In this document: positions 1 through 61,010 of the stretch, in pieces | Layout of the letters: every line of letters starts with the position of its first letter | How positions within the stretch are numbered: the stretch's first letter is position 1 | From: Actinomycetota bacterium | GTDB lineage: Bacteria; Actinomycetota; Geothermincolia; Geothermincolales; RBG-13-55-18 | Direction: 5' to 3' | Assembly (NCBI GenBank): GCA_015711955.1 | Contig: JACVJK010000004.1 | Coordinates: 1-61,010, forward strand | Length of the DNA stretch: 61,010 bases | The notes under the pieces: model-generated | Databases searched by the model: none | Told to the model about the DNA's origin: nothing | What the model saw: the letters and a program-made list of their open reading frames with translations, nothing else | Position numbers and translations under genes: made by a program

Positions 1-183
1 AAGTCCCTCTTTGACCGATTTTAAAGGCGAAACGGGCTGATCGCTAACCCCTCTGAATCCTCACCCATAGTAGACGAACATCATCATGCAATAATACAAG
101 TATTCAATTATGTATAACTAAACTAAATTGTCATACTGATGTATATAATAAATCTTATAAAAACCCATTGAAGGAGGTGGATC

Positions 184-1716
184 ATGTTCGCCAAAGTCGG
201 TAGCTGCACGCTCGTGGGAATGGAAGTGGTAGAGGTGGAGGTGGAGATCAATTCCTCCCGGGGTTTGCCCGGAATCCACATGGTGGGCTTGCCAGATGCA
301 GCGGTCAAGGAGTCCTATCGCAGGATAAAGGCTGCCGTCGCCAACTCGGAGCTTCCTTGGTGTAAGCAGATGCTCACCATCAACTTAGCACCTGCAGACC
401 TGAGGAAGGAGGGGTCCAATTTCGATCTCCCCATAGCCGTGGGGATCCTCGCCGTAGCTGGGTGTTTCGCTCCTGAAGCCCTTTCCGGCAAGGTAATGGT
501 GGGAGAGCTTTCCTTGGACGGTAAAGTCAGGGGAGTAAAGGGAGCCCTGGCCATCGCCCTATGGGCGAGAAAAGAAGGCAAGGGGGAGTTGATTCTGCCA
601 TGGGAGAACCTGGGGGAGGCCTCACTGGTAAAGGGGCTGAAGGTGGTGGGGGTATCCCACCTGAGGGAAGTGTTGGAGTACTTAGTGGAGGGCAAATTGC
701 CCGATCAAAACCGTGGCAGTGAAGCTTTTGAATTACCACCTCAAAAAAAGTTGTGTCTTTCCCAAGTCAAAGGCCAGGCCATGGCCAAGCGGGCTCTGGA
801 GGTAGCGGCAGCGGGTTTTCACAACTTGCTCATGGTCGGTCCCCCGGGGTCGGGCAAATCCATGTTGGCGGAACGCCTTCCCACCATTATGCCGCCTTTG
901 AGTGAAGAGGAATTGTTAGAGGTGTTATGCATCCACAGCGTGGCTGGAAACCTAACGCCGTGGCGGATGTTGGACTCGTGTCCCCCTTTTCGCGCACCCC
1001 ATCACACCATTTCCAGCGTGGGATTAGCGGGGGGAGGAAAGGGCTTTCCCCGGCCGGGAGAGGTCACTTTGAGTCACCGGGGAGTTTTGTTTCTGGACGA
1101 GCTTCCAGAATTCCGCAGGGATGCCTTGGAAGTACTCCGCCAGCCCATGGAGGCGGGGGTGGTGACCATATCTCGATCCTTAGTGAGCACAACCTTCCCG
1201 GCCCGTTTCCTGATGGTGGCGGGTATGAACCCCTGCCCGTGTGGTTATCTTGGGGACAGGAAAAGGCCCTGCACTTGTCACCCATCCTTGGTGAGGAAGT
1301 ATTACGGGAAGATATCCGGACCCTTGCTGGACAGAATCGACATTCAAGTGGAAGTTCCCCGATTGACACCTACCGAGATGGTGGAGATGCCTACTGGAGA
1401 GACATCGGAGGAGGTCAGGAAGAGGGTAGAGTTGGCCCGCGAGATGCAGAGGAAAAGGTATGGTAGCCCTAACTTGTACACCGCTCACGTGGATATTTCT
1501 GAGTTGAGAGAAGCTTGTCGTCTGGGGCGAAGAGAGAAAGAGTTCATGTTCACCGCCGCTGAGAAGCTCGGCCTAACCGCTAGGGGCTTCGACCGATGTC
1601 TAAGGATTGCCAGGACAGTGGCGGATTTGGCGGGAAGGGAAGAGATACGTGTCTCTGACTTGGCTGAGGCGGTCCAGTACCGGGGCCTGGATCGGCTCAT
1701 CTTCAACGCTGCTTGA
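184..1716 (+). CDS. comM: Mg-chelatase-like AAA+ ATPase, YifB/ComM family
   Basis: The 510-aa ORF follows a GAAGGAGGTGG SD. It has Walker A MVGPPGSGKSM, LFLDELPEF, LRQPMEAGVVTISR and a CPCGYLGD..PCTC Cys cluster typical of ComM/YifB. Confidence 0.9.
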   Translation: MFAKVGSCTLVGMEVVEVEVEINSSRGLPGIHMVGLPDAAVKESYRRIKAAVANSELPWCKQMLTINLAPADLRKEGSNFDLPIAVGILAVAGCFAPEALSGKVMVGELSLDGKVRGVKGALAIALWARKEGKGELILPWENLGEASLVKGLKVVGVSHLREVLEYLVEGKLPDQNRGSEAFELPPQKKLCLSQVKGQAMAKRALEVAAAGFHNLLMVGPPGSGKSMLAERLPTIMPPLSEEELLEVLCIHSVAGNLTPWRMLDSCPPFRAPHHTISSVGLAGGGKGFPRPGEVTLSHRGVLFLDELPEFRRDALEVLRQPMEAGVVTISRSLVSTTFPARFLMVAGMNPCPCGYLGDRKRPCTCHPSLVRKYYGKISGPLLDRIDIQVEVPRLTPTEMVEMPTGETSEEVRKRVELAREMQRKRYGSPNLYTAHVDISELREACRLGRREKEFMFTAAEKLGLTARGFDRCLRIARTVADLAGREEIRVSDLAEAVQYRGLDRLIFNAA

Positions 1717-1796
1717 GCTCTCCAAGGCTACGCCAGGTACACGAAGGACTAGGACCCGACGCCTCAAGCCCTGTAATTTCGGTGAGAGTTTAGGGG

Positions 1797-3116
1797 GTGA
1801 AGGGAACGATGGAGCCAAGGGATAGGGAAAGGGCTTGCCTCGCATTGATCAGCGGCCTTCCGGGCATGAGCAGCCTGGCACTGCCCGCTTATCTGCGGGT
1901 GGCAGGAAGCGGGCAAGCGCTTTGGGAAGCCATCACCAGTGATTCGCAGGTGTCGCTGCCCGTGGACCCGGAACGAATCGGCGTTTGGCGCAAGGCGCTG
2001 AGGGGCAAGGAACCGGAGGAATACTTGGAGGAGCTGGCTAAAAAGGGCATCAGGGTGCTGCTACCTGGGGATTCCGAATACCCCCTGCTCCTCAACGAGA
2101 TATATGATCCGCCGCCTCTCATCTACGTTAGAGGGCTTAGGTTGCCCTCGGCGGATAGCAGGTCTTTTGTGGGGGTGGTGGGCTCTCGAAGATGCAGTGA
2201 TTATGGCAGGGAGACGGCTTTTTCCTTGTCTCGCTCCTTGGCGGAGAGAGGTGTGGTCATCGTCTCGGGAGCGGCGTATGGCGTAGACGGCTGGGCTCAC
2301 CGAGGATGTTTGGAGAAAGGAGGTTTTACCATAGCCGTTTTGGGTTGTGGTGTGGACGTGGTATATCCTTCCTTCCATCGAGATCTGCTGGAGTTGATAT
2401 GCGAAAGAGGAGCCGTGATCAGTGAGTATCCCCCCGGTACCGAACCCGCACCCTGGAGATTTCCCCATCGGAACAGGATAATAGCGGGAATGTGCCATTT
2501 CTTGGTGGTGGTGGAGGCGGCGGAAAGGAGCGGTGCTCTTATCACGGCTCAGTTGGCTTTGGAGGAGGGAAGGGATGTGGGCGCGGTTCCGGGACCGGTG
2601 AACAGCCCATTGAGCTTTGGGACCAATGCGCTTATCCAGAAGGGGGCCAAGCTTGTGAGGTCTGGGGATGATGTGTTGGAGGAGTTGCCGCCCCATTTGT
2701 GGGGAGGGTTCCAGGAAGTGCCCCGGGATGACTCCACGGCGAAGAAGACACGCCAATGGGGTGTTGGACCAGTGGCTAGGATGGTCGATGAGGGGATGGG
2801 AAATCTAGGGGCTGGAACCGAATCGAAGGCCCCGAGGGGAAAAAATAACGGATCTGAAATCTGCCCGTGGCTCCAGGATGATGAGGACCCTGCGGAAGGG
2901 GGCGAGGAGGATTCATTGGAAGATATGGAGAAGGAAGTTTTGAGAAGCTTGACGGAGGGGACTAAAGATCTGGATCAGCTGGCGTTGGAATTGGGTTCAG
3001 CCGTGGGTGAGTTGTTAAGCTGCCTGACCAACTTGAAGATGAGGGGCTTGATCCATGAGAGGGCGGGAGGTCTTTTCTGTGTCGCCGTGCCTTCTTGGGG
3101 AAAAGAGCTGGGTTGA
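1797..3116 (+). CDS. dprA: DNA-processing protein DprA/Smf, with an acidic insert and a C-terminal winged-helix-like tail
   Basis: Motifs VGSRRCSDYGRE, VVSGAAYGVDGWAHRG, VVVEAAERSGALITA and the conserved position after comM support the call. The start could be GTG 1797 or ATG 1809. Confidence 0.9.
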   Translation: MKGTMEPRDRERACLALISGLPGMSSLALPAYLRVAGSGQALWEAITSDSQVSLPVDPERIGVWRKALRGKEPEEYLEELAKKGIRVLLPGDSEYPLLLNEIYDPPPLIYVRGLRLPSADSRSFVGVVGSRRCSDYGRETAFSLSRSLAERGVVIVSGAAYGVDGWAHRGCLEKGGFTIAVLGCGVDVVYPSFHRDLLELICERGAVISEYPPGTEPAPWRFPHRNRIIAGMCHFLVVVEAAERSGALITAQLALEEGRDVGAVPGPVNSPLSFGTNALIQKGAKLVRSGDDVLEELPPHLWGGFQEVPRDDSTAKKTRQWGVGPVARMVDEGMGNLGAGTESKAPRGKNNGSEICPWLQDDEDPAEGGEEDSLEDMEKEVLRSLTEGTKDLDQLALELGSAVGELLSCLTNLKMRGLIHERAGGLFCVAVPSWGKELG

Positions 3117-3187
3117 TGGGGCGAGGTGATCTCGTGATCGTGCTCCGTTACCGAAACGCTGGACTCCCGATGTTTGCCTTTGTTCTA

Positions 3188-3216
3188 TTGACACCGAGCA
3201 TGATTTGCAATTATTT
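3188..3216 (+). promoter_or_regulatory. Candidate sigma-70-type promoter for xerC (TTGACA-N17-TTATTT)
   Basis: A perfect -35 TTGACA lies at 3188-3193. After a 17-nt spacer there is an A/T-rich -10-like hexamer at 3211-3216, inside the AT-rich gap 65 nt upstream of xerC. Confidence 0.35.
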
Positions 3217-3279
3217 TAACAATAGTTACTTTATGCAACATTAGCCAAAGTAGTTAACAGAAACCCTCATGAGTTCGAA

Positions 3280-4206
3280 ATGGTGACGGAGTTAGACTTT
3301 CTGGTGGATGAATATCTGGCCTTTTTGGGGAAGGAAAGAGGCTTTTCTTCCCATACCATCAGGTCATACCGGGCAGACCTGAGGCATTTCTGCCGGTATC
3401 TGGAGAAGGCAGGCATAAGAAATCTGGATGAGATGAGATCCATAGACCACCGCCTACTGAGAAGGTACCTGTCCTATCTGGAGGTATCAGGCTATCATAG
3501 GTCGTCCGTAGCAAGGAAAGCCTCCGCAGTAAAAGGATTTTTGGGCTTTGGACGTGATAGGGGTTGGTTTCCCGAAAACCCAGGGGTCATATTGGCCCTT
3601 CCCCGCAAGCCCCAAAGGCTTCCTCGAGTCCTGAAACCCGAGGAGATCGAGGTGGCCATGGAAAGGGAAGCCTGGTCGAACCGGAAAACCTTGCTGCGGG
3701 ACCTGGCTTTGGTGGAACTCCTATACGGGTGTGGGTTACGGGTAGGGGAGCTGGTAGGCCTGGATTTAGGAGATGTGGATTTCGAGCGTCAGGAAATCAG
3801 GGTATTGGGCAAGGGAGGTAAGGAAAGGGTTTTACCGGTGCACCGTCGGGCCTTGGGAATGTTGAGGGCATACCTCGAGGTGGAGAGGCCGATGTTTTTG
3901 AGGGGATCATCGGCCGTAGGCGGGGACGAGGAACCCCTTTTCGTCAACGTGAAGGGGAAAAGAATCAGTGACAGGGCCGTCAGGAGGGTTATTTACAGGA
4001 TTTTCCGGTGCCTTGAGGGGGGAAAGAGGGTATCCCCCCACGTACTACGTCATTCCTTTGCCACTCATTTGCTGCAGGGGGGTGCGGATCTCAGGGTGGT
4101 GCAGGAGCTGCTCGGTCACGTTGATATGAACGCCACCCAGATATATACTCATTTGAACAAAGGCCAGCTCAAAGAGGTTTACCGACACACTCATCCCCGC
4201 GCATGA
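3280..4206 (+). CDS. xerC: Tyrosine site-specific recombinase XerC/XerD
   Basis: The N-terminal SAM-like domain (HTIRSYRADLRHF) is present. The catalytic box is GLRVGELVGL ... HVLRHSFATHLL ... LLGHVDMNATQIYTH. Confidence 0.9.
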   Translation: MVTELDFLVDEYLAFLGKERGFSSHTIRSYRADLRHFCRYLEKAGIRNLDEMRSIDHRLLRRYLSYLEVSGYHRSSVARKASAVKGFLGFGRDRGWFPENPGVILALPRKPQRLPRVLKPEEIEVAMEREAWSNRKTLLRDLALVELLYGCGLRVGELVGLDLGDVDFERQEIRVLGKGGKERVLPVHRRALGMLRAYLEVERPMFLRGSSAVGGDEEPLFVNVKGKRISDRAVRRVIYRIFRCLEGGKRVSPHVLRHSFATHLLQGGADLRVVQELLGHVDMNATQIYTHLNKGQLKEVYRHTHPRA

Positions 4207-5063
4207 CAACCTCTTACGATGTCGGGAGAGACGGTGTTGAGATGCTGAACACGGCGGATTTCTACCGAAGAGGGGCTAGGTTGGACGAGATCCAGGACGT
4301 CGGCGAGGTCTGGAAGGAGTACAAGGAAAAGGGATCCCAGGAGGCAAGGGAAAAGCTGATACTAAACTACGCTCCTTTGGTCAAATACGTTGCTGGCCGG
4401 ATTTCTTCCAACCTTCCTCCCAACATCGAGTACGCTGACTTGGTGAGCTACGGGATCTTCGGCCTCATCGACGCCATCGAGAAGTACGATCCCGGTAGGG
4501 GCATCAAGTTCGAGACCTATGCCATAGCCAGGATAAAAGGTGCCATCATAGACGAGTTGAGATCCATCGACTGGGTGCCCCGATCGGTACGCTTCAAGGC
4601 TCGCGAGGTGGAAAAGGCTTTCATGGAGCTGGAAAATGAGCTCAAGCGGGTACCCACTGACGAGGAGGTGGCTGCCCACCTCAATATGTCCCTGGAAGAT
4701 TATTACAACCTCTTACAGCAGATGAGCTTCATCTCCATGGTGGCTTTGGACGAGCTTTGGGAGGTGGGAGGCGACAAGGCGGACAAGGTCAGCTTGGTGG
4801 ACACTCTGGAGGACACCAGGGTGAAAGATCCATCAAAGACCTACGAGTTTGAGGAGATGAAGGAGATCTTGGCCGACGCCATAAACCGCCTGCCAGAAAG
4901 GGAGAAGATCGTGATCACCCTATATTATTACGAGGGGCTTACCTTGAGGGAGATCGGGGAGGTGCTCGGCGTCACCGAGTCCAGGGTTTGTCAGATGCAC
5001 ACCAAAGCCATACTGCGCCTCAAAACCCGTTTGGCCAGCTTGAAAGGTACCTTCGAGCTCTAG
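4203..5063 (+). CDS. whiG: RNA polymerase sigma factor, sigma-28 (FliA/WhiG) family
   Basis: Region 2 reads LVKYVAGRI..DLVSYGIFGLIDAIEKYDP..KFETYAIARIKGAIIDELR. Region 4.2 reads LTLREIGEVLGVTESRVCQMHTKAILRLK. The ATG overlaps the xerC stop (ATGA). Confidence 0.85.
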   Translation: MTTSYDVGRDGVEMLNTADFYRRGARLDEIQDVGEVWKEYKEKGSQEAREKLILNYAPLVKYVAGRISSNLPPNIEYADLVSYGIFGLIDAIEKYDPGRGIKFETYAIARIKGAIIDELRSIDWVPRSVRFKAREVEKAFMELENELKRVPTDEEVAAHLNMSLEDYYNLLQQMSFISMVALDELWEVGGDKADKVSLVDTLEDTRVKDPSKTYEFEEMKEILADAINRLPEREKIVITLYYYEGLTLREIGEVLGVTESRVCQMHTKAILRLKTRLASLKGTFEL

Positions 5064-5092
5064 TTCGTCATCTTTTGAGAATTGCGATTCAC

Positions 5093-5112
5093 AACCGCAC
5101 GCCGGTTTTTTT
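5093..5112 (+). terminator. Weak rho-independent terminator candidate after the sigma factor gene
   Basis: An AACCG/CGGTT stem with a 5-nt loop is followed by a run of 7 T, 30 nt after the stop codon. Confidence 0.4.
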
Positions 5113-5323
5113 GAATGCGCCTCCTTACGCCCGGATTGTTCCCTGCTCGTATGCAAACGAAAACATGGAAAAACGCCGCTCGTATGTTTTCTAGCGTGAG
5201 GATCGAGGATTCATGGTCAAATTCCGACTGCAGGCGTGGGATCACGGAGAGGGATTTGCCACTCTAGCCGGCAAGGCAATTGCACGGGGAAGCAGTATGT
5301 GCCATATATGGCAAAGGTTTTCC

Positions 5324-5352
5324 TTGTAGGTCCCTGTGGCCTGTGGTATATT
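5324..5352 (+). promoter_or_regulatory. Candidate promoter for rpsB-tsf (TTGTAG-N17-TATATT with an upstream TG)
   Basis: A -35-like TTGTAG lies at 5324-5329. After a 17-nt spacer there is an extended -10 TGgTATATT at 5345-5352, about 140 nt upstream of the rpsB ATG. Confidence 0.35.
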
Positions 5353-5492
5353 GTTTGTTCGATATTTCACCCGGGGAGGTGAGACATCGACATATGTCAG
5401 TAAGAACGCACGCCCGTGGACCTTCTTCCGGGGTGCCCTTAGAGGTCGGAAGGGGGGATGAAGCGGGCGGAGGAAGAACCGGAGGTGATTCC

Positions 5493-6290
5493 ATGACTGT
5501 CGTTTCCATGAAGCACCTGCTGGAGGCGGGGGTTCACTTCGGACATCAGACCCGAAGGTGGAACCCCAAGATGAAAAAGTACATATACACCGAAAGGAAC
5601 GGCATCTACATCATCGACCTTCAACAGACCCTGAGGCTCATTGAGGTAGCCTACAATTTCATCCGCGACTTGGTCAGGGATGGGGGTACCGTCCTCTTCA
5701 TTGGCACGAAAAAACAGGCACAGGAAGCCATCCGCGAGAACGCTCGCCGTTGTGGCATGCCTTACGTGGTGAACCGGTGGCTCGGAGGGACGCTCACCAA
5801 CTGGGTAACCATTAGAACTCGAATACAGAAGCTTCGGGAGATGGAGGAGATGGAGGCCTCGGGAGAGATCGACCGCATGCCCAAGAAAGAGGCCACCAGG
5901 GTGCGGCACAAGCTGGCCAAATTGCGCCGAAACCTGGAAGGTCTAAGGGAAATGGACAGGTTGCCCGATGCTGTCTTCATCATAGATCCCCGTAAGGAGC
6001 ACATAGCTCTCACCGAAGCCCGCAAATTGGAAATCCCGGTGGTGGCGGTGGTGGACACCAATTGTGACCCGGATTTGGTGGATTACGTGATCCCCGGCAA
6101 CGACGATGCCATCCGTGCGGCCAACCTTATAAGCAAGATAATCTCCAACGCGGTGCTGGAAGGGAAGCATCTCCGAGAGATGATGGAGGCCTCTGTCAAA
6201 GAGGGAGATGAAGGTGAGCTGCGGGAAGAGGACATGGCGAGGTGGGGCGAGGAGCATGAGGCCGAGGAGAGGAGTTCCGTGGAAGCTTGA
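5493..6290 (+). CDS. rpsB: 30S ribosomal protein S2
   Basis: The conserved N-terminus is [25 protein letters not shown] 5493 is preceded by a GGAGGTG SD, and the tail is acidic. The ORF-track start at 5280 is a spurious upstream extension. Confidence 0.95.
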
Positions 6291-6334
6291 AACTCAATAG
6301 GTGGGGGTTTACGGATTTCAGGAGGAGATAACAG

Positions 6335-6955
6335 ATGAAGATAGACGCAGCCCAAGTGAAGGCCCTCAGAGAGGCCACCGGTGCCGGCGTTATGGATTGT
6401 AAGAAAGCCCTGGAGGAGGCGGGAGGAGACCAAGAAAAGGCCCTGCGCATACTCAGGGAAAAGGGTCTGGCGGGTGCCAAGAAGAAGGCGGGAAGGACGA
6501 CTACAGAAGGCGTGATCGACGCCTACATACACATGAACAACCGAGTGGGAGTGCTCATAGAGGTAAACTGCGAGACCGATTTCGTGGCCAGGAACGAGGT
6601 TTTCAAGAGCTTGGTTCATGACCTAGCCATGCACATCGCCGCTTCCAATCCGCTCTACGTGGGTCCTGAAGATGTGCCTCCAGAGGTTTTGGAGCAAGAG
6701 CGGGAGATCCAGCGCCAGAGGGCCCTAAACGAGGGCAAGCCCGAAAAAGTCATAGACAAGATTGTCGAGGGTAGGCTGAACAAGTTCTACGAGGAAGTAT
6801 GCTTGCTCAAGCAGCCCTTCGTGCGGGACCAAGAGCGCACGGTGGAAGAGGTGATCCAGCAGGCGATTGCTACCCTGGGAGAGAACATCGTGGTGAGGAG
6901 GTTCGTGAGGTATCAGCTGGGCGAGGCCGTGGCGGGAGAATCATCTTCGGAGTGA
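6335..6955 (+). CDS. tsf: Translation elongation factor Ts
   Basis: The sequence [28 protein letters not shown] is present (UBA-like N-terminus), preceded by a CAGGAGGAG SD. Confidence 0.95.
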
Positions 6956-6971
6956 GGTCGAGCACCACGAT

Positions 6972-7001
6972 AAAGGGCGCCTGGAGAGGCGCCCTTTTGT
7001 T
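6972..7001 (+). terminator. Rho-independent terminator after tsf
   Basis: A perfect GGGCGCC/GGCGCCC 7-bp stem (6975-6981 and 6988-6994) has a 6-nt loop, is flanked by AAA and TTTTGTT, and lies 17 nt after the tsf stop. Confidence 0.75.
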
Positions 7002-7106
7002 ATATTGAATTGTGGAAGGTGGGTTTTGTTAGGGGGTGTTATCAGGGTATTGGGTTCGTTGAGGGGATGGCCGGTTAACGCTAAAAAGAAGTGGAGGTAA
7101 AGTCCA

Positions 7107-7892
7107 GTGGGAAAAGAGGTTATTGAAGAGGACAAAGCCCCTAGACCCCTATATCGCCGGGTTCTAATAAAATTGAGCGGCGAAGCCTTTATGGGGAAAA
7201 AGGAGTATGGCATTGACCCAGATACGGTCAACTCCATCGCTGACGAATTGGCCGAAGTGCATTCCCTGGGAGTGCAGATGGCCATAGTGGTGGGAGGTGG
7301 AAATATATTCCGGGGAATGGCTGCCAGCGCCAAGGGTATGGAAAGGGCCACTGCGGATTACATGGGAATGTTGGCCACCGTGATGAACAGCCTCGCCCTG
7401 CAAGATGCCCTTGAGAAAAGAGGGGTGGTTACCCGCGTGCAATCTGCCATCGAGATGCAAGCGGTGGCGGAGCCCTATATCCGGCGCAGAGCCATCAGGC
7501 ATCTGGAAAAAGGTCGAGTGGTGATCTTCGCTGCGGGCACAGGCAACCCATATTTTACCACTGACACCACCGCCGCCCTCAGGGCGCTGGAGATAAACGC
7601 CGAGGCCATACTCAAGGCTACCATGGTCGACGGCGTCTATGACTCCGACCCCATGACCAACCCGGAGGCCATGATGTACTCATCCTTGAACTACATCGAC
7701 GTCCTCCAACAAGGTTTAAAGGTGATGGACGCCACTGCGGTTTCGCTGTGCATGGACAACTCACTTCCCATCATCGTCTTCAATATGACCGTTCCTGGCA
7801 ACATAAAAAAGGTGCTTTTTGGGGAAAGAATCGGGACCATCGTCGCTTCAGAGCCCCTGTGTAGAGGGCGGGACCATCCCCGTGAGAATTGA
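7107..7892 (+). CDS. pyrH: UMP kinase
   Basis: Motifs [23 protein letters not shown] and [20 protein letters not shown] are present. The start is GTG. Confidence 0.95.
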
Positions 7893-8032
7893 CCTGCAAC
7901 TGATCTCCTCGACAGGCAATTCGAGGTGGAAAGGGTGAGGAAAAATAGACACCTCCCGAGGTCTCCCCTGCGGGGGCCATGGTGGTCGGTACGCTGGGAC
8001 TCATGGGAATCGGCGAGAACGTGGAGGTAGCC

Positions 8033-8590
8033 ATGATAGAGGAAGTACTACAGGACGCGGAACGGAGGATGAAGAAGACCATCGAGCACATCAAAGAGGA
8101 GTTCGCTTCGGTGCGAACGGGTAGGGCCAGCGCGTCTCTGGTAAACAAGATAATGGTTAACTACTACGGGCAACCCACGCCCCTGGTGCAGCTGGCCTCC
8201 GTGGGGGTGCCAGAGCCAAATCTCTTGGTGATCTCTCCCTACGACAAGAGCATCATCGGCGAGATCGAAAAGGCCATACAACAATCAGACCTCGGGTTGA
8301 ACCCGGTTAATGACGGAAACGTGATCAAGCTTCCAGTGCCCAAGCTCACCGAGGAAAGGAGGAAGGAGCTGGTGAAACTGGTGAGGGCCAAGGCGGAAGA
8401 GGGTCGGGTTGCTATAAGGAACATCCGCCGGGACGCCATCGAGGACCTCAGGGCCTTTGAGAAGGAGGGGGAGATCACCAAAGACGACCTCCACAGGGGA
8501 CAGGAAGAGATCCAAAAGCTCACGGACCGTTACATCGCAGAGACCGACGAGATGCTCAAGAACAAAGAGAAGGAGTTGATGGAGGTTTGA
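8033..8590 (+). CDS. frr: Ribosome recycling factor
   Basis: A GTGGAGG SD precedes ATG 8033. Motifs are [26 protein letters not shown] and RNIRRDA. The ORF-track start at 7979 is probably too long. Confidence 0.93.
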
Positions 8591-8593
8591 GCT

Positions 8594-9508
8594 TTGGAGA
8601 AAGGGAAAGAAGAGGCCCACTCGCCTGAGGCGGGCATAGCCGCAGAGAACGTTTTTTGGAAGGAACTGGGGAGACGCTTCTCCGACCTTGTGGCCCGCTT
8701 GGTGAGCGCCGTCATTGTCGTGGTGGTGGTGCTCATCCTGCTGTGGTGGGGCGAGCTCCCCTTCAGCTTAGGGATGGCCCTCCTCTCCCTGGTCGGAATT
8801 AACGAGCTCTTCCAGGCATTGCACTCCAGGGGTTTCCGTCCGGCGGTGATACCTTCCCTGGTGGCCGGGGGCGCTCTTCCCCTAATTGCCTATTACTTCT
8901 TGGAAAGGGATGACGGCTTCGCCTGGCTAACCTTGGTCATTTCCCTTTACATCCCCCTGCTCTCGTTCTGGTGCCTCGTGCGCAGGAACCGAAAACGGGT
9001 AGCGGAGGATCTGGGAGTATCCCTATTGGGCGTCGTGATGGTGGGCTTTTGCCTTTCGCATTTCGTCCTCATGTTGGGGTTGGACTCGGAGAAACCTTGG
9101 ACTGTCCCCTTCAGCGTGATCGCGTTGGTATGGGTTTTTGATGCCGTCGCCTATCTAACGGGGACAGCTTTCGGCAAGAGGAAGATCGTCCCCTCCATAA
9201 GTCCTGGAAAGACATGGGAGGGAACGCTGAGTGCAGCGGCCCTGACATTGATTGCCGCGTACCTGCTTCACCTCCTCTTGAATAGGGAGTGGCTCAGCAT
9301 AGGGGCGGCCATGTCTCTGGGAGTGTTGGTGTGTGTCCTCGCCTTCCTCGGGGACCTGTTCGAATCCTCCCTCAAAAGGGAGCTGGGGATAAAGGACATG
9401 GGATCTCTCATACCGGGCCATGGAGGCGTTATGGACCGCTTCGATAGCATGCTCATGACCGCTGCGGTGTCTTATTACTTCTTCCGCTTCCTAGTCTTCA
9501 GGCTTTGA
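8594..9508 (+). CDS. cdsA: Phosphatidate cytidylyltransferase (CDP-diglyceride synthase)
   Basis: The protein is polytopic. The C-terminal signature is SSLKRELGIKDMGSLIPGHGGVMDRFDS. The start is TTG. Confidence 0.9.
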   Translation: MEKGKEEAHSPEAGIAAENVFWKELGRRFSDLVARLVSAVIVVVVVLILLWWGELPFSLGMALLSLVGINELFQALHSRGFRPAVIPSLVAGGALPLIAYYFLERDDGFAWLTLVISLYIPLLSFWCLVRRNRKRVAEDLGVSLLGVVMVGFCLSHFVLMLGLDSEKPWTVPFSVIALVWVFDAVAYLTGTAFGKRKIVPSISPGKTWEGTLSAAALTLIAAYLLHLLLNREWLSIGAAMSLGVLVCVLAFLGDLFESSLKRELGIKDMGSLIPGHGGVMDRFDSMLMTAAVSYYFFRFLVFRL

Positions 9509-9790
9509 GACGAAAAAGCGGTTTTCCCGATCCTCCATCACCCCACTGGGTTTGGTCAATCGAGAAGCTTCGCCGTCAATGCGGAGGTGATCGCCCCTGA
9601 TTAAATGCTCCTTTGCCAGTAGAGATCGAGCGATGAGGGGCATCCGCCTGCACGGATGTCCCATGTGCCACATCCCGTGACAGCCGCTGTTCCTTCGCCG
9701 GGGAACGAGGGAAGGTGCCGTTATTTGGGAGATTTGATGCTTGCGGACATCGGCCGGATATACCCGCTATCTCGCCCTTATAATGTTCCT

Positions 9791-10978
9791 ATGACGGTAA
9801 AAGAGGAGGTGCGCCGAGACAGACTGGGGCTTGCCATTTTGGGTTCCACGGGGTCCATAGGGAGGCAGGCCTTGGAGGTGGTGCGCCTTCACCGAGACCG
9901 AACGAGGTTGGTGGCCCTGGTGGCTCGTTCCAACGTCCAACTTCTGGAAGTGCAGGCACGGGAATTCAGGCCCCTAATGGTGGGGATGGTGGAGGAAGGG
10001 CCAGCTCGCGAACTCGAAAGGAACCTTTTCGGGACGGGAATAGAGGTGAGGAGAGGGCCTGACTGCTTGTTGGAGGCTGCAGTCCATCCCCTGGCGGATG
10101 TGGTGCTCAACGCGGTGGTGGGCTCGGCGGGGCTTCCGGCCACTTTGGCCGCCTTGGGAGCTGGAAAAAGGCTCGCCCTGGCCAACAAGGAGAGTCTGGT
10201 GGCTGGGGGCGACCTGGTTCTCAGGGCTTTAAGCGGTGGGGGAGAATTGATACCAGTGGATTCTGAACACAGCGCCATTTTTCATTGTTTGAAGGGAGAG
10301 GATCCCAATGCGGTGGAGAGGATAATCCTCACCGCTTCCGGTGGCCCATTTCGCGGGCGTACCCGGGAAGAACTGGAAGAGGTCACCCCCCAAGAGGCTT
10401 TGCGACACCCCACCTGGGACATGGGAGCGAGGATCACGGTGGATTCTTCCACCCTCATGAACAAGGGCTTTGAGGTCATCGAGGCCCACTACCTTTTCGG
10501 CCTTTCTTACGACCGGATTGAAGTGGTGATCCACCCCCAAAGCATAGTCCATTCCATGGTAGAGTTCAGGGATGGAAGCCTATCAGCCCAGCTCAGCGTG
10601 CCCGATATGAGGATTCCCATCGCTCTGGCCCTCTTTCACCCCGAGCGATGGGAGACCCCGGCGAAACGAACTACCCTCTCCGACTTGAGGTCCCTCACCT
10701 TCGAGCCCGTGGATAAGCACGCTTTTCGCTGCTTGGATCTTGCCTACCAGGCGGGAAGAGCTGGGGGGACGGCAACCGCTGTCTTAAACGCCGTGGACGA
10801 GTTGGCGGTGGAATTGTTCTTGAAGGGAAAGATCGGCTTTCTCGACATCGAGAGGATGGTAGCTGATGTCCTCGAGGCCCATCAGCCAAGGAAAGTGGAG
10901 GTCCTGCAGGACGTTTTGGAGGCCGAGGAGTGGGCCAGGGATAGGGCCATGATTTGGTGGGAGGAGAATCGGAAATGA
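9791..10978 (+). CDS. dxr: 1-deoxy-D-xylulose-5-phosphate reductoisomerase
   Basis: Motifs ILGSTGSIGRQ, LANKESLV, DSEHSAIFHC and NKGFEVIEAH are present. The start is moved to ATG 9791, just before the NADPH-binding motif. Confidence 0.93.
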   Translation: MTVKEEVRRDRLGLAILGSTGSIGRQALEVVRLHRDRTRLVALVARSNVQLLEVQAREFRPLMVGMVEEGPARELERNLFGTGIEVRRGPDCLLEAAVHPLADVVLNAVVGSAGLPATLAALGAGKRLALANKESLVAGGDLVLRALSGGGELIPVDSEHSAIFHCLKGEDPNAVERIILTASGGPFRGRTREELEEVTPQEALRHPTWDMGARITVDSSTLMNKGFEVIEAHYLFGLSYDRIEVVIHPQSIVHSMVEFRDGSLSAQLSVPDMRIPIALALFHPERWETPAKRTTLSDLRSLTFEPVDKHAFRCLDLAYQAGRAGGTATAVLNAVDELAVELFLKGKIGFLDIERMVADVLEAHQPRKVEVLQDVLEAEEWARDRAMIWWEENRK

Positions 10979-12081
10979 GTTTTGTGCTGTACCTTCTGGC
11001 GGTCATTGCCGCCGTGGTGATCTTGGTGATGGTTCACGAGTTGGGACATTTCCTGGCCGCTCGTATGGTGGGGGTGAGGGCCACCGAGTTCTTCGTGGGT
11101 TTTGGGCCTCGCCTCTGGAGCTTTCGCAAGGGCGGTACGGAATATGGGATAAAGTGGATTCTGGTGGGGGGATACGTGAAGATCTTGGGCATGAACCCTG
11201 ATGAGGAGGTAAGTCCCGATGAGTGGCGCCATTCCTATCGGAGCGTTCCCCACTGGAAAAGGTCTCTCATAGTCTTAGCGGGTTCTCTGTCCCACGTGAT
11301 CTTGGCATTGATTCTCTCTTTTTCTGCCATTTATTTCCTGGGGGTTCCAAATCCGGATCGCCCCAGCACCGTGATCGCCGAGGTGGGACAGTACATGGAG
11401 AACGGGGTCGATGAGACTCCGGCTTGGAAAGCCGGTTTGAGGCGGGGAGACCGGATCGTCGCAGTGGACGGGAAAGAGGTGGCCGATTGGTGGGAGATGC
11501 GGGATTACATTAGGCAGAATCCCGGAAAGGAAGTCATGGTAACCATAAAGAGGGGCACGGAGATCCTGGAGGTTCCGGTGACCTTGGCGGTGAGGGAGGA
11601 CGGTGGGGGATACCTGGGGGTCAGTCCTCTGGAGGAAAGGGATCGCTATGGACTTATAAGTGCGGTGGTGGAGACCGGGAAATGGTACTTACAGGCCTCT
11701 TACGGCGTTTTCTATGGCATATATCGCATGTTCAGCTGGGAGACGTTACGACAGCTGTTGGGTATCGGGGAACCCACGGCGGAAAGGCCGGTCACGGTGG
11801 TGGGAGCATCCCGTTTAGCGGGAAGGGTTGCCAGTTACGGTGCCTTTTATTTTCTCAATTTCATCGCCTTCATACTTTTGTTCCTGGCATACGTCAACCT
11901 GCTTCCTCTGCCGCCCCTGGACGGAGGCCATCTGATGGTGATCCTGGTGGAGAAGGTCAGCGGCAAAGAGATAGACATAAGGAAGCTGTACCCGGTGGCA
12001 GTGGTAGTGATCACGTTTTTCGTCACCATGTTCGTGTTGACCCTGAGGTTAGACATATTCAGCCCCATTCAGCTTCCCTGA
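10975..12081 (+). CDS. rseP: Site-2 (RIP) zinc metalloprotease, M50 family, with a PDZ domain
   Basis: HELGHFLAARMVG (HExxH) lies in TM1, a PDZ-like segment follows (GLRRGDRIVAVDG), and NLLPLPPLDGGH is present. The ATG overlaps the dxr stop (ATGA). Confidence 0.9.
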   Translation: MSFVLYLLAVIAAVVILVMVHELGHFLAARMVGVRATEFFVGFGPRLWSFRKGGTEYGIKWILVGGYVKILGMNPDEEVSPDEWRHSYRSVPHWKRSLIVLAGSLSHVILALILSFSAIYFLGVPNPDRPSTVIAEVGQYMENGVDETPAWKAGLRRGDRIVAVDGKEVADWWEMRDYIRQNPGKEVMVTIKRGTEILEVPVTLAVREDGGGYLGVSPLEERDRYGLISAVVETGKWYLQASYGVFYGIYRMFSWETLRQLLGIGEPTAERPVTVVGASRLAGRVASYGAFYFLNFIAFILLFLAYVNLLPLPPLDGGHLMVILVEKVSGKEIDIRKLYPVAVVVITFFVTMFVLTLRLDIFSPIQLP

Positions 12082-12095
12082 GGAGGTTTCGGTTA

Positions 12096-13178
12096 TTGGA
12101 GCGAAGGAAAAGCAGGAAGTTGACGCTGGGGTGGATCCCAGTGGGAGGGGACGCACCGGTTTCGGTGCAGTCCATGACCAACACCCTTACCTGGGATGTG
12201 AGGGCTACTCTCCGTCAAATAGAGGAACTCCACGCCGTAGGTTGCGACATCGTTCGGGTGGCCCTCCCCGATCTGGATAGCTGTCGGGCCTTGAAGGAGA
12301 TCGTCAAGGCCTCTCCCGTGCCGGTGGTGGCCGATGTGCACTTCGATCACCGCATCGCCCTGGAGGCTATTCGTTCGGGTGCCCACGGATTGCGGATCAA
12401 CCCCGGCAACATAGGCGATGAGAGGAAGGTAAGAGAAATAGCCCGTGCGGCCCGGGAGATGGGCGTTCCGGTAAGGGTGGGTGCCAATGCAGGATCGTTG
12501 CCCCGCGACGTCCTCAAAACCTATGGGGGCCCCACACCCCAGGCCCTGGTGGAAAGCGCGTTGAGGGAAGTCTCGGTCCTGGAAAGGGAGGGGTTTGACC
12601 TGATCGAGATATCCGTGAAATCCAGCTCGGTGCCGGTGACCATCGAGGCCAACCTCATGATCGCGGAGAAGGTAGACTATCCCCTGCACCTGGGCGTGAG
12701 CGAGGCGGGCCCTATCTGGTCCGGGACCATAAAATCCGCAGTGGGCATAGGGGCCCTATTGGCTCAGGGCATCGGAGACACCATCAGGGTGTCCTTGGCC
12801 GGTGACCCGGTGGAGGAGGTGAGGGTGGGCAGGGCGATCTTGAGATCTCTCGGCCTCTCATCCCAGGGACCGGATATCGTGGCTTGTCCCACATGCGCCC
12901 GCGCTCGGATAGACGTGGCGGCCTTGGCGGAGGAACTGGAGAAGAGACTCAGGGACCACCGCCTCGGTCTGCGCATCGCCGTTATGGGATGTTCTGTGAA
13001 TGGTCCAGGGGAGGCCCGGGAAGCTGACCTGGGAATAGCCGGGGGCAAGACCAGGGGACTTCTGTTCAGGAAGGGAAGCCCGGTGGCTTGGTATCCCAAG
13101 GATAGGCTTCTGGACGTCCTCCTCGAGGAGGTGGCCAAGGTTTCTCAAGGTATGACGACAGAAAGTGAAGAGGGTTGA
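12096..13178 (+). CDS. ispG: 4-hydroxy-3-methylbut-2-en-1-yl diphosphate synthase
   Basis: Motifs VGGDAPVSVQSMTNT, VACPTCAR and GCSVNGPGEA are present. TTG 12096 lies 9 nt after AGGAGG (12081-12086). The ORF-track start at 11682 overlaps rseP and is spurious. Confidence 0.92.
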   Translation: MERRKSRKLTLGWIPVGGDAPVSVQSMTNTLTWDVRATLRQIEELHAVGCDIVRVALPDLDSCRALKEIVKASPVPVVADVHFDHRIALEAIRSGAHGLRINPGNIGDERKVREIARAAREMGVPVRVGANAGSLPRDVLKTYGGPTPQALVESALREVSVLEREGFDLIEISVKSSSVPVTIEANLMIAEKVDYPLHLGVSEAGPIWSGTIKSAVGIGALLAQGIGDTIRVSLAGDPVEEVRVGRAILRSLGLSSQGPDIVACPTCARARIDVAALAEELEKRLRDHRLGLRIAVMGCSVNGPGEAREADLGIAGGKTRGLLFRKGSPVAWYPKDRLLDVLLEEVAKVSQGMTTESEEG

Positions 13179-13288
13179 GGCGGGGTCCTCGCACCCGGTT
13201 CTTCCGCTAAGGTCGGTTTGTGGCTTTACGGTCGACCTAAGATCGCTGGATTCGGAAAGAGCGAGAAATTCTGTGAGGGGAGGATGAT

Positions 13289-14989
13289 ATGAGGCAGAGC
13301 AGGCTGTTCGCCCCTACCTTGAAGGAATCACCAGCGGATGCCGAGATCGCCAGTCACAAGCTCCTGGTGCGAGGGGGCTTTATGAGGAGGGTGGCCTCGG
13401 GTATCTATGACTTCCTTCCCCTGGGGGTAAGGGTGTTGAGGAAGATAGAGAGAATAATTCGCGAGGAGATGAACCGGGAAGGCGCACAAGAGGTGATGCT
13501 CCCCATCCTTCAACCTCGCGAGCTGTGGGAGGAAAGCGGACGATGGTCCCTCTATGGGGAGGAGATGATGCGCCTGAAGGACAGGGCGGGGAGGGACTTC
13601 GGCCTTGGACCTACCCACGAGGAGGTTATCACCGCTTTGGTTCGCGACAACATTAAATCCTACCGCGACCTTCCCCTCAACCTTTACCAGATCGGCGCCA
13701 AGTTCAGGGATGAAGTGAGACCTCGCTTCGGCCTGCTACGAGCCCGGGAGTTCGTCATGAAGGATGCTTACAGTTTCGACAGAGACGAAAAAGGAATGCG
13801 GGACAGCTACCATTCGATGTACCGAGCCTATTCCCGCATCTTCGATCGATGTGGGGTGCGGTGGATGGCGGTAGAAGCCGACACGGGACTGATAGGAGGA
13901 GATGTCAGCCACGAGTTCATGGTTTTGGCGGCCGTGGGCGAGGATCGCATCGCCCATTGCGAGAACTGTGGATACGCCGCCAACGTTAACTTGGCTGGAT
14001 ACAGGCGGGAGTCGATAACTGGGAAGGCAAGGCCTTTGGAATTGGTCTACACGCCGGGTCGAAGGACGGTGGAGGAAGTAAGCTCCTTTCTGGAAGTGGA
14101 GCCCCGGTATCTCATCAAATGCCTGATGTATTTGGTGGAAGGGAAGCCTGTGGCGGTGCTCGTCCCCGGCGATCGGGAAGCGGGTGAGGTGAAACTGGAG
14201 AGGGCCTTGGGGACCCCGGAGTTCCGGCTGTTCAACGACGCGGATTGGGAATGCCATCCCCAATTCGTGCGGGGTTTCGTGGGCCCGGTGGGCCTGGACG
14301 GCGCGGAGGTATTAGCGGACCTTTCCTTGGAGGGAGCTCAAGGGATGGTGTGCGGATCCAACCGAGAGGATCACCATTTGGTGGGCGTGGAGGTTGGGAG
14401 GGACTTTAAGCCCACCCGGTACTTGGACCTAGCCCTTGTGAGGGATGGCGATCCTTGCCCCCGATGTGATAGTAGCCTGCAGGTGGCGGCGGGGATCGAA
14501 GTCGGGCAGATCTTTCAACTTGGACTCAAGTATTCTCAGTCCATGGGCTGCACCTATACCGACGAGAAGGGGCAGGAGAGACCCGTTTTCATGGGTTGTT
14601 ACGGAATCGGAGTGACCAGGTTGATGGCGGCTATCGTGGAACAGCACCACGACGATAAGGGCATCCGCTGGCCGCTGGAGGTGGCCCCTGCCCACGTGCA
14701 CATCATTCCCCTTAACTACGAGAAGGAAGAACGCAGAAGAGCGGCGGAAGGCATATACCGTGAACTGCTTGAATCCGGATTAGAAGTTCTGTTGGACGAC
14801 CGGGAGGAGAGCGCTGGGGTGAAGTTTGCGGATGCGGACCTTTACGGGATTCCCTTCCGTTTGGTGCTGGGAAAGGTCTTCGAGGAATCTGGGGAGCTGG
14901 AATTGCAGGTGAGGACATCGGGAGAGAGGGTTATCATGAGCCCTCAGGAAGCAAAGAACTGGATCATGGAGGCCTTGACAGGTGTTTGA
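13289..14989 (+). CDS. proS: Proline--tRNA ligase
   Basis: Motifs LGPTHEEV, KFRDEVRPRFGLLRAREFVMKDAYSF and GCYGIGVTR are present, with a bacterial-type editing insertion. Confidence 0.95.
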   Translation: MRQSRLFAPTLKESPADAEIASHKLLVRGGFMRRVASGIYDFLPLGVRVLRKIERIIREEMNREGAQEVMLPILQPRELWEESGRWSLYGEEMMRLKDRAGRDFGLGPTHEEVITALVRDNIKSYRDLPLNLYQIGAKFRDEVRPRFGLLRAREFVMKDAYSFDRDEKGMRDSYHSMYRAYSRIFDRCGVRWMAVEADTGLIGGDVSHEFMVLAAVGEDRIAHCENCGYAANVNLAGYRRESITGKARPLELVYTPGRRTVEEVSSFLEVEPRYLIKCLMYLVEGKPVAVLVPGDREAGEVKLERALGTPEFRLFNDADWECHPQFVRGFVGPVGLDGAEVLADLSLEGAQGMVCGSNREDHHLVGVEVGRDFKPTRYLDLALVRDGDPCPRCDSSLQVAAGIEVGQIFQLGLKYSQSMGCTYTDEKGQERPVFMGCYGIGVTRLMAAIVEQHHDDKGIRWPLEVAPAHVHIIPLNYEKEERRRAAEGIYRELLESGLEVLLDDREESAGVKFADADLYGIPFRLVLGKVFEESGELELQVRTSGERVIMSPQEAKNWIMEALTGV

Positions 14990-15125
14990 GGCAATGGGTT
15001 GCCTTAGTGGGACTGCTCCCTTCGTGGGATTTTTGTCGTTGGCTTTATGGAGTCCGATGGTCTCTTATTCCAAAAACCCCTGAACTCCGTGGGGATTAAC
15101 AGGATGATGGCCAAGGAGATGGGGC

Positions 15126-15803
15126 TTGGATCTTGAAAGAGGCGGGAGTCTTGTCGTGAGGGGAACCGAAGATCTTTGGGATGTGGACCGTGGCCTTAGG
15201 CGTTTCGCCTCCGCTGCGTTTCATCCGTTAGGTTGGGGATTGGCACAGATACTTAGCCCCAATGCCATGACCATCCTCTCGGGGATGATTTCCGCCGCTG
15301 TGGGATATTTCTTCGCAGTTGGCAGATTTTTCCTTGGGACTTGGCTCATGTTGGCCGCGGGACTTCTGGATATATGGGATGGGCAAGTGGCCAAGCTGAC
15401 GGGAAAGGTTTCCCTTTTGGGGGCCTTTTTGGATTCAACGGTGGATAGGGCGAGCGACATGCTCTACTCCTTTGGCGCCTTGTACTTCTTCTTGTCCCAG
15501 AGGAAGTACGACGTGGCGTTCATGATCGCCGGTTACGTGTTCCTTTCCACCATGATCAGCTACGTTAAGGCCAGGGCAGAGGGGTTGGGTCTTGCTTGCT
15601 CCGGTGGACTGCTGGCCCGCCCTCTGCGCATGCTCCTTTTCGGTTTCCCTCTTTATGTTTACGGGGTAATGGGCAACCTCTGGGTGTTTCGTGGATCCCT
15701 CGTTCTTTGCCTGCTACTGGGCACCGAAACCCTTGCTCGAAGGATACTGATGGTGGTAAAAGACGCGCGTCGAAGGGAGGACGCAGTGGCCGACAAAGGG
15801 TGA
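15126..15803 (+). CDS. pgsA: CDP-alcohol phosphatidyltransferase (phosphatidylinositol-phosphate synthase-like)
   Basis: The full motif D-x2-DG-x2-AK-x8-G-x3-D-x3-D is present (DIWDGQVAKLTGKVSLLGAFLDSTVDRASD). The protein is polytopic and sits first in a pgsA1-acyltransferase-pimA arrangement. Confidence 0.85.
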   Translation: MDLERGGSLVVRGTEDLWDVDRGLRRFASAAFHPLGWGLAQILSPNAMTILSGMISAAVGYFFAVGRFFLGTWLMLAAGLLDIWDGQVAKLTGKVSLLGAFLDSTVDRASDMLYSFGALYFFLSQRKYDVAFMIAGYVFLSTMISYVKARAEGLGLACSGGLLARPLRMLLFGFPLYVYGVMGNLWVFRGSLVLCLLLGTETLARRILMVVKDARRREDAVADKG

Positions 15804-15919
15804 ACCACAGTTTTGAGGTCCGAGGATGACAGGACTCGCAGAACGGTCGTGCGAGCGAGGGATATTCCCATAGAAAACAGATCCTGTTTGGTCCTTGGAT
15901 AGAGACGAAGGGGAGGGAG

Positions 15920-16831
15920 ATGGAGAAAAAGGTCGTTATGAAACAAAATCTTACAGGCTATCTGAACTACATCATGCTTCGCCTCTTTTGCTATCTCGCC
16001 GGATTGATCGACGCGAAGAAGGCTCATAGGATAGCGGCGTTCGTGGGGGACATTGCCTATTTCCTCTCGCGAAAAAAGAGGAAAGTGGTCCGAGAGAACA
16101 TGAGGAGGGTGTCTCCCCAGGCCGGGGAGCGAGAGTTGGATAACATGACCAGAAAGAGCTTTCAGAATTACGCCCGATATTGGTTGGATTTCTTGCGTTG
16201 TTGGCATCTCACCTTTGAAGAGATCTACAGGATAGTTGTACCTCATGGCGTGGAATGGATTGACCGGTGCCTGGAGCAGGGAAAAGGGGTTGTCTTTGCC
16301 CTTCCCCACTTCGGTAGCTGGGACATGCTGGGAGGCTGGGTGGGCTTGCAATATCCGAGCATGTGGGCGGTGGCGGAGCAGCTCAAGCCTCGTGCCCTCT
16401 TCGACTTCCACACGGAATTGAGACGCAGGATGGGTATAAAGATCATACCTCTGGGAGAGAACACCGCCGAGAAGGTCATCCAGGTTTGTATGGACAACGG
16501 CATCGTTTGCCTGCTCTCCGACCGGGTGGTGGCCGGGAGCGGGGTAGAGGTGGAGTTCTTCGGCGAGAGGGTACTCTTTCCCGTGGGACCGGCATTGCTG
16601 GCGGTGAAACTGGGCACCCCCATCCTACCCTGTCTCACCATCCGCGAGGGGGGCATGTACCACGGCTATGTGGGCCCTCCCCTGGAGGTGGAAATTACCG
16701 GCGATACCCGCAGGGACGTACAGATCAACATGCAGAAACTGGCCAAGGTTTTCGAGGAGTTCATCCGACGTGACCCCACCCAGTGGCACATGTTCCAACC
16801 CCTTTTCAAGGAAGAACGGGAACGGAATTAG
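15920..16831 (+). CDS. Lysophospholipid/lipid A-type acyltransferase (HtrB/LpxL family; PIM acyltransferase-like)
   Basis: The HtrB-family layout is present (N-terminal TM, LPHFGSWD corresponding to the HX4D box region). It is positioned like M. tuberculosis Rv2611c, between pgsA1 and pimA. Confidence 0.8.
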   Translation: MEKKVVMKQNLTGYLNYIMLRLFCYLAGLIDAKKAHRIAAFVGDIAYFLSRKKRKVVRENMRRVSPQAGERELDNMTRKSFQNYARYWLDFLRCWHLTFEEIYRIVVPHGVEWIDRCLEQGKGVVFALPHFGSWDMLGGWVGLQYPSMWAVAEQLKPRALFDFHTELRRRMGIKIIPLGENTAEKVIQVCMDNGIVCLLSDRVVAGSGVEVEFFGERVLFPVGPALLAVKLGTPILPCLTIREGGMYHGYVGPPLEVEITGDTRRDVQINMQKLAKVFEEFIRRDPTQWHMFQPLFKEERERN

Positions 16832-17985
16832 CTGCGAGGGCGATTCGGAACACACCAGAACCCGACGCCGAAACAGGGGCAAGGCCGTATGGGCCGAGGC
16901 GAACGAGACGCTTTTGACCTGTGGTGGTAGTGGGGGCAAGGCTTGATCTGCCAGGGCGAGGGGTATTAGGGCCGTTCATTCACCCAGATAGATGAAGATT
17001 TGGCAGAAAAGCGAGGATATTGGCGGGAACTGCGGCGTTTGCCTCAGCGCTCTTTCGTGTTTTACCAACTTTGGTCGGCGAAAGCGCCCATGCTACTCGG
17101 TCTGCGCTTAAAACCAATTTTCACGGGATTTCCCCTTGACCACCATTCCGGGCCTCATTCGAGCTCTGTTTTTGCGCTCGAGACCGTATTATCCGAAGAA
17201 TGGTAACAGTTACCAGAGAAAAAAGTGGCCGTGGTTCAGGAGGCCAGCGCGGCACATGCCTGAGGATTTCATGAGAAGGCATGGTAAAAGTAATACCCTC
17301 TTTTAGGAGCCTGCTTTGGGTCAATCTTGAGTTTCCCTTTATTGAGGCCTTGGGGAGTGGGGTTTTGGAGAAGGTATTGGTACTCTTCGGCGACGTGGCC
17401 GTGTCCAAAGATGAGCGGGCGGGGCATGTGCAGGATATGCCCGGGGTTGCCCGTTTCGCAGCGATCGCTGGCACTTAGCAACCCAAAGAGCCCTTGGCTT
17501 TAAAGCAGTTTACCTCTTCATGGACCACGGCGCCAGCCCATTTCGTTTTTTACGAGAGATATGCGGTTTCCTGCGAAGTTTCAGCGCCCTTGAAAACAGG
17601 TTGAAGGACAAGTGGTTTAAAAGAGAGTACGGGATACCCTGAGCTTTAACAATGCCTTCTGCCTATCTCCACGCCATCCGTGTCCGGATACGTCAAGTGC
17701 CCCGCGCTTTTTGTGGAACGCAATAGGAAAGAAGGGCGTTCACACTGCCGCGGGCAATGTTTGTATGAGATGTATCGCGGACTCACAGATTTTGGGAGAA
17801 TAAGCCCTAATGATGGAGGAAGAGGAGCTCTGGGAGTATCTGCCAAAAAGCGTCTTTGCCCTGAGGACATATCGGGAGACAGCGCTGGAAGGGAACTTCG
17901 CAATTCCTGGAAAGCGCGGAGAGGGACGCGGCCTCATACGCCGCGCCCCTCTACTTAAACTGGGAAGCTATATTCAGCCTTCCCT

Positions 17986-19533
17986 TCAAGCAGGGGAATA
18001 CATGGCCCTCAATTCCTTTTTGAGGATCTTACCGGTCGCGGTCCGGGGCAGGGCCTCGGCGAAGACCACCTTCTTGGGTATCTTGTACTTGGCCAACCTG
18101 CCCTGACAGAATTGGATTACCTCCTCCTCGGTTATCTCCACCCCGGGCTTGGGAACAACCACCGCTAGCCCCACCTCTCCCCACTTCTCGTCGGGGATTC
18201 CGATGACGCCCACATCGGCCACTTTTTCAAAGCCCATGATCACGTCCTCCACCTCCGCGGGGTAGACGTTCTCGCCCCCACTTATGTACATGTCCTTTTT
18301 TCGGTCAATCAAATATAAGTAGCCCTCATCGTCGATGTATCCCATGTCGCCGGTGTGCAACCAACCGTCGGTAAAGGACTCGGCGGTGGCCTCGGGGAGC
18401 CTCCAGTATTCCCGTATGACGTTGGGACCTTTAACCCACACCTCGCCCATCTGTCCCGGAGGAAGTTCGTTGCCCTCTGAGTCCACCACTTTTATGTCGG
18501 TGTGGAACACGGGTTTTCCGCAGGACCCTATTTTCCTCAGGGCGTCTTCTTGGCGCAAGGCGGTGATGGCGGTGGCCGTTTCCGTCATGCCGTAGCCCTG
18601 ATTGAAGGTGATGCCCTTTTTGAGCCAGGTCTCGATCAGGGGGCGGGGGCATGGGGCACCACCGGCGATGAAGAAGCGAACGCTGGAGTAATCGGTGCTC
18701 TCGAACTCAGGCACCTGGGTCATGAGCAAGAACATCACCGGGATACCGAACATGAAAGTGACCCCCTCCCTCTCTATGAGTTGAAGGGTCTCGGAGGGAT
18801 TGAAAAAGCGTTGGATGACCACCTTGGCCCCTGCGTACATGGCCGGGAAGGCTGAGACGGCCAAGCCACCTATATGGAAAAGGGGAGCGCAGGCTATGCT
18901 CACGTCTCCGCTATCGAAAGCGTACATGTGTATGGAGTTGATGGCGTTCCATTGGGTGTTGCCGTGTAAGATGCAGGCCCCCTTGGGTTTACCCGTAGTC
19001 CCCGAGGTGTACATTATTATGTGAATGTCATCCAAAGTCACTGGATGGTCGGTAAGGGGCTCATCTCCAGGGCGTCCCTTAACCCACTCCTCGTATAAAA
19101 GGTCATTGGAGTTGCCGCCCTCCTTTTCGGCGATCACGTGGGCCAAACTGGGCACCTTGTCCCGGAGGGCTTCCACCGAAGCAGTGAACTCCGGGCTGTA
19201 GAACAGGGCGATGGGCTCCGAGTCATTGAGGATGTATTCCAGCTCGGGGGGAGCCAGGCGGAAATTGAGGGGCACGAAAATCCCTCCCAACTTGTTCAAG
19301 GCGAAATGTATCTCCAGAAAGCGGTGGCAGTTGGCCATTAGCACGGCCACTCGGGTACCTTTTCTCACGCCCATCTCCTGCAGGCCGTGGGCTACTTGGT
19401 TTACCCGGCGGTTGAAGTCGGCTTTGGAAAGCTCCATGTCACCGCATTTCAAATAGGGTTCTTCGGGATAGCGGATGGCCCAGCGAGTAGGCCACTCTCC
19501 CACGTTTAAATTGCCCCATGCGCCGGCTTTCAT
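17986..19533 (-). CDS. AMP-dependent acyl-CoA synthetase/ligase
   Basis: Motifs YTSGTTGKPKG, GYGMTE, HTGDMGY and PRTATGKILK are present. ATG 19533 lies 11 nt after the AGGAGGG SD. The GTG at 19542 is too close to the SD. Confidence 0.9.
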   Translation of the reverse strand: MKAGAWGNLNVGEWPTRWAIRYPEEPYLKCGDMELSKADFNRRVNQVAHGLQEMGVRKGTRVAVLMANCHRFLEIHFALNKLGGIFVPLNFRLAPPELEYILNDSEPIALFYSPEFTASVEALRDKVPSLAHVIAEKEGGNSNDLLYEEWVKGRPGDEPLTDHPVTLDDIHIIMYTSGTTGKPKGACILHGNTQWNAINSIHMYAFDSGDVSIACAPLFHIGGLAVSAFPAMYAGAKVVIQRFFNPSETLQLIEREGVTFMFGIPVMFLLMTQVPEFESTDYSSVRFFIAGGAPCPRPLIETWLKKGITFNQGYGMTETATAITALRQEDALRKIGSCGKPVFHTDIKVVDSEGNELPPGQMGEVWVKGPNVIREYWRLPEATAESFTDGWLHTGDMGYIDDEGYLYLIDRKKDMYISGGENVYPAEVEDVIMGFEKVADVGVIGIPDEKWGEVGLAVVVPKPGVEITEEEVIQFCQGRLAKYKIPKKVVFAEALPRTATGKILKKELRAMYSPA

Positions 19534-20477
19534 GGACGGCACCTCCCTCCTTGTACTTTTGCGTCTCCTGTACGTTTACCGCAAAATCCCGCTCACGATC
19601 CCTTGCTTGGAGAACAAGAACGCTTGTGAAAAGGAAAACCCTTGATCTCTAGGCATCACCCCCTTTCTCGTGGAGAGAATTCCCACGCCAACCTCATAGA
19701 GTCATTGGATTGCTCATGCCGACCAGCCGTACAGCCGTAGTAGTTATATTGCCCCTCCTTTTGGGGGATAAACATGGTCGGTGAGCTCGGCCCAATTCGG
19801 GCAGCAAGGGCAAACGGTCCGCAAGTCGTCCCCTGAACCAAACCTTGCCGTCCGAAAAGGAGTCCTATTGCCGCTTCTGTACCTCGAATCGCTGTCGCAT
19901 TTCCGATTACAAGGAGGAAGAAGGACAACCGGATTTGATTCTGGCCACTGTACGCTGACCGCAAGCAAGCGCAGTAAAGTTAGCGGGGAAAGATCCGGGG
20001 AATCGTTAAGCGGGATGATCATGATAAATGACAAGATTCATATTGGACGAAGGTTTGGTTTTCCGAATACGTGGTGATGAAGTTGGGCGAACACCCTAAC
20101 TTGCCTCGCGAAAAAACCGTACACAGGCGCAAAATGGGGCAAGAAAGTCATATACTGGCTGGAAAAGCCGTGCCCCGTGACCACCTATAAGCTCCTGAAT
20201 TACAACTGATCCGTTAACCCTGATGCTCTCTTTTACAGGAACTACTGGAAAGTAGGAGAGGAGTGAAGATTTTTGAGGGCAACAAATCGCTCCACTATTG
20301 GGGTCAACGCGATTTTGTTCGCCTAGTTGATTGATGGACGCATGAGGGGGGTGGCCGTTTTCGCCCCCAGCGTGCATGAGATCTAACACTATCAACTGGG
20401 GCAAAAGGGTCTGGGGCGAGAAAACCGCACTGGCCACGCCTTCTCCCTCGTGGTCAGTTGTTTCTGAAGGGGAAAAG

Positions 20478-22010
20478 CTATTCGGCGTGTTTATGGGCCT
20501 TGGCGAACCTCTCCCCGGCTAACGATGCCAAAGGGAAGACGATCATGGGAACCAGCATCGCCACGCTTCCGGCAAAAGGGATCCAGGGGGTGCTCAGGGA
20601 AAAGGGTTTGCCCGTTCGGAGGCACCACCACCAAGAGAGGCCTATGGACAGGCCCAAAGAGCAGGCCGTGCCCGCAAAGAGAGAGGCCCAGGCTCCGGTG
20701 GCGTTTGCCCTTTTCCAGAACAGGCCATAGAGGTAAGGGGCAATGAAGGCACCGGTTATGGTTCCCCAGGAGATGGACATCATGTTCACGATGAAAGACC
20801 AAGGCCTCAAGGCGATGAAGAGGGAGATGATCACGAATAGGCCGCAAAGACCTCTCAAGAGCCAAGCGCTCCTCTTGACGCCCAGGGACTTTTCCCCGCC
20901 CATCAAATCCACCACCACTGAGGATCCTGAGATGAGCACCAAAGAGGACAGGGTGGACATGGACGCCGATAACACCATCAACATTATCAGGACGGATAAG
21001 GCTTGGGGGAGATGGCGGTTCACCAGGGCCGGCATCAAGTTATCCGCTCCCAGTAGGGTTACCTCCTCCGGAGAGAAGAAGACGCGGGTGAAGGCTCCGG
21101 AAAAGTATGCGCCAAAAGTACAGATGAGGGCAAAACCGGTGGAAACCACCATAGCCCTGCGGGAGCTCTCGGCGCTTTTTATGGAATAGAACTTCTGCAC
21201 CATCTGAGGAAGGCCGACGGGCCCCAGGGAGGTCAGAACCACCAAAGACAAAAGGCCCAGCCAGGTGGGAGGGGAAAATGGCGACTGGGTTACCGGGGTG
21301 TTTCTCACCATCTCCAGGGCCTTGCTCACCCCGCCCTCTAACATGGAAGCTTTCAAAAGCACGAGGATCACCAGCAACGCTGACCCCAGTACCATGATTA
21401 GGCCCTGTATGAAGTTCACCAAGGCGATGGCCAGGTAACCTCCAAAAACTATGTAAAAGCCGGTGAGCAGGGCCATGGTGGATAGGGCCAAGGAGTAATC
21501 GATCCCCAACACTTCCTCGAATAGGTACGAGAGGCCCATGTAGACCGATGAGGAGTAAGGGATCAGGAAGAGGAAAATTATTAGGGCGGAGGTCTTCATG
21601 AACAGGTCGCTGCCGTACAGATGTCGAAAGAGTTCTGGCATGGTCATGACTCCGAGGTGGGCGGTTAACTCGCGTGTGCGGGCTGCCAATATCAGCCAAG
21701 GAAGGAGGGTTCCGATCAATACGTTGCCCGCCACAATCCATAGGCCGCCCAATCCGTAGCCCCAGCCGATCCTTCCCGCGTATCCCACGAAAAGGACGGC
21801 GGAGAAATAGGTAGTGCCGTAGGCAAAAGCGGAGAGCCATGGGCCGATGGAGCGGTCTGCGAGGATGAAGGAAGTGATATCCCTGGCGCGCCTCGATGAG
21901 TACAGGGCTAATATCACCAGGGAGGCGATATAAACCGCAAGGACTGCGATCTTGGCTGCGTTCATGGAAACCTGCCTTGTTGGATGGCTTATTTTATCAC
22001 GGGAGGCCAA
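20478..22010 (-). CDS. Sodium:solute symporter family (SSF) transporter
   Basis: The roughly 500-aa protein has about 13 hydrophobic segments and an SSF-like pattern (GYAGRIGWGYG, LPQMVQKFYS). The real start is possibly ATG 21965. Confidence 0.85.
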   Translation of the reverse strand: MASRDKISHPTRQVSMNAAKIAVLAVYIASLVILALYSSRRARDITSFILADRSIGPWLSAFAYGTTYFSAVLFVGYAGRIGWGYGLGGLWIVAGNVLIGTLLPWLILAARTRELTAHLGVMTMPELFRHLYGSDLFMKTSALIIFLFLIPYSSSVYMGLSYLFEEVLGIDYSLALSTMALLTGFYIVFGGYLAIALVNFIQGLIMVLGSALLVILVLLKASMLEGGVSKALEMVRNTPVTQSPFSPPTWLGLLSLVVLTSLGPVGLPQMVQKFYSIKSAESSRRAMVVSTGFALICTFGAYFSGAFTRVFFSPEEVTLLGADNLMPALVNRHLPQALSVLIMLMVLSASMSTLSSLVLISGSSVVVDLMGGEKSLGVKRSAWLLRGLCGLFVIISLFIALRPWSFIVNMMSISWGTITGAFIAPYLYGLFWKRANATGAWASLFAGTACSLGLSIGLSWWWCLRTGKPFSLSTPWIPFAGSVAMLVPMIVFPLASLAGERFAKAHKHAE

Positions 22011-22213
22011 ATGGGTTTAAAGAGCGGGAAAGGGAGTAGAGTACGGACCACTGGCTGTCGCTCCCGTATAGGGCGATCGACCTGATACTGGCTTCGAGTA
22101 GATCGAATACAGGGGACGAAGTATTCGCGAAAGTTGCTTCTGGATCGGGGTTTTCCCGCAAGAGCACCTTTGCCTCAACCCCTCCCCGCCTCGATGGCAA
22201 ATGAAGAATGACG

Positions 22214-23383
22214 TCAGTCCCTCTCGACGTTAACCTCCAGCACCGGTCCTTTTAAGCTCCAATGAGGGGTCGACGACGTGACACCGGAAACCACCTCGTA
22301 GTAGCCCTGCAAAAGGCCCACCAAAAGAAGATGCAAGGCCGGGTTGACCATGCGAAGGAACAGGCCTTCAGGGCCAACCCGGAACTCTTCCAGGTAACCC
22401 AACCCCCGCACGGCCAGCAGTCTCCTGAACTCCTCGAGGGTCCCTATGTCGTCGGGCGAGTAAAGACGTCCGCTCTTCACGAATAGCCGCTGTGCCTCCA
22501 CTATCGTTTGAGGTATTTCCTCCCCCAACTCCCGCTCCATCTCGGCGAAGATCGCTTCCAGGTATGCTGGACCTATCATGCAGAGGCGTCTTCCGGAAAG
22601 ACGATCAACGATGATGCCCTCATCGGGGTCCCAAGAGAACCAGGCTAACTCCTGGGGCCCGCCGCAGGAGGGACATGGCTCCAGGTTGTAACCCACTGGT
22701 TGATATGGGTATCTACGAGTTTTGAGTCGCTCCTGGAACTGAGGGGGGTGTTCAGAGGGAAAAACCCTGATCCTGACCAAGTCGTCACCTACCACCTGGT
22801 ATTCAACGTCATTGTCTCGGGAAGTGACCGCCTCCACCGCGCCGGTCATGTCACCGCACCACAAGGGTACTGAATACGGGTTATTGACCACTTGAGTGAG
22901 GTGATCGTCCTCCTGGTATTGGAACTTGTAGCTTTCCAGCTTGGGCTTCCCGTATCCCATGGCCACCGAGATGGCGTTGTTTGCCTGTATGAGAGGCTCC
23001 ACCGGGATCTCAAGTCGCCTCACTCCCTCTCTCACCTCCGGTGGAGTGATGCGTAAGACATAATCCCGAGTGGCCCTCCTTTTGGTCTCTATGACTATGC
23101 GTTCTATGGGGATGGCTAAAAGTTCCTCGATCTTGCGGAAAAGCAAGTCGAGGTTCTCCGTTTCCACGAGCACCATCCTGTGATCGAGATCCAAGCTCTG
23201 CACGGTTACCCCTCCGTCTAGCCATCGATGGTTGGCCACGAAGAGCAGGGGTGCACCGCAGGTGAGGCATCGCTCAAGCCCGAGGTCTTGGTCCAAGATA
23301 ACACCTCCCTCTACTTTATTCGGGGTGCGCTTGAACGCTTCTCGATGGTCTGGTCGAATGTTCGCGTCGGACTTACGCCACAT
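22214..23383 (-). CDS. Hypothetical protein with two tandem CxxC + V4R-like modules
   Basis: An internal duplication is visible. CLTCGAPLLFVANHRWLDGG...RMVLVETENLDLLFRKIEELL...NNPYSVPLWCGDMTGAVEAV aligns with CPSCGGPQELAWFSWDPDEG...RRLCMIGPAYLEAIFAEMEREL...VNPALHLLLVGLLQGYYEVV. A strong SD (AGGGAGGTG) precedes an internal TTG at 23296, which may be the true start. Confidence 0.6.
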   Translation of the reverse strand: MWRKSDANIRPDHREAFKRTPNKVEGGVILDQDLGLERCLTCGAPLLFVANHRWLDGGVTVQSLDLDHRMVLVETENLDLLFRKIEELLAIPIERIVIETKRRATRDYVLRITPPEVREGVRRLEIPVEPLIQANNAISVAMGYGKPKLESYKFQYQEDDHLTQVVNNPYSVPLWCGDMTGAVEAVTSRDNDVEYQVVGDDLVRIRVFPSEHPPQFQERLKTRRYPYQPVGYNLEPCPSCGGPQELAWFSWDPDEGIIVDRLSGRRLCMIGPAYLEAIFAEMERELGEEIPQTIVEAQRLFVKSGRLYSPDDIGTLEEFRRLLAVRGLGYLEEFRVGPEGLFLRMVNPALHLLLVGLLQGYYEVVSGVTSSTPHWSLKGPVLEVNVERD

Positions 23384-23522
23384 CTATTCACTATTATTTG
23401 CTTCAATGTGAGAGTTCCTCCTCCCTTCATCTTCTTATGGGCGAACAAGCTCGACAGGCAAGAAAAGGGGGCAGGATAACCAAGTTACTGGGACCCCCTT
23501 GAGGATCACCCATCCCCGCTGA

Positions 23523-23616
23523 TTTCCCGGAGGGGTCAAAAGACACGTGGAAGGCCTGGCTAGGGCATTGCGATCTCGAGGCCACCGGGTCATCGTGATG
23601 GCCCCCGCCAGACGCG
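23523..23616 (+). repeat. Upstream copy of a perfect 94-bp direct repeat, a promoterless fragment of pimA codons 13-44
   Basis: This copy is identical base for base to 23672-23765. An in-frame TGA precedes it immediately and there is no start codon, so it looks like a gene-fragment remnant. Confidence 0.9.
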
Positions 23617-23635
23617 AAAGATTTAAAATACCCTC

Positions 23636-24718
23636 ATGAGAGTCCTCATGGTCTCCCCCTATTCCTGGGACTTTCCCGGAGGGGTCAAAAGACACGTGGA
23701 AGGCCTGGCTAGGGCATTGCGATCTCGAGGCCACCGGGTCATCGTGATGGCCCCCGCCAGACGCGGTGGGGAGAATTTCATCTCCGCCGGAAGATCTGTA
23801 CCGATACCCTTCAATCGGTCTGTGGCCAGGCTGGGGTTGGGGCCGGGAACCCTGAAAGCCGTTTTTTCCGCTTTACGAATGGACTTCGATATTGTGCATC
23901 TTCACGAGCCGTTGGTGCCCGGGCCCTGCCTTTTGAGTTTGGTCAGTAATTCCTTGCCTCTGGTGGGGACTTTTCACGCTGCTCGGGAGGAGGGAAGCTG
24001 GGCCTATGCCTTGGGACGGCCTTGCCTTTCCAAGTTGATAGGGAGGCTGTCTGCCAGGATAGCCGTGAGTCCAGCGGCGGAGTCATTCGTATCCCGTTAC
24101 TTCCCAGGAGATTACCGTATTATTCCCAATGGGGTTGACATCGAGACATTCAGCCCCCACGGCACTGACCTGAGGGAAAGCCTTGGGCTTGATCGACAAG
24201 GCATGGTATTCCTCTTCGTCGGCAGGAATGAGCCCAGGAAGGGTTTGGCGATAGCGCTGAAGGCCTTCAAGCGCTTTAGATCTTCTGGGCGAAAAGCGTG
24301 GATGCTGGTGGTGGGGACGGACGATGTCCCTGAGAAGGAAGACGGAGTACTGCCGATGGGGGTCGTGGGAGAAGAGGAGCTTCCCTCCGTTTATCGCACA
24401 GCGGACTTGTTGTTGGCTCCCTCTTTGGGAGGCGAGAGTTTCGGTATGATCCTGGTGGAGGCCATGGCCTGCGGAGTCCCGGTGATAGCCTCGGATATTC
24501 CCGGTTACCGCTACGTTTTGGCTGATGGCATAGGCGGGAGGTTGGTGCCTCCTGGAGACGTAGATGCTCTGCTGAGGTCCATGGAGGAATTGGCGACAGA
24601 TCCCTTGCTGAGAAGGGATATGGCAGTTGATGCTCTGGAGCGAGCCAAACAGTTCTCCTGGGCTTGGGTCTCGCAGCTCGTGGAGGAGGTGTACAGGGAG
24701 GCTGTCGCGGGCCCCTGA
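23636..24718 (+). CDS. pimA: GT4-family glycosyltransferase, phosphatidylinositol alpha-mannosyltransferase-like
   Basis: The N-terminus MRVLMVSPYSWDFPGGVKRHV resembles PimA. The GT-B C-terminal motif is ESFGMILVEAMACGVPVIASDIPG. The genomic context is a PI gene cluster. Confidence 0.85.
   Translation: MRVLMVSPYSWDFPGGVKRHVEGLARALRSRGHRVIVMAPARRGGENFISAGRSVPIPFNRSVARLGLGPGTLKAVFSALRMDFDIVHLHEPLVPGPCLLSLVSNSLPLVGTFHAAREEGSWAYALGRPCLSKLIGRLSARIAVSPAAESFVSRYFPGDYRIIPNGVDIETFSPHGTDLRESLGLDRQGMVFLFVGRNEPRKGLAIALKAFKRFRSSGRKAWMLVVGTDDVPEKEDGVLPMGVVGEEELPSVYRTADLLLAPSLGGESFGMILVEAMACGVPVIASDIPGYRYVLADGIGGRLVPPGDVDALLRSMEELATDPLLRRDMAVDALERAKQFSWAWVSQLVEEVYREAVAGP
23672..23765 (+). repeat. Downstream copy of the 94-bp direct repeat, inside the intact pimA-like gene
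   Basis: It is identical to 23523-23616 and encodes FPGGVKRHVEGLARALRSRGHRVIVMAPARR. Confidence 0.9.
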
Positions 24719-24847
24719 GGACATGACCGACGGCTATGGGCTGGGAGTTTTTGGATTGCCCTACCTCGAGACGAAGGCGGTCTTTCCCCTGGGAAGGGAA
24801 TCAAATCTATCGGTCGTATTGAAGCGGATCAATGGAGGCGGAAGAGA

Positions 24848-25834
24848 ATGATGGGGAGGAAGGGGTCCATGGATTTTAACGAATTGCGGGATTTCTGCCG
24901 AGATCTCGCGGACGAGATAAGGGAAGTGGTTAGGCCGTATTTGGGCAGGCCGGAGGCTCGCTTGATGACGGGAAGGGGCAGCAGCGGTGATTCCACTTTT
25001 TCCATTGACGAAAGGGCGGAGAGGGTAGTGGAGGAGAGGATGGAGCAGGCGGAGGGACTGGCCTATTTCTCCGAGGACCGGGGCCTGGTTAGGGTGGGAG
25101 GGGAAAGGTGGGTCCTGGTGGTGGACCCTATAGATGGTACCCGTCCGGCTGCCGCAGGGCTGGAAGCCTGTTGCGTATCCATTGCGGCGGCTCCTTTGGG
25201 CGACAGGGATCCCTCATCCTTGACCCTGGGGGATGTTAGTTACGGAATCATAAGAGAATTAAAAGGCGACGCCTCATTTGAGGCGGTCAAAGGTGAAGGG
25301 GCGGAATTCAGGGAAGGGGGTGTCCTTCGCCGAATGGAACCAGTGCCCCACGATGACATTTCCACCCTTTTCTGGACCATAGGTTTCCGGGGTAGGCCCG
25401 CTTTGCCCTTGGTGACGGTGCTCGAGGAGCTTATAGACGCTTCCAGTGTGGACGGGAGTTTGTTTGACCTCGGGAGTGCAACCTACTGTATCACGCGTTT
25501 GCTCACAGGGCAGATGGACGCTTACGTGGATGTCGGTGACCGTATGCTGAGAGAGGTTCCCGAGTTGGAGGAGCATTTTCGCCGGATTGGCCACGGCAAC
25601 GTGCTCAATAACAGCTCTTACGATCTGGCAGCGGCCTATTTGCTGGCCAGAGAGACGGGAATAGCTATATCTGATGCCTATGGTCGAGACCTCGCCGGGT
25701 ATCCCCTTTTGGTTTCGGGCAGGGATGGGCAGCTTTCGTGCATCGCAGCGGTGTCCCAGGGATTGTTGAGGCATCTGGTGAGCATAGTGGATCGGGGCAT
25801 AGAAAAGCTGAGAGCATGTTATCGGCAGCAGTGA
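24848..25834 (+). CDS. Inositol monophosphatase / FBPase-family phosphatase
   Basis: Motifs FSEDRG, VVDPIDGTRP and C-terminal YDLAAAYLLARETG match the IMPase fold signature. Confidence 0.8.
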   Translation: MMGRKGSMDFNELRDFCRDLADEIREVVRPYLGRPEARLMTGRGSSGDSTFSIDERAERVVEERMEQAEGLAYFSEDRGLVRVGGERWVLVVDPIDGTRPAAAGLEACCVSIAAAPLGDRDPSSLTLGDVSYGIIRELKGDASFEAVKGEGAEFREGGVLRRMEPVPHDDISTLFWTIGFRGRPALPLVTVLEELIDASSVDGSLFDLGSATYCITRLLTGQMDAYVDVGDRMLREVPELEEHFRRIGHGNVLNNSSYDLAAAYLLARETGIAISDAYGRDLAGYPLLVSGRDGQLSCIAAVSQGLLRHLVSIVDRGIEKLRACYRQQ

Positions 25835-25941
25835 TCCCTCACGGAAACTGGGTGGTGGGTATACCGTTTCCAAGAAGGCATAATGGCTGTAGCATGAGGG
25901 ATGCATTCCAGTTTTTCGGGCAGGTATCTCGAGGTGGCTAG

Positions 25942-26577
25942 TTGAGCCTCATCGCTATATTCGCCGTGGCTTTCACTGTGGGACTTTCTGGGGCCATGAC
26001 TCCGGGGCCTCTGCTCACCGCAACGGTGGGGGAGACCTACCGAAGGGGATTCGCTGCCGGTCCGATGATCGTGGCGGGTCATTCTTTCCTTGAGGCCATG
26101 TTGTTGATGGCGCTTTTGCTGGGGCTGGGTAGTCTTTTCTCGCACGGCACGTTCTTCGGGATCACCGCGCTGGCAGGGGGTGTCTTTTTGGTTTGGATGG
26201 GGTGCGGAATGGCGGTGGAAGCAAAACGAGGGCGCAAACCGGAATCCCAGGGCGCCTCTTCGCTGCTCCAGTGGGGACCTTTCGTTGCCGGTTTTTTAGT
26301 AAGCCTTTCCAATCCTTACTGGATCATATGGTGGGCCACTTTCGGCGTCAGCCATCTGACTCGCTCCTCGGAAATGGGTGCGGCGGGGATAATTTCCTTT
26401 TACTTTGGGCATGTTCTCGCGGACGCTGTTTGGTACCTGGCGGTGGCTTTTATGGTGGCCACTGGCAGAAGATGGCTTCCCGAGCGGTTTTATCGCATGG
26501 TGATGACCGGGTGCGCCCTCTTTTTGGTCATCCTAGGAGGTAGGTTCGCGGCTGACGGCCTCACCCGTCTCATATGA
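25942..26577 (+). CDS. LysE/RhtB-family amino-acid exporter
   Basis: The roughly 210-aa protein has 6 TM segments, and the N-terminus FTVGLSGAMTPGPLL is typical of LysE translocators. The start is TTG. Confidence 0.75.
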   Translation: MSLIAIFAVAFTVGLSGAMTPGPLLTATVGETYRRGFAAGPMIVAGHSFLEAMLLMALLLGLGSLFSHGTFFGITALAGGVFLVWMGCGMAVEAKRGRKPESQGASSLLQWGPFVAGFLVSLSNPYWIIWWATFGVSHLTRSSEMGAAGIISFYFGHVLADAVWYLAVAFMVATGRRWLPERFYRMVMTGCALFLVILGGRFAADGLTRLI

Positions 26578-26833
26578 GCCGAGATATCGCGCTTTCTCGC
26601 TTCCGTGCGTGACCAACTCATCGGAAAACCAAGATAGGGTACCATGGATCAATCTTTCCGCGGTTGAGTAGATGGCAGGTCGCGGTCATCGATAGGGAAT
26701 CAGGCTGCGGTGTTACACGAGGAACTAAGCCTTCGGGTTCCATGTCCTAATATTATGCTAACCTTATACAGGTTTCCCGGGACGAGATGCGGGCGCCGTT
26801 TCGGGCTTGGAGGAAAAGGGAAGGAGAGACTCC

Positions 26834-27397
26834 ATGACTGCACTGATTGTGATGCTGGTGGTGCTGGGCCTGATCCTGCTATACGCCGTCTTTTACTACA
26901 ACAAACTCGTCCGTTTACGGAACCAAGTGGATAACGCCTGGCACCAGATCGATGTGCAGCTTAAGAGGAGGTATGACCTCATACCCAACCTGGTGGAGAC
27001 GGTGAAAGGGTATGCGGCTCACGAAAAGGAGGTCCTGGAAAGTGTCACAAAAGCCCGAGCCATGGGCATCGAGGCGAAGACGGTGGGAGAACAGGCTGAG
27101 GCAGAAAACGCCATCACGCAAGCGTTGCGGACCCTATTCGCCGTGGCGGAGAGTTACCCAGACCTGAAAGCAAATCAGAACTTTTTGATGTTGCAAGAGG
27201 AACTGGCCGGAACGGAGTCCAAGATCGCCTACGCCCGCCAGTTCTACAACGATATGGTCATGGCCTACGATATAGCTCGACAGAGGTTTCCTGGAAATAT
27301 CGTAGCCGCTTTGTTTTCGGGGGTTTTCACTCCGAGGGAATATTTCGAGATCGAGTTGGCCGCAGAGCGGGAAGCCCCAAAGGTCTCCTTTTCATGA
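26834..27397 (+). CDS. lemA: LemA family protein
   Basis: An N-terminal TM is followed by [49 protein letters not shown] 26834 follows a GGGAAGGAGAG SD. Confidence 0.9.
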
Positions 27398-27495
27398 CGG
27401 GTATTTTTCATGACTGGTATAGGGCTTTTGCGCACGAGGACTTTATGGCATGTAGGTTAGGCCTGTGGGTAGTGGGACAGGAGGTGTGAGGCTCC

Positions 27496-28458
27496 ATGGC
27501 CCTTACCACTTTCTACGAGGAGATCAGAAAGAACAAGATAAAATCCGCCCTGCTGGTATCCGGGTTCATCGCCCTCATACTATTGCTGGGCTATTTCGTG
27601 GGCTCTATATGGGGAAGGGAAGCCGCGTTTACGGGCTTGATCATAGCCACCGCTATAGCCATCATTATGTCCTTGACCAGCTATTACTACAGCGACAAGA
27701 TAGCTTTGGCCTCGGTGGGGGCTCGGCCCGTCACCCGGGAGGAGTACCCCTATTACGTCAACACGGTGGAGGGTTTGGCGTTGGCTGCGGGAATCCCTAT
27801 GCCTCGGACGTACGTCATCGACACTCCTGCCATGAATGCTTTTGCCACCGGAAGGGATCCGGAACACTCTGCCATTGCCGTGACTACAGGCTTGCTGGAG
27901 AAGTGCAATCGTCTTGAGCTTGAAGGGGTTATAGCCCATGAGATCTCTCACATCAAGAACTACGACATTAGGCTCATGTCCATGGTGGTGGTATTGGTGG
28001 GGTTGGTGGTGCTTTTCTCGGAGATAATGTTGCGCACCCTCTTTTTCGGAGGAGGGAGGAGGAGGAATGATAGCGAGGGCTCCGGCGCGATTTACCTGAT
28101 CATACTCATACTCGGTCTCGCCTTTCTCGTATTATCACCGATAGTGGCTCAGCTCCTCCAGCTTGCCATCTCCCGTCGAAGGGAGTTCTTGGCCGACGCC
28201 AGCGCCGCCTACCTCACCCGTTACCCCGAGGGCTTGGCCAGCGCCTTGGAGAAGCTCACGGTTGAGGCCAAACCCTTCCCCCAGGCAAACAATGCCGTCG
28301 CCCATCTATTCATAGTCCAGCCCTTCCGGAATCGGGTCGACCCCAGGAAGCGTTTCAGGACCAGCATTTGGGATACCCATCCACCGGTGGAGGAGAGGAT
28401 CCGCCGACTTAGGGCCATGGCTGGAATGGATGGAATGATCAGGTCAGCGGAAATGTGA
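27496..28458 (+). CDS. htpX: M48-family zinc metalloprotease HtpX
   Basis: HEISHIKNYD (HExxH), four TM segments and EFLADASAAYLT are present. It is paired with the upstream lemA, as is often seen. Confidence 0.9.
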   Translation: MALTTFYEEIRKNKIKSALLVSGFIALILLLGYFVGSIWGREAAFTGLIIATAIAIIMSLTSYYYSDKIALASVGARPVTREEYPYYVNTVEGLALAAGIPMPRTYVIDTPAMNAFATGRDPEHSAIAVTTGLLEKCNRLELEGVIAHEISHIKNYDIRLMSMVVVLVGLVVLFSEIMLRTLFFGGGRRRNDSEGSGAIYLIILILGLAFLVLSPIVAQLLQLAISRRREFLADASAAYLTRYPEGLASALEKLTVEAKPFPQANNAVAHLFIVQPFRNRVDPRKRFRTSIWDTHPPVEERIRRLRAMAGMDGMIRSAEM

Positions 28459-28680
28459 GGGGGATGAACGCGGTTCGAGAAGCATAATTTGGTCGATGGA
28501 CGATCTTGATGGATCAAAGCAACCCAACCTAGCATTGTGCCCCGATACGCACAACCTTTGCCGTGTTTCTTCGGTCGATCAGGTGGGCCTCATCAAGGGA
28601 AGGCCTCGATTGAAGGTCGCTCGAGGTTGGGATAAGATAGAAGTAGCCCGCTGAGGGCTTTATTAATTACCGAGGGCACT

Positions 28681-28699
28681 ATTCCGGAAGTTCCGGAAT
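28681..28699. promoter_or_regulatory. Perfect 19-bp palindrome ATTCCGGAA-G-TTCCGGAAT upstream of pdxS (candidate operator)
   Basis: Two 9-bp arms lie around a single central base, 86 nt upstream of the pdxS ATG in a 326-nt intergenic region. Confidence 0.4.
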
Positions 28700-28784
28700 G
28701 GGTTTCATCCTCTCTCGTTTGTCGCCGTCATGGTCAGGAAACCCGGTACGGATGAAGGATAATCTTTCGTGGAGGTAGATAGTC

Positions 28785-29669
28785 ATGGAAGAGACGGGAA
28801 CCCTGAGGGTCAAGGCCGGTTTGGCCGAGATGCTCAAGGGCGGAGTGATCATGGATGTCACCACTCCCGAGCAGGCGATGATAGCCGAAGAGGCAGGAGC
28901 GGTGGCGGTGATGGCTTTGGAGAGGGTGCCGGCTGATATCCGGGCTGCGGGAGGCGTGGCACGCATGGCCGATCCCGAGATTATAGAAGCAATTATGGAA
29001 AAAGTTTCCATTCCTGTCATGGCCAAGGTGCGGATCGGCCACTTCGTAGAAGCCCAGATCCTGGAAGCCATAGGGGTGGATTATATAGACGAGAGCGAGG
29101 TCTTGACCCCGGCTGACGAGAGAAATCACATCAATAAGTGGGATTTCAAAGTACCCTTTGTATGCGGCGCCATCAACTTGGGAGAAGCCCTGCGACGGAT
29201 AGCCGAAGGTGCGGCCATGATCAGGACTAAAGGGGAAGCGGGCACCGGAAACGTGGTAGAGGCCGTCCGGCATATGCGCACCATACAGGGGGAGATAAAG
29301 AGGCTCACCGTGATGGAGGAAGAGGAGCTCATGGCGGCCGCCAAAGAGATGGGAGCACCTTATGAGTTGGTGCGCTGGGTGGCCGAGCACGGTAAGCTGC
29401 CGGTGGTCAATTTCTCTGCCGGGGGCATCGCCACGCCGGCCGATGCGGCTCTCATGATGCAGTTGGGGGCCGATGGTATCTTTGTGGGCTCGGGGATCTT
29501 CAAGTCGGAGGATCCTGTGGCCAGAGCCCGGGCTATCGTCAGGGCCACCACCCATTACGACGATCCCAAGATTCTTGCTGAGGTCTCCCGGGGTTTGGGG
29601 AGGGCCATGGCAGGACGGGACATTGCCGAGATAGGTAGAGAGAACCTCATACAATTCAGGGGTTGGTGA
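28785..29669 (+). CDS. pdxS: Pyridoxal 5'-phosphate synthase, lyase subunit
   Basis: The sequence [37 protein letters not shown] is highly conserved. Confidence 0.97.
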
Positions 29670-29781
29670 GGAATATAGCTTGTTTATGCCACCTATTGTC
29701 AACTGTAAAGCGAAGAGCTTCGAGAGAATGAAGATTGGGGACGCCGGAAAGGAAAGTCCAATCGCTTTGTAGGTGAAGTCC

Positions 29782-30483
29782 ATGGAACGGAGCAAAAAAC
29801 CGACGGTGGGAGTTCTGGCCCTGCAGGGGGCGGTTAGAGAGCATCTTCGCTCCCTGGCGGATTGTGGGGCTCGGGGGGTGGCGGTGAGGTATCCCTCCGA
29901 GCTCTCTTTATGCGACGGATTGATCATTCCTGGTGGCGAGAGCACCACCATCGGACGGCTCATGAGAGAATACGGTTTCATCGATGAGATCAAGCGCTTG
30001 GCCGGTGAAGGTATGCCCTTGTATGGCACTTGCGCTGGGCTCATACTCATGGCCAAGCGCCTTGTCGAGGGTGACCAACCCCTTCTCGGGCTCATGGACG
30101 TGACGGTGCGCCGGAACGCTTTCGGAAGACAGGTGGACAGCTTTGAAACCGATTTGCGGATCGAGGGAATCGAAGAGGAGGAACGCCCCTTTCGCTGCGT
30201 TTTCATCCGGGCCCCCTGGATCGAGGAAGTAGGATCCGAGGTAAGGGTGTTGGCAATCCATCGAGGAAAGGTGGTAGCGGCCTGTCAGAAAAACATGTTG
30301 GCCACCGCCTTTCATCCTGAGCTCACCCCTGATCTGCGGGTACATCGACTTTTTCTGGGGATGATCACCGAAGGAGAGCGGTTGTTGCCTTCAATGGAGA
30401 ACCCGTTGCTCGAGTCGGGAGAAAGAGATACGCGTAGTGTAAATGGCAGGGAAAAGGTGGAGGAACAGCGGGTGAAGAATTGA
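29782..30483 (+). CDS. pdxT: Pyridoxal 5'-phosphate synthase, glutaminase subunit, with a roughly 40-aa C-terminal extension
   Basis: Motifs VGVLALQGA, PGGESTT, GTCAGLILMA and FHPELT are present. Confidence 0.93.
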   Translation: MERSKKPTVGVLALQGAVREHLRSLADCGARGVAVRYPSELSLCDGLIIPGGESTTIGRLMREYGFIDEIKRLAGEGMPLYGTCAGLILMAKRLVEGDQPLLGLMDVTVRRNAFGRQVDSFETDLRIEGIEEEERPFRCVFIRAPWIEEVGSEVRVLAIHRGKVVAACQKNMLATAFHPELTPDLRVHRLFLGMITEGERLLPSMENPLLESGERDTRSVNGREKVEEQRVKN

Positions 30484-30501
30484 GGTATTGGGAGGTAGAA
30501 G

Positions 30502-31263
30502 ATGTCGGGTCATTCTAAATGGGCCAACATCAAACATCGTAAGGCGGCAGAGGACGCTAAAAAAGGGAGGCTTTTTAGCAAGCTCTCCCGCGCCATCATC
30601 GTAGCCGCACGGGAAGGTGGAGGAAACCCCGAAACCAACCTGGCACTGGCCCATGCCATCGAGAAGGCCAAGAGTTTCTCCATGCCCAAGGAGAACATTG
30701 AAAGGGCTATAAAGAGAGGCACGGGAGAACTCACCGGTAGCAGCTTCGAGAAGATCACCTACGAGGGTTATGCGGCCAATGGAGTGGCCATTATGGTGGA
30801 TGTTATGACCGACAACCGAAACCGGGCAGCAGCGGATATACGCCATATTTTCTCCCGGGCGGGCGGGAGGCTGGGAGATAGCGGATGCGTGAGCTGGATG
30901 TTCGAGAAGAAGGGCATCATCATCGTCAACAAGGATAGCGGTGCTGAAGAGGATCAGCTCTTGGAAGTGGCGCTGGAAGCGGGCGCAGAGGACATGAGGA
31001 GTGAGGACGATCACTGGGAGATCATCACTGATTCCGCCTCGTTCAAGGCCGTTCTGGACCGCCTAAAGGAGCAGGGCGTTGAGGTGGCTTCGGCGGAAGT
31101 GACCATGTTGCCCAAAGACACCGTTAAACTGGACAAGGAGGGGGCCCGCAAGGTGCTCAAGCTGATGGATGCCCTGGAGGAATATGACGACGTACAGGAG
31201 GTATACGCCAATTTCGATATCCCCGACGAGATCATGCAGGAGTTGGCGGAAGAGGGCATTTGA
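30502..31263 (+). CDS. yebC: YebC/PmpR-family DNA-binding regulator
   Basis: The N-terminus is MSGHSKWANIKHRKAAEDAKKG, and the gene sits immediately upstream of ruvC. Confidence 0.95.
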   Translation: MSGHSKWANIKHRKAAEDAKKGRLFSKLSRAIIVAAREGGGNPETNLALAHAIEKAKSFSMPKENIERAIKRGTGELTGSSFEKITYEGYAANGVAIMVDVMTDNRNRAAADIRHIFSRAGGRLGDSGCVSWMFEKKGIIIVNKDSGAEEDQLLEVALEAGAEDMRSEDDHWEIITDSASFKAVLDRLKEQGVEVASAEVTMLPKDTVKLDKEGARKVLKLMDALEEYDDVQEVYANFDIPDEIMQELAEEGI

Positions 31264-31264
31264 G

Positions 31265-31750
31265 ATGGTCGTCATGGGCGTGGATCCCGGCCTTTCCCGA
31301 ACCGGATACGGTGTCCTAGAGGCTGTGGGATCCTTGGTTAGGGCTCTGGACTTTGGACAGATTGAGACTCCAGCCAGAAAACCCCTGTCCGAGAGACTGG
31401 CTATCATTTACGAGAGAACAAAAGAACTCATTTGCGTGCATCATCCTGACTTGTTGGTGGTGGAGCAGATCTTCTTGGGTTCCAACGCCAAGAGTGCCAT
31501 GGCGGTGGGACAGAGCAGGGGAGCGGTGTTGCTGGCCGCGGCTCATTGCGGGGTGGCGGTGGAAGAGTACTCTCCCCTTCAAGTGAAGTACGCCTTAGTG
31601 GGATATGGTCGTGCGGAAAAGAGGCAGGTGTCATACATGGTGAGAACCCTTTTGGGTTTGGAGGAGGACATAAGGTCTTCTCATGCTGGAGATGCCTTGG
31701 CTTTGGCCATTTGCCATATCCACCATTCAGGATCCGGCCTTAGGAGATAA
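31265..31750 (+). CDS. ruvC: Crossover junction endodeoxyribonuclease RuvC
   Basis: Motifs VMGVDPGLSRTGYGV, VVEQIF and DALALAICH are present. ATG 31265 lies 2 nt after the yebC stop. Confidence 0.93.
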   Translation: MVVMGVDPGLSRTGYGVLEAVGSLVRALDFGQIETPARKPLSERLAIIYERTKELICVHHPDLLVVEQIFLGSNAKSAMAVGQSRGAVLLAAAHCGVAVEEYSPLQVKYALVGYGRAEKRQVSYMVRTLLGLEEDIRSSHAGDALALAICHIHHSGSGLRR

Positions 31751-31843
31751 CGGCCTCGTGCAGGAGTGATCCGGGATTCGCTGACAAGAGGGTCCAAAGA
31801 GGTTTAACTCCAGGAATTTAGTGGCAGGGGGAGGGAGGTCCCT

Positions 31844-32452
31844 TTGTTGGAGTTTCTGGAAGGCCAGGTGGAGGAAAAGAGGGCAGAGGGAGCGGTCATG
31901 TGGGTGGGGGGGTTGGGTTTTTTCGTTCATCTTTCCTCCCATTCCCTGCGCGTCCTTCCCCCTCGTGGAGGGAGAGCTCGGCTTTTAATACATCTTCAGA
32001 TGAGGGAGGACGGACCGGTTCTTTACGGGTTCACCTCCCCTCTGGAAAGGGAGATGTTCAGACGCTTGATTTCGGTAAGCGGGGTGGGGCCCAAGATGGC
32101 CATGGCTATCCTCTCGGCATACCGTCCTGAGCAATTATTGAGGATCGTGGTTATGGGAGACGCGCAATCCTTGACCGCGGTTTCCGGGGTGGGAAAGAAA
32201 TTCGCCCAGAGGATAGTCTTGGAGCTAAAAGACAAGGTGGCAGGCATTGGGCTGGAGGAAGAGGCCCCAGGAGGTGGGGTCATGGGGGTGTGGAAGGAAG
32301 TCGCCGAGGCCTTGAGGCAGCTGGGCTACACGCCTTCGGAGATAGCCAAGGCCATGGAGGGTATCCCGATCTCAACGGAAGGCGGGAAGGAGCACTCCCT
32401 GGAAGAGGTCTTGAAAATGGCCCTCAAAATCCTGGGCAAGGGCGTAAACTGA
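31844..32452 (+). CDS. ruvA: Holliday junction branch-migration complex subunit RuvA
   Basis: HhH motifs are present (LISVSGVGPKMAMAIL, LTAVSGVGKKFAQRIVLELK). The TTG start follows GGGGGAGGGAGG. Confidence 0.9.
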   Translation: MLEFLEGQVEEKRAEGAVMWVGGLGFFVHLSSHSLRVLPPRGGRARLLIHLQMREDGPVLYGFTSPLEREMFRRLISVSGVGPKMAMAILSAYRPEQLLRIVVMGDAQSLTAVSGVGKKFAQRIVLELKDKVAGIGLEEEAPGGGVMGVWKEVAEALRQLGYTPSEIAKAMEGIPISTEGGKEHSLEEVLKMALKILGKGVN

Positions 32453-32519
32453 TGACGGTAAGCCTTAAACCCGGGGATAATTGAGGACATCGCTCGACGG
32501 AGGAAAGGGATTAGCGCGT

Positions 32520-33548
32520 ATGGAAGGCGAGATGAGCGACGAGAGGTTGTTGGACCCAGCGGTGAGGGAGGAGGAAAGGGAGTTCGACCTCACCCTACGT
32601 CCTCGCCGTTTCGAGGAATTCATAGGTCAGGACAAGATTCGGGAACATTTGGAGATCTTCATACGGGCCGCTCGGGAACGAGGGGAGCCATTGGACCATG
32701 TGTTGCTATCAGGGCCTCCGGGCTTGGGAAAGACCACCTTGGCCTCCATTATCGCCCATGAGCTGGGAGTGTCCCTGAGGCAGACATCGGGACCGGCCCT
32801 GGAGAGGGCGGGTGATTTGGCCTCCATACTGACTAATTTGGAGCCGGGAGACGTGCTTTTCATCGACGAGATCCATCGACTGAACCGGGCGGTGGAGGAG
32901 GTCCTCTATCCTGCCATGGAGGATTACCAGCTGGACATAGTGATCGGCAAAGGGCCGGCTGCCCGATCTATAAGGTTGGACCTTCCCCCTTTCACCCTGG
33001 TGGGAGCCACCACCCGCAGCGGGCTTCTGACCTCACCGCTCAGGGACCGCTTTGGCGTGCATTGTCGGCTGGATTACTATCGTCCCGAGGAGTTGAAAGC
33101 CATTGTGATGCGGTCGGCCAGGATCTTGGGGGTGGATATGGAGGAGGAAGGAGCGGAGGAGCTTGCGCGTCGTTCTCGGGGAACGCCGCGTATCGCCAAT
33201 CGCCTACTGCGACGGGTGAGGGATTTCGCCCAGGTTAGAGCGGAGGGGAGAATCACTCGGGAGGTGGCGCGTGAGGCCCTTGCCCTCTTCGAGGTTGACG
33301 AGATGGGGCTGGATAAGGTGGACAAGATGATCCTCACCACCATAATAGAGAAGTTCGGAGGCGGTCCGGTGGGGGTTAACACCCTGGCGGTTTCGGTGGG
33401 CGAGGAGATTGATACCCTGGAAGAGGTGTACGAACCATATCTCCTTCAGATCGGATTCCTGCAAAGAACCCCCAGGGGGAGGGTGGCCACCGAGAGGGCT
33501 TTCTTGCATTTAGGATACGAGTCAAGAAGAGAAGGCACCCTATTTTGA
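32520..33548 (+). CDS. ruvB: Holliday junction branch-migration ATPase RuvB
   Basis: Motifs [30 protein letters not shown] and [16 protein letters not shown] are present. Confidence 0.95.
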
Positions 33549-33590
33549 AGGCTGACATTCCGGACGGAGGAAGTTACAGGAAGTGATTAA

Positions 33591-34145
33591 ATGAGTGACG
33601 GGCTCATAGTTGACGCCTGTTGTGGGCCCTGTGCCATGGCCGCTCTGCGCATTTTGGCAGCGGAATTAGGGAGGTCGCTTTTTTTGTTTTCCAACTCCAA
33701 TGTCCATCCTTATTCCGAATATGCCCGGCGTCTTGAAGTATTCCGTAAGGTCATGGATTGGAGGGGAATGGCCTTTGAGGTCTTGCCCTATCGACCGGAG
33801 GAATGGATGAGGGCGGTGTCATTCCGAGAGGAAAGTCGTTGCGCCATATGTTACCGTTTGCGCCTCGAAAAAGTGGCAGATGAAGCAAAGGCCAGAGACG
33901 TGGAAACCTTCACCACCACGTTGCTTGCCAGCCCATACCAAGATCGTGATCTCATAATCCATTTAGGGGAGTCGTTGGCAAAAGAGCGAGGACTTTCCTT
34001 CTTGGCATGGGATGGTAGGGAGATATATCGAGACGTTTTAAGGGAAGCCCAGGAAAAGGGAATTTATACCCAACCCTATTGCGGCTGTCTTCTCAGCGAG
34101 AGGGAAAGGTACGATCCCTCATTTCGACGGAGGGTTTCAAGATGA
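33591..34145 (+). CDS. queH: Epoxyqueuosine reductase QueH (DUF208)
   Basis: The characteristic Cys pattern is CCGPCA near the N-terminus, CAICY and YCGC. The size is about 180 aa and the gene is adjacent to queA-tgt. Confidence 0.8.
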   Translation: MSDGLIVDACCGPCAMAALRILAAELGRSLFLFSNSNVHPYSEYARRLEVFRKVMDWRGMAFEVLPYRPEEWMRAVSFREESRCAICYRLRLEKVADEAKARDVETFTTTLLASPYQDRDLIIHLGESLAKERGLSFLAWDGREIYRDVLREAQEKGIYTQPYCGCLLSERERYDPSFRRRVSR

Positions 34146-34197
34146 GGGCGGGTACCTACCAACTATCAAGGAAGCTCTGACCCAAGGGGCGGTGACC

Positions 34198-35286
34198 ATG
34201 AGAAAGGAGCTGTTCAGATATTATTTGCCGCCTGAATTAATCGCCCAAGAACCATTGAAGGAAAGATCGAAGAGCAGGCTCCTGGTGGTGGATTGCGAAA
34301 AGGGGACCTGGGAGCACCGGCGATTCATGGACCTGATGGAATACCTCAGAGAAGGGGACGTCCTCGTTTTTAACCGCAGCAGGGTCAGGAAGGCGAGGCT
34401 CAAGGGAAAAAAGCGCGGAAGCGGAGGGAAGGTAGAGGTCCTACTCCTCGATGAGAAAGTGGAGGGTTTATGGGAGGCCCTGGCGCGCCCAGCCCGCCGC
34501 CTTCCGGAGGGAACGGTGTTGCAGTTGGGAAAGAGTGGCTGGGAAGCGGAGGTGGTAGCCAGGTTAGGCGAGGGGCGGGTACTTATCAGGTTCCCCCACA
34601 TGGATCGAAAGAGGGTGGAGGAGGTGTTGGAGGAAGAAGGCGAGATGCCCTTGCCCCCTTATATAAGGAAGGAATTGGAAGAACCCGATAGATATCAGAC
34701 GGTTTACGCCCGGGAAACCGGATCAGCGGCTGCGCCCACCGCCGGGCTCCACTTCGACCAGGATTTATTGGCGCGGATAAACTCGTTAGGGGTAAGGACG
34801 GCTTTTCTGCGCCTTGATGTGGGCTTGGATACTTTCAGGCCCATAGCGGAGGAAGAGGTCGAGCGCCATCAGATACACAAAGAATGGATCTCCGTGGAAG
34901 AGGACGTATGTCGTCAGGTGAACGAAGCCCGCAAGAGCGGGGGAAGGGTGATAGCTGTGGGGACCACGTCCGTCCGGGCGCTGGAGACCGCTGCCATCCG
35001 CTCGGGAGAGGAACTGGAGCCATATAGCGGCTTTACGGATCTTTACATATATCCGCCATACCAATTCCGGGTGGTAGACGGTATCATTACCAATTTCCAC
35101 CTACCAGAGTCCAGTCTATTGGTGATGATCTGCGCCTTTGCCGGAAGGAGTTTGGTCCTTTCCGCATACGAAGAGGCTGTGCGTAACAAATACCGCTTTC
35201 TTAGCTTTGGCGATGCCTCTTTCTTTGTTTTTCCCCATGGCTGGAGGATGCCCGAGGAATGGAGGGCCTTAAGTAGCGAAACATGA
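34198..35286 (+). CDS. queA: S-adenosylmethionine:tRNA ribosyltransferase-isomerase
   Basis: Motifs YYLPPELIAQEP, SRLLVV, AAPTAGLHF, VGTTSVRALE and FLSFGDA are present. Confidence 0.93.
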   Translation: MRKELFRYYLPPELIAQEPLKERSKSRLLVVDCEKGTWEHRRFMDLMEYLREGDVLVFNRSRVRKARLKGKKRGSGGKVEVLLLDEKVEGLWEALARPARRLPEGTVLQLGKSGWEAEVVARLGEGRVLIRFPHMDRKRVEEVLEEEGEMPLPPYIRKELEEPDRYQTVYARETGSAAAPTAGLHFDQDLLARINSLGVRTAFLRLDVGLDTFRPIAEEEVERHQIHKEWISVEEDVCRQVNEARKSGGRVIAVGTTSVRALETAAIRSGEELEPYSGFTDLYIYPPYQFRVVDGIITNFHLPESSLLVMICAFAGRSLVLSAYEEAVRNKYRFLSFGDASFFVFPHGWRMPEEWRALSSET

Positions 35287-35366
35287 AAGGAAAAGAAGCT
35301 CCGAACGCCTAGGGGATGCTTGACCTTCTAATCCAGCCATTCTCTTTTTTTGTTTTCCCTAGCCCT

Positions 35367-35395
35367 TTGGCCTTGCCCCTTTCCTCACTTATAAT
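35367..35395 (+). promoter_or_regulatory. Candidate promoter TTGGCC-N17-TATAAT, about 260 nt upstream of tgt
   Basis: A perfect -10 TATAAT lies at 35390-35395. A -35-like TTGGCC lies at 35367-35372 with 17-nt spacing. Confidence 0.35.
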
Positions 35396-35651
35396 TCTTA
35401 TGGCCATCCGATCGGCCTTTCGAGAGGATGGTATCCGAAAACCCCGAGATGGAATTACCGAGAACCAGGATGGTTAGAACGTCGTTTTGATGTCCTGAAT
35501 GGGACAAACTACAGCAAGGTGAGGGCGTTTTAAGGGCCAGCGCATTTTTGGGATCCCTTTTATTGCGCGAGAGCCGCAGAGGGGAGGATCACCCTTTTTG
35601 ATATGCCAGGATCTTCCAAAGAAGAATCTACGCGGAGGGCGATGGGTGCCT

Positions 35652-36782
35652 ATGTCAGTGAAGTTCACCATATTGCGTAAAGACCATCGGACCGGAGCTC
35701 GAATGGGAATACTCTCAACCCCAAGAGGGGAGGTGAGGACGCCGGCTTTCATACCTGTTGGGACCAGGGCAGCGGTGAAGGCCATGGCCCCGTGGGAGTT
35801 GGAGGAGATGGGATTTGAGATGATCCTCTCCAATCTTTACCACCTTTATTTAAGGCCGGGCCTGGACGCTATCAGAGAGGTAGGAGGAATTCACCGTTTC
35901 GCTGGCTGGGATCGTCCCATTCTCACGGATAGCGGGGGCTTTCAGGTGTTTTCCTTGTCTCGAATCCTCAGGGTGGAGGAGGAGGGCGTGAGGTTCAGGT
36001 CTGTGTACGACGGAAACGATGTTTTCCTGACCCCAGAGGAGGTGGTGAGAGCTCAGGAATTGCTGGGCAGCGACATTGCTGTGGTGCTCGATTATTGTGT
36101 GGGATATCCCGCAACCAAGGAAGAAACTGAGCGGGCAGCTAGGCTCACTGCCAAGTGGGCCCTCAGGTCCTTGGAGGTCCGCCGTTCGGAAAAACAAGCG
36201 CTTTTCGGCGTCGCTCAAGGTGGCACTTACCTCGATTTACGTAAGTTGAGCGCCGAGGAGCTGGCCCAATGTGACTTCGACGGATTCGGGATTGGCGGAC
36301 TTTCGGTGGGGGAACCCCGCGAGTTGATGGCGGAATGCGTGGAAGTTCAGACAGGAATCTTGCCCGAGGAAAAGCCCCGACACCTGATGGGAGTGGGAGA
36401 CCCCCTCGGATTAGTGATGGCGGTGGCCTTGGGCGTGGATCTCTTCGATTGCGTTCTCCCTACCCGCATGGCAAGGACGGGCGTGGCCTTTACCCGCGAG
36501 GGCAGGATAAACCTCCGCAACGCCCGGTTCGCCAAAGACCCCTCTCCCCTGGAAGAAGGCTGTCCCTGCCCAGCTTGCCGGCGCTTCACCCGCGCTTATC
36601 TGAGACACCTTCATAAGGTGGGAGAGATGTTGGCCCACAGGCTCCTTACTTGGCACAACTTGTTGTTCATGCAACGCCTCATGCTCGATTGCAGGGACGC
36701 GATAGCTGCTGGTAGAATGAACGAGTTGATCCACTTCTGGAGGGAATGGGAAGAAGCCGCAAGGCTGGGCGAGAAGGAGTGA
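35652..36782 (+). CDS. tgt: tRNA-guanine transglycosylase
   Basis: Motifs TPAFIPVGT, LTDSGGFQVFSL, GLSVGE and the Zn site CPCPACRRFTRAYLRHL are present. Confidence 0.95.
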   Translation: MSVKFTILRKDHRTGARMGILSTPRGEVRTPAFIPVGTRAAVKAMAPWELEEMGFEMILSNLYHLYLRPGLDAIREVGGIHRFAGWDRPILTDSGGFQVFSLSRILRVEEEGVRFRSVYDGNDVFLTPEEVVRAQELLGSDIAVVLDYCVGYPATKEETERAARLTAKWALRSLEVRRSEKQALFGVAQGGTYLDLRKLSAEELAQCDFDGFGIGGLSVGEPRELMAECVEVQTGILPEEKPRHLMGVGDPLGLVMAVALGVDLFDCVLPTRMARTGVAFTREGRINLRNARFAKDPSPLEEGCPCPACRRFTRAYLRHLHKVGEMLAHRLLTWHNLLFMQRLMLDCRDAIAAGRMNELIHFWREWEEAARLGEKE

Positions 36783-36809
36783 TTTAGTCATCAAAAAGGG
36801 CGGGTTGAG

Positions 36810-37115
36810 ATGGGCGAAAACGTGATGTCCGTTGTGCTGATCTTGGTGCTCCTGGCCATCTTCTATTTTCTTCTCATAAGGCCTCAACAGAAGAGGATGC
36901 GCCAGCAGATGGAGTTGATACGCAACCTTAAAGTGGGAGACGAGGTCATGACCTCCGCGGGCATATTCGGGACCGTCCATCAATTGGAGGAGGATACCGT
37001 CCTCCTGGAGGTGGCGGAGGACGTGGTGATTAGGGTGGCCAAGAACTCCGTGGTGAGGAACTTCACCTCCGAGGCCTCTCGAAAAGAGGATAGAGCGGAA
37101 GGGAAGGAAGAATAG
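36810..37115 (+). CDS. yajC: Preprotein translocase subunit YajC
   Basis: A single TM is followed by IRPQQKRMRQQ and GDEVMTSAGIFG. Confidence 0.9.
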   Translation: MGENVMSVVLILVLLAIFYFLLIRPQQKRMRQQMELIRNLKVGDEVMTSAGIFGTVHQLEEDTVLLEVAEDVVIRVAKNSVVRNFTSEASRKEDRAEGKEE

Positions 37116-37304
37116 GATAAAGGGGAATTCTATTAGGTCCCACGAGAGCTTTTGTAGATATCTCACCGGGTCACCCCGAGCCCTCCGAAATCCTGGTCCG
37201 GCCCATTATCCCGGCCATTCCCTCGAACAATCGTTTCGTGCCTCGGCGCGGGGATGGGCTAAAGGGTTCAGGGTCGCTCGAACAGTCACACGGGGGTGGG
37301 TGTT

Positions 37305-38693
37305 ATGAAGAGCGGCAGGTCAGTGATATGGCTGGCGTTTTTGGCAGTTCTTTTGTTGGCCATTTATGTGCCCATTGCGGTTATGGGCTGGACGCCTCGC
37401 CTTGGCTTGGACCTTCAGGGCGGAATCAGCGTGACCCTGAAGGCATTAGGGGACGCCAAATCAGAACAGATGGAAAAGGCGGCGGACATAATAAGGCGTC
37501 GCGTCAATGCTCTGGGGCTCACTGAGCCAGTAGTTGCCCCTCAGGGGAACAACCGTATACTGGTGCAGATCCCCGGAGAGCAGGATCCTGATCGGGTGCT
37601 TTCCATCATCGGGACCACCGCTCAACTACAGTTCCGGGAAGTGCTTGAGGTAATCCCTCCTACCGACGAAAAGTACGAGGCCACGCCCTTAACCGAGATT
37701 AACCCGGAGAAGCTCGAAGAATACCAAGCCTTAAAAGATCAAGAGGTTGTGCTTCCCTATCGGGGGAAGGATGGTCAGGAGATCAAGCTAAGGCTTGGGA
37801 AGACCGAGTTGACAGGGGACATCATCAAGGATGCCCAAGCTGCGGTGGACGAGCGGCACGGCGGATACAAGATAGTCTTCGAGCTCACCCCAGAGGCTAC
37901 CAAACAGTTTGCAGACCTAACCTCCAGGTTGGTGAACAGACAGCTGGCCATCGTTTTGGACTACAACGTCGAGTCCTACCCCACCGTAAATGAAGCCATC
38001 ACCGATGGTAGGGGGGAGATCACCGGGGACTTTACCCGGGATGAGGCCAGGGATCTGGCCATGGTGCTTCGCATGGGCGCTTTGCCCGTGGAATTCGAGC
38101 CCGATCCTTTGGTGGAGAACGTCAGTGCTACCTTAGGCAGGGACTCTCTGCGCCAAGGCCTGGTGGCCGGGCTAGTGGGACTTGGCCTAGTCCTCCTGTT
38201 CATGTTGGCGATGTACCGCCTTTTGGGGATCGTTACCGGTTTGGCGCTGGCCCTTTTCGGTTTGTTCATGTACGGGACTATAGTTTTGCTCGGGAGGGCA
38301 ATAGATTGGTCTCTGACCCTGTCCGCCATCGCCGGGGTCATAGTCTCGGTGGGCATCTCTGCCGATTCGAGCGTGGTCTTCTTCGAGAGGCTCAAGGAGG
38401 AAGTCCGGGGAGGAAAAAAGGTGAGGTCTTCTGTGGATCGGGCCTACCGCTCCGCTTTCAGGACCATAATTGCCGCCGACGCTGCCACCTTCATAGCAGC
38501 CTTGATCCTGTGGTTGTTGGCTATGGGGCCGGTCAGGGGTTTCGCCTTCACCCTTGGCCTTTCCACCATCTTCGACGTCTTCATATCCTACGGGTTCACC
38601 CGCAACGCAGTGAGTCTTCTTTCGCGGTTGGAGGCTTTCAACCGGCCCCGGAACGTGGGCGTGGGCAAGGAAATCCTGGGGAGTGAGGCCTGA
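37305..38693 (+). CDS. secD: Protein translocase subunit SecD
   Basis: LGLDLQGG lies after TM1, followed by a periplasmic domain and a C-terminal 5-TM bundle. The alternative start is GTG 37296. Confidence 0.92.
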   Translation: MKSGRSVIWLAFLAVLLLAIYVPIAVMGWTPRLGLDLQGGISVTLKALGDAKSEQMEKAADIIRRRVNALGLTEPVVAPQGNNRILVQIPGEQDPDRVLSIIGTTAQLQFREVLEVIPPTDEKYEATPLTEINPEKLEEYQALKDQEVVLPYRGKDGQEIKLRLGKTELTGDIIKDAQAAVDERHGGYKIVFELTPEATKQFADLTSRLVNRQLAIVLDYNVESYPTVNEAITDGRGEITGDFTRDEARDLAMVLRMGALPVEFEPDPLVENVSATLGRDSLRQGLVAGLVGLGLVLLFMLAMYRLLGIVTGLALALFGLFMYGTIVLLGRAIDWSLTLSAIAGVIVSVGISADSSVVFFERLKEEVRGGKKVRSSVDRAYRSAFRTIIAADAATFIAALILWLLAMGPVRGFAFTLGLSTIFDVFISYGFTRNAVSLLSRLEAFNRPRNVGVGKEILGSEA

Positions 38694-39883
38694 TGTATAT
38701 CAGGGGAAAAGAATACAAGTTCGACATCGTGGGCGGCTCGCTTTTTAGAGCCCCCAACATTTACTGGTTCGCTTTTTCCGCGCTGCTCATACTGGTGAGC
38801 GTGATGGCCTTGGTGGTTCTGGGCATTAATTGGGGCATCGAGTTCAAAGGAGGTTATCTGCTCAAGGTCAGGCTGGAAAGGCCAGCGGATATCGGGGAGG
38901 TTAGGACCACCCTGGCCGGGTATCGGGCCGACCTGGAGAAGAGCATCATCCAGACCTCCGAGGATGGAAAGGTTTTGACCCTGCGCATGCCATATATAGG
39001 GGACGCTCGGGAAAGGAAACAGGCGATAGATGGGATACAGTCGGAACTGGACACGAAATACGGCCTTGCCCAGATACTCCAGGAAGAGCAGGTGGGATCG
39101 GAATGGGGGGTCGAGGTAAGTCGAAAAGCCGTCATAGCTTTGGTGGCCTTTCTTTTTGCCATTCTGGTCTACATTACCTTTCGCTTGGAGTTCAAAATGG
39201 CCGTGGCAGCCATACTCGCTCTTGTCCATGACACCCTTGTAACGGTGGGGATATACGCTCTTTCCCGGCGCATGGTGAGCCCGGCCACGGTGATCGCTTT
39301 CCTCACCATCCTTGGTTACTCGCTGTACGACACCATCGTCGTCTTCGACAGGGTGGAGGAGAACGCGAATCTATACGCTAAGTCCAGGATACCTTTCCAC
39401 AAGATCGTCAACGAGAGCGTGAACCAGACCTTGATGCGATCCATAGGAACCTCGGTGACCACGCTTTTACCCATCGTCACCATACTGATCTTTGGGGGCG
39501 AGACGCTCAAGGATTTCGCTTTCGCCCTCCTTCTGGGAGTGTTGTTGGGAGGATATTCGTCCATATTCATCGCATCTCCTGTACTGGCCATGTGGAAGGA
39601 GAGGGAACCCCGCTACGCCACTCTCAGAGATAGGACACAGCCGACGAAAGGAGCCAAGGAAATAATCCTCAAGACTAAAACTGTGGAAGGGTCATTGGTC
39701 TCGGCGCCGGCCGATGTGGAGGGGAACGCTTTTGGGGAGAGGGGCAAGGCCACCGCTGTCATGCGCAAGAATTCACAGCCGAGGTCCGCCACGGGAGCAG
39801 CCGTCAAATCGGGTTCCAGCAAGAAGAAGGCAACGACCAAAGGTCCGGCTGGCGGTAAGAAGCGCAAGAAGAAAAAAAGGTGA
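38693..39883 (+). CDS. secF: Protein translocase subunit SecF, with a Lys/Arg-rich C-terminal tail
   Basis: GIEFKGG lies after TM1, and a SecDF-type 6-TM core is present. The gene overlaps the secD stop by 1 nt. The tail ends KKKATTKGPAGGKKRKKKKR. Confidence 0.92.
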   Translation: MYIRGKEYKFDIVGGSLFRAPNIYWFAFSALLILVSVMALVVLGINWGIEFKGGYLLKVRLERPADIGEVRTTLAGYRADLEKSIIQTSEDGKVLTLRMPYIGDARERKQAIDGIQSELDTKYGLAQILQEEQVGSEWGVEVSRKAVIALVAFLFAILVYITFRLEFKMAVAAILALVHDTLVTVGIYALSRRMVSPATVIAFLTILGYSLYDTIVVFDRVEENANLYAKSRIPFHKIVNESVNQTLMRSIGTSVTTLLPIVTILIFGGETLKDFAFALLLGVLLGGYSSIFIASPVLAMWKEREPRYATLRDRTQPTKGAKEIILKTKTVEGSLVSAPADVEGNAFGERGKATAVMRKNSQPRSATGAAVKSGSSKKKATTKGPAGGKKRKKKKR

Positions 39884-40386
39884 TCAAATCCGCGAGCGGA
39901 GGATTTCCCATGACCGGACACCCTCTTGTATGCGATCCCCCCATGATAGAGCCGAAAGAATTGAATAGGGTGGCCAGACCCGGGCGACGCTTGCCATCAT
40001 GGAGGGCATCGGGCCACAACCAGTATGGGATCCATGAAAATTGACGTCCGCGTTGCAGTTATCCTATCCCGCCATTGGTAAATGGTCCTCGAGCTCGGTG
40101 GAGATCTTGTGATGGACATGATTTTACTCGACCCTTGATGAAAGCTCTTGCCAAAAGTTAGTTGGCAAATAGTGGGTATAAAGGGTAAACCTTAGGTTTA
40201 TGTGATCTTAAGGCTTCGGTAGGCGAAGCCGACCATCTCATCGAATTAGGGTATGAAGGGGGGTAAGGCCCGCATAACCTCTTTTCAGGAACCAGGGGAA
40301 CCGTCCTCGTTTGCGGATTAAAACTTGACCCCCGTTGTCTTAAAATCGAATTAAACGATAGAGATTGAGCATATGGAGGAAAGGAT

Positions 40387-42570
40387 TTGTCGGTCCATAG
40401 TTTCGAAGGTTTGGTGGAGAAGGTTCTGTCCTACCAGGAGGACGGAGACATAACGCTGCTCCAAAAGGCCTACGAGTTTGCTTGTGTCCATCACGCCAAG
40501 CAGTACAGAAGGAGCGGGGAGGAATTCATACTCCATCCTTTGGGCGTGGCTCATATCTTGGCCGACATGCAGATGGATGAAGTCACCTTGGCCTCTGCTC
40601 TCCTGCACGACGTGGTTGAGGACACCGAGATAACCCTGGAACAGGTCAGAGAGGAGTTCGGGGAAGAGATATCAAACATCGTGGACGGGGTAACAAAGCT
40701 GGATCGCATGTCTTTTTCCAGCAGGGAGGAGGCCCAAGCGGAGAATTTCCGCAAGATGTTCGTGGCGATGGCCCAGGACATGCGCGTGATTATCATAAAG
40801 CTGGCGGATCGTTTGGACAACATGAGGACCATCGGTTACCTCCCCGAGGACAAACAGAAGGAGAAGGCCCTGGAGACGTTGGAGATATACGCTCCCCTGG
40901 CTCACCGGCTGGGCATCTCCCAACTCAAATGGCAGCTGGAGGACATCGCTTTTGCTACCCTTTATCCTCTGCATTTCAACGAGCTGGTTCACATGATGGA
41001 CCAGCGCCGGCCAGAGCGGGAAGCCTTCTTAGAGGGAGTGAAGGAGGTTTTGGAAGAGGAACTCAGAAAAGCCGGTATCGAAGGAAAGGTGGAGGGAAGG
41101 GTCAAGCATTATTACAGCATTTTCCTGAAGATGAAGGAGGGAGGCAAACAGTTCGACGAGATATACGATATTTTCGCCGTGAGGGTCCTGGTGGAAAGCA
41201 AGGAGGATTGCTACAAGACCTTGGGCCTGGTTCACACCCTTTGGCATCCACTGCCAGGGAGGATAAAGGACTATATCGCCAAGCCCAAGTTCGGCATATA
41301 TCAGAGCCTGCACACTACGGTCATAGGTCCTCAAGGAAGACCGCTGGAGATCCAGATCAGAACCCATGAGATGCACCAGGTGGCGGAATATGGCGTGGCT
41401 GCTCACTGGAGATATAAAGAATCCCAGAAGAGAAAGGTGAGGCCAAAGGATCAGGCGGCTTGGATGAAGAGGGTTCTGGAATGGCAAAGGGACCTTTCCG
41501 ATCCCAAGGAGTTCATGGAAGGTCTCAAGATAGACCTCTTCCAAGACGAGGTGTTCGTCTTCACTCCCAAGGGGGACATCGTGGATCTGCCCAAAGGGGC
41601 GACGCCAATTGACTTCGCTTACGCCATCCATACCGACGTAGGTCACCGATGCGTGGGCGCCAAGGTGAACGGCAGGTTGGTCCCCCTTCATTACGAGCTT
41701 CGCAACGGAGACATCGTCTACATCATAACCTCCAACACGTCTCCCGGGCCCTCCAAGGACTGGTTGCAGATGGTGAAGACCCCCAGGGCTAGGGCGAAGA
41801 TAAGGCAGTGGTTCTCTCGGGAGAGGAAGGAAGAGGACGCTCAACTGGGAAAAGAGCTCCTTTTGAAGGCCATACGCAAGGCGGGCCTCCCAGTAAAGAA
41901 AATCCAAGCCTCAGACCTTTTGGAAGCGGTGGCCACCGAGGATCTGGGTTTCGTCTCCCTGGAGGCCCTTTTCGCCAGCATAGGCTCGGGCAAGACGTCG
42001 CATCACAGCGTCATAACCCGTCTGTTGGCAAGGCTTTCACCGGAGGAAAAACCCAGAGAGACGGAGAGGAAGACGAGGAGGCGCAGGAAGCCCCCTTCTT
42101 ACACGCGAGGAGTCAAGGTGGACGGAGTGGAGAACGTTTTGGTAAGAATCGCCCACTGTTGCAACCCGGTGCCCTACGACCGAATCGTGGGGTTCGTGAC
42201 CAGAGGACGGGGCATCTCCGTTCATCGAGCGGATTGTCCCAACGCCGTGCACATGAGGAAGCAGGGTTACCGCCAGATAGAGGTTACCTGGGACACAAGC
42301 CAGCCCACTAGCTACCAGGTGGAAATCTGCGTGGAGGCCTTGGACCGTCCCAAACTACTTCGGGACATTACCACGGTGATGGGAGAGTACCACGTGAACA
42401 TCCTTTCCGCCACGCTGAACATAACCAAGGACAACGTGGCGGTGAGCAGGTTCATCTTCGAGCTGGGAGACATTTCCTGTCTTGAGGACATGTTGAGGAA
42501 CATCCGTCGCCTTGACTCGGTCTTCAGCGCCTACCGGGTTCTTCCCAGCACCGCCGTCTCAGAGGCATGA
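40387..42570 (+). CDS. relA: Bifunctional (p)ppGpp synthetase/hydrolase, RelA/SpoT (Rel) family
   Basis: The HD domain (HPLGVAHILADM...LLHDVVEDT), synthetase domain (YQSLHTTV), TGS and C-terminal ACT regions are present. The start is TTG. Confidence 0.95.
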   Translation: MSVHSFEGLVEKVLSYQEDGDITLLQKAYEFACVHHAKQYRRSGEEFILHPLGVAHILADMQMDEVTLASALLHDVVEDTEITLEQVREEFGEEISNIVDGVTKLDRMSFSSREEAQAENFRKMFVAMAQDMRVIIIKLADRLDNMRTIGYLPEDKQKEKALETLEIYAPLAHRLGISQLKWQLEDIAFATLYPLHFNELVHMMDQRRPEREAFLEGVKEVLEEELRKAGIEGKVEGRVKHYYSIFLKMKEGGKQFDEIYDIFAVRVLVESKEDCYKTLGLVHTLWHPLPGRIKDYIAKPKFGIYQSLHTTVIGPQGRPLEIQIRTHEMHQVAEYGVAAHWRYKESQKRKVRPKDQAAWMKRVLEWQRDLSDPKEFMEGLKIDLFQDEVFVFTPKGDIVDLPKGATPIDFAYAIHTDVGHRCVGAKVNGRLVPLHYELRNGDIVYIITSNTSPGPSKDWLQMVKTPRARAKIRQWFSRERKEEDAQLGKELLLKAIRKAGLPVKKIQASDLLEAVATEDLGFVSLEALFASIGSGKTSHHSVITRLLARLSPEEKPRETERKTRRRRKPPSYTRGVKVDGVENVLVRIAHCCNPVPYDRIVGFVTRGRGISVHRADCPNAVHMRKQGYRQIEVTWDTSQPTSYQVEICVEALDRPKLLRDITTVMGEYHVNILSATLNITKDNVAVSRFIFELGDISCLEDMLRNIRRLDSVFSAYRVLPSTAVSEA

Positions 42571-42703
42571 GCCCTTTACTGAGAAGGAGAAACGGGCTAC
42601 AGCTGAGCCCTCTCGACTTGAGAGTTTATGTCTTTCGCAAAAAGACGAGAACAGTGGCAAGGTGAATCCATACTACGATTGGCGTCGGGAGGTGGCGTTT
42701 CTC

Positions 42704-43147
42704 GTGAGGGCGCTCCTACAAAGGGTGGCAAAGTGCGTGGTGAGGGTGGATGGACAAGAGGTGTCCGCCATTGGCCGTGGCGTATTGGTGCTCTTGGGGA
42801 TATCGGTGGAGGACGAAGAAAGTGATGCTCGCCAAATGGCCGAGAAGGTGGTTCATTTGAGAATCTTCGATGACGAGGAAGGCAAGATGAACCTTTCCCT
42901 GAAACAGGTAAGAGGAGATGTCATGGTGGTTTCTCAGTTCACCCTTTACGGGGATGCTCGCAAGGGGAGGAGGCCAAGTTTCACCAGGGCGGCGCCACCC
43001 GAAAGGGCGGAACCCCTTTACCAGTACTTCTGTCAGCACTTGAGATCGATGGGGGTAAGGGTTAACACTGGGGTTTTTGGCGCCCATATGGAGGTGGAAC
43101 TGGTAAACGATGGTCCTGTAACCCTTCTTTTGGATAGCCGGGAATGA
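42704..43147 (+). CDS. dtd: D-aminoacyl-tRNA deacylase
   Basis: The sequence runs VRALLQRV...VSQFTLYGDARKGRRPSF...LVNDGPVT. GTG 42704 follows a GGGAGGTGG SD. The ORF-track start at 42512 overlaps relA. Confidence 0.9.
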   Translation: MRALLQRVAKCVVRVDGQEVSAIGRGVLVLLGISVEDEESDARQMAEKVVHLRIFDDEEGKMNLSLKQVRGDVMVVSQFTLYGDARKGRRPSFTRAAPPERAEPLYQYFCQHLRSMGVRVNTGVFGAHMEVELVNDGPVTLLLDSRE

Positions 43148-43325
43148 ACCCCGTGCCTGTCGTTGGATATCTCGAGAAAAAAGATCCTGGCGATGAGTCC
43201 ACACACTTTGTGCGTCTCGTGATCAGCCACCTCATAGGCTTTTTATGGTTGCCCGTTGACCGGGGTTATATAATTTGTGAGGCCGGCTAAGCGGCAAGCG
43301 ATCGTGAAGAGGGAGGAAGAACTTG

Positions 43326-43958
43326 ATGCAGGTGGAGACCTTGGTTTTGGGAATGCTGGCCACCAACTGTTATATATTGTTCGACGACGGGGACGGAAGG
43401 GCAGCCGTCATCGATCCGCCAGGGGAGATAAAAAAGATAATCTCCACCTTACACCGTCTCGATCTGGAATGCGTTGCCATATTGTGTACCCATGGGCACG
43501 TAGACCACGTGGCAGGTGCAGGTCCTCTGAGTGACGCAACGGATGCCCCCGTTATCATCCATCCCATGGATGCCGATGCCTTGGCTAGTCCCCGCACCCG
43601 ACTCGTGGGCCTTATGGGGGGCATGATGTCCGCCAGGCCCCGTCAGGTGTTGACGGTGGAGGACGGAGATGAGATAGAGGTGGGAACTCTAAAACTCAAG
43701 GCCATGCATACTCCTGGACATACTCGGGGGAGTATGAGCTTCTACTTGCCAGGAGCGCTATTCTGCGGGGATCTTATTTTTCAAGGATCCATAGGCAGAA
43801 CCGACCTGAGAGGAGGTTCTCTGCAGATGCTTTTGGAGTCGGCGAGGAGGAAGGTGTGGCCGCTTCCGGACGAGACGGTCATCTACCCTGGGCATGGGCC
43901 CGTCACCACCTTGGGCGTGGAGAAAAAATCCAATCCATTCCTCATGGGCCTGGATTGA
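43326..43958 (+). CDS. MBL-fold metallo-hydrolase (hydroxyacylglutathione hydrolase-like)
   Basis: Motifs THGHVDHVAG, HTPGHTRGS and PGHGP are present. Confidence 0.85.
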   Translation: MQVETLVLGMLATNCYILFDDGDGRAAVIDPPGEIKKIISTLHRLDLECVAILCTHGHVDHVAGAGPLSDATDAPVIIHPMDADALASPRTRLVGLMGGMMSARPRQVLTVEDGDEIEVGTLKLKAMHTPGHTRGSMSFYLPGALFCGDLIFQGSIGRTDLRGGSLQMLLESARRKVWPLPDETVIYPGHGPVTTLGVEKKSNPFLMGLD

Positions 43959-44104
43959 GGAGAAGAAGCGAAAGGGAACCCTGTTCATGGCGCTTGGGCT
44001 CCTCCGATAGCGGAGGATTGAGCGGGGAGATCGCTTGATGGTTGGATGAGGGGATTGGCCGATCCAGTCGGTGGGGCCTTTGGCATGGATGGGAAGAACG
44101 GGAG

Positions 44105-45352
44105 ATGGTCAGATACAGAGCACCCCGCGGAATGGAGGATATACTTCCTCCCCGCAGCAAGACAATGAGGCGTTTGGAGGAGATCGCCAGGGAGCTCCTG
44201 GCGCTTTATGGTTACGACGAGATCATACTCCCAGTGATGGAACAGGCAGAACTATACCTGCGCAGCATCGGGGAGGAAACGGACATCGTTCAGAAAGAGA
44301 TGTTCATCCTGGAGGACAGAGCCGGAAGGAAATTGGCCCTCAGGCCGGAGGCCACTGCGGGGGTAGCCCGGGCTTTCGTGGAGCACGGCATGGATCGAGG
44401 GGGACTTCCGGTGAAGCTCTTTTACGTGGGGCCGATGTTCCGACACGAAAGGCCTCAGGCTGGAAGGTATAGGCAGTTCCATCAGTTGGGGGTCGAGCTC
44501 ATAGGCCCGGCTAGCCCAGAGGCCGACGCCGAGACCATCCTCCTCGCCCTCCACATATTAAAGCGGGCTGATATCCCGGTGGAACTTAGGTTGAACACGG
44601 TGGGGGACGCCTCATGTCGTCCATCCTACTTGAGGGAGCTGTTGGGGTTTCTCCGGAAAAGAGGTGAGCAACTGTGCGGTGAATGCCAGAGGAGGATCGA
44701 GAGGAATCCCCTCCGGGTGTTGGATTGCAAGGAGCCAAGATGTAGGGAAATATTGAAAGAGGCTCCCCTCATTCACGATAGCCTCTGTGCCGAATGCAGG
44801 GCTCATTGGGAAGAGCTTTTGGATGTGTTGCGGCAGCAAGGGGTTGAGCCGCTGATCGACCCCTTACTGGTAAGGGGGCTGGATTACTACACCCGTACGG
44901 TGTTCGAACTAGTCTCGCCGAACTTAGGGGCTCAAAACGCGGTGGCGGCGGGAGGAAGGTACGATTACCTGATTGAGGAGATGGGTGGCAAGAGAACGCC
45001 GGCGGTGGGATTTTCCCTGGGAATGGAGAGAGCCTTACTCCTCATGGGTGATCGGGATGATATACGGGAGGGCGTTTATGTGGTGGCCCAATCAGAAACC
45101 GCTCGCAGGCAGGCTTTGAATCTTGCCATGGAACTGCGGAAGCGTGGCCTGCGGGCGGAGGTTGACGTCATGAGAAGAAGCCTTAAAGCCCAGATGAGGG
45201 AGGCGGACCGTCGGAACTTCCAATATGCGGTCATACTGGGCGAAGAAGAGCTTGCTGGAGGGTATTTGACCTTAAAGGACATGGCTGAAGGAGTTCAACG
45301 TACGACATCCTGGGATGGCCTCCTTTCGGGAAACTTCGAGGCCATGGAATGA
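44105..45352 (+). CDS. hisS: Histidine--tRNA ligase
   Basis: Motifs PRGMEDILP, MFRHERPQAGRYRQFHQ and AAGGRYD are present. The start is taken at ATG 44105. Confidence 0.95.
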   Translation: MVRYRAPRGMEDILPPRSKTMRRLEEIARELLALYGYDEIILPVMEQAELYLRSIGEETDIVQKEMFILEDRAGRKLALRPEATAGVARAFVEHGMDRGGLPVKLFYVGPMFRHERPQAGRYRQFHQLGVELIGPASPEADAETILLALHILKRADIPVELRLNTVGDASCRPSYLRELLGFLRKRGEQLCGECQRRIERNPLRVLDCKEPRCREILKEAPLIHDSLCAECRAHWEELLDVLRQQGVEPLIDPLLVRGLDYYTRTVFELVSPNLGAQNAVAAGGRYDYLIEEMGGKRTPAVGFSLGMERALLLMGDRDDIREGVYVVAQSETARRQALNLAMELRKRGLRAEVDVMRRSLKAQMREADRRNFQYAVILGEEELAGGYLTLKDMAEGVQRTTSWDGLLSGNFEAME

Positions 45353-45438
45353 CCTCGTTATGTCTGTACCCGAACAAAGAACGGTTAACCCTGGGAATAG
45401 CGCAGATGATAGTTAACGGGCGAGAAAAGGGAGAGAAG

Positions 45439-47208
45439 ATGGCCGGTTCGGCATGGGAAAAGAGGACTCGATATTGCGGCACGCTGAGCAAGAAAGACGT
45501 GGGCAACCGGGTTGTCCTCAACGGTTGGGTGCATAGAAGAAGGGATCACGGAGGCGTGGTATTCATCGACTTGCGAGACGTCAGCGGCTTGGTGCAGGTG
45601 GTTTTCAATCCGGAGGTGAGCCCGGAAGCCCATGCCAAGGCGGGTGAGCTCAGGTCAGAATATGTAGTGAGCTGCGCCGGTGAGGTGAGGTTGCGGCCGG
45701 AGGATTCGATCAACCCCAAGCTTTCCACCGGTGAGATTGAGGTGGTGGCGGACAGAATTAGTATCATATCCGCTTCTCTTACCCCACCCTTCGAGATCGT
45801 CGATGGCATAAAAGTGGACGAAGCTTTGCGGCTGAAATATCGGTATCTTGACATTAGGCGGACGGAGGTAAGGGAGGCCTTGCTTTTACGAGCCAAGGCG
45901 ACTTCCGAGATCAGGAGGTTTCTCGAAGGAAAGGGCTTCGTGGAGATAGAAACTCCTTTGCTCACCAAAAGCACTCCCGAGGGAGCCAGGGATTTCGTGG
46001 TGCCTTCCCGACTTCAGCCCGGAAGATTCTACGCCCTACCCCAGTCCCCCCAGCTCTTCAAGCAGCTCCTGATGGTGGCGGGTATTGACAGGTATTACCA
46101 GATAGCCAGGTGTTTCCGGGACGAGGATCTGCGAGCGGACCGACAACCAGAATTCACGCAGGTGGATTTGGAGATGTCCTTCGTTTGCCCAGAAGACGTG
46201 ATGGGAATCACCGAGGAACTGCTGATACACGTGTGCCAAGAGGTTTTCGGGATAGAGCCCATTCAACCTTTCCCTCGGCTTCCTTACCGGGAATGCGTGG
46301 AGAGATACGGTACCGATTCCCCCGATCTTCGCATGGGAATGCCCATTATCGACTTCACCGAAGTTTTCGGCTCCACTGAGCTTCGAGTGTTCAGGAAAGC
46401 ATTGGAAGAAGGAGGGAGGGTCAGGGGCCTGAAGGTGGAAGGGCTGAGAAGGCCTTCCCGACGGGAGCTGGACATGATGGTGGAGGAAGCCATCCGGTTG
46501 GGGGCGGGAGGCCTGGTCTGGGCGGTCAAGGAGGGTGATGCCCTGAAATCGCCCGTGGCGAAATTCCTCACTCGAGAGGAATGTGAAGGCTTGGTGGGTA
46601 GATCTGGCCTCGAAGAGGGAGAGGTTCTTCTCTTGGCGGCGGGGCAGGACGAGGCCACCTCTACGGTGCTGGATGGCTTACGCCGCTGGTGTGCCGAGCG
46701 CTACGACAGCCGGGAGCAAGGGTTCCGCTTTGTGTGGGTCACCGACTTCCCCCTTTTCGAATGGGACGAGGAAGAGAGGCGCTATAAGTCTCACCACCAC
46801 CCATTCACCAGCCCTTCCCCGGAGTGTATCCGGGTTTTGGAGAAAATGCCCCTGGAGGTCACATCTCAGTCCTACGACATAATCCTCAACGGTGTGGAGA
46901 TAGGAGGGGGCAGCATCCGTATCCATGACCCCGCTCTGCAGGAGAGGGTATTCTCTCTCCTGGGAATCTCTCGGCAAGAGGCGGAGAACAAGTTCGGCTT
47001 CCTCTTGGAAGCCCTGAAGTTCGGGGCTCCGCCCCACGGAGGTATCGCGTTGGGCCTAGACCGCTTGATAATGCTGCTGGTGGGTCGGGAGAGTATACGC
47101 GAGGTAATTGCCTTTCCCAAGACCCAGTCCGGTTCCGACCCTCTTACCGGTGCCCCAGACCACCTGTATCCAGAGCAATTGAGGGAGCTGAGGCTGAGAA
47201 CCTTTTGA
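45439..47208 (+). CDS. aspS: Aspartate--tRNA ligase (bacterial type)
   Basis: Motifs GWVHRRRDHGGVVFIDLRD, LPQSPQLFKQLLM, CFRDEDLRADRQPEFTQ and GGGSIRIH are present. ATG 45439 follows AAGGGAGAG. Confidence 0.95.
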   Translation: MAGSAWEKRTRYCGTLSKKDVGNRVVLNGWVHRRRDHGGVVFIDLRDVSGLVQVVFNPEVSPEAHAKAGELRSEYVVSCAGEVRLRPEDSINPKLSTGEIEVVADRISIISASLTPPFEIVDGIKVDEALRLKYRYLDIRRTEVREALLLRAKATSEIRRFLEGKGFVEIETPLLTKSTPEGARDFVVPSRLQPGRFYALPQSPQLFKQLLMVAGIDRYYQIARCFRDEDLRADRQPEFTQVDLEMSFVCPEDVMGITEELLIHVCQEVFGIEPIQPFPRLPYRECVERYGTDSPDLRMGMPIIDFTEVFGSTELRVFRKALEEGGRVRGLKVEGLRRPSRRELDMMVEEAIRLGAGGLVWAVKEGDALKSPVAKFLTREECEGLVGRSGLEEGEVLLLAAGQDEATSTVLDGLRRWCAERYDSREQGFRFVWVTDFPLFEWDEEERRYKSHHHPFTSPSPECIRVLEKMPLEVTSQSYDIILNGVEIGGGSIRIHDPALQERVFSLLGISRQEAENKFGFLLEALKFGAPPHGGIALGLDRLIMLLVGRESIREVIAFPKTQSGSDPLTGAPDHLYPEQLRELRLRTF

Positions 47209-47852
47209 CCGCACTTCGGGGGTGCGATGGATACCGCAGTTACGAGATGGCGGTGGATAGGGGTCTTTTTATCTTCTCTCTGAGTCGGGATGGTGACGGA
47301 CAAAACTTGATCGTTTGACTCTTTTGGTGGATGGGTTTCCTCCATTTGTCCCTTAAGAAAATCGTTCAAGAGGTCGAGTGTTGAATCGAGTATTGAGATA
47401 AAATGTTTTTGAGCGAAGGGGCTCTGCCTTGCGCGATTGCCGTCGAAGGTGTCCTTGAGCCAACACCAACAGACGGGGAGCCGATTTCCGTCGGTTCGAG
47501 GTAATGCCCTGAATGGGACTACGGAGGATCGTGCGGTAGGCGCCCACCTGCGAGGGGAGCAGGTTCATGGGCACGGCGGAGACGGCAAGGCGGAGCCCAT
47601 TTCCTATCGAGTGAAACACATGTCTGGGGAAAATTGCCCACCCCCCCTCTTCCCGGAAACGTCACACCTTATCCTCTCCATGATCAGTGGCGATGTATCT
47701 GGCCTGAGGGAGGACGAGAAAATAGGATACTGCTCACCGTGCCAACCATATCATAGGACGCTTTGTCCCGCGATTTCCTCAGTTATCCCTGGCGTGGGTT
47801 ATCCTTTTCACGGATGAAGCGTTCACCGTGAGCTTTTAGTGGAGAACACGAT

Positions 47853-49217
47853 ATGGATCTGTTCGAGTATGCCCTGAAAACGAGCTTGGGAAAGGGGGCA
47901 CCTTTGGCCCTCCGCATGCGACCTCGTAGCTTAGAGGAGTTCGAGGGCCAAGAAGAGGTGGTGGGAAAGGACAGCTTGCTGCGGAGGGCGTTGGAGAGGG
48001 ACGAATTGCGCTCCGCGATCTTTTGGGGTCCTCCCGGTTCAGGGAAGACCACGTTGGCCATGATCATCGCCGAGAGGACCAAGTCCTTCTTTGTGCAGGT
48101 CAAGGCGGTAATCAGCGGTGTGGCAGAGTTGAGGAGAGTCATTGAAGAGGCAAGGGAAAGGAGGGTGAGTGAAGGAAGGGGTACCATACTTTTCGTAGAC
48201 GAGATTCACCGCTTCAACAAAGCACAGCAGGACGTTCTCCTGCCTTACGTGGAGGACGGCACGGTGATTCTCATCGGCGCCACCACGGAAAACCCTTATT
48301 ACGAAGTGAACTCCTCCTTAGTGTCACGATCCACCGTCTTCAGGCTCAGGCCCCTGCGGGAGGAAGAGATCGAACGCATCCTACGGCGGGCCCTGGAGGA
48401 CAGCGAGAGAGGACTGGGGGAACTGAAGCTGCGGGCCAGACCAGAAGCCCTCGCTCATATAGCAAGGTCGGCGGCCGGGGATGCTCGCGTGGCCCTTAAC
48501 CTCTTGGAGGCGGCAGCCCTGATGGTGGGCAAAAAAGGGGGCGTCATCGACCTCGAGGTGGCTGAGAGAGCCGCTAGGAAAAAGGCGTTACTGTATGACC
48601 GAGATGGTGATGTTCACTATGATGTGATATCGGCTTTCATAAAGTCCCTGAGAGGATCCGACCCGCACGCCGCGGTTTACTGGTTGGCACGGATGATAGA
48701 GTACGGGGAGGACCCTCGCTTCATCGCCCGCAGAATGGTGATATTTGCCTCCGAGGACGTGGGTCTGGCGGACAGCCGAGCTCTGCAAGTGGCGGTGGCG
48801 GCTGCTCAGGCCGTGGAGTTCGTGGGTCTTCCCGAGGCCGCCCTAAACCTAGCCCACGCGGCACTTTACCTGTCCCTGGCCCCAAAAAGCAACTCGGTTC
48901 TCACCGCATTTCAGGAAGCCAGGAAAGAGTTGGAGAGGGGAGTAACGGGTGAGGTACCACTGCACCTCAGGGACTCCCACCATCCTGGGTTGAGAGAACA
49001 TGGACACGGGGCGGGCTACCTTTATCCTCACAATTTTCCCGGAGGATACGTGAGGCAAAGATATCTGCCGGAGGAATTGGCGGATAAGGAATTTTATCGC
49101 CCCGGGCAAGAGGGGGAGGAACGAGAACTCTCAGCCGGGTGGAAGATGAGAATAGAGGGAAAGGACCAGGGTGTTGACGGAAAGAATGGCAAACCGGTCA
49201 CCGAGGAGCCAAGTTGA
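47853..49217 (+). CDS. rarA: Replication-associated recombination protein A (MgsA/RarA AAA+ ATPase)
   Basis: Motifs RPRSLEEFEGQ, FWGPPGSGKTT, LFVDEIHRFNKAQQD, GATTENPYYEVN and the MgsA C-terminal domain are present. Confidence 0.93.
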   Translation: MDLFEYALKTSLGKGAPLALRMRPRSLEEFEGQEEVVGKDSLLRRALERDELRSAIFWGPPGSGKTTLAMIIAERTKSFFVQVKAVISGVAELRRVIEEARERRVSEGRGTILFVDEIHRFNKAQQDVLLPYVEDGTVILIGATTENPYYEVNSSLVSRSTVFRLRPLREEEIERILRRALEDSERGLGELKLRARPEALAHIARSAAGDARVALNLLEAAALMVGKKGGVIDLEVAERAARKKALLYDRDGDVHYDVISAFIKSLRGSDPHAAVYWLARMIEYGEDPRFIARRMVIFASEDVGLADSRALQVAVAAAQAVEFVGLPEAALNLAHAALYLSLAPKSNSVLTAFQEARKELERGVTGEVPLHLRDSHHPGLREHGHGAGYLYPHNFPGGYVRQRYLPEELADKEFYRPGQEGEERELSAGWKMRIEGKDQGVDGKNGKPVTEEPS

Positions 49218-49266
49218 CACCCCTTTTTCCCCGGTGCTATCCTCGAAAACGTTGAACCGAGGATTG

Positions 49267-49289
49267 AAACCGCCGGATTCGGCGGTTTT
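49267..49289 (+). terminator. Rho-independent terminator-like hairpin after rarA
   Basis: AAACCGCCG-gatt-CGGCGGTTT forms a perfect 9-bp stem followed by a T. It lies 50 nt after the rarA stop and 26 nt before iscU. Confidence 0.55.
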
Positions 49290-49314
49290 GGATTAAAGGA
49301 AGGAGAAAAGTCCT

Positions 49315-49704
49315 TTGTACAACGACATCGTCGTGGAGCATTTTCAGAACCCTCGTAACGTGGGGGAGATCGAGGACGCTGACGGTGTGGGGAAGGTGGG
49401 CAACCCAACCTGCGGCGACATGATGGAGGTCTATATAAAAGTAAAGGATGGCGTGTTGGTGGACGTGAAGTACAAGACCTTCGGGTGCGGTGCCGCAGTG
49501 GCATCGGGCAGCATAGGCACTGAGATGGTCAAAGGGAAGACCATCGAGGAAGCCTTGCGGTTGACCAGTGAAGATGTGGCGGAGGCCTTGGGCGGACTGC
49601 CGGCTACCAAGATGCACTGTTCTAATTTGGCCGCAGACGGCATAAGGGCGGCCATCGAGGACTATCTCCGGCGTCGTGAGAGCAAGGGGTCGGAGGGGTC
49701 CTGA
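49315..49704 (+). CDS. iscU: Fe-S cluster assembly scaffold, IscU/NifU N-terminal type
   Basis: The three scaffold cysteines lie in NPTCGD, FGCGAAVAS and KMHCS. Confidence 0.9.
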   Translation: MYNDIVVEHFQNPRNVGEIEDADGVGKVGNPTCGDMMEVYIKVKDGVLVDVKYKTFGCGAAVASGSIGTEMVKGKTIEEALRLTSEDVAEALGGLPATKMHCSNLAADGIRAAIEDYLRRRESKGSEGS

Positions 49705-50060
49705 TGGGTGGGGTGGCTGCCCTGGTTTGTGCCGTGTCCTTCGCCTTACTCATGCTGGCCGTTACTTTGGTTGTTTTGAAAATGGCCCGAACATTGAGTA
49801 TAACCAATGGCATCCTTAACGACCTCCGACGAGAGGTCATACCTTTGGTCCGCAAACTGCAGATCACCATGGACAGGGTGAACGGGGAGATGGAACACGT
49901 GGACAGGGCCTTGGATTCCTTAGAGGGTCTGGTCAGGCAAGTTAACTCCCTCACCAAAGTCACCCAGAGGGTGGTCACCTCCCCCATAGTCAGATTGTTC
50001 ACCCTGGGATTGGGGGCGTGGAGACCGGCGGATCGCGAAGCAAAAGACGAGGATCGCTGA
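49704..50060 (+). CDS. DUF948-like membrane-anchored coiled-coil protein
   Basis: An N-terminal TM is followed by a helical region. The small gene upstream of alaS is typical of Actinobacteria and Firmicutes. The start overlaps the iscU stop. Confidence 0.6.
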   Translation: MGGVAALVCAVSFALLMLAVTLVVLKMARTLSITNGILNDLRREVIPLVRKLQITMDRVNGEMEHVDRALDSLEGLVRQVNSLTKVTQRVVTSPIVRLFTLGLGAWRPADREAKDEDR

Positions 50061-50123
50061 TTCAGGCGCCCATATTAGCGTCTCAAGAGGCCTCATGGCA
50101 TTCCTGGGGATGAGGAGGAGCTG

Positions 50124-52763
50124 TTGAAAAGCGGAGAGATTCGAGAGGCTTTCCTTCGCTTTTTCGAGGAAAGAGGTCACCGGAGGGTGAAGAGCTCTTC
50201 CTTGGTACCTGACGACCCCACCCTTCTTTTGACCAATGCCGGGATGGTGCAGTTCAAACCTTACTTTCTCGGCACGGTCAAACCCGATTTCACCCGGGCC
50301 ACATCCTGTCAGAAGTGTGTTAGGACCACCGACATCGAGAAGGTGGGGAAAACGGCCCGCCACCTCACCTTCTTTGAGATGTTGGGCAACTTCAGTTTTG
50401 GTGACTATTACAAAGAAAAAGCCATACCTTGGGCCTGGGAGTTCCTCACTCAGGTCATGGGCCTAGACCCTTCTCGACTCTACTGTTCCGTTTTCCGAGA
50501 AGACGAGGAGGCCTACCTGATTTGGAGGGATGTGGTGGGGATTCCCGAGGACCGTATCGTCCGTCTGGGAGAGGAGGACAATTTCTGGGACATGGGGACC
50601 ACTGGCCCCTGCGGTCCCTGTTCCGAGATCATATATGACCAGGGGGAGGAATTTGGATGCGGCCGTCCAGATTGCCGAGTGGGCTGTGATTGCGACCGCT
50701 ATTTGGAGCTTTGGAACTTGGTGTTCATGCAATATAACCGAGACGAGAAGGGAGAACTACAACCTCTCCCCTCCAAGAACATAGACACGGGACTGGGGTT
50801 GGAGAGGATGTCTTCGGTGTTGCAGGGGGTCAAGACCAACTTCGAGACGGACACCATTTTCCCTATCATCGAGAAGTTGGTGGAGATATCCGGTGTGCCT
50901 TACGGGAGAGATCCCCAAGCTGACGTTTCCCTAAAGCTTGTGGCCGATCATTCCCGGGCCTTCACCTTCTTGGTCAGCGACGGTGTACTCCCCTCTAATG
51001 AGGAGCGTGGATACGTGTTGCGCAGGCTGATAAGGAGGGCGCTGAGACACGCGAGGTTGGTGGGCATAGAGCGTCCCTTTCTGGGGGAGATGGTGGACGC
51101 GGTGATGGAGACCATGGGAGAGGCTTACCCGGAATTGAGGGACAACCGCTCCTATATAAAGGCCATTGTGGAGAAAGAGGAGGAGAGATTCGCCCAGACG
51201 TTGAAAGTCGGACTGGCCTATTTTGAGGATGCCACGGCACGGGCTTTGCAGCGGGGGGACGGCACATTGAGTGGCGAGGACGCTTTCCACCTCCACGATA
51301 CGTTGGGATTCCCCCTGGAGTTGACCAAGGAGATGGCTTCCGAGCGGGGACTTGCGGTAGACATGGAGGGCTTCGAGAGGTTGATGGAGGAACAGCGGTT
51401 ACGGGCTCGGGAAGCCAGGGAAGAAAAAGGTTACCGAGAGGCGTGGGATGGTGTATATTCCCAGATCCTCAACGAGCACGGCCCCACTGACTTCACCGGG
51501 TATCAGACCCTCACCGACCGAGGGACGGTAGTGGCATTGGTTAGGGAGGGAAAAGTTGTTCCCCGCGCATCGGCTGGTGAGCAGGTGGAGGTTTTTTTGG
51601 ATCGCACTCCCTTTTACGGGGAAAAAGGGGGTCAGGTAGGAGATAAGGGCGTTTTGCTCTTTTCCAATGGTAGCGCCGTGGTCAGCGATGCGAGGTGTCC
51701 ATTGGAGGACCTGATAGCTCACGTAGTGCGAGTGGAAAAAGGGGTCCTCGAGGTGGGGCTTGAGGTGGAGGCGGTGGTGGACGCCGATAGGAGGTGGTCA
51801 ATTCGCCGAAATCATACCGCTACCCACCTGTTGCACTGGGCGCTCAGGGAGGTGTTGGGTGATCACGCCAAACAGGCGGGCTCTCTGGTGGACGATCGTC
51901 GTCTCCGGTTCGACTTTACTCATTTCCAAGCCATCACCGAGGAGGAAAGGGAACGTGTAGAGGAATTGGTGAACAGAAAGATTTTGGAAAACCAGCCAGT
52001 GCGGGCCTACATCACCACCTATGATTACGCCAAGGAGATCGGAGCGGTGGCGCTCTTTGGCGAGAAATACGGGGATTTCGTCAGGGTGGTCGAAGTGGGA
52101 GATGTTAGCCGAGAACTGTGTGGGGGAACGCACGTTCATCGCACGGGTGATATTGGACAATTCGTCCTTCTGAGCGAATCCGGTATCGGCGCTAATATGA
52201 GGAGGATAGAGGCGGTGACCGGTATGGAGGCTTGGAGGCACCGCCGGGAGGTGGAGGGTACGCTGCAGACCGTTTCCAGGATGCTCCGCACCGAGCCTTC
52301 GCGTTTGCCCGAGCGAATTGAACGCCTTTTGGAGAGGTTGAAAGAGCTGGAGAACGAGTTGAAGAGGAGAGAAAGCCGGGCAGTGGCAGAGTTGGCCCGT
52401 CAGGATGCTTCCTGGAGGGAGGAAAGCCTAGGCGATGGCAGGAAAGTGGCCCTGGCTCGAGTGGATGGGCTGGAGCCCAAGGAGCTGCGGGAGATGGCGG
52501 AAAACGCACTATCCACTAGAGGTGCCTGCGTGGTAGGTATAGCCTCGGTGAAAGGGGACAAGGCGAACTTAGTGGTGGCGGTACGTAAGGACCATGTGGA
52601 CAGGTTGAACGCGGTGGAGATAGTGAGAGAGGCGGCAGAAGCCCTGGGCGGGGGTGGTGGGGGGCGGCCGGATATGGCAGTGGGAGGAGGGTCGCGAGTA
52701 GAAGGAGTGAGTGAGGCCCTGGAAAAGGTGGCCCGTCGTTCAATAGACCTTTTGGAAGGCTAA
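50124..52763 (+). CDS. alaS: Alanine--tRNA ligase
   Basis: Motifs TNAGMVQFK, HLTFFEMLGNFSFGDYYK, WNLVFMQYN, the editing-site HTATHLL...CGGTH and the DHHA1 tail are present. Confidence 0.97.
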   Translation: MKSGEIREAFLRFFEERGHRRVKSSSLVPDDPTLLLTNAGMVQFKPYFLGTVKPDFTRATSCQKCVRTTDIEKVGKTARHLTFFEMLGNFSFGDYYKEKAIPWAWEFLTQVMGLDPSRLYCSVFREDEEAYLIWRDVVGIPEDRIVRLGEEDNFWDMGTTGPCGPCSEIIYDQGEEFGCGRPDCRVGCDCDRYLELWNLVFMQYNRDEKGELQPLPSKNIDTGLGLERMSSVLQGVKTNFETDTIFPIIEKLVEISGVPYGRDPQADVSLKLVADHSRAFTFLVSDGVLPSNEERGYVLRRLIRRALRHARLVGIERPFLGEMVDAVMETMGEAYPELRDNRSYIKAIVEKEEERFAQTLKVGLAYFEDATARALQRGDGTLSGEDAFHLHDTLGFPLELTKEMASERGLAVDMEGFERLMEEQRLRAREAREEKGYREAWDGVYSQILNEHGPTDFTGYQTLTDRGTVVALVREGKVVPRASAGEQVEVFLDRTPFYGEKGGQVGDKGVLLFSNGSAVVSDARCPLEDLIAHVVRVEKGVLEVGLEVEAVVDADRRWSIRRNHTATHLLHWALREVLGDHAKQAGSLVDDRRLRFDFTHFQAITEEERERVEELVNRKILENQPVRAYITTYDYAKEIGAVALFGEKYGDFVRVVEVGDVSRELCGGTHVHRTGDIGQFVLLSESGIGANMRRIEAVTGMEAWRHRREVEGTLQTVSRMLRTEPSRLPERIERLLERLKELENELKRRESRAVAELARQDASWREESLGDGRKVALARVDGLEPKELREMAENALSTRGACVVGIASVKGDKANLVVAVRKDHVDRLNAVEIVREAAEALGGGGGGRPDMAVGGGSRVEGVSEALEKVARRSIDLLEG

Positions 52764-52766
52764 AAA

Positions 52767-53249
52767 ATGCCACGAGTGCTGGGTCTTGATGTGGGAGACC
52801 GCCACATAGGAGTGGCGGTCTCCGATCCTTTGGGGCTAATCGCCACACCGAGGGAGACACTGGTGGGATATTCCCCTTCCGATTTAAAGGAATACGTCAT
52901 TCGCCTCCGCCAGGAAGGAGTGAGCGAAGTTGTGGTGGGTCTTCCCCTCACCCTCTCTGGGAAAGAGGGAAAGCAGGCAAAAAAGACCAGGGAATACGCC
53001 GAGGCCCTCAAAGAGATAGAGGGGATGGTGGTCATCCTCTGGGATGAGAGGCTGTCCTCCCGGGAGGCGGCGAAAAGACTTGAGGAAGCGAGGGGAAGGC
53101 CTGAGGAAGAAAGGATAGACGCTCAGGCTGCTGCGGTAATACTCCAATCGTACCTTGAAGCAAAGGCTGGCAAGAAAGACGCAGTAAAAAATGGAAAGAG
53201 CGAGAGGCAAGCGAGCCGTGAAGATCCTGAAAGAGTTGACCCACCATAG
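52767..53249 (+). CDS. ruvX: Putative pre-16S rRNA nuclease / Holliday junction resolvase-like RuvX (YqgF)
   Basis: Motifs LGLDVGDRHIGVAVSD and DERLSS are present. The gene lies 3 nt after alaS. Confidence 0.9.
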   Translation: MPRVLGLDVGDRHIGVAVSDPLGLIATPRETLVGYSPSDLKEYVIRLRQEGVSEVVVGLPLTLSGKEGKQAKKTREYAEALKEIEGMVVILWDERLSSREAAKRLEEARGRPEEERIDAQAAAVILQSYLEAKAGKKDAVKNGKSERQASREDPERVDPP

Positions 53250-54228
53250 GGCGAAAATCCTCCTCGTGTTCGCGTTCCTGGCGATGACGTTTTTTCTCGC
53301 CTACTTGATCAATCACTTATTTTTTCCTGATAAAAGCGGTGAAACCGTCCACATTTTCGTCGAAAAGGGAGAGGGGTTGGGTGCTATAGCGGTAAAGCTT
53401 AAGAAAGCGGGAGTGATACGTAGTTCGTTGCTCCTCCGCTTACATGCTTGGACCCGAGGCGGTGAAGGGGTAATATTGCCCGGACATTACCTGTTTGAAA
53501 GGGGCATGGGGTACAAGGAGGTTTTAGATCTTCTGGCCAGTGGGCCTAATTATCAAGTGAGGATAACGATTCCCGAGGGTCTTACCCTGAAGCAGACTGC
53601 TGAGAGGTTTGCCTCTGCCCTCGGTTTCTCGGCTGAGGATTTCCTGGCGGAATGTCACAGCCACAGACATACCACACCTTATTTGGGAGATCGCGCCGTG
53701 TCTTTAGAGGGTTTTCTCTTCCCCAAGACCTACGACTTTCCCCCGGACGTTACTCCCGGGGAGGTGGTGGAAGTGTTGTTGCGCCAATTCGAGAGGGAAG
53801 TGACGGATCTCGATTGGGATAGGGCGAAGGAACTAGGGCTTTCCCCCTACGAGGTGGTGATCGTGGCAAGCATGATAGAGAAGGAGGCCATGTTGGATCA
53901 TGAAAGGCCATTAGTGTCGGCGGTGATATACAATCGTCTTAGGTTAGGAATGCCGCTCCAGATTGACGCCACGGTACAGTATGCTCTCCCGCAATGGAAA
54001 CCTCGTTTGACCTATCGAGACCTTCAGGTGGATTCCCCCTATAACACCTATATACATAAAGGCCTTCCTCCTGGCCCCATATGCAACCCAGGAAAGGCCA
54101 GTTTGGTGGCAGCCCTCAACCCTGCCCAGGTGGACTACTTGTATTACGTGGCCAAAGGCGATGGCGGACATTTCTTCACCTCCGATTATCAAGAGTTCTT
54201 GGAGGCAAAGAGGAAATACCAACCTTGA
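53191..54228 (+). CDS. mltG: Endolytic murein transglycosylase MltG (YceG-like)
   Basis: An N-terminal TM, ASMIEKEA, YNTYIHKGLPPGPICNPG and YLYYVA are present. The start is uncertain, because every candidate overlaps the ruvX end. Confidence 0.88.
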   Translation: MERARGKRAVKILKELTHHRAKILLVFAFLAMTFFLAYLINHLFFPDKSGETVHIFVEKGEGLGAIAVKLKKAGVIRSSLLLRLHAWTRGGEGVILPGHYLFERGMGYKEVLDLLASGPNYQVRITIPEGLTLKQTAERFASALGFSAEDFLAECHSHRHTTPYLGDRAVSLEGFLFPKTYDFPPDVTPGEVVEVLLRQFEREVTDLDWDRAKELGLSPYEVVIVASMIEKEAMLDHERPLVSAVIYNRLRLGMPLQIDATVQYALPQWKPRLTYRDLQVDSPYNTYIHKGLPPGPICNPGKASLVAALNPAQVDYLYYVAKGDGGHFFTSDYQEFLEAKRKYQP

Positions 54229-54381
54229 ACTTGCATGGGCAATGGACTTTTCCCCTGCCTATCATGGACTAAAAGCTGGCCAAAATGGGAAGCTTTAACC
54301 AAGATTAAATGCTGTCGATCTAAAAGGACTGAGGTTAAGTTGCGTCTAATTGTGTTTTAGCGACGGTGGAGAGAGGAAGAC

Positions 54382-54876
54382 ATGGACGGGAACGCTGAAC
54401 GTGTGCAGGCCAAGGCAAGGTCTTTGGCGGATATCCTATCGGTGATTGGACTGGCGGCTGAGGGGGCGATCGGCCCTTCGGCCCCTCGTGTAATGTACTT
54501 CGCCGCCAAGGACTTGGGAACAAAGGAAGGGATCCGGCTCGATCATACGGACGATTTGGAGCAGGCTCTACGGTGGGTCTTGGATATGGAAAAAGGCTCC
54601 TGTTCGGTGTTTTTTTGGAAGGAACCGGGGAAGGAAGATTACTGGAACGAAGAGGGCAAATATGTTTACCTCCGATTCCTGATCAGTGAGTGCCCAGTCA
54701 GGGATGCCTGTTTGGTCTGTGGGGTTCCACTGGGGGGTACCCACTGCCAGGCGACACATGGATATTGGGCAGGCCTTCTGGAAAGCGTATTCTCCCGAAA
54801 AGTAGACCTCTTCACCGAACGCGCAGGATTCGGTAGTTGCCTTATAAGGCTCAGGACCGCGGCGGGATCGGCGTGA
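54382..54876 (+). CDS. V4R-domain (hydrocarbon/small-molecule-binding) protein
   Basis: The C-terminal V4R-like signature is ISECPVRDACLVCGVPLGGTHCQATHGYWAGLLESVF...ERAGFGSCLIRL. The SD is GGAGAGAGGAAG. Confidence 0.65.
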   Translation: MDGNAERVQAKARSLADILSVIGLAAEGAIGPSAPRVMYFAAKDLGTKEGIRLDHTDDLEQALRWVLDMEKGSCSVFFWKEPGKEDYWNEEGKYVYLRFLISECPVRDACLVCGVPLGGTHCQATHGYWAGLLESVFSRKVDLFTERAGFGSCLIRLRTAAGSA

Positions 54877-54891
54877 TTTGAGTCGGGGCGA

Positions 54892-55800
54892 ATGGGCATG
54901 AACAGATTGGCATTAGTACAACTCGGTTCGTGCGGTGGTTGCCAATTGTCCTTGTTGGACTTGGGCGAACGTTTTCTCGATTTAATGGAAACTTATTCCA
55001 TCGAAAGCTTTCCCATGATAAGGGAGGGCGAAGATGCCCCGGAGGCGGATTTAACGCTGGTGGAAGGCACCGTGAGGCATGCCAATCATCTCGCCCTGTT
55101 GAGGAGGGTAAGAGAACGGGGTGGCTCCCTAGTCGCCTTGGGTTCGTGTGCCGTTTTTGGTGGCGTGCAAGGCCTAAGCGATGCCACGGCGGGGGGAAGG
55201 TGGAAGGAGTCCGTGACCCGTGCCAACGCAGGAGAGCACATTCCCCTCTTCACCCGCAGGGTCCTACCGTTGGACGCTTACGTGGCCGTGGATTTCAGGC
55301 TGCCGGGTTGCCCTGTCCCCATGGAGTTGTTGTGGTCTTTTCTCGGGAAGGTGGCCGATGGGTCCTTTACCCCAAGGGACTCTGCCACCGTGTGTGCGGA
55401 GTGCATGCTCAGGGGCGGGAGTACTCGGGGAGGCCCCTTTAGGTTCACCGAGAAGAAGAACGAAAGTGGCACGTGCTTTTTAGAGCAGGGGTTTTTGTGC
55501 ATGGGCCCCACGACCCGCGACGGATGCGGTGCTTATTGCCCGATATCTGGTTATCCCTGTCGGGGATGCAGGGGGCCAACGGATGGCGTGATGTGGTTTC
55601 AACCCTTGGATCCCCGGAGAGAGTCATGGCGAAGGCTGTCTCGTTCCACTGGCCGAAGGGAACATGAGGTCGCGGAGTTCTATCGCGATCCAGCCCATGC
55701 TTTTTTCACGTTCTGTTTGGGGGAACCCCTTTTCAGAAACAGGAGATGGGGAGGCACCCCTGACCTGATACGGAGAATCGAGACCGGTGACTTTAAATGA
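54892..55800 (+). CDS. [NiFe]-hydrogenase small subunit-like protein (group-3 MvhG/FrhG/HoxY-type, NuoB fold) with Cys for three Fe-S clusters
   Basis: The proximal-cluster Cys lie in GSCGGCQ, GSCAVFGG and LPGCPVP. Eight further Cys follow (CAEC ... CFLEQGFLCMGPTTRDGCGAYCPISGYPCRGCRGP). Confidence 0.75.
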   Translation: MGMNRLALVQLGSCGGCQLSLLDLGERFLDLMETYSIESFPMIREGEDAPEADLTLVEGTVRHANHLALLRRVRERGGSLVALGSCAVFGGVQGLSDATAGGRWKESVTRANAGEHIPLFTRRVLPLDAYVAVDFRLPGCPVPMELLWSFLGKVADGSFTPRDSATVCAECMLRGGSTRGGPFRFTEKKNESGTCFLEQGFLCMGPTTRDGCGAYCPISGYPCRGCRGPTDGVMWFQPLDPRRESWRRLSRSTGRREHEVAEFYRDPAHAFFTFCLGEPLFRNRRWGGTPDLIRRIETGDFK

Positions 55801-55850
55801 GTTGAGCAATAGGCAGATTACCTTGCAGGGCAAAGTTGCTGAGGTGCCAG

Positions 55851-57158
55851 ATGCCTGAATACCGGCTGAACAGGGTCTTCGGAGAGGCCTCGCTGATATG
55901 GGAAGTGGACGAGAGCGGTAGGCCCAGTGTTGTCCTTCGGGCTGATGGTTACCGGGGGTTCGAGGTCATATGCCAGGGAGCCCATGGGGAGATCCTGCCA
56001 GATCTACTATCGCGACGCTGCGGCGTGGATTCCCTTTACCATAGAATTGGTGCTTGCATCGCTTTGGAGAGGGCCTTGAAGGTTCAGTTACCCGATGTCG
56101 CCTGGAAGATTAGGGAACTGATCCTTGCCTGCCAGCTTTTCCGCCGCCATTCCCTCACCATGATTCTCCATGTGCTGCCCGACCTGTTCTTCCCCGCCTC
56201 CGATCTAAGCGTGAGGAACTTGGTGGGCCTTTTCCGGGTGGACAGAGATGTGGCCAGGAGAATGATGTCCTTGGCCGCATTGGGAGAGAGGATTTTGAGA
56301 GAATTATGTTTACGATCGGTGCATCCGGTTATCGTCGTTCCTGGAGGCATCACCGGCATCCCCCGAGAGGAATCCATCCAGGCCTTGAAAGGCCTGATAA
56401 CGGATGCCATGGAGCTGGTCAAGGAGACCTCCCGCCTGGTAAAAATGCTCCTTCGCCGCAACGAAGAACTGGTGATGAGTCTGAGCATTCCCGCTGACAT
56501 TGAGATGGCGGCCATGACCCCACCCTTTGGGCCCTCTTGGGAGGGCCTCAGGGTTTTGGGGCTACCGGAGGGAACCAACGTAGATCGTGCGGAGGAGCTG
56601 ATCAAAAGGGCAGAAAGATTTAATTTGCCCCACACCATGTTGGAGGCATGCCGACTCAAGGACCAGGTCGGAAAGGTGTCGACTGGTCCTCTTGCTAGGG
56701 TGAACTCAGGTGGTGGTCAAGGGAGTGAGGTGGCGGAGGCAGAATTGGAGGAACTTAAAAGGACGTGGGGCTTTCCCTTCAAGGGGATCCTCCTATCCCA
56801 TGCCATCCGCATGACAGAGATGATGATGGCCCTGGAAAGGATCCACCGACTCCTCTCGAGGTTCGATGAGTGGAAAAAGGAGGAGAGCAGGAACGAATTG
56901 GCCCCGGGGAGTGGTCGTGGTGCGGTCGCCCTGGAGGGGGCAGAAGGCATCCACCTATATGAAGTGGCGGTTGAGGATGGCTACATTTCCTCTGTAAGTT
57001 ACCATTCCCCCTTACAGTGGAATATCACGGCCATGCTGGGAATCCTTCAGGAAGAGGCCCTCATGGCGGGAGAGGAAATAGGGGGCCCCCGCTGGCAGGC
57101 AAAATCGGGTTTGAGCGTCAGGTCATTCGCCCCCTGTTTCTTCTGTGCTTCGGGATGA
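55851..57158 (+). CDS. [NiFe]-hydrogenase large subunit-like protein with a degenerate active-site signature
   Basis: Overall group-3-like landmarks are present (RGFE, HSLTMILHVLPD, HPVIVVPGG). However, the N-terminus reads RVFGE instead of RxEGH, L1 reads RRCGVDSLYH instead of RxCGxCxxxH, and the C-terminus reads APCFFCASG-stop instead of DPCxxCxxH. ATG 55851 follows a GAGGTG SD. The alternative start is TTG 55836. Confidence 0.65.
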   Translation: MPEYRLNRVFGEASLIWEVDESGRPSVVLRADGYRGFEVICQGAHGEILPDLLSRRCGVDSLYHRIGACIALERALKVQLPDVAWKIRELILACQLFRRHSLTMILHVLPDLFFPASDLSVRNLVGLFRVDRDVARRMMSLAALGERILRELCLRSVHPVIVVPGGITGIPREESIQALKGLITDAMELVKETSRLVKMLLRRNEELVMSLSIPADIEMAAMTPPFGPSWEGLRVLGLPEGTNVDRAEELIKRAERFNLPHTMLEACRLKDQVGKVSTGPLARVNSGGGQGSEVAEAELEELKRTWGFPFKGILLSHAIRMTEMMMALERIHRLLSRFDEWKKEESRNELAPGSGRGAVALEGAEGIHLYEVAVEDGYISSVSYHSPLQWNITAMLGILQEEALMAGEEIGGPRWQAKSGLSVRSFAPCFFCASG

Positions 57159-57161
57159 GGT

Positions 57162-57458
57162 ATGAGCGCAGAGGGAGTGGATAGAGTGGATAGAGATAAA
57201 ATAGAGCTGGATTTGGGCAGGTGTATGGCCTGCGGTGAATGCCTTGATGTCTGTCCCCGATCCTCGGACACGGATTACCCGGTGTTCCGCAGGACGGAGA
57301 TGGGAATGCCCGAGCTGCTTTACCCAGAGAGCTGCATATCCTGCATGGAATGCGCCGTTCGGTGCAGGGCCATGGCCCTCCGCGTCGAGGGCCTTTACCT
57401 CCCACCCTTCAACTTAAAGGACCCCCAGATCACACGAAAGATCTATTCCCTTTATTGA
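57162..57458 (+). CDS. 2x[4Fe-4S] ferredoxin
   Basis: Two cluster motifs are present, CMACGECLDVCP and CISCMECAVRC. The gene lies 3 nt after the large-subunit stop. Confidence 0.8.
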   Translation: MSAEGVDRVDRDKIELDLGRCMACGECLDVCPRSSDTDYPVFRRTEMGMPELLYPESCISCMECAVRCRAMALRVEGLYLPPFNLKDPQITRKIYSLY

Positions 57459-57649
57459 TTCTTGGGTCGTGAGCCTCAGGGCGGGCAGGACGAAGAGAGG
57501 AACTTCCCAGGTTAGGCGTCCTGGTCTAAATAAAAGGTAGACTATGACGATACAGTAATAGGCGCGAGCCTTGTTCGCAGTCGGTTGCCTCCTCGACGCA
57601 ACGTTTGCTGTGGATGAAGATAACGGGAATGGGCGGGAGGTGGTAGGTT

Positions 57650-58003
57650 TTGCCCGATCTCAGGAGAGTTCTGGAGGAGTTGGTGGCCACCGGGGCAGTT
57701 AAAGCCTGCCTTGTGGTGGGAAGGGACGGTTTCATCATCGAGGCCGTGGGTAGCGACCCCTCTCAACTCGAGGCAGTGGGGGCTATAGCTCCCAGCTCTT
57801 TGGGGGCGGCCGAGGTGATAGGTTTGGAATTGGCCCAAGGGCCCATGAGCCAGGCCATGTTCGAATTCGAGAAGGGGGCTATCCTCATGAGCGCAGTGGG
57901 CCAAGACGCCATACTGGTGAGCATCCTCCCCTCCAGTGCGAACCTCGGAAAAGCCCGATACGACATTAGAAAATTCCTTCCGGCCATCGAGAAGGCCCTG
58001 TGA
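57650..58003 (+). CDS. Roadblock/LC7 (MglB-like) domain protein, paralogue 1
   Basis: The 117-aa protein has a Roadblock-type pattern (VKACLVVGRDGFIIEAVG ... AILMSAVGQDAILVSILPSSANLG). The TTG start follows GGGAGGTGG. Confidence 0.75.
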   Translation: MPDLRRVLEELVATGAVKACLVVGRDGFIIEAVGSDPSQLEAVGAIAPSSLGAAEVIGLELAQGPMSQAMFEFEKGAILMSAVGQDAILVSILPSSANLGKARYDIRKFLPAIEKAL

Positions 58004-58038
58004 GGCCGCCGCTGCCTTGATACAGAGGTGGTGCTAAA

Positions 58039-58413
58039 GTGGCAACCGAGAGGTTGGAGAGGATGAACTCGGTACTCAGGGAGCTGAGGGCCAACTTGCC
58101 CGAGGTGGAGGCGGCCGTACTCATAAGCAGCGATGCCATGGCCTTGGCGTCAGACATATCCGATGATTCCGATGAGGAGATGATAAGTGCCCTCTCCAGT
58201 TCAGTGCTGAATATGGGAGAGAGGGCATCTCGAGACCTAAAAAGAGGGGTGTTGGAGCAGGTTTTCATAAAAGGCGACCAGGGCTCCCTTTTGCTATTGC
58301 ACTGTGGCCCCCATGCCCTTCTCTCTTTGATGGTAAGACCCGAGGCCAAGTTGGGAGTGGTTCTTATGGAGGCCAAAAGAACAGCCGAGGAATTGTCTAG
58401 ACTGTTCGAGTAA
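58039..58413 (+). CDS. Roadblock/LC7 (MglB-like) domain protein, paralogue 2
   Basis: The 124-aa protein reads VEAAVLISSDAMALAS ... LLLLHCGPHALLSLMVRPEAKLG. It aligns clearly with paralogue 3. Confidence 0.75.
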   Translation: MATERLERMNSVLRELRANLPEVEAAVLISSDAMALASDISDDSDEEMISALSSSVLNMGERASRDLKRGVLEQVFIKGDQGSLLLLHCGPHALLSLMVRPEAKLGVVLMEAKRTAEELSRLFE

Positions 58414-58470
58414 TACGCGGTCTAGGATCCCGTCGTCTCGTGAAATTGAGTCGTAAAGGAGGTACGGTCC

Positions 58471-58869
58471 TTGTCGGAGTCACGGGAGGAAAGACTCAGG
58501 AAGGCCCTACAAGAATTGATATCCAGATCCGCCGAAGTGGACGCGGCGGCAGTGGTGAGCATGGACGGATTGGTGATGGCCTCTGTCCTTCCCAATACCA
58601 TGGAGGAAGATCGACTGGGAGCCATGTCGGCAGCCCTGCTCAGTCTGGGCGAAAGGACCTCCGAAGAGTTGGGAAGGGGGGAACTCTCCCAGGTGTTCGT
58701 GGAAGGAAAGGATGGGTACGTATTCCTCATGGCTGCTGGCCCGGACGCAGTCTTGACGGCCCTGGTGCGGAAAGGTAGCAAACTCGGCCTGGTCCTGTAT
58801 GACGTCAAAGGAGCGGCCAAGAAGATCGCGGAGATAATAGCCTCCGAATTCAAGATTGAGTACGAATAA
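58471..58869 (+). CDS. Roadblock/LC7 (MglB-like) domain protein, paralogue 3
   Basis: The 132-aa protein reads VDAAAVVSMDGLVMAS ... VFLMAAGPDAVLTALVRKGSKLG. The TTG start follows an AAGGAGG SD. Confidence 0.75.
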   Translation: MSESREERLRKALQELISRSAEVDAAAVVSMDGLVMASVLPNTMEEDRLGAMSAALLSLGERTSEELGRGELSQVFVEGKDGYVFLMAAGPDAVLTALVRKGSKLGLVLYDVKGAAKKIAEIIASEFKIEYE

Positions 58870-59028
58870 ATCGACATAATCTATATGGGAAGGATGGGTT
58901 GCAACGGCCTTCAGGGGATGGTGATATGGGGCAGCGGATCATACCAGGATGTGTACTCCAGATCCGAAGATAGACAAGCAAAAAGATACAAAGTCCAGGG
59001 ATATTCAAGCAAGAAGAGATGATGGGCA

Positions 59029-61010
59029 ATGGCTCTCAAGGGAAGTTTGAGGGATTTCAGCCTCCCGGACCTATTCCAGCTGCTGAATTTCAGCAAAAAG
59101 AACGGCACCCTTAACCTCGTGAGGGGAAATTCTCGAGGCTATATATGCTTCCGCAACGGGGAGGTGTTTTTCGCCACCACCAACTGGAAGCGACAATCCC
59201 TCGGCATGAAGTTGGTGGGGGCCGGACTCATTACCAAGGAACAACTCAACGAGGCCTTGGAGCTGCAGCGTTCTGAGGCCAAAGGTCAGAGGTTGGGACA
59301 GATCTTGGTGCGTCTCGGGTACATCACCCAGGAACAGCTGGAAGTTTTCGTGGAAGAACAGATCCAGGACGCCGTCTTCGAGATGTTGAGATGGACGGAT
59401 GGGGAATTCGAATTCCAACCTGGCGTGGTCTTTCCAGAGGAGGACATTGGCCTCTCCATAAGCACCGAGGAGCTGATAATGGAGGGGTCGCGGCGACTGG
59501 ACGAATGGAACCGCATTGAGAAGAAGATACCTCACTTAGACGTGGTCTTGCGTATGAAATCGATGCAAGGAATGGAGGCGGCCCAGATAAGCCTGACCCC
59601 GGAGGAGTGGATGGTGCTCACCTATGTGGACGGCGAGAGGACGGTCAGACAGATAGTGGAGCTGACCGGCATGAGCACCCTGCAGACCTGTAAGATCCTC
59701 TATGGCTTGATGAGCTCTGGCCTTTTGGAAAACGTGGCTCCAGAGGGGGTAGGACTTGAGTCGGAGAGAAGACTGGAGGAACTGGCGAAACAGCTGGAAA
59801 AGACGGAGGATGAATCAATTGTTGGAGTTCTACAGGGGGATGTGGCGGCTGGGGAAGCAAACGCGCTGTTCACCGATAGGGAGATGGGCCTTACCGAAAG
59901 GGTAGAAAGTCTCCTGAGGGAGCTCGAAAGGCCCTCAAAGGATAGGGGCTCCGGGGAAATGAACGGCGAAGAGATCCCTACCTCCAGGGCTGAGGATGAG
60001 GGGATATTGAGGTGGATTGAGATAAGGGACATACAAGACAAAATCCCCCAGGCCTCTTCCTCTGGTGGTGAGGGAGGGGGAATCGTGACCGCACCCAAAG
60101 AACCGCCGATGTCCTCTGCCCAAAAACCCCCACTGACCGAGGAGGCGGCTTGTGAGGAGAGCGTCGACCGGGCAGGCGAAGAGATCTGGGTGTCTTCCGA
60201 CGAGCCTGTGGAGATCGTGGTGGAAGAGGAAGATGAAGAGATCGTGTCGGTGGAGGAAGTAGACTCAGAAACTAAAGCCGGGATTGGGAGGGAAGAATCC
60301 TCGTCCGTTTCCTGCGAAGTCCAAGGTGGGGTTACGGAGGCTGAGGCGGATTCTATCGCCGTGGAGCGGGGGGACCAAGTTGAGATGGTCCCCGAAGAGA
60401 TGGAAAGGAGGAGGGAAAAGACCGAAGAGCTTATCCGGAAAAGATTCGAGGAGGAGAGGAGAAGGCTAGAGGAGCTCAAGCGGAGGACATTGGCAGAGAC
60501 TCTGGAAGCAACTTCGGTGGTAAACGTCAGTAGGCCCGTGAAGGACAGACCTCAAGATGAGGAACTGGCGGAAACGGTTCAGACGAGGGAATCTGAGATT
60601 TCAGCACCGCATGCAATCGCTGACAGTAGGCCCCCACATGAAGGGGATCTGCTGCACGAAAGCGAGATGGCAAGAAGGGCTAAAATTTCGTATTTGGCAA
60701 AGAAGTACGGAACCAAATGGGAGGAATGGGGCCGTGTCGTTGGCGAGGAAAAACCGCAAGAGGATAGTGCAGCGGGCGACGAGCTTTTAGCAAAGACGGA
60801 AATTGTATCGGCAGCGGATGTTCTTTCCGAAGAAAAGGAAAGAACGGTTCCCTTCCTCGTTTCTTCCCCCGAGGTCCTGGAGTCGGTGATGCTCGAGGAC
60901 CTCAGGGCACCGGAGGAAAGGGTCCCCGAGGAATCCGCCCTGGAGCTCCTGGAAAGGCAGCAAGGAGAGGCTCCGGCTCCTCCTCCCCCCTCCCCCGAGG
61001 TCCTGGAGTC
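59029..61010 (+). CDS. PATAN/DUF4388-domain protein with MshEN-like motifs and a long acidic tail (3'-partial, runs off the window)
   Basis: I translated this frame by hand and found it open from ATG 59029 to the window end (660 codons), which is probably why it is absent from the ORF track. The N-terminus [28 protein letters not shown] is the DUF4388 signature. The minus-strand ORFs 59071-59535 and 59700-60479 are its shadows. Confidence 0.8.

Follow-up and report, generated by a model that had tools for sequence, protein, structure and literature searches.

The window, as the whole stretch of 61,010 nt that was analysed is called here, carries the genes of a PI/PIM cluster in two parts, which are separated by a block of other genes (Table 1). 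The gene proS also lies upstream on the + strand, and the 3' side of pimA is occupied by genes for an inositol-monophosphatase-family protein, LysE, LemA and an M48 peptidase. The names pimA and PI/PIM cluster are justified by the full-length similarity of the pimA product to PimA and by the PI/PIM gene neighbourhood: the best matches among solved structures were those of M. smegmatis PimA (2GEJ/4N9W, E ~3e-66, residues 1-357), with the next-best GT4 structure at E = 2e-23, and the product of the PIM acyltransferase gene exceeds the NCBIfam equivalog cutoff.

Table 1. Features of the pimA locus (positions are those of the window)
Feature	Position	Strand	Remarks
PI/PIM cluster, upstream half	15126-16831	+	PIP-synthase-like gene and PIM acyltransferase gene
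CDP-alcohol phosphatidyltransferase, PIP synthase-like	15126-15803	+	Pfam PF01066; NF045883 108 bits, below cutoff of 170
PIM acyltransferase	15920-16831	+	Pfam PF03279; NCBIfam NF005919 220 bits, cutoff 209
Old inserted block between PIM acyltransferase gene and pimA	16832-23296		~6.5 kb; mostly opposite strand
Acyl-CoA ligase (AMP-binding), in block	17986-19542	-	Pfam
Na+/solute symporter (SSF), in block	20478-22010	-	Pfam
Conserved protein, 360 aa, no assigned family	22214-23296	-	TTG start after GGGAGG; rightmost gene of block
Divergent intergenic region, 360-aa gene to pimA	23297-23635		339 nt
Repeat copy 1 (R1)	23523-23616	+	non-coding duplicate of pimA codons 13-44, in divergent intergenic region
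Spacer S	23617-23671	+	ancestral; conserved -10 box, pimA ATG (23636), codons 1-12
TAAAAT, -10-like hexamer (TANNNT)	23624-23629	+	-12 to -7 relative to the A of the ATG
pimA-like GT4 glycosyltransferase, 360 aa	23636-24718	+	Pfam Glyco_transf_4 and Glycos_transf_1
Repeat copy 2 (R2)	23672-23765	+	functional pimA coding sequence, codons 13-44

In scans of GTDB-representative genome contigs and JGI metagenome contigs nothing closer to the window's PimA than 41% identity was encountered, and an exact look-up of the protein (in its 360-aa and 356-aa forms) returned no other contig. A protein search led to two lineages with 64% PimA identity, L034 (JGI) and L035/L036/L037 (Logan). With this value PimA ranks lowest in conservation relative to L034 and L035 among the proteins of the neighbourhood.

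For the 360-aa protein encoded at the right end of the block no family was found in Pfam or NCBIfam. It contains two CxxC pairs (CLTC and CPSC) and is 71-75% identical to its orthologues in L035 and L034, the tblastn alignment beginning at their residue 1. The longest ORF of the gene would give 389 aa from the ATG at 23383 (22214-23383, - strand); the start is likely the TTG at 23296 rather than this ATG. Throughout the clade (the window, L034, L035 and L037) the gene is divergent from pimA. The intergenic region is longer in the window than in L035 (148 nt) and L034 (128 nt), 94 nt of this difference being due to R1. For positions 23297-23522 no resemblance to the window or to the relatives was found.

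A direct repeat at the 5' end of pimA

The initial annotation had described a perfect 94-bp direct repeat with unrelated flanks, in which a 55-bp spacer contains the pimA start codon and the upstream copy encodes PimA residues 13-44 behind an in-frame TGA and without a start codon of its own. All of this was borne out. R1 and R2 are 100% identical over 94 nt, their start-to-start spacing is 149 nt (spacer S, 55 nt), and the sequences flanking them are unrelated on both sides. In 100 dinucleotide-preserving shuffles of the window not a single match with three or fewer mismatches was obtained. R1/R2 is the sole perfect repeat of at least 28 nt in the window, the runners-up being one of 46 nt with 72% and one of 29 nt with 79% identity; no third copy of R was found in the window when three mismatches were allowed, and Tandem Repeats Finder reported no array at the repeat. 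With X and Y for the flanks, the arrangement can be written as X-R-S-R-Y, in which 94 nt of the 149-nt period are duplicated (1.63 copies). The 55 nt preceding R1 have no significant resemblance to S (p = 0.07).

In pimA, R2 spans codons 13-43 and the first base of codon 44. Because 149 is not divisible by 3, R1 is shifted relative to the pimA frame; read in the frame of R2, it is immediately preceded by the TGA at 23520-23522, lacks a start codon and runs to a stop at 23637-23639 (stop-FPGGVKRHVEGLARALRSRGHRVIVMAPARRERFKIPS-stop). When the PimA proteins of the relatives were used as tblastn queries, R1 was seen as a second match at 23526-23606, with 74-78% identity. On the - strand, a 99-aa ORF (23435-23734) spans both repeat junctions. 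Another antisense ORF, of 213 aa (24083-24724, -), lies inside pimA, and one of 490 aa (28734-30206, -) lies opposite a 294-aa ORF on the + strand (28785-29669), which sits where the relatives carry a SOR_SNZ/PdxS gene. The three antisense ORFs, which gave no family match where tested, are probably spurious; a G+C content of ~56-58% makes long antisense ORFs common.

The spacer S also contains a second ATG (23648). The hexamer TAAAAT lies 7 nt downstream of the R1/S junction and ends 6 nt ahead of the first ATG, and no Shine-Dalgarno sequence or purine-rich stretch was found between hexamer and ATG. The same geometry, TA[A/G]AAT followed by 6-7 nt and ATG, is present in the window, L034, L035/L037, the more distant locus L087 and two contigs of run X3. 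The alignment of S with L034 and L035 reads TTCATTA[A/G]AATACCCGC-ATG-AAGGT.CTCATGGT, and the motif before the pimA start is TTCATTAAAATACCCGC-ATG in L034, TTCATTAGAATACCCGC-ATG in L035 and GATTTAAAATACCCTC-ATG in the window. Most transcription start sites of M. tuberculosis are preceded by a TANNNT -10 motif centred 7-12 nt before them; a -35 element is not conserved there, and one gene in four is leaderless (PMC3898074). The arrangement in the window corresponds to this mycobacterial promoter type. Taking into account the hexamer at -12 to -7 and the lack of a Shine-Dalgarno sequence, the sequence suggests that the pimA mRNA is leaderless, with a predicted start at 23636. Scans of the region with the sigma-70 consensus gave no result. 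Relative to the predicted promoter R1 occupies -20 to -113, and since the R1/S junction lies 7 nt upstream of the hexamer, the gene is complete and the one promoter determinant that can be recognised is undisturbed.

The existing gene call for this contig (P0001, 356 aa) begins at the second ATG. Because the product of the first ATG (MRVLM...) agrees with those of the relatives (MKVLM.., MNIGM..) and this ATG fits the leaderless geometry, the annotated start is probably four codons too short, the true start being 23636.

Read-derived contigs and related loci

The sequence is contained in only two public runs, X1 and X2, both of which are hot-spring metagenomes; no RNA run is among them. The locus has a patchy depth of ~4-6x in these runs, which were examined as Logan k=31 contigs. 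In X1, a contig of 179 nt corresponds exactly to positions 23587-23765, which comprise the final 30 nt of R and then S and R, and the next contig begins at 23736. Exactly such breaks are predicted for a k=31 graph if the 30 nt at the end of R lead both into S and into the remainder of pimA, the contig being the 149-nt loop broken at the branching 30-mer. Without a duplication, a contig would pass through S, R and pimA unbroken, and there would be none that starts at the end of R and then enters S. The X1 contig carries a SNP relative to the window, G23640A (amino acid change R2K, with K as in the relatives), and further SNPs are found along the locus; because of these SNPs of its own, X1 represents a somewhat different population. 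The word depth of the contig is 8.25, compared with 6.0 for the downstream contig, which is close to the 1.43-fold ratio that two copies of R would give. The R-to-S junction (23616/23617) is thus real DNA and not an invention of the assembler. It could be that X1 holds, instead, a full S-R-S-R tandem duplication. The left junction (23522/23523) falls into a coverage gap in both X1 and X2 and is covered only by the window assembly itself. For users of the contig, it is advisable to verify the assembly at the repeat before the region upstream of pimA is interpreted.

Relative to the window, X2 displays seven single-base deletions (at 17110, 17125, 19545, 20270, 20346, 22403 and 23307), all of them in homopolymer runs of 3-6 bases, and one of them would break a conserved ORF. 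Relaxed constraint was considered as an explanation and rejected, the homopolymer sites pointing to sequencing-platform errors. In X1, the word depth rises to 83 at 18848-19101 as compared with ~4 elsewhere, and the contigs there have unrelated loose ends; this jump is due to a conserved AMP-binding motif region common to a far more abundant organism and is not a feature of this genome.

In L034 and L035 the genes are arranged in the order proS, PIP-synthase-like gene, acyltransferase gene, block, pimA, IMPase-like gene, LysE and LemA, and the block consists of genes for a WYL regulator (+), the acyl-CoA ligase (-), a TM2 protein (+), the symporter (-) and the orthologue of the 360-aa protein (-). 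Identities between the window and these two loci are 88% for the acyl-CoA ligase, 82-86% for the acyltransferase, 80-88% for the PIP-synthase-like protein, 76-77% for the IMPase-like protein, 74-77% for the symporter and 71-75% for the 360-aa protein. In L086 (a MAG labelled Actinomycetota, 48%) and L087 (53%) pimA directly follows the acyltransferase gene, and neither block nor repeat is present. The initial annotation had spoken of a segment interrupting the PI operon, with which the adjacency of the two genes in L086 and L087 agrees: the block is an insertion into the cluster that is older than the split of the three lineages, which differ by 12-36% in protein sequence.

No repeat was found at the 5' end of pimA in L034 and L035/L037 despite the presence of the same block. 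Among 88 fetched loci searched by tblastn with the PimA N-terminus, an extra upstream fragment was detected only in the window, and no decayed copies of the repeat were found at the same position in the relatives. Since the block occurs without the repeat in L034 and L035/L037, it is far older than the perfect repeat, and with proteins 71-88% identical between the lineages, as against 100% for the repeat, its insertion is ancient. These comparisons suggest that the repeat is a later, lineage-specific event and not a relic of the block insertion. The stretch made up of S, R2 and the downstream sequence is collinear with the pimA of the relatives from the -10 box onward; it is the ancestral gene, with R1 as the new piece, and the idea that the pimA 5' end had been rebuilt can be discarded. 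In the 226 nt to the left of R1 no older remnants of pimA or of the spacer were found above shuffle controls on either strand, nor were copies of these 226 nt found above shuffle controls elsewhere in the window. It was also tested whether the intergenic DNA of the relatives derives from pimA 5' sequence, which is not the case.

Two stretches of the block in the window are free of ORFs, 16832-17985 (1.15 kb) and 19543-20477 (0.93 kb), and gave no Pfam, Rfam or tRNA match. The closest relatives carry in the same two slots, on the + strand, a WYL/HTH_11/WCX regulator and a TM2-domain protein, of which no trace was detected in the window by tblastn. Both stretches are real, being covered by X1 and X2 contigs, and most of the SNPs between the populations fall within them. 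They look like cases of gene loss with replacement by unrelated non-coding DNA.

Alternative explanations of the repeat

With a probability of about 0.7, we regard the repeat as a real, recent and lineage-specific local duplication by which pimA codons 13-44 were copied 149 nt upstream of themselves. If it were an assembly artefact, i.e. a spurious loop or mis-join at the shared 94 nt of a genome that has one copy, this would fit with the metagenomic contig of a low-abundance organism (two public runs at ~4-6x), with an X-to-R1 junction that no contig of X1 or X2 covers, and with the appearance of a perfect repeat with unrelated flanks, which is that of a mis-join, as had been remarked when the repeat was first described. 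This is, however, unlikely, since the R-to-S junction, impossible without a duplication, is present in the read-derived k=31 contigs of X1, in a contig that has a strain-specific SNP and a depth fitting two copies of R. Moreover, the gene order on either side is as in L034 and L035, so that no foreign DNA appears to have been joined; with the 360-aa gene and pimA being divergent neighbours in L034, L035 and L037, synteny is unbroken at the repeat, which argues against a chimeric join. A length of 94 is not known to be k or k-1 in the usual default k-mer series, which would speak against an artefact of an assembler run with such a series. The mis-join alternative put forward in the initial annotation is thus largely unsupported, and what remains of it concerns the X-to-R1 junction.

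The position of R1 had also invited the reading that the repeat is a recombination or insertion scar, made when the block entered, in an att-like manner, between the acyltransferase gene and pimA, whose 5' end was then rebuilt. A connection with the block is extremely improbable. The block is indeed an insertion relative to L086 and L087, and R1 is indeed close to its right edge, but not exactly at it, as 226 nt of unrelated intergenic DNA lie between R1 and the last gene of the block. The two copies do not flank the block, both being located to its right and 55 nt apart, and no integrase, recombinase or transposase domain was found in it with Pfam or NCBIfam. The insertion-scar reading was rejected on these grounds, together with the orthologous loci of L034 and L035/L037, where the block is present and the repeat absent, and with the contrast between an ancient block (71-88% protein identity) and a repeat identical to 100%. 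What stands of the scar claim is its more general part, in that a product of illegitimate recombination or slippage is the most likely origin. The comparison with relatives corrects in this way what is a natural reading of the repeat as an insertion edge.

Nothing in the data examined seems to point to a function for R1: no plausible ORF was found for it, it is not conserved among the relatives, no Rfam match or tRNA was found in the region, and the RNA folding of the region is no better than that of shuffles (z = -0.9). That R1 is a functional cis element, either a second factor-binding site or an antisense to the pimA mRNA which couples two genes, is very improbable. In its favour, R1 does fill the predicted pimA promoter from -20 to -113, a transcript through R1 towards the divergent gene could start from a TANNNT motif on the - strand (23630-23625), and at least two sampled populations have kept the repeat. 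Against this, TANNNT motifs are frequent by chance, the element is not conserved by the relatives and has neither significant RNA structure nor an Rfam match, and a lethal collapse would explain its persistence without a function. As actinobacterial promoters are without a conserved -35, a change upstream of -20 need not matter (PMC3898074). We likewise give little credence to R1 being transcribed from the shared AT-rich -10 region within an extended 5' UTR of the divergent gene, as a perfect pimA antisense of 94 nt, or being an operator duplicated from the 5' coding region of pimA. If the antisense case were true, envelope-lipid synthesis would be coupled to the neighbouring block, and in either regulatory case a regulatory element would have been born from a coding fragment and fixed, as recombination cannot remove it.

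Origin, persistence and known parallels

In the local duplication that we favour, the extra copy would most likely be a non-functional by-product of replication or repair. The ancestral unit, consisting of the -10 box, the leaderless ATG, the first 12 codons and the remainder of pimA, would have stayed intact, and the duplication is probably neutral or harmless, which is our assumption. The X-R-S-R-Y arrangement is not that of a one-step tandem duplication, which would have repeated the full 149-nt period and not just 94 nt of it. Two routes would both fit the anatomy. In one of them, two template switches would occur in the same event: the nascent strand would move forward over S, copy R and jump back; in the other, a 149-bp tandem duplication of [S + R] would be followed by a deletion or replacement which removed the first S. 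No convincing case of junction microhomology that would explain the event was found. MAFFT paired R1 with the intergenic DNA of L035, a pairing that was rejected, as local alignment and shuffles left only an 11-nt match; this match at the left junction (CTGATTTCCCG, p ~0.014, uncorrected) is marginal and at most a lead. Positions 23731-23740 and 23760-23769 can form a weak hairpin across the right end of R2 that could promote template switching, though its weakness makes it a poor basis for an argument.

If R1 and R2 recombined, S would be lost, and with it the -10 box, the ATG and codons 1-12, and the collapse product would have R left behind an in-frame TGA. PimA, PgsA1 and PatA are essential in mycobacteria (PMC4792965), and should the same hold for pimA here, such a product would not be viable. 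The repeat would then be locked in, because its collapse takes away the promoter and the first codons of what is probably an essential gene, and it could persist without a function because collapse would be lethal, which would also explain its presence in more than one sampled population. Taken alone, the repeat is of little weight, being one more small local duplication. By enclosing a promoter and start codon, R-S-R illustrates how a perfect direct repeat may escape recombinational collapse, and the block by which the PI/PIM cluster is divided in this clade of hot-spring actinobacteria is ancient.

The repeat resembles duplications generated by slippage or template switching (RecA-independent illegitimate recombination, serial replication slippage) in having perfect head-to-tail copies with a period of 149 nt, in being lineage-specific and recent, and in the absence of mobile-element genes. 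It differs from them in that only 94 of the 149 nt are repeated (1.63 copies), that no junction microhomology is demonstrable in the window, and that collapse would not restore the ancestral state and would, instead, delete promoter and start codon. Measured against a simple tandem duplication, the copies are near-identical and lineage-specific, but two full head-to-tail units are not present.

With the duplications at att sites and gene ends, such as those of islands in tRNA genes, the window shares a gene-end fragment duplicated by the edge of an inserted block. Here, in contrast, both copies lie on one side of the block, an integrase is lacking, and the relatives have the block without the repeat, the block being old and the repeat young. 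De Bruijn loops and mis-joins are similar to the window in that they involve a perfect repeat shorter than a read, unrelated flanks and a low-coverage metagenomic contig; they differ from it in that one junction of the window is present in the k-mers of an independent run, with a SNP of its own, and that synteny is held on either side. The cluster as a whole has its counterpart in the mycobacterial pgsA1-patA-pimA genes (Rv2612c-Rv2611c-Rv2610c). The same three gene families are found in the window in the same order, PimA is the top match among solved structures, and the PatA-type acyltransferase is above its NCBIfam equivalog cutoff; unlike in mycobacteria, patA is parted from pimA by the 6.5-kb block in the clade of the window, and pimA of the window has a predicted promoter of its own, of the leaderless type.

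Follow-up and report, generated by a model that had tools for sequence, protein, structure and literature searches.

At the 3′ end of the window, the 61,010-nt stretch of DNA analysed here, we identified eight genes that open a lineage-specific block of nine, in which a degenerate hydrogenase-like pair and a ferredoxin are encoded ahead of the predicted regulatory head of a type IV pilus locus. As the most likely reading, which we hold tentatively, a hydrogenase-derived redox sensor would feed the pilus GTPase switch, a coupling suggested by gene order and by a single gain event. The placement of the block directly before the switch hints, from gene order, that redox or hydrogen state steers twitching. 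The cluster comprises the following elements:

54382..54876, + strand: p164, predicted V4R-fold protein, 164 aa (ORF call; first gene of the hydrogenase-like block)
54892..55800, + strand: small subunit, MvhG/VhuG type, 302 aa (profile and structure-chain matches)
55851..57158, + strand: large subunit, degenerate, MvhA/VhuA type, 435 aa (440 aa if the TTG start at 55836 is used)
57162..57458, + strand: ferredoxin with two [4Fe-4S] clusters, 98 aa (Fer4 family matches)
57526..57563, + strand: conserved non-coding block in the 191 nt separating the ferredoxin gene from RoblA
57650..58003, + strand: RoblA, Roadblock/LC7 protein, 117 aa (Robl_LC7 4.5e-13)
58039..58413, + strand: RoblB, Roadblock/LC7 protein, 124 aa (Robl_LC7 9e-16)
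58471..58869, + strand: RoblC, Roadblock/LC7 protein, 132 aa (Robl_LC7 1.3e-19)
59029..61010, + strand: PATAN (DUF4388) protein, first 660 aa, without a stop before the window end (DUF4388 2.4e-38)

The eight ORFs, running from 54382 to the window end, are co-directional on the + strand and separated, in order, by gaps of 15, 35-50, 3, 191, 35, 57 and 159 nt, in agreement with the 3-190 nt given by a first-pass annotation of the same DNA (3-191 nt as measured). Gene order confirmed its placement of the cluster start immediately after alaS-ruvX-mltG, and profile and structure searches bore out the domain composition it had proposed, with the qualification that window p164 has no Pfam V4R match. 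Its count of nine genes in the window was one too many, the true ninth being a GTPase beyond the window end. A 45-aa ORF at 58885-59022, considered as a ninth gene, was rejected: it is unconserved, and the spacer there measures only 93-105 nt in three related loci (L001, L002, L030).

Both hydrogenase-like subunits match group 3c enzymes. The small subunit (Oxidored_q6, 2e-22; VhuG, 1e-45; MvhG chain 5odc_E, 8.5e-46, with Cys motifs aligned) carries the full 12-cysteine set for three [4Fe-4S] clusters, and the ferredoxin, whose gene begins 3 nt past that of the large subunit, carries two CxxCxxCxxxC motifs. All 20 of these Fe-S cysteines are invariant, the 12 in 23 small-subunit orthologues and the 8 in 22 ferredoxin orthologues, as well as in the loci L028 and L029. 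The large subunit (NiFeSe_Hases, 2e-12; VhuA, 3e-34; MvhA chain 5odc_F, 2.6e-27) belongs to a rare family: 1.84 billion representatives yielded only about 4 clusters of it at 50% identity. By sequence, the first half of the block is thus derived from an Mvh-type (group 3c) [NiFe]-hydrogenase and retains what is predicted to be an unbroken wire of five [4Fe-4S] clusters. Degenerate large subunits of group 3 are found in other settings too, with no Roadblock genes alongside, for example in an archaeal HdrA-MvhD-MvhG context.

The Ni-Fe signature of the large subunit is damaged, as the first-pass annotation had noted, reading RRCGVDSLYH, EGAEG and APCFFCASG followed by a stop; the second Cys of L1 is replaced by Asp, the canopy Arg by Glu, DPC by APC and the terminal His by Gly. 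Of the 136 nearest hydrogenase representatives, 120 retain the Arg of EAPRG; in the orthologues it is Glu with one exception (Gly in L021), and its partner, the Asp of DPC, is Ala or Ser. Cysteine losses are patchier: the Cys-to-Asp change in L1 is found in the window and the Solincola clades, both Cys of the C-terminal CxxC are missing from L028, and all four Cys are present in the Geothermincola-type loci L017-L019 and L021 and in L029. The Ni-Fe site is therefore eroded at the sequence level, with the catalytic Arg gone and the Cys ligands lost differing by lineage. The dN/dS of the hydrogenase-like genes (0.1-0.3) is comparable to that of alaS and mltG, indicating that they are still under purifying selection. 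Invariant Fe-S cysteines, an eroded Ni-Fe site and so low a dN/dS together give the block the look of a sensor rather than of an enzyme or pseudogene.

The p164 ORF lies 3-30 nt ahead of the small-subunit gene in all loci. Sub-threshold V4R matches occur in 21 of 29 members of its family (best 0.0035), and for an AlphaFold (AF2) model (pLDDT 85) structure comparison gave the V4R sensor domains of PoxR, MopR and DmpR (E 4e-5, TM about 0.6), with further matches to TRAPP Bet3/TRAPPC3 and MJ1460. The family is small (52 clusters) and carries the JGI label 'predicted hydrocarbon binding protein'. Alignments of the core family show no variation at C104, C110, C122, H126 or C153; in L029, C110 is substituted.

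In the second half of the cluster, the three Roadblock proteins differ in their apparent ancestry. RoblC, 57-60% identical to outgroup Roadblock proteins, is by sequence comparison the ancestral copy, orthologous to the lone outgroup Roadblock encoded ahead of PATAN-GTPase-pilB, and is therefore likely to be the MglB/CvnB-type GTPase partner. Its best solved relatives are 7f8m (3.6e-21) and CvnB5 (3leq, 1e-17); MglB scores just 0.02. RoblB (36-41% identical to RoblC and outgroup Roadblock) is a lineage-specific paralogue, as is the divergent RoblA, which is 84-98% identical across the class and only 26-31% identical to RoblC and outgroup Roadblock, and which has a TTG start downstream of a GGGAGGTGG Shine-Dalgarno sequence. 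Both are confined to loci carrying the hydrogenase-like block. The PATAN protein contains a c-di-GMP motif (NF053729, MshE-related; 55.7 bits against a cut-off of 38), read from the translation as tandem MshEN-type motifs at residues 58-111 (23 + 24 residues), followed by an acidic low-complexity tail running into a ~43-aa repeat; full-length relatives measure about 1080-1175 aa (1081 in L025, 1137 in L014, 1174 in L030).

The Ras/MglA-like GTPase that the earlier annotation expected past the window end is encoded after the PATAN gene in 21 related loci. This 177-aa protein (ATP_bind_1/Ras, PF03029, 8e-16) shows hallmarks of MglA, namely a P-loop, TPGQ with Thr replacing Asp, and an Arg that aligns with the arginine finger of MglA, and its gene is followed by aroE, pilB and pilT. 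In the outgroups L006, L026 and L027, one Roadblock gene, PATAN and GTPase stand immediately before pilB-pilT-pilC-pilins, in L026 at another chromosomal site, and this comparison makes the RoblA-RoblB-RoblC-PATAN-GTPase half the regulatory head of a type IV pilus locus. This half thus has a recognisable purpose, and the association is a known one: PATAN genes often have MglA/MglB genes nearby (bioRxiv 10.1101/2021.06.11.447907; PMC4316618), and in Synechocystis both PilB1 and PilC are bound by the PATAN domain, which also determines the direction of pilus-driven movement (bioRxiv 10.1101/2021.06.11.447907).

The order alaS-ruvX-mltG-p164-small-large-fdx-RoblA-RoblB-RoblC-PATAN-GTPase-aroE-pilB-pilT recurred without exception in the related loci that extend far enough, about 35 of them, all from anaerobic, Geothermincolia-type Actinomycetota and including lineages in which alaS is just 49% identical. 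The adjacency of the two halves, on which the earlier proposal had staked itself, was thus found in every such locus, and the proposal survives on that count. Its description of the cluster as accessory does not hold, since the block is fixed across Geothermincolia-type genomes with the housekeeping genes mltG and aroE on either side; for the same reason, conserved adjacency is weak functional evidence. Whereas aroE precedes the Roadblock gene in outgroups, it follows the GTPase gene in this class, and the nine genes therefore make up a single insert between mltG and aroE. Trees indicate one gain in one clade, so that the co-occurrence of block and switch counts as n = 1, and sequence comparison has the hydrogenase-like block arriving together with the two extra Roadblock paralogues. 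Across loci the hydrogenase-like genes are 35-64% identical, an ordinary rate, and the Roadblock, PATAN and GTPase genes 76-98%; this identity comparison gave no sign of co-evolution between the two sets.

The spacer ahead of RoblA (176-550 nt across loci) contains a non-coding block, CTAAAyAA...GACTwTGACGATACAGTAATArGC, that is identical over about 26 nt in the window, L001, L002 and L030, where the flanking genes are just 55-65% identical. Rfam gave no match for it, promoter and terminator prediction made no call there, and RNA structure did not exceed that of shuffles (z -0.28). Its conservation points to a separate control region for the Roadblock genes, and the block may be a promoter or operator serving the Roadblock-PATAN-GTPase genes. 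A separate conserved element lies 5′ of p164. In L005 and L029, a RoblB-like gene begins about 80 nt past the ferredoxin gene.

In the favoured sensor-switch mechanism, p164, the two hydrogenase-like subunits and the ferredoxin would assemble into a soluble Fe-S complex for which H2 turnover is no longer the main job. It would signal how reduced the ferredoxin/H2 pool is, or the presence of a ligand on the V4R protein or the remnant metal site. This state would be relayed to the two added paralogues, RoblA and RoblB, acting on the RoblC/MglA-type GTPase pair as adaptors or GEF/GAP modulators in the manner of MglC or Ragulator Roadblock dimers. The state of the GTPase and c-di-GMP on the PATAN protein would then jointly set where or whether PilB and PilT build and retract pili. 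If true, this would amount to redox- or H2-guided twitching or surface attachment. The ecology fits: Ca. Solincola MAGs have been described as anaerobes of the Wood-Ljungdahl type that carry hydrogenases, Hdr, Rnf and type IV pili, and a Solincola MAG is without flagella (PMC12917137). The first-pass annotation had raised a similar scheme, of which the adjacency and the GTPase held up, while the coupling itself is only inferred from the single gain event; we found no paper describing a hydrogenase-derived sensor coupled to a pilus GTPase switch.

That the halves are merely unrelated neighbours is a serious, if somewhat doubtful, possibility: a stand-alone four-gene redox protein or enzyme of anaerobic metabolism would sit beside a Roadblock-PATAN-GTPase module regulating type IV pili alone, in a region that is rarely rearranged. 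The frozen synteny includes mltG and aroE, equally fixed beside the block, so that adjacency in this lineage proves little; the conserved element in the long spacer ahead of RoblA fits a separate promoter or operator, and p164 has a conserved element of its own upstream. The strongly different evolutionary rates of the two halves and the single gain event point the same way, as does the outgroup switch, which apparently functions without the block. Against this stand the absence of exceptions among the divergent loci, the large subunit, which without a conserved catalytic site is hard to picture in a stand-alone enzyme, and the displaced aroE, which makes all nine genes one unit. The restriction of RoblA and RoblB to block-carrying loci, this single insert and the short spacer in L005 and L029 incline us, with reserve, towards the sensor-switch reading.

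Two enzymatic readings appear improbable. The V4R protein could be the business end of a reductase or ligand-processing enzyme, with the Fe-S chain and ferredoxin feeding electrons to its small hydrophobic ligand or metal site. The V4R fold makes ligand cavities in PoxR, MopR and TRAPPC3 (PMC10933270). The invariant Cys and His of the core family and the constant position of p164 ahead of the small-subunit gene also suit such a role; C110 is nonetheless replaced in L029, and the extra Roadblock paralogues are left unexplained. To our knowledge, moreover, no V4R domain is a catalyst, all known ones being sensors or scaffolds. Least probable is a working, unusual ferredoxin-linked [NiFe]-hydrogenase that makes or consumes H2 with Asp in place of a bridging Cys. 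The fold and three-cluster small subunit are fully retained, a ferredoxin partner is encoded alongside, purifying selection acts on the genes, four Cys persist in L017-L019, L021 and L029, and the C-terminal extension missing here is also missing from some canonical group-3 relatives. Yet the canopy Arg and its Asp partner are replaced throughout, the ligand set varies by lineage, and no hyp, MvhD or Hdr genes occur in the window or related loci.

Several known systems resemble parts of the sensor-switch arrangement. The MglA/MglB switch of Myxococcus xanthus and Thermus thermophilus, with its Roadblock paralogue MglC, likewise pairs a Ras-like GTPase (Thr in TxxGQ, finger-aligned Arg) with Roadblock proteins and is tied to PilB/PilT and type IV pili (PMC4316618). 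Here, however, the Roadblock proteins reach 32 bits against the MglB equivalog cut-off of 200 and are nearer the CvnB type, three paralogues follow one another and are separated from the GTPase by a giant PATAN protein, RomR/RomX did not turn up, and the whole set lies within the pilus locus itself. The actinobacterial conservon (CvnA-CvnD) offers a CvnB-like Roadblock and an ATP_bind_1/Ras GTPase, but neither a CvnA histidine kinase nor CvnC (DUF742) occurs in any locus here, PATAN and pilus genes being present instead. Some Streptomyces conservons have adjacent redox enzymes (P450s). PatA-type regulators of cyanobacteria (PixG, PixE, PilG) share the PATAN domain with its alpha-helical insert resembling the PilB N-terminus; the protein described here lacks a receiver domain, carries a ~700-900-aa acidic, repeat-bearing tail, and would take its input from GTPase and c-di-GMP, not phosphorylation.

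On the redox side, group 3c Mvh/Vhu enzymes (MvhAG, with MvhD and HdrABC) provide the best matches of both subunits and share the three small-subunit clusters, whereas here the Ni-Fe signature is altered and lineage-variable, MvhD and Hdr are absent, and a V4R protein and a small ferredoxin accompany the pair. The group 2b sensors HoxBC/HupUV (with HoxJ/HupT kinase) are alike in concept, as low-turnover hydrogenase-derived sensors whose large subunit has no cleaved extension and stops at the mature C-terminus. Those H2 sensors retain a canonical site; the present system has a 3c-like origin, no histidine kinase and no catalytic Arg, and its output would be a GTPase switch, not transcription. 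Complex I NuoB/NuoD and Ehr similarly keep a large-subunit homologue without Ni-Fe ligands beside an Fe-S small subunit for electron transfer, but the present pair appears soluble: it has no membrane subunits, its small subunit retains every one of its three clusters, and between two and four of the four Cys remain. Finally, p164 is predicted to share its fold with the V4R sensors and TRAPP Bet3/TRAPPC3 (E 4e-5 to 2e-2, TM 0.5-0.6), and its modelled Cys-rich site resembles the Zn site of V4R/Bet3 proteins (PMC10933270). Unlike them, it is a free-standing protein of 164 aa that has a long N-terminal helix, scores below the Pfam V4R threshold and is encoded with a hydrogenase-like pair. In TRAPP, Bet3-fold and longin/Roadblock-like subunits together form a GEF for a small GTPase, and a comparable GEF role for p164 would be hypothetical.

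The hydrogenase-like and signalling halves of the locus are encoded by eight co-directional ORFs that run from 54382 to the end of the window, separated, in order, by 15, 35-50, 3, 191, 35, 57 and 159 nt:

54382-54876, + strand: p164, ORF for a 164-aa V4R-fold protein
54892-55800, + strand: small subunit, MvhG-like, ORF
55836/55851-57158, + strand: large subunit, degenerate MvhA-like, ORF with two candidate starts
57162-57458, + strand: ferredoxin (fdx), ORF
57650-58003, + strand: RoblA, Roadblock/LC7 protein, ORF
58039-58413, + strand: RoblB, Roadblock/LC7 protein, ORF
58471-58869, + strand: RoblC, Roadblock/LC7 protein, ORF
59029 to window end, + strand: PATAN, DUF4388 protein, 660 codons, running off the window

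The first-pass annotation had picked out a real locus but counted nine genes where the window has eight; the sole candidate for a ninth, a 45-aa ORF at 58885-59022, was ruled out as not conserved. The true ninth gene lies outside the window: the Ras/MglA-like GTPase that the annotation expected past 61010 is present in related loci, where it encodes 177 aa and begins 13-25 nt after PATAN. All three Roadblock genes open on non-ATG codons (TTG at 57650, GTG at 58039 and TTG at 58471), and an invariant, very strong ribosome-binding sequence (GGGAGGTGG) stands before RoblA. Elsewhere in the window lie housekeeping genes (rpsB-tsf-pyrH-frr, dxr, ispG, proS, ruvCAB, queA-tgt, secDF, relA, hisS, aspS, alaS); a 389-aa ORF with no Pfam match at 1e-5 lies at 22214-23383 (- strand), between sodium:solute symporter and glycosyltransferase genes.

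A genome scan recovered 19 species-level MAGs. All belong to Actinomycetota and carry the names Ca. Geothermincolales, Ca. Geothermincola or Ca. Solincola. A metagenome scan with a p164 profile added 22 further loci. By tblastn, a single order is seen in all loci: alaS-ruvX-mltG-p164-small-large-fdx-RoblA-RoblB-RoblC-PATAN-GTPase-aroE-pilB-pilT. No exception was found among the ~35 loci long enough to show it (a few of them redundant), and one, L005, additionally shows pilC and a pilin gene. The two halves, whose adjacency in related genomes had been named as one point on which the original proposal could fail, adjoin in all of these ~35 informative loci. The cluster had also been described as accessory; it is instead fixed across the class, and this, together with even base composition and the absence of a tRNA, ruled out an accessory or mobile island. 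Pseudogenes were likewise ruled out, the ORFs being intact in ~45 loci and the hydrogenase-like genes showing dN/dS of 0.1-0.3, comparable to alaS and mltG. We dropped the idea that the hydrogenase-like genes evolve abnormally fast, as their rates match those of mltG and aroE; instead, the switch genes are unusually conserved (dN/dS 0.01-0.05 for the Roadblock, PATAN, GTPase and pilT genes).

The large subunit is homologous over its full length to group 3c hydrogenases (2.6e-27 to the MvhA chain 5odc_F over residues 7-434; 3e-34 to VhuA), with a VhuA score far under the equivalog cut-off (118 vs 800 bits). The damage to its Ni-Fe signature reported from the sequence is confirmed, and extends to the second L1 Cys, the EAPRG Arg, and the C-terminal Asp and His. 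The L1 motif RxCGxCxxxH reads RRCGVDSLYH, with Asp at the second Cys in both the window and Solincola clades; the CxxC is retained in L017-L019 and L021. At the C-terminus, DPCxxCxxH reads APCFFCASG followed by a stop, with both Cys present and the Asp and His gone. The Asp is Ala or Ser in 23 of 23 large-subunit orthologues, the terminal His is absent from the window clade, and the related locus L028 has lost the entire CxxC (NPHFHDAVF, with neither C-terminal Cys). The active-site Arg motif EAPRG reads EGAEG, the Arg being replaced by Glu in 22 of 23 orthologues and by Gly in L021. Among the nearest 136 representative hydrogenases, the Arg is present in 120 and the L1 CxxC in 126, and ~12 of these large subunits are degenerate in similar ways. 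An archaeal locus (L052, 6679-11290) carries HdrA-like, MvhD and MvhG genes with an eroded large subunit (MVCGSNAVSH, ESPEG, GPCFSH), near eIF-5A and deoxyhypusine synthase genes; because of this locus and the dozen or so representatives, loss of the Ni-Fe site is recurrent among group-3 relatives. Close relatives of the large subunit number only three in 5.8 billion clusters, and its family comprises about four representative clusters among 1.84 billion, after which the score drops from 234 to 185 bits, at ordinary group-3 hydrogenases.

The small subunit matches Oxidored_q6 (2e-22), VhuG (1e-45) and the MvhG chain 5odc_E (8.5e-46) with all cluster motifs aligned, and the 12 Cys ligating its three [4Fe-4S] clusters (proximal, medial and distal) do not vary among 23 orthologues or in L028 and L029. 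The same holds for the eight Cys of the two CxxCxxCxxxC motifs of the ferredoxin. No hyp genes were found in the 61-kb window, and MvhD and HdrABC of the Mvh-Hdr complex are absent from the window and from all ~45 related loci. As judged from residue conservation, the electron wire is strictly kept while the metal site drifts, a pattern that speaks against a conserved role of the hydrogenase-like half in H2 catalysis and for one in electron transfer or redox sensing.

The V4R assignment of p164 stands at the level of fold, but not at that of the Pfam cut-off. Window p164 has no match to PF02830, and 21 of 29 family members do match V4R, but below the cut-off (best E 0.0035); a sequence-profile search of p164 against solved structures likewise returned no match, and a fold search alone succeeded. 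In that search, the AF2 model (pLDDT 85) hit the V4R sensor domains of PoxR, MopR and DmpR (E 4e-5, TM ~0.6) and, more weakly, TRAPP Bet3/TRAPPC3 and MJ1460. JGI names members of this family 'predicted hydrocarbon binding protein'. The other domain calls (small, large, ferredoxin, Roadblock and PATAN) hold in profile or structure matches.

In the signalling half, the three Roadblock/LC7 proteins score 49.2, 57.8 and 70.1 bits against PF03259 (gathering cut-off 23), and 32.6, 15.4 and 13.9 bits against the MglB equivalog NF052242, which asks for at least 200. The nearest solved relatives of RoblC are 7f8m and CvnB5 (1e-17), with MglB chains reaching only 0.02. RoblC is 57-60% identical to the single Roadblock protein of the outgroup loci (L006, L026 and L027), compared with 36-41% for RoblB and 26-31% for RoblA; on these identities, RoblC is the orthologue of that protein, and RoblA and RoblB are additions. 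The actinobacterial conservon has a CvnA histidine kinase and CvnC (DUF742) beside its Roadblock and GTPase genes, whereas neither is among the called genes of L004, L005, L006, L026 or L027. PATAN contains a DUF4388 domain at residues 4-161 (PF14332, 2.4e-38, 131.4 bits vs a cut-off of 25) and an MshE-related c-di-GMP motif (NF053729, 55.7 bits vs 38), with tandem 24-residue motifs, RLGxx(L/V/I)(L/V/I)xxG(L/V/I)(L/V/I)xxxxLxxxLxxQ, readable at aa 58-111 and predicted to bind c-di-GMP. PatA-type response regulators end in a receiver (REC) domain; a search for one in the 660 PATAN aa that the window covers and in the L025 orthologue (1081 aa) found none.

In L025, L014 and L030, one uninterrupted ORF of 1081-1174 aa encodes PATAN. 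Its acidic tail (window 59780-61010) is ~20% Glu, and in L030 (5840-9364), a locus of the same clade as the window, the tail contains two arrays of a ~43-aa repeat (SPE(E)...), followed by a basic, amphipathic-looking C-terminus (...TKSIIMRIIEGIKRL). The tail repeat is the most likely reason why the window and contigs L001, L002 and L007 all stop within PATAN. In GCA_936414295.1 (L004 10001-13521) PATAN is called as two genes of 221 and 893 aa, and the tblastn match shifts frame at ~10494-10498, which points to a frameshift or assembly error in a low-complexity region. The GTPase matches PF03029 (8e-16) and Ras (2e-6), and one of its Arg residues aligns with the MglA arginine finger (3t12); the features of the MglA family — the P-loop GPFSAGKT, GTPGQ with the MglA-typical Thr, and a paired Roadblock — were found in the orthologous loci L025 and L030 only.

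The three outgroup loci encode one Roadblock protein, a 372-404 aa PATAN protein (45-51% identical to window PATAN) and the GTPase immediately before pilB-pilT-pilC-pilins, and contain no hydrogenase-like genes. Their trio is preceded by alaS-ruvX-mltG-aroE in L027 and L006 and by yebC in L026; because of the latter placement, the trio travels with the pilus genes. According to published work, genes for MglA and MglB homologues often lie close to those for PATAN proteins (PMC4316618), and in Synechocystis a PATAN domain, whose helical insert is similar to the N-terminus of PilB-type ATPases, binds both PilB1 and PilC and determines the direction of pilus-driven movement (bioRxiv 10.1101/2021.06.11.447907). 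Given the outgroup order and these published links, the signalling half is a pilus-regulating GTPase switch with predicted c-di-GMP input, a type of module already known. A described Ca. Solincola MAG of the same group lacks flagella.

Between the halves, a 176-550 nt spacer precedes RoblA and contains a conserved block at ~57526-57563 (CTAAAyAA...GACTwTGACGATACAGTAATArGC), perfectly kept in the window clade; TGACGATA- and TGTCGATA-like copies occur in the same fdx-RoblA spacer of Solincola-type loci. This block matches nothing in Rfam, lacks obvious sigma-70 spacing and is no more structured than shuffled sequence, and its conservation fits a putative separate control region for the signalling half. 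A second, different conserved block lies upstream of p164 at ~54314-54350 (CGATCTTGAAGGAG ... GCGTCAAATT, clade consensus). An RNA element such as a c-di-GMP riboswitch was rejected for the spacers, since Rfam returned nothing at E up to 1 and folding did not exceed that of shuffled sequences; so was an operator shared by both halves, as the window shows no enrichment of the TGACGATAC motif and the p164-upstream element is different. Promoter and terminator scans gave matches at chance level and carry no information.

The first-pass idea, a hydrogenase-derived sensor feeding the Roadblock/PATAN switch, is still the best single reading and has gained a GTPase and a pilus output, but we hold it tentatively, at somewhat below even probability, with a close rival: that two units are merely neighbours in a frozen region of the chromosome, which is quite possible, if slightly less so. 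The alaS, RoblC and PATAN trees fit a single gain, so the co-occurrence of the halves counts as one event, and the housekeeping genes are equally fixed as neighbours. The long spacer before RoblA, with its block perfectly conserved in the window clade, and the different block upstream of p164 also favour mere neighbourhood, as do degenerate group-3 large subunits that occur elsewhere without Roadblock genes. An independent pairing of eroded large subunits with Roadblock was looked for at two such proteins and not found: P0145 lies in an archaeal Hdr/Mvh context lacking Roadblock genes, and the contig of P0209 is too short to tell.

Against mere neighbourhood, the extra paralogues RoblA and RoblB occur only together with the hydrogenase-like block. 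In the outgroups, aroE (L027 8557-9429; L006 8446-9280) follows mltG and precedes the Roadblock gene; in Geothermincolia-type loci (L025 17085-17969) it comes after the GTPase, and therefore a rearrangement accompanied the arrival of the hydrogenase-like genes. With aroE moved behind the GTPase, the nine genes make up a single insert bounded by mltG and aroE. Moreover, the spacer between fdx and the next Roadblock gene shrinks to ~80 nt in L005 and L029, and L028 keeps the arrangement even though its alaS, at 49% identity to that of the window, is as distant as outgroup alaS.

Were the sensor to feed the switch, a soluble Fe-S module derived from an Mvh-type hydrogenase (the V4R protein, three-cluster small subunit, eroded-site large subunit and ferredoxin) would read the ferredoxin/H2 redox state and pass it through the two lineage-specific Roadblock paralogues to the MglA-type GTPase, which, with the predicted c-di-GMP-binding PATAN protein, would position or gate the type IV pilus motor. 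Twitching in anaerobic, acetogen-like actinobacteria would then be guided by redox state or H2; taken entire, this chain is rather unlikely. As a further layer, the Bet3-fold V4R and Roadblock proteins might possibly form a bacterial TRAPP/Ragulator-like exchange-factor platform. Window 54382-61010 and the GTPase just outside it place V4R (Bet3/TRAPPC3 fold), three Roadblock and small-GTPase genes in one array, the same components that make up the TRAPP and Ragulator platforms of eukaryotes. According to a 2024 study, Asgard archaea generally keep such genes outside operons (PMC10933270), so partners cannot be matched there; the array studied here, by contrast, offers a tractable model.

No paper on a hydrogenase combined with Roadblock, or on the present locus in Geothermincolia, came up in a literature search; in searchable papers, neither the hydrogenase-like family nor its placement is described, while the switch itself is of a known kind. 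If the coupling is false, the locus is a rare but ordinary hydrogenase-like operon beside a known type of pilus regulator. Within their one orthologous family, the large subunits lose the Ni-Fe site in natural steps, from four Cys through three Cys and an Asp to two Cys. This series is useful for understanding how hydrogenases become non-catalytic redox modules, a change that also occurred en route to complex I. If the coupling is true, it would be the first proposed route from redox or H2 state to pilus-driven movement in anaerobic actinobacteria. The window subunits differ from the regulatory hydrogenases of group 2b, their closest families being group 3, and no kinase that could serve as a HoxJ/HupT-type partner was found in the related loci. 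Whereas the H2 sensors known so far act on a histidine kinase, a true coupling would be the first case of an Fe-S protein of hydrogenase origin connected to a Ras-like GTPase switch.

Follow-up and report, generated by a model that had tools for sequence, protein, structure and literature searches.

Genes at the locus

The stretch of DNA analysed here (the window) comprises 61,010 nucleotides from an Actinomycetota bacterium. Towards its end lie the genes of a hydrogenase-like module, followed by three Roadblock/LC7 genes and the start of a giant PATAN gene:

54382–54876, + strand: V4R-like protein U162, 164 aa; first gene of the module; no Pfam match above threshold
54892–55800, + strand: hydrogenase small-subunit homologue, MvhG-like; 12 Cys, three Fe-S clusters predicted; Pfam Oxidored_q6
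55851–57158, + strand: degenerate [NiFe]-hydrogenase large-subunit homologue, 435 aa; identified by Pfam, NCBIfam, phmmer, AF2 and Foldseek
57162–57458, + strand: ferredoxin, 98 aa; two CxxCxxCxxxC motifs (2x[4Fe-4S]); Pfam Fer4 families
57650–58003, + strand: Roadblock/LC7 protein 1, 117 aa; Pfam Robl_LC7, 4.5e-13
58039–58413, + strand: Roadblock/LC7 protein 2, 124 aa; Pfam Robl_LC7, 9e-16
58471–58869, + strand: Roadblock/LC7 protein 3, 132 aa; Pfam Robl_LC7, 1.3e-19; omega 0.003–0.012
59029–61010, + strand: giant PATAN/DUF4388 protein, N-terminal part; Pfam DUF4388, 2.4e-38; runs past the window end

The large-subunit gene starts at ATG 55851, preceded by GAGGTG, and ends with the TGA at 57156–57158. 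A TTG at 55836 was considered as the start and rejected, as homologues begin at the equivalent of ATG 55851 and GAGGTG stands before that ATG. Read-through of the TGA, or its decoding as selenocysteine, was rejected as well because all family members stop after the Gly. The large-subunit and ferredoxin genes share one reading frame in the window and occupy different frames in the orthologous loci L002 and L006.

Is the product a genuine member of the [NiFe]-hydrogenase family? Its homology to large subunits is far above chance level. Pfam NiFeSe_Hases (PF00374) matches it with an E-value of 2e-12, and phmmer against PDB sequences returns 9sfi_g (9e-29) and, in second place, MvhA (5odc_F, 3e-27). 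The AF2 model (pLDDT 86.4, pTM 0.89) aligns to 5odc_F in Foldseek with a TM score of 0.91, so that family model, PDB sequences, predicted fold and structural comparison all identify a [NiFe] large subunit. The NCBIfam model VhuA reaches an E-value of 3e-34, but its 118 bits fall well short of the 800-bit cut-off, and the remaining NCBIfam hydrogenase models also stay far under theirs. The best matches in NCBIfam, phmmer and Foldseek all belong to group 3, and the ORF at 55851–57158 is a full-length, Mvh-like (group 3) large-subunit homologue with a complete fold.

Its partner is the MvhG-type small subunit (Oxidored_q6, 2e-22; VhuG, 1e-45; phmmer, 8.5e-46 to MvhG, 5odc_E), on which NuoB scores merely 16.8 bits in NCBIfam. 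The claim in the original prediction that the small subunit keeps all 12 Fe-S cysteines agrees with the alignment to 5odc_E, in which each of them, covering the proximal, medial and distal clusters, pairs with a Cys of MvhG. No full-length orthologue lacks any of the 12 residues; the gene as called in L001 is without the N-terminal CxxC. The ferredoxin conserves 8/8 Cys in orthologues. U162 is more elusive. Cys104, Arg107, Cys122 and Cys153 are invariant and His147 is nearly so; its sub-threshold Pfam matches are DUF6144 (1e-3), V4R (0.031, in one member), ATC_hydrolase (4e-4) and DUF2507, and source annotations name its homologues 'hydrocarbon binding protein (contains V4R domain)'. Profile searches of PDB sequences gave nothing significant, and an AF2 model built from 4 sequences (pLDDT 37) was unusable. 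The gene is present in all orthologous clusters.

A comparison of the window with L001, L002, L004, L006–L010 and L012 shows a syntenic cluster of 9–10 genes in a clade of basal Actinomycetota (Geothermincolales-like), in the order V4R-like protein, small subunit, large subunit, 2x[4Fe-4S] ferredoxin, three Roadblock/LC7 proteins, giant PATAN protein and CvnD/MglA-like GTPase. The MAGs JBBFMI01 (Ca. Geothermincolales), GCA_936421125.1 and JAPWVA01 are among the carriers of this cluster. The GTPase (177 aa; Pfam matches to ATP_bind_1, Ras and Arf) follows the PATAN gene in orthologues L006 and L008–L010 and would fall beyond the window end. The components of a putative Roadblock/small-GTPase switch are divided between the three Robl_LC7 genes in the window and the GTPase gene in orthologues. 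The PATAN protein, 1223–1347 aa long in orthologues, contains a long acidic low-complexity region, and pilB and pilT lie downstream of the cluster in these genomes. Roadblock 1 is 97% identical to its orthologues where AlaRS is at 83%, with an omega of about 0.02. A gap of 191 bp separates the ferredoxin from the first Roadblock gene; a promoter and terminator scan found sites no more frequently than in shuffled sequence. The cluster contains no histidine kinase and no membrane subunits, and its surroundings are signalling and housekeeping genes, with no candidate substrate-pathway genes. The gene order suggests that the hydrogenase-like module is linked to the GTPase.

Loss of the active-site motifs

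The large subunit departs from the canonical sequence in the following motifs:

55872–55886, + strand: RVFGE in place of canonical RxEGH; Phe10 at the proton-gate Glu position
56013–56042, + strand: RRCGVDSLYH in place of L1 RxCGxCxxxH; Asp60 (GAT) at the second, bridging Cys position
56934–56954, + strand: EGAEGIH in place of L4 EAPRGxxxH; Glu365 at the canopy Arg position
57129–57158, + strand: APCFFCASG-stop in place of DPCxxCxxH plus extension; Cys429 and Cys432 retained; Asp, His and extension gone

Three independent alignments support these losses. HMMER sets 'srrcgvdslyh' over MvhA 'prICGICqvaHh', 'rvfgea' over 'rvEGHg' and the terminal 'apcffcas' over 'DPCLSCAT(H)', and MAFFT alignments with 18 and with 153 homologues give identical motif columns. 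The original prediction had described an Asp for the second L1 Cys and the absence of the proton-gate Glu and of the C-terminal His and extension. The alignments bear this out and agree with its motif registration, as no Cys occupies the second L1 position; the coordinates given for the L1 string (56013–56042) and for the C-terminal one (57129–57158) are exact. Three of the four Ni-Fe cysteines are indeed left (Cys57, Cys429 and Cys432, with Asp60 as the replacement), together with the L1 His64 and Glu73. Two losses come in addition to those already described: Glu365 stands in for the canopy Arg and Ala427 for the Asp of DPC, the latter change placed by both HMMER and MAFFT. In [NiFe]-hydrogenases this Asp forms a salt bridge with the canopy Arg.

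How severe are such changes? In E. coli Hyd-1 and Hyd-2, single substitutions of the proton-gate Glu, the canopy Arg, its salt-bridging Asp or the terminal His reportedly abolish activity to a large extent. Foldseek lists 4ue3, 6syo and 6gam among the structural matches of the large subunit, which we take to be Hyd-1/Hyd-2 variant structures. The C-terminal tail after the motif is 0 aa long here versus 22–28 aa in canonical relatives. This loss alone is not diagnostic, because regulatory and some group-4 hydrogenases also go without the extension. Taken as a whole, the protein has neither the L1 nor the C-terminal motif of a catalytic large subunit, neither proton-gate Glu nor canopy Arg, no extension and no family-level score, and no active hydrogenase with the same substitutions emerged among its homologues. 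Maturation genes were also sought. The prediction that the window holds no hyp or maturation-protease genes was borne out by a Pfam scan of about 55 window ORFs, which found no match to Hyp or endopeptidase families, nor do the orthologous loci have such a gene called in the roughly 10 kb around them.

Conservation in the orthologous clade

A pseudogene reading of the large subunit was rejected on dN/dS. The unsaturated pair L002/L004 gives an omega of 0.134 and the other pairs 0.12–0.19, and six relatives (56–64% identity) keep every substitution; with a low dN/dS and all substitutions retained, the gene is not decaying. The L1 block L49–R65 is invariant within the family, and RRCGVDSLYH occurs unchanged in P0021 as well as in 6 family members, so that Asp60 is common to the window family and to a protein only 36% identical to it. 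Further out in the clade the ligand set changes. It is CDCC in the window family and P0021, CCCC in P0022, P0025 and P0033, and CCHD in P0026, which has lost both C-terminal Cys. Changed ligand positions are Asp or His only, each reached by a two-nucleotide change, and every set thus consists of residues able to bind metal. The RxEGH Glu, the DPC Asp and the extension are absent throughout the clade, the canopy Arg survives only in P0033, and in 4/6 lineages it has become Glu. The segments lining the pocket (54–64, 156–166, 360–370 and 423–433) belong to the best-conserved stretches of the protein in the clade, in a protein that overall evolves faster than AlaRS (64% vs 83% identity, and 36% vs 61%).

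The degenerate clade is monophyletic in 54/60 bootstraps of a neighbour-joining tree, which groups it with distant outgroups. This placement is probably long-branch attraction, and for that reason no sister group is claimed; the tree likewise gives no resolution of a nesting of the clade inside the canonical relatives. Other degenerate large subunits, P0083 and P0131, are scattered and lie on contigs too short to show their gene neighbourhood.

Relation to known systems

The best structural match for both subunits is MvhAG (group 3c; 5odc chains F and E), the methyl-viologen-reducing, Hdr-associated hydrogenase. The order small subunit, large subunit, ferredoxin recalls mvhGAB, and the 12 small-subunit Cys and three clusters are the same. 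The large subunit here differs in lacking the second L1 Cys, the RxEGH Glu, the APRG Arg, the Asp and His of DPCxxCxxH and the extension. MvhD and HdrABC are absent from the window and from the orthologous loci, and the V4R-like protein takes the place of MvhD at the operon head.

Accessory genes are shared with a set of canonical, V4R-like/Roadblock-associated group-3 hydrogenases from unrelated organisms, which are the top-scoring canonical relatives in the HMM search. In 34/80 canonical loci a V4R-like and/or a Roadblock gene adjoins the hydrogenase; they include one archaeal contig and Methanobacterium sp. ERen5 (CP099988.1, L098), with further examples among metagenome loci L019–L070. Their accessory genes are those of the window, namely a small ferredoxin, a U162 homologue upstream, the small and large subunits and then Roadblock-domain proteins, but the large subunits retain RIEGH, RICGICxxxH, EAPRG and DPCxSCATH followed by an extension of about 25 aa. 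Because so many canonical loci carry such neighbours, the Roadblock coupling is independent of the ancestry of one clade. Next to the canonical relatives examined, neither a PATAN nor a GTPase gene was detected, with the exception of L015, where the ferredoxin is followed by a fragment resembling a PATAN N-terminus. These V4R-like/Roadblock-associated hydrogenases are apparently undescribed in the literature searched, which contained nothing relevant tying a hydrogenase to Roadblock, MglA, V4R or Geothermincolia.

Are there precedents for a hydrogenase heterodimer that is not there to conserve energy? In the regulatory hydrogenases of group 2b (HoxBC of Cupriavidus, HupUV) the heterodimer serves as a signal input. 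They have all four Cys, bind Ni-Fe, belong to group 2 and work with a histidine kinase, HoxJ or HupT. The present system resembles them in the missing large-subunit extension and in the proposed role as signal input; it differs in being group 3, in having one Cys replaced by Asp and the second-sphere residues lost, and in having Roadblock, PATAN and small-GTPase neighbours in place of a kinase. A second precedent is found in complex I (NuoD/NuoB), Mbx, Fpo and Ehr, ion-pumping membrane complexes of group-4 descent that lost all four Cys. In this type of conversion the Ni-Fe site disappeared, the proximal cluster was kept and the cavity was re-used; in complex I, quinone now binds beside cluster N2 where the Ni-Fe cavity used to be. 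Unlike NuoD, MbxL and Ehr, the protein described here belongs to group 3 and is, to judge from its gene neighbours, soluble; it retains three Cys plus an Asp, has a small-subunit partner in which the ligands of all three clusters are conserved, and is encoded among signalling genes.

For the downstream genes, the relevant comparison is with MglB and CvnB, Roadblock/LC7 proteins encoded beside a Ras-like small GTPase (MglA, and CvnD of the conservons). PATAN domains are known from regulators of type-IV pili and phototaxis. The likeness lies in the pairing of Roadblock/LC7 proteins with a small GTPase of the same Pfam families and in the adjoining pilB and pilT. The differences are the three Roadblock paralogues, the giant PATAN partner and the lack of conservon components, as neither the sensor kinase CvnA nor CvnC (DUF742) was called in the orthologous loci, where PATAN/DUF4388 is found instead. 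The presumed sensor would here be a hydrogenase-like Fe-S complex, which is unreported for either system in the literature searched.

Possible functions of the large subunit

What, then, is the function of a conserved large subunit that has lost these residues? The original prediction offered a non-canonical metal site or a non-catalytic role as sensor or scaffold. This disjunction is supported, and sharpened, by the clade-wide losses, the low omega, the invariant Fe-S ligands and the fixed signalling neighbours. The reading we prefer, with a probability of roughly one half, is that the large subunit is a hydrogenase-derived pseudo-enzyme within an Fe-S redox sensor, with a re-tooled pocket, and that this sensor feeds the Roadblock/GTPase switch. 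Could the complex instead be a working enzyme, or the large subunit an empty shell?

An oxidoreductase for a substrate other than H2 is unlikely. The remodelled pocket (Cys57, Asp60, Cys429, Cys432 and Glu365) would be a new catalytic or ligand site fed by the five-cluster relay from ferredoxin to small subunit, and the Roadblock genes would be mere neighbours or encode structural subunits. Conservation of the full relay and of the pocket segments agrees with such an enzyme, as do ligand replacements drawn exclusively from Asp and His, the recurrent change of the canopy Arg to Glu and the constant presence of the V4R-like protein, which presumably binds a small molecule. However, conserved catalytic centres do not usually vary in their ligands as this one does (CDCC, CCCC, CCHD), divergence of the large subunit outpaces that of AlaRS, and the cluster comes without genes for a candidate substrate pathway.

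A metal-free structural scaffold, or a decaying remnant that stabilises the small subunit while the former ligand positions are functionless, has still poorer prospects. The inconstant ligand set and a rate of evolution above that of its neighbours would suit it, but an omega of about 0.13–0.18, the invariant L1 block and the high-confidence predicted fold would not, and neither would former active-site segments that rank among the most conserved of the clade, with replacements that are Asp or His and never Ser, Ala or Gly. We therefore favour an altered but retained site over an empty scaffold, on the strength of these replacements and of the pocket conservation. For the same reasons, including the two-nucleotide changes needed, a metal cofactor, conceivably even Ni-Fe, may persist in the pocket. 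Least probable is that the protein still activates or senses H2 as a working [NiFe] enzyme, with Asp60 for the bridging Cys, matured without proteolysis like regulatory hydrogenases and signalling H2 to the GTPase switch. Three Cys, His64 and Glu73 are retained, the Asp is shared with P0021 across a large distance, extension-less hydrogenases exist and the closest canonical relatives, which carry these accessory genes too, have the motifs of true hydrogenases, but the joint loss of proton-gate Glu (Phe), canopy Arg (Glu), its salt-bridging Asp (Ala) and terminal His, where any one would reportedly abolish most of the activity in Hyd-1 or Hyd-2, the missing C-terminal Cys pair in orthologue P0026 and the absence of hyp genes in every examined locus speak against it.

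In the pseudo-enzyme model, the large subunit would no longer turn over H2 while still partnering an intact relay made of the V4R-like protein, the three-cluster small subunit and the 2x[4Fe-4S] ferredoxin. The complex would report the reduction state of its Fe-S chain, in equilibrium with the cellular ferredoxin or low-potential pool, and may also report occupancy of the pocket formed by Cys57, Asp60, Cys429, Cys432 and Glu365, which would have become a harder, probably mononuclear metal or ligand site. The Roadblock proteins would receive the signal and act in the manner of MglB or CvnB as GAP or GEF platforms for the small GTPase. GTPase and PATAN protein would in turn control polarity or type-IV-pilus output, as the downstream pilB and pilT of orthologues hint. 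The ancestor, already partnered by Roadblock proteins, may have been an enzyme that genuinely oxidised or sensed H2; the actinobacterial lineage would then have lost the H2 input and kept the redox relay. Roadblock could also be a structural hydrogenase subunit and not a GTPase regulator, because the examined canonical relatives have Roadblock without a detected PATAN or GTPase neighbour.

A wider proposal, which we put forward tentatively and hold to be possible at best, is that a Roadblock/GTPase/PATAN switch takes its sensory input from a hydrogenase-type Fe-S complex and in this way couples H2 or redox state to polarity or type-IV pili. Canonical, H2-reactive versions would operate in methanogens and other anaerobes, and in the lineage of the window the Ni-Fe centre would have been re-tooled to a 3Cys-1Asp site (2Cys-His-Asp elsewhere) that senses an input other than H2.

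Implications

Annotation pipelines name the large subunit 'F420-non-reducing hydrogenase large subunit', and metabolic reconstructions of basal Actinomycetota count 'hydrogenases' as energy-conserving systems (PMC12917137). The residues for H2 splitting are lost and the gene is conserved beside Fe-S partners and a GTPase cassette; going by these sequence features, it is therefore probably a component of a redox sensor and not of hydrogen metabolism, and counting it as H2 metabolism would mislead. It would also represent a soluble, group-3 counterpart of the conversion of group-4 hydrogenases into complex I-type proteins, seen part of the way through, with ligand positions swapped to Asp or His and not erased. 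Beyond this clade, group-3 [NiFe] hydrogenases with V4R-like and Roadblock/LC7 partners, including that of a cultivated Methanobacterium, form an apparently undescribed and widespread link, and a redox or H2 input to prokaryotic Roadblock/GTPase switches becomes a testable idea.

Gene cluster and its surroundings

How is the large-subunit homologue embedded in the chromosome? One gene order recurs in every sufficiently long locus (the window's own, L001, L002, L004, L006-L010 and L012; L-numbers denote other loci):

49315-54228, directly upstream flank: nifU/iscU, DUF948, alaS, ruvX, mltG
54382-54876 (+), U162, a V4R-like protein of 164 aa (160-164 aa across loci)
54892-55800 (+), small subunit
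55851-57158 (+), large-subunit homologue
57162-57458 (+), 2x[4Fe-4S] ferredoxin
57650-58869, three tandem Roadblock/LC7 paralogues
59029 to the window end, which cuts it off: PATAN/DUF4388 protein (1223-1347 aa in orthologues)
next, in orthologues: a small GTPase of 177 aa (Pfam ATP_bind_1, Ras and Arf)
downstream flank in orthologues: aroE, pilB, pilT

Because the upstream block is syntenic in all orthologous loci, the cluster counts as a fixed part of this lineage's chromosome and not as an island. The remaining window genes are housekeeping ones (rpsB, tsf, frr, dxr, ispG, proS, ruvABC, queA, tgt, secDF, relA, hisS and aspS, besides nifU, alaS, ruvX and mltG); among such well-annotated neighbours lie two ORFs with no Pfam match at E 1e-5, at 22214-23383 (-, 389 aa) and 28734-30206 (-, 490 aa). 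The PATAN protein starts with a PATAN/DUF4388 domain, 95% identical to its orthologues, and continues into a long acidic, Glu-rich low-complexity region. A 191-bp non-coding spacer (57459-57649; 176-264 bp in orthologous loci) separates the ferredoxin and first Roadblock genes. An internal promoter or some regulatory element might lie there; a consensus scan showed nothing notable.

The cluster does not evolve at one pace. In loci with 83% AlaRS identity, that of the Roadblock proteins and the PATAN N-terminus is 92-98% (omega 0.003-0.025), and constraint on the three Roadblock paralogues is far above that on the adjoining hydrogenase-like genes. The four hydrogenase-module proteins change in concert and faster: large-subunit identity is 64, 36, 39 and 27% where that of AlaRS is 83, 61, 59 and 51%, respectively.

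A large subunit with a degenerate Ni-Fe site

The ORF is genuine, a 435-codon frame with GAGGTG before its ATG and a TGA stop at 57156-57158. Its match to Pfam NiFeSe_Hases (E 2e-12) is limited to the N-terminal 67 profile positions, and NCBIfam VhuA is hit at E 3e-34, yet the 118 bits fall far short of the 800-bit cut-off. In the PDB, phmmer finds 9sfi_g (9e-29) and, over the whole length, MvhA 5odc_F (3e-27). The AF2 model (pLDDT 86.4, pTM 0.89) superposes on MvhA with a TM of 0.91, the HydABCSL, Hox and SHI large subunits ranking next. Sequence matches and predicted fold clearly make it a homologue of [NiFe]-hydrogenase large subunits. Its stop and the ferredoxin start share a frame one codon apart (TGA GGT ATG, 57156-57164), and read-through would join both into one protein; this is probably coincidence, as L002 and L006 have the two genes in different frames.

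The original prediction was that this protein lacks one Ni-ligating Cys, the proton-gate Glu and the C-terminal His and extension. Its motif registration holds in a residue-level HMMER alignment, which sets RVFGEA opposite RVEGHG, RRCGVDSLYH opposite R-ICGIC-xx-H and APCFFCAS-end opposite DPCLSCAT(H); MAFFT gives the same picture with either 18 or 153 homologues. Two further losses emerge: the L4 motif EAPRG (here EGAEG) has Glu365 in place of its Arg, and DPC has Ala427 in place of its Asp. In E. coli Hyd-1 this Arg is the 'canopy' arginine over the Ni-Fe site and this Asp its salt-bridge partner. The small subunit does keep all 12 Fe-S cysteines, each in register with MvhG (5odc_E, 8.5e-46), and the reported absence of maturation genes is likewise borne out within the window, none of whose ~55 ORFs belongs to a Hyp or endopeptidase family.

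Is the gene simply decaying? Among 5.8 billion proteins, a word-indexed search returned only three close relatives (56-64% identity), and a genome scan added two MAGs, a Candidatus Geothermincolales and an unclassified Actinomycetota; the window's host is therefore probably a basal member of this actinobacterial group. All the relatives keep RVFG[ED]A, RRCGVDS[LV]YH, EGAEG and APCF[FY]CA[SGA]G-stop. The unsaturated pair L002/L004 (dS 0.12) gives a dN/dS of 0.134, the remaining pairs 0.12-0.19; such low values and the kept motif variants reject a pseudogene.

An exhaustive HMMER search with the family profile (1.84 billion representatives) found intermediate relatives, which are orthologues sharing the cluster's synteny; the clade is monophyletic in 54/60 neighbour-joining bootstraps. 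No orthologue has a C-terminal extension, the Glu of RxEGH (replaced by F, Y, C, A or R) or the Asp of DPC (replaced by A, N, C or I), and in most of them Glu stands in for the canopy Arg. At the four positions of the Ni-Fe ligands (Cys57, Asp60, Cys429 and Cys432 in the window), the residues are C-D-C-C in the window family and homologue P0021, C-C-C-C in P0022, P0025 and P0033, and C-C-H-D in P0026. Each replacement took two nucleotide changes and led to another metal-binding residue, either Asp (GAT) or His (CAC); Ser, Ala and Gly never occur there. The former active-site segments 54-64, 156-166, 360-370 and 423-433 are within the clade's twelve most conserved 11-residue windows. Every full-length orthologue, even the one in which both C-terminal large-subunit Cys are lost, keeps 12/12 small-subunit Cys, 8/8 ferredoxin Cys and the conserved U162 Cys; the L001 small-subunit call is short.

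That call (L001:4508-5428, on the closest relative's contig) is 44 residues short; the proximal cluster's N-terminal CxxC is missing from it, and a gap of 144 bp separates it from U162. The cause could be a wrongly called start, a frameshift or faulty assembly. Outside the syntenic clade, the Ni-Fe ligands of the group-3-like P0083, P0086, P0131 and P0146 (L016, L017; short contigs) are also degenerate, with motifs such as RICGGSSFSH/NPCIPDSTH and RISANSSISY/NPDFCEATH; the site may have been lost more than once.

Canonical relatives with the same neighbours

The operon of P0024, the top-scoring canonical match, comprises a U162 homologue (blastp 1e-16 to 1e-22), small subunit, large subunit and ferredoxin. 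With the closest canonical sequences as seeds, a metagenome scan gave 80 loci, which were scored with local HMMs from the window cluster. Many contigs end early; 34 loci have at least one accessory gene flanking the hydrogenase: U162 and Roadblock together in 23, U162 only in six, Roadblock only in five. Their large subunits are almost all canonical (RIEGHA, RICGICxxxH, EAPRG, DPCxSCATH plus ~25 aa), and Pfam confirms Robl_LC7 downstream. In the metagenome loci L019-L070 and in L098, canonical group-3 [NiFe] hydrogenases with complete L1, L4 and L5 motifs and C-terminal extension are encoded with a small ferredoxin, V4R-like and Roadblock/LC7-domain proteins. The complete genome of Methanobacterium sp. 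ERen5 (CP099988.1, L098:9738-14403) has the order ferredoxin, V4R-like, small, large. The U162 family, labelled 'hydrocarbon binding protein (contains V4R domain)', has at least 154 clusters at 90% identity and occurs in Methanobacterium, Methanothermobacter, Methanoculleus, Altiarchaeales, Thor- and Lokiarchaeota. Narrow HMMs detected no PATAN or GTPase gene beside canonical versions, L015 being a possible exception with a PATAN-like N-terminal fragment after the ferredoxin. The full-text literature searched, whose coverage is incomplete so that an earlier description is possible, describes neither a hydrogenase-Roadblock link, the canonical association above included, nor a large-subunit homologue like that of the window.

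What could the complex do?

The clade-wide loss of second-sphere catalytic residues, ligands that vary and a lack of maturation genes in the loci examined together speak strongly against H2 turnover in this clade. Just as strong is the case against decay: selection is purifying, the pocket segments are conserved, the replacements are Asp or His, and the five-cluster relay is intact. These features indicate a module in which electrons or a ligand are still handled. A re-tooled pocket running new oxidoreductase chemistry would suit this retained pocket and relay; with a ligand set that differs among orthologues, it is an unlikely reading. The unconserved ligand set and the faster evolution of the protein would be in keeping with a large subunit serving as a metal-free scaffold, which the metal-binding replacements make quite improbable. 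No more probable is an unusual H2-sensing site that is still active, for which the three Cys kept in the window might speak and against which stand the second-sphere losses.

The Roadblock association is kept across distant lineages, and this clade's Roadblock, PATAN and GTPase genes are under extreme constraint. Because of this, the most economical reading (probability about 0.5) is an Fe-S redox sensor and transducer, derived from a hydrogenase, that would serve a Roadblock/GTPase switch. Going past sequence, fold, selection and synteny, we infer that the Fe-S complex would provide a redox input, transduced to that switch. By their defining tests, the complex falls outside the catalytic group-3c enzymes, the group-2b sensors and the group-4-derived modules. 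Like NuoD/NuoB of complex I, it would have given up a Ni-Fe site and put the cavity to another use; in working mode, as a proposed signal input, a regulatory hydrogenase would be its closest counterpart.
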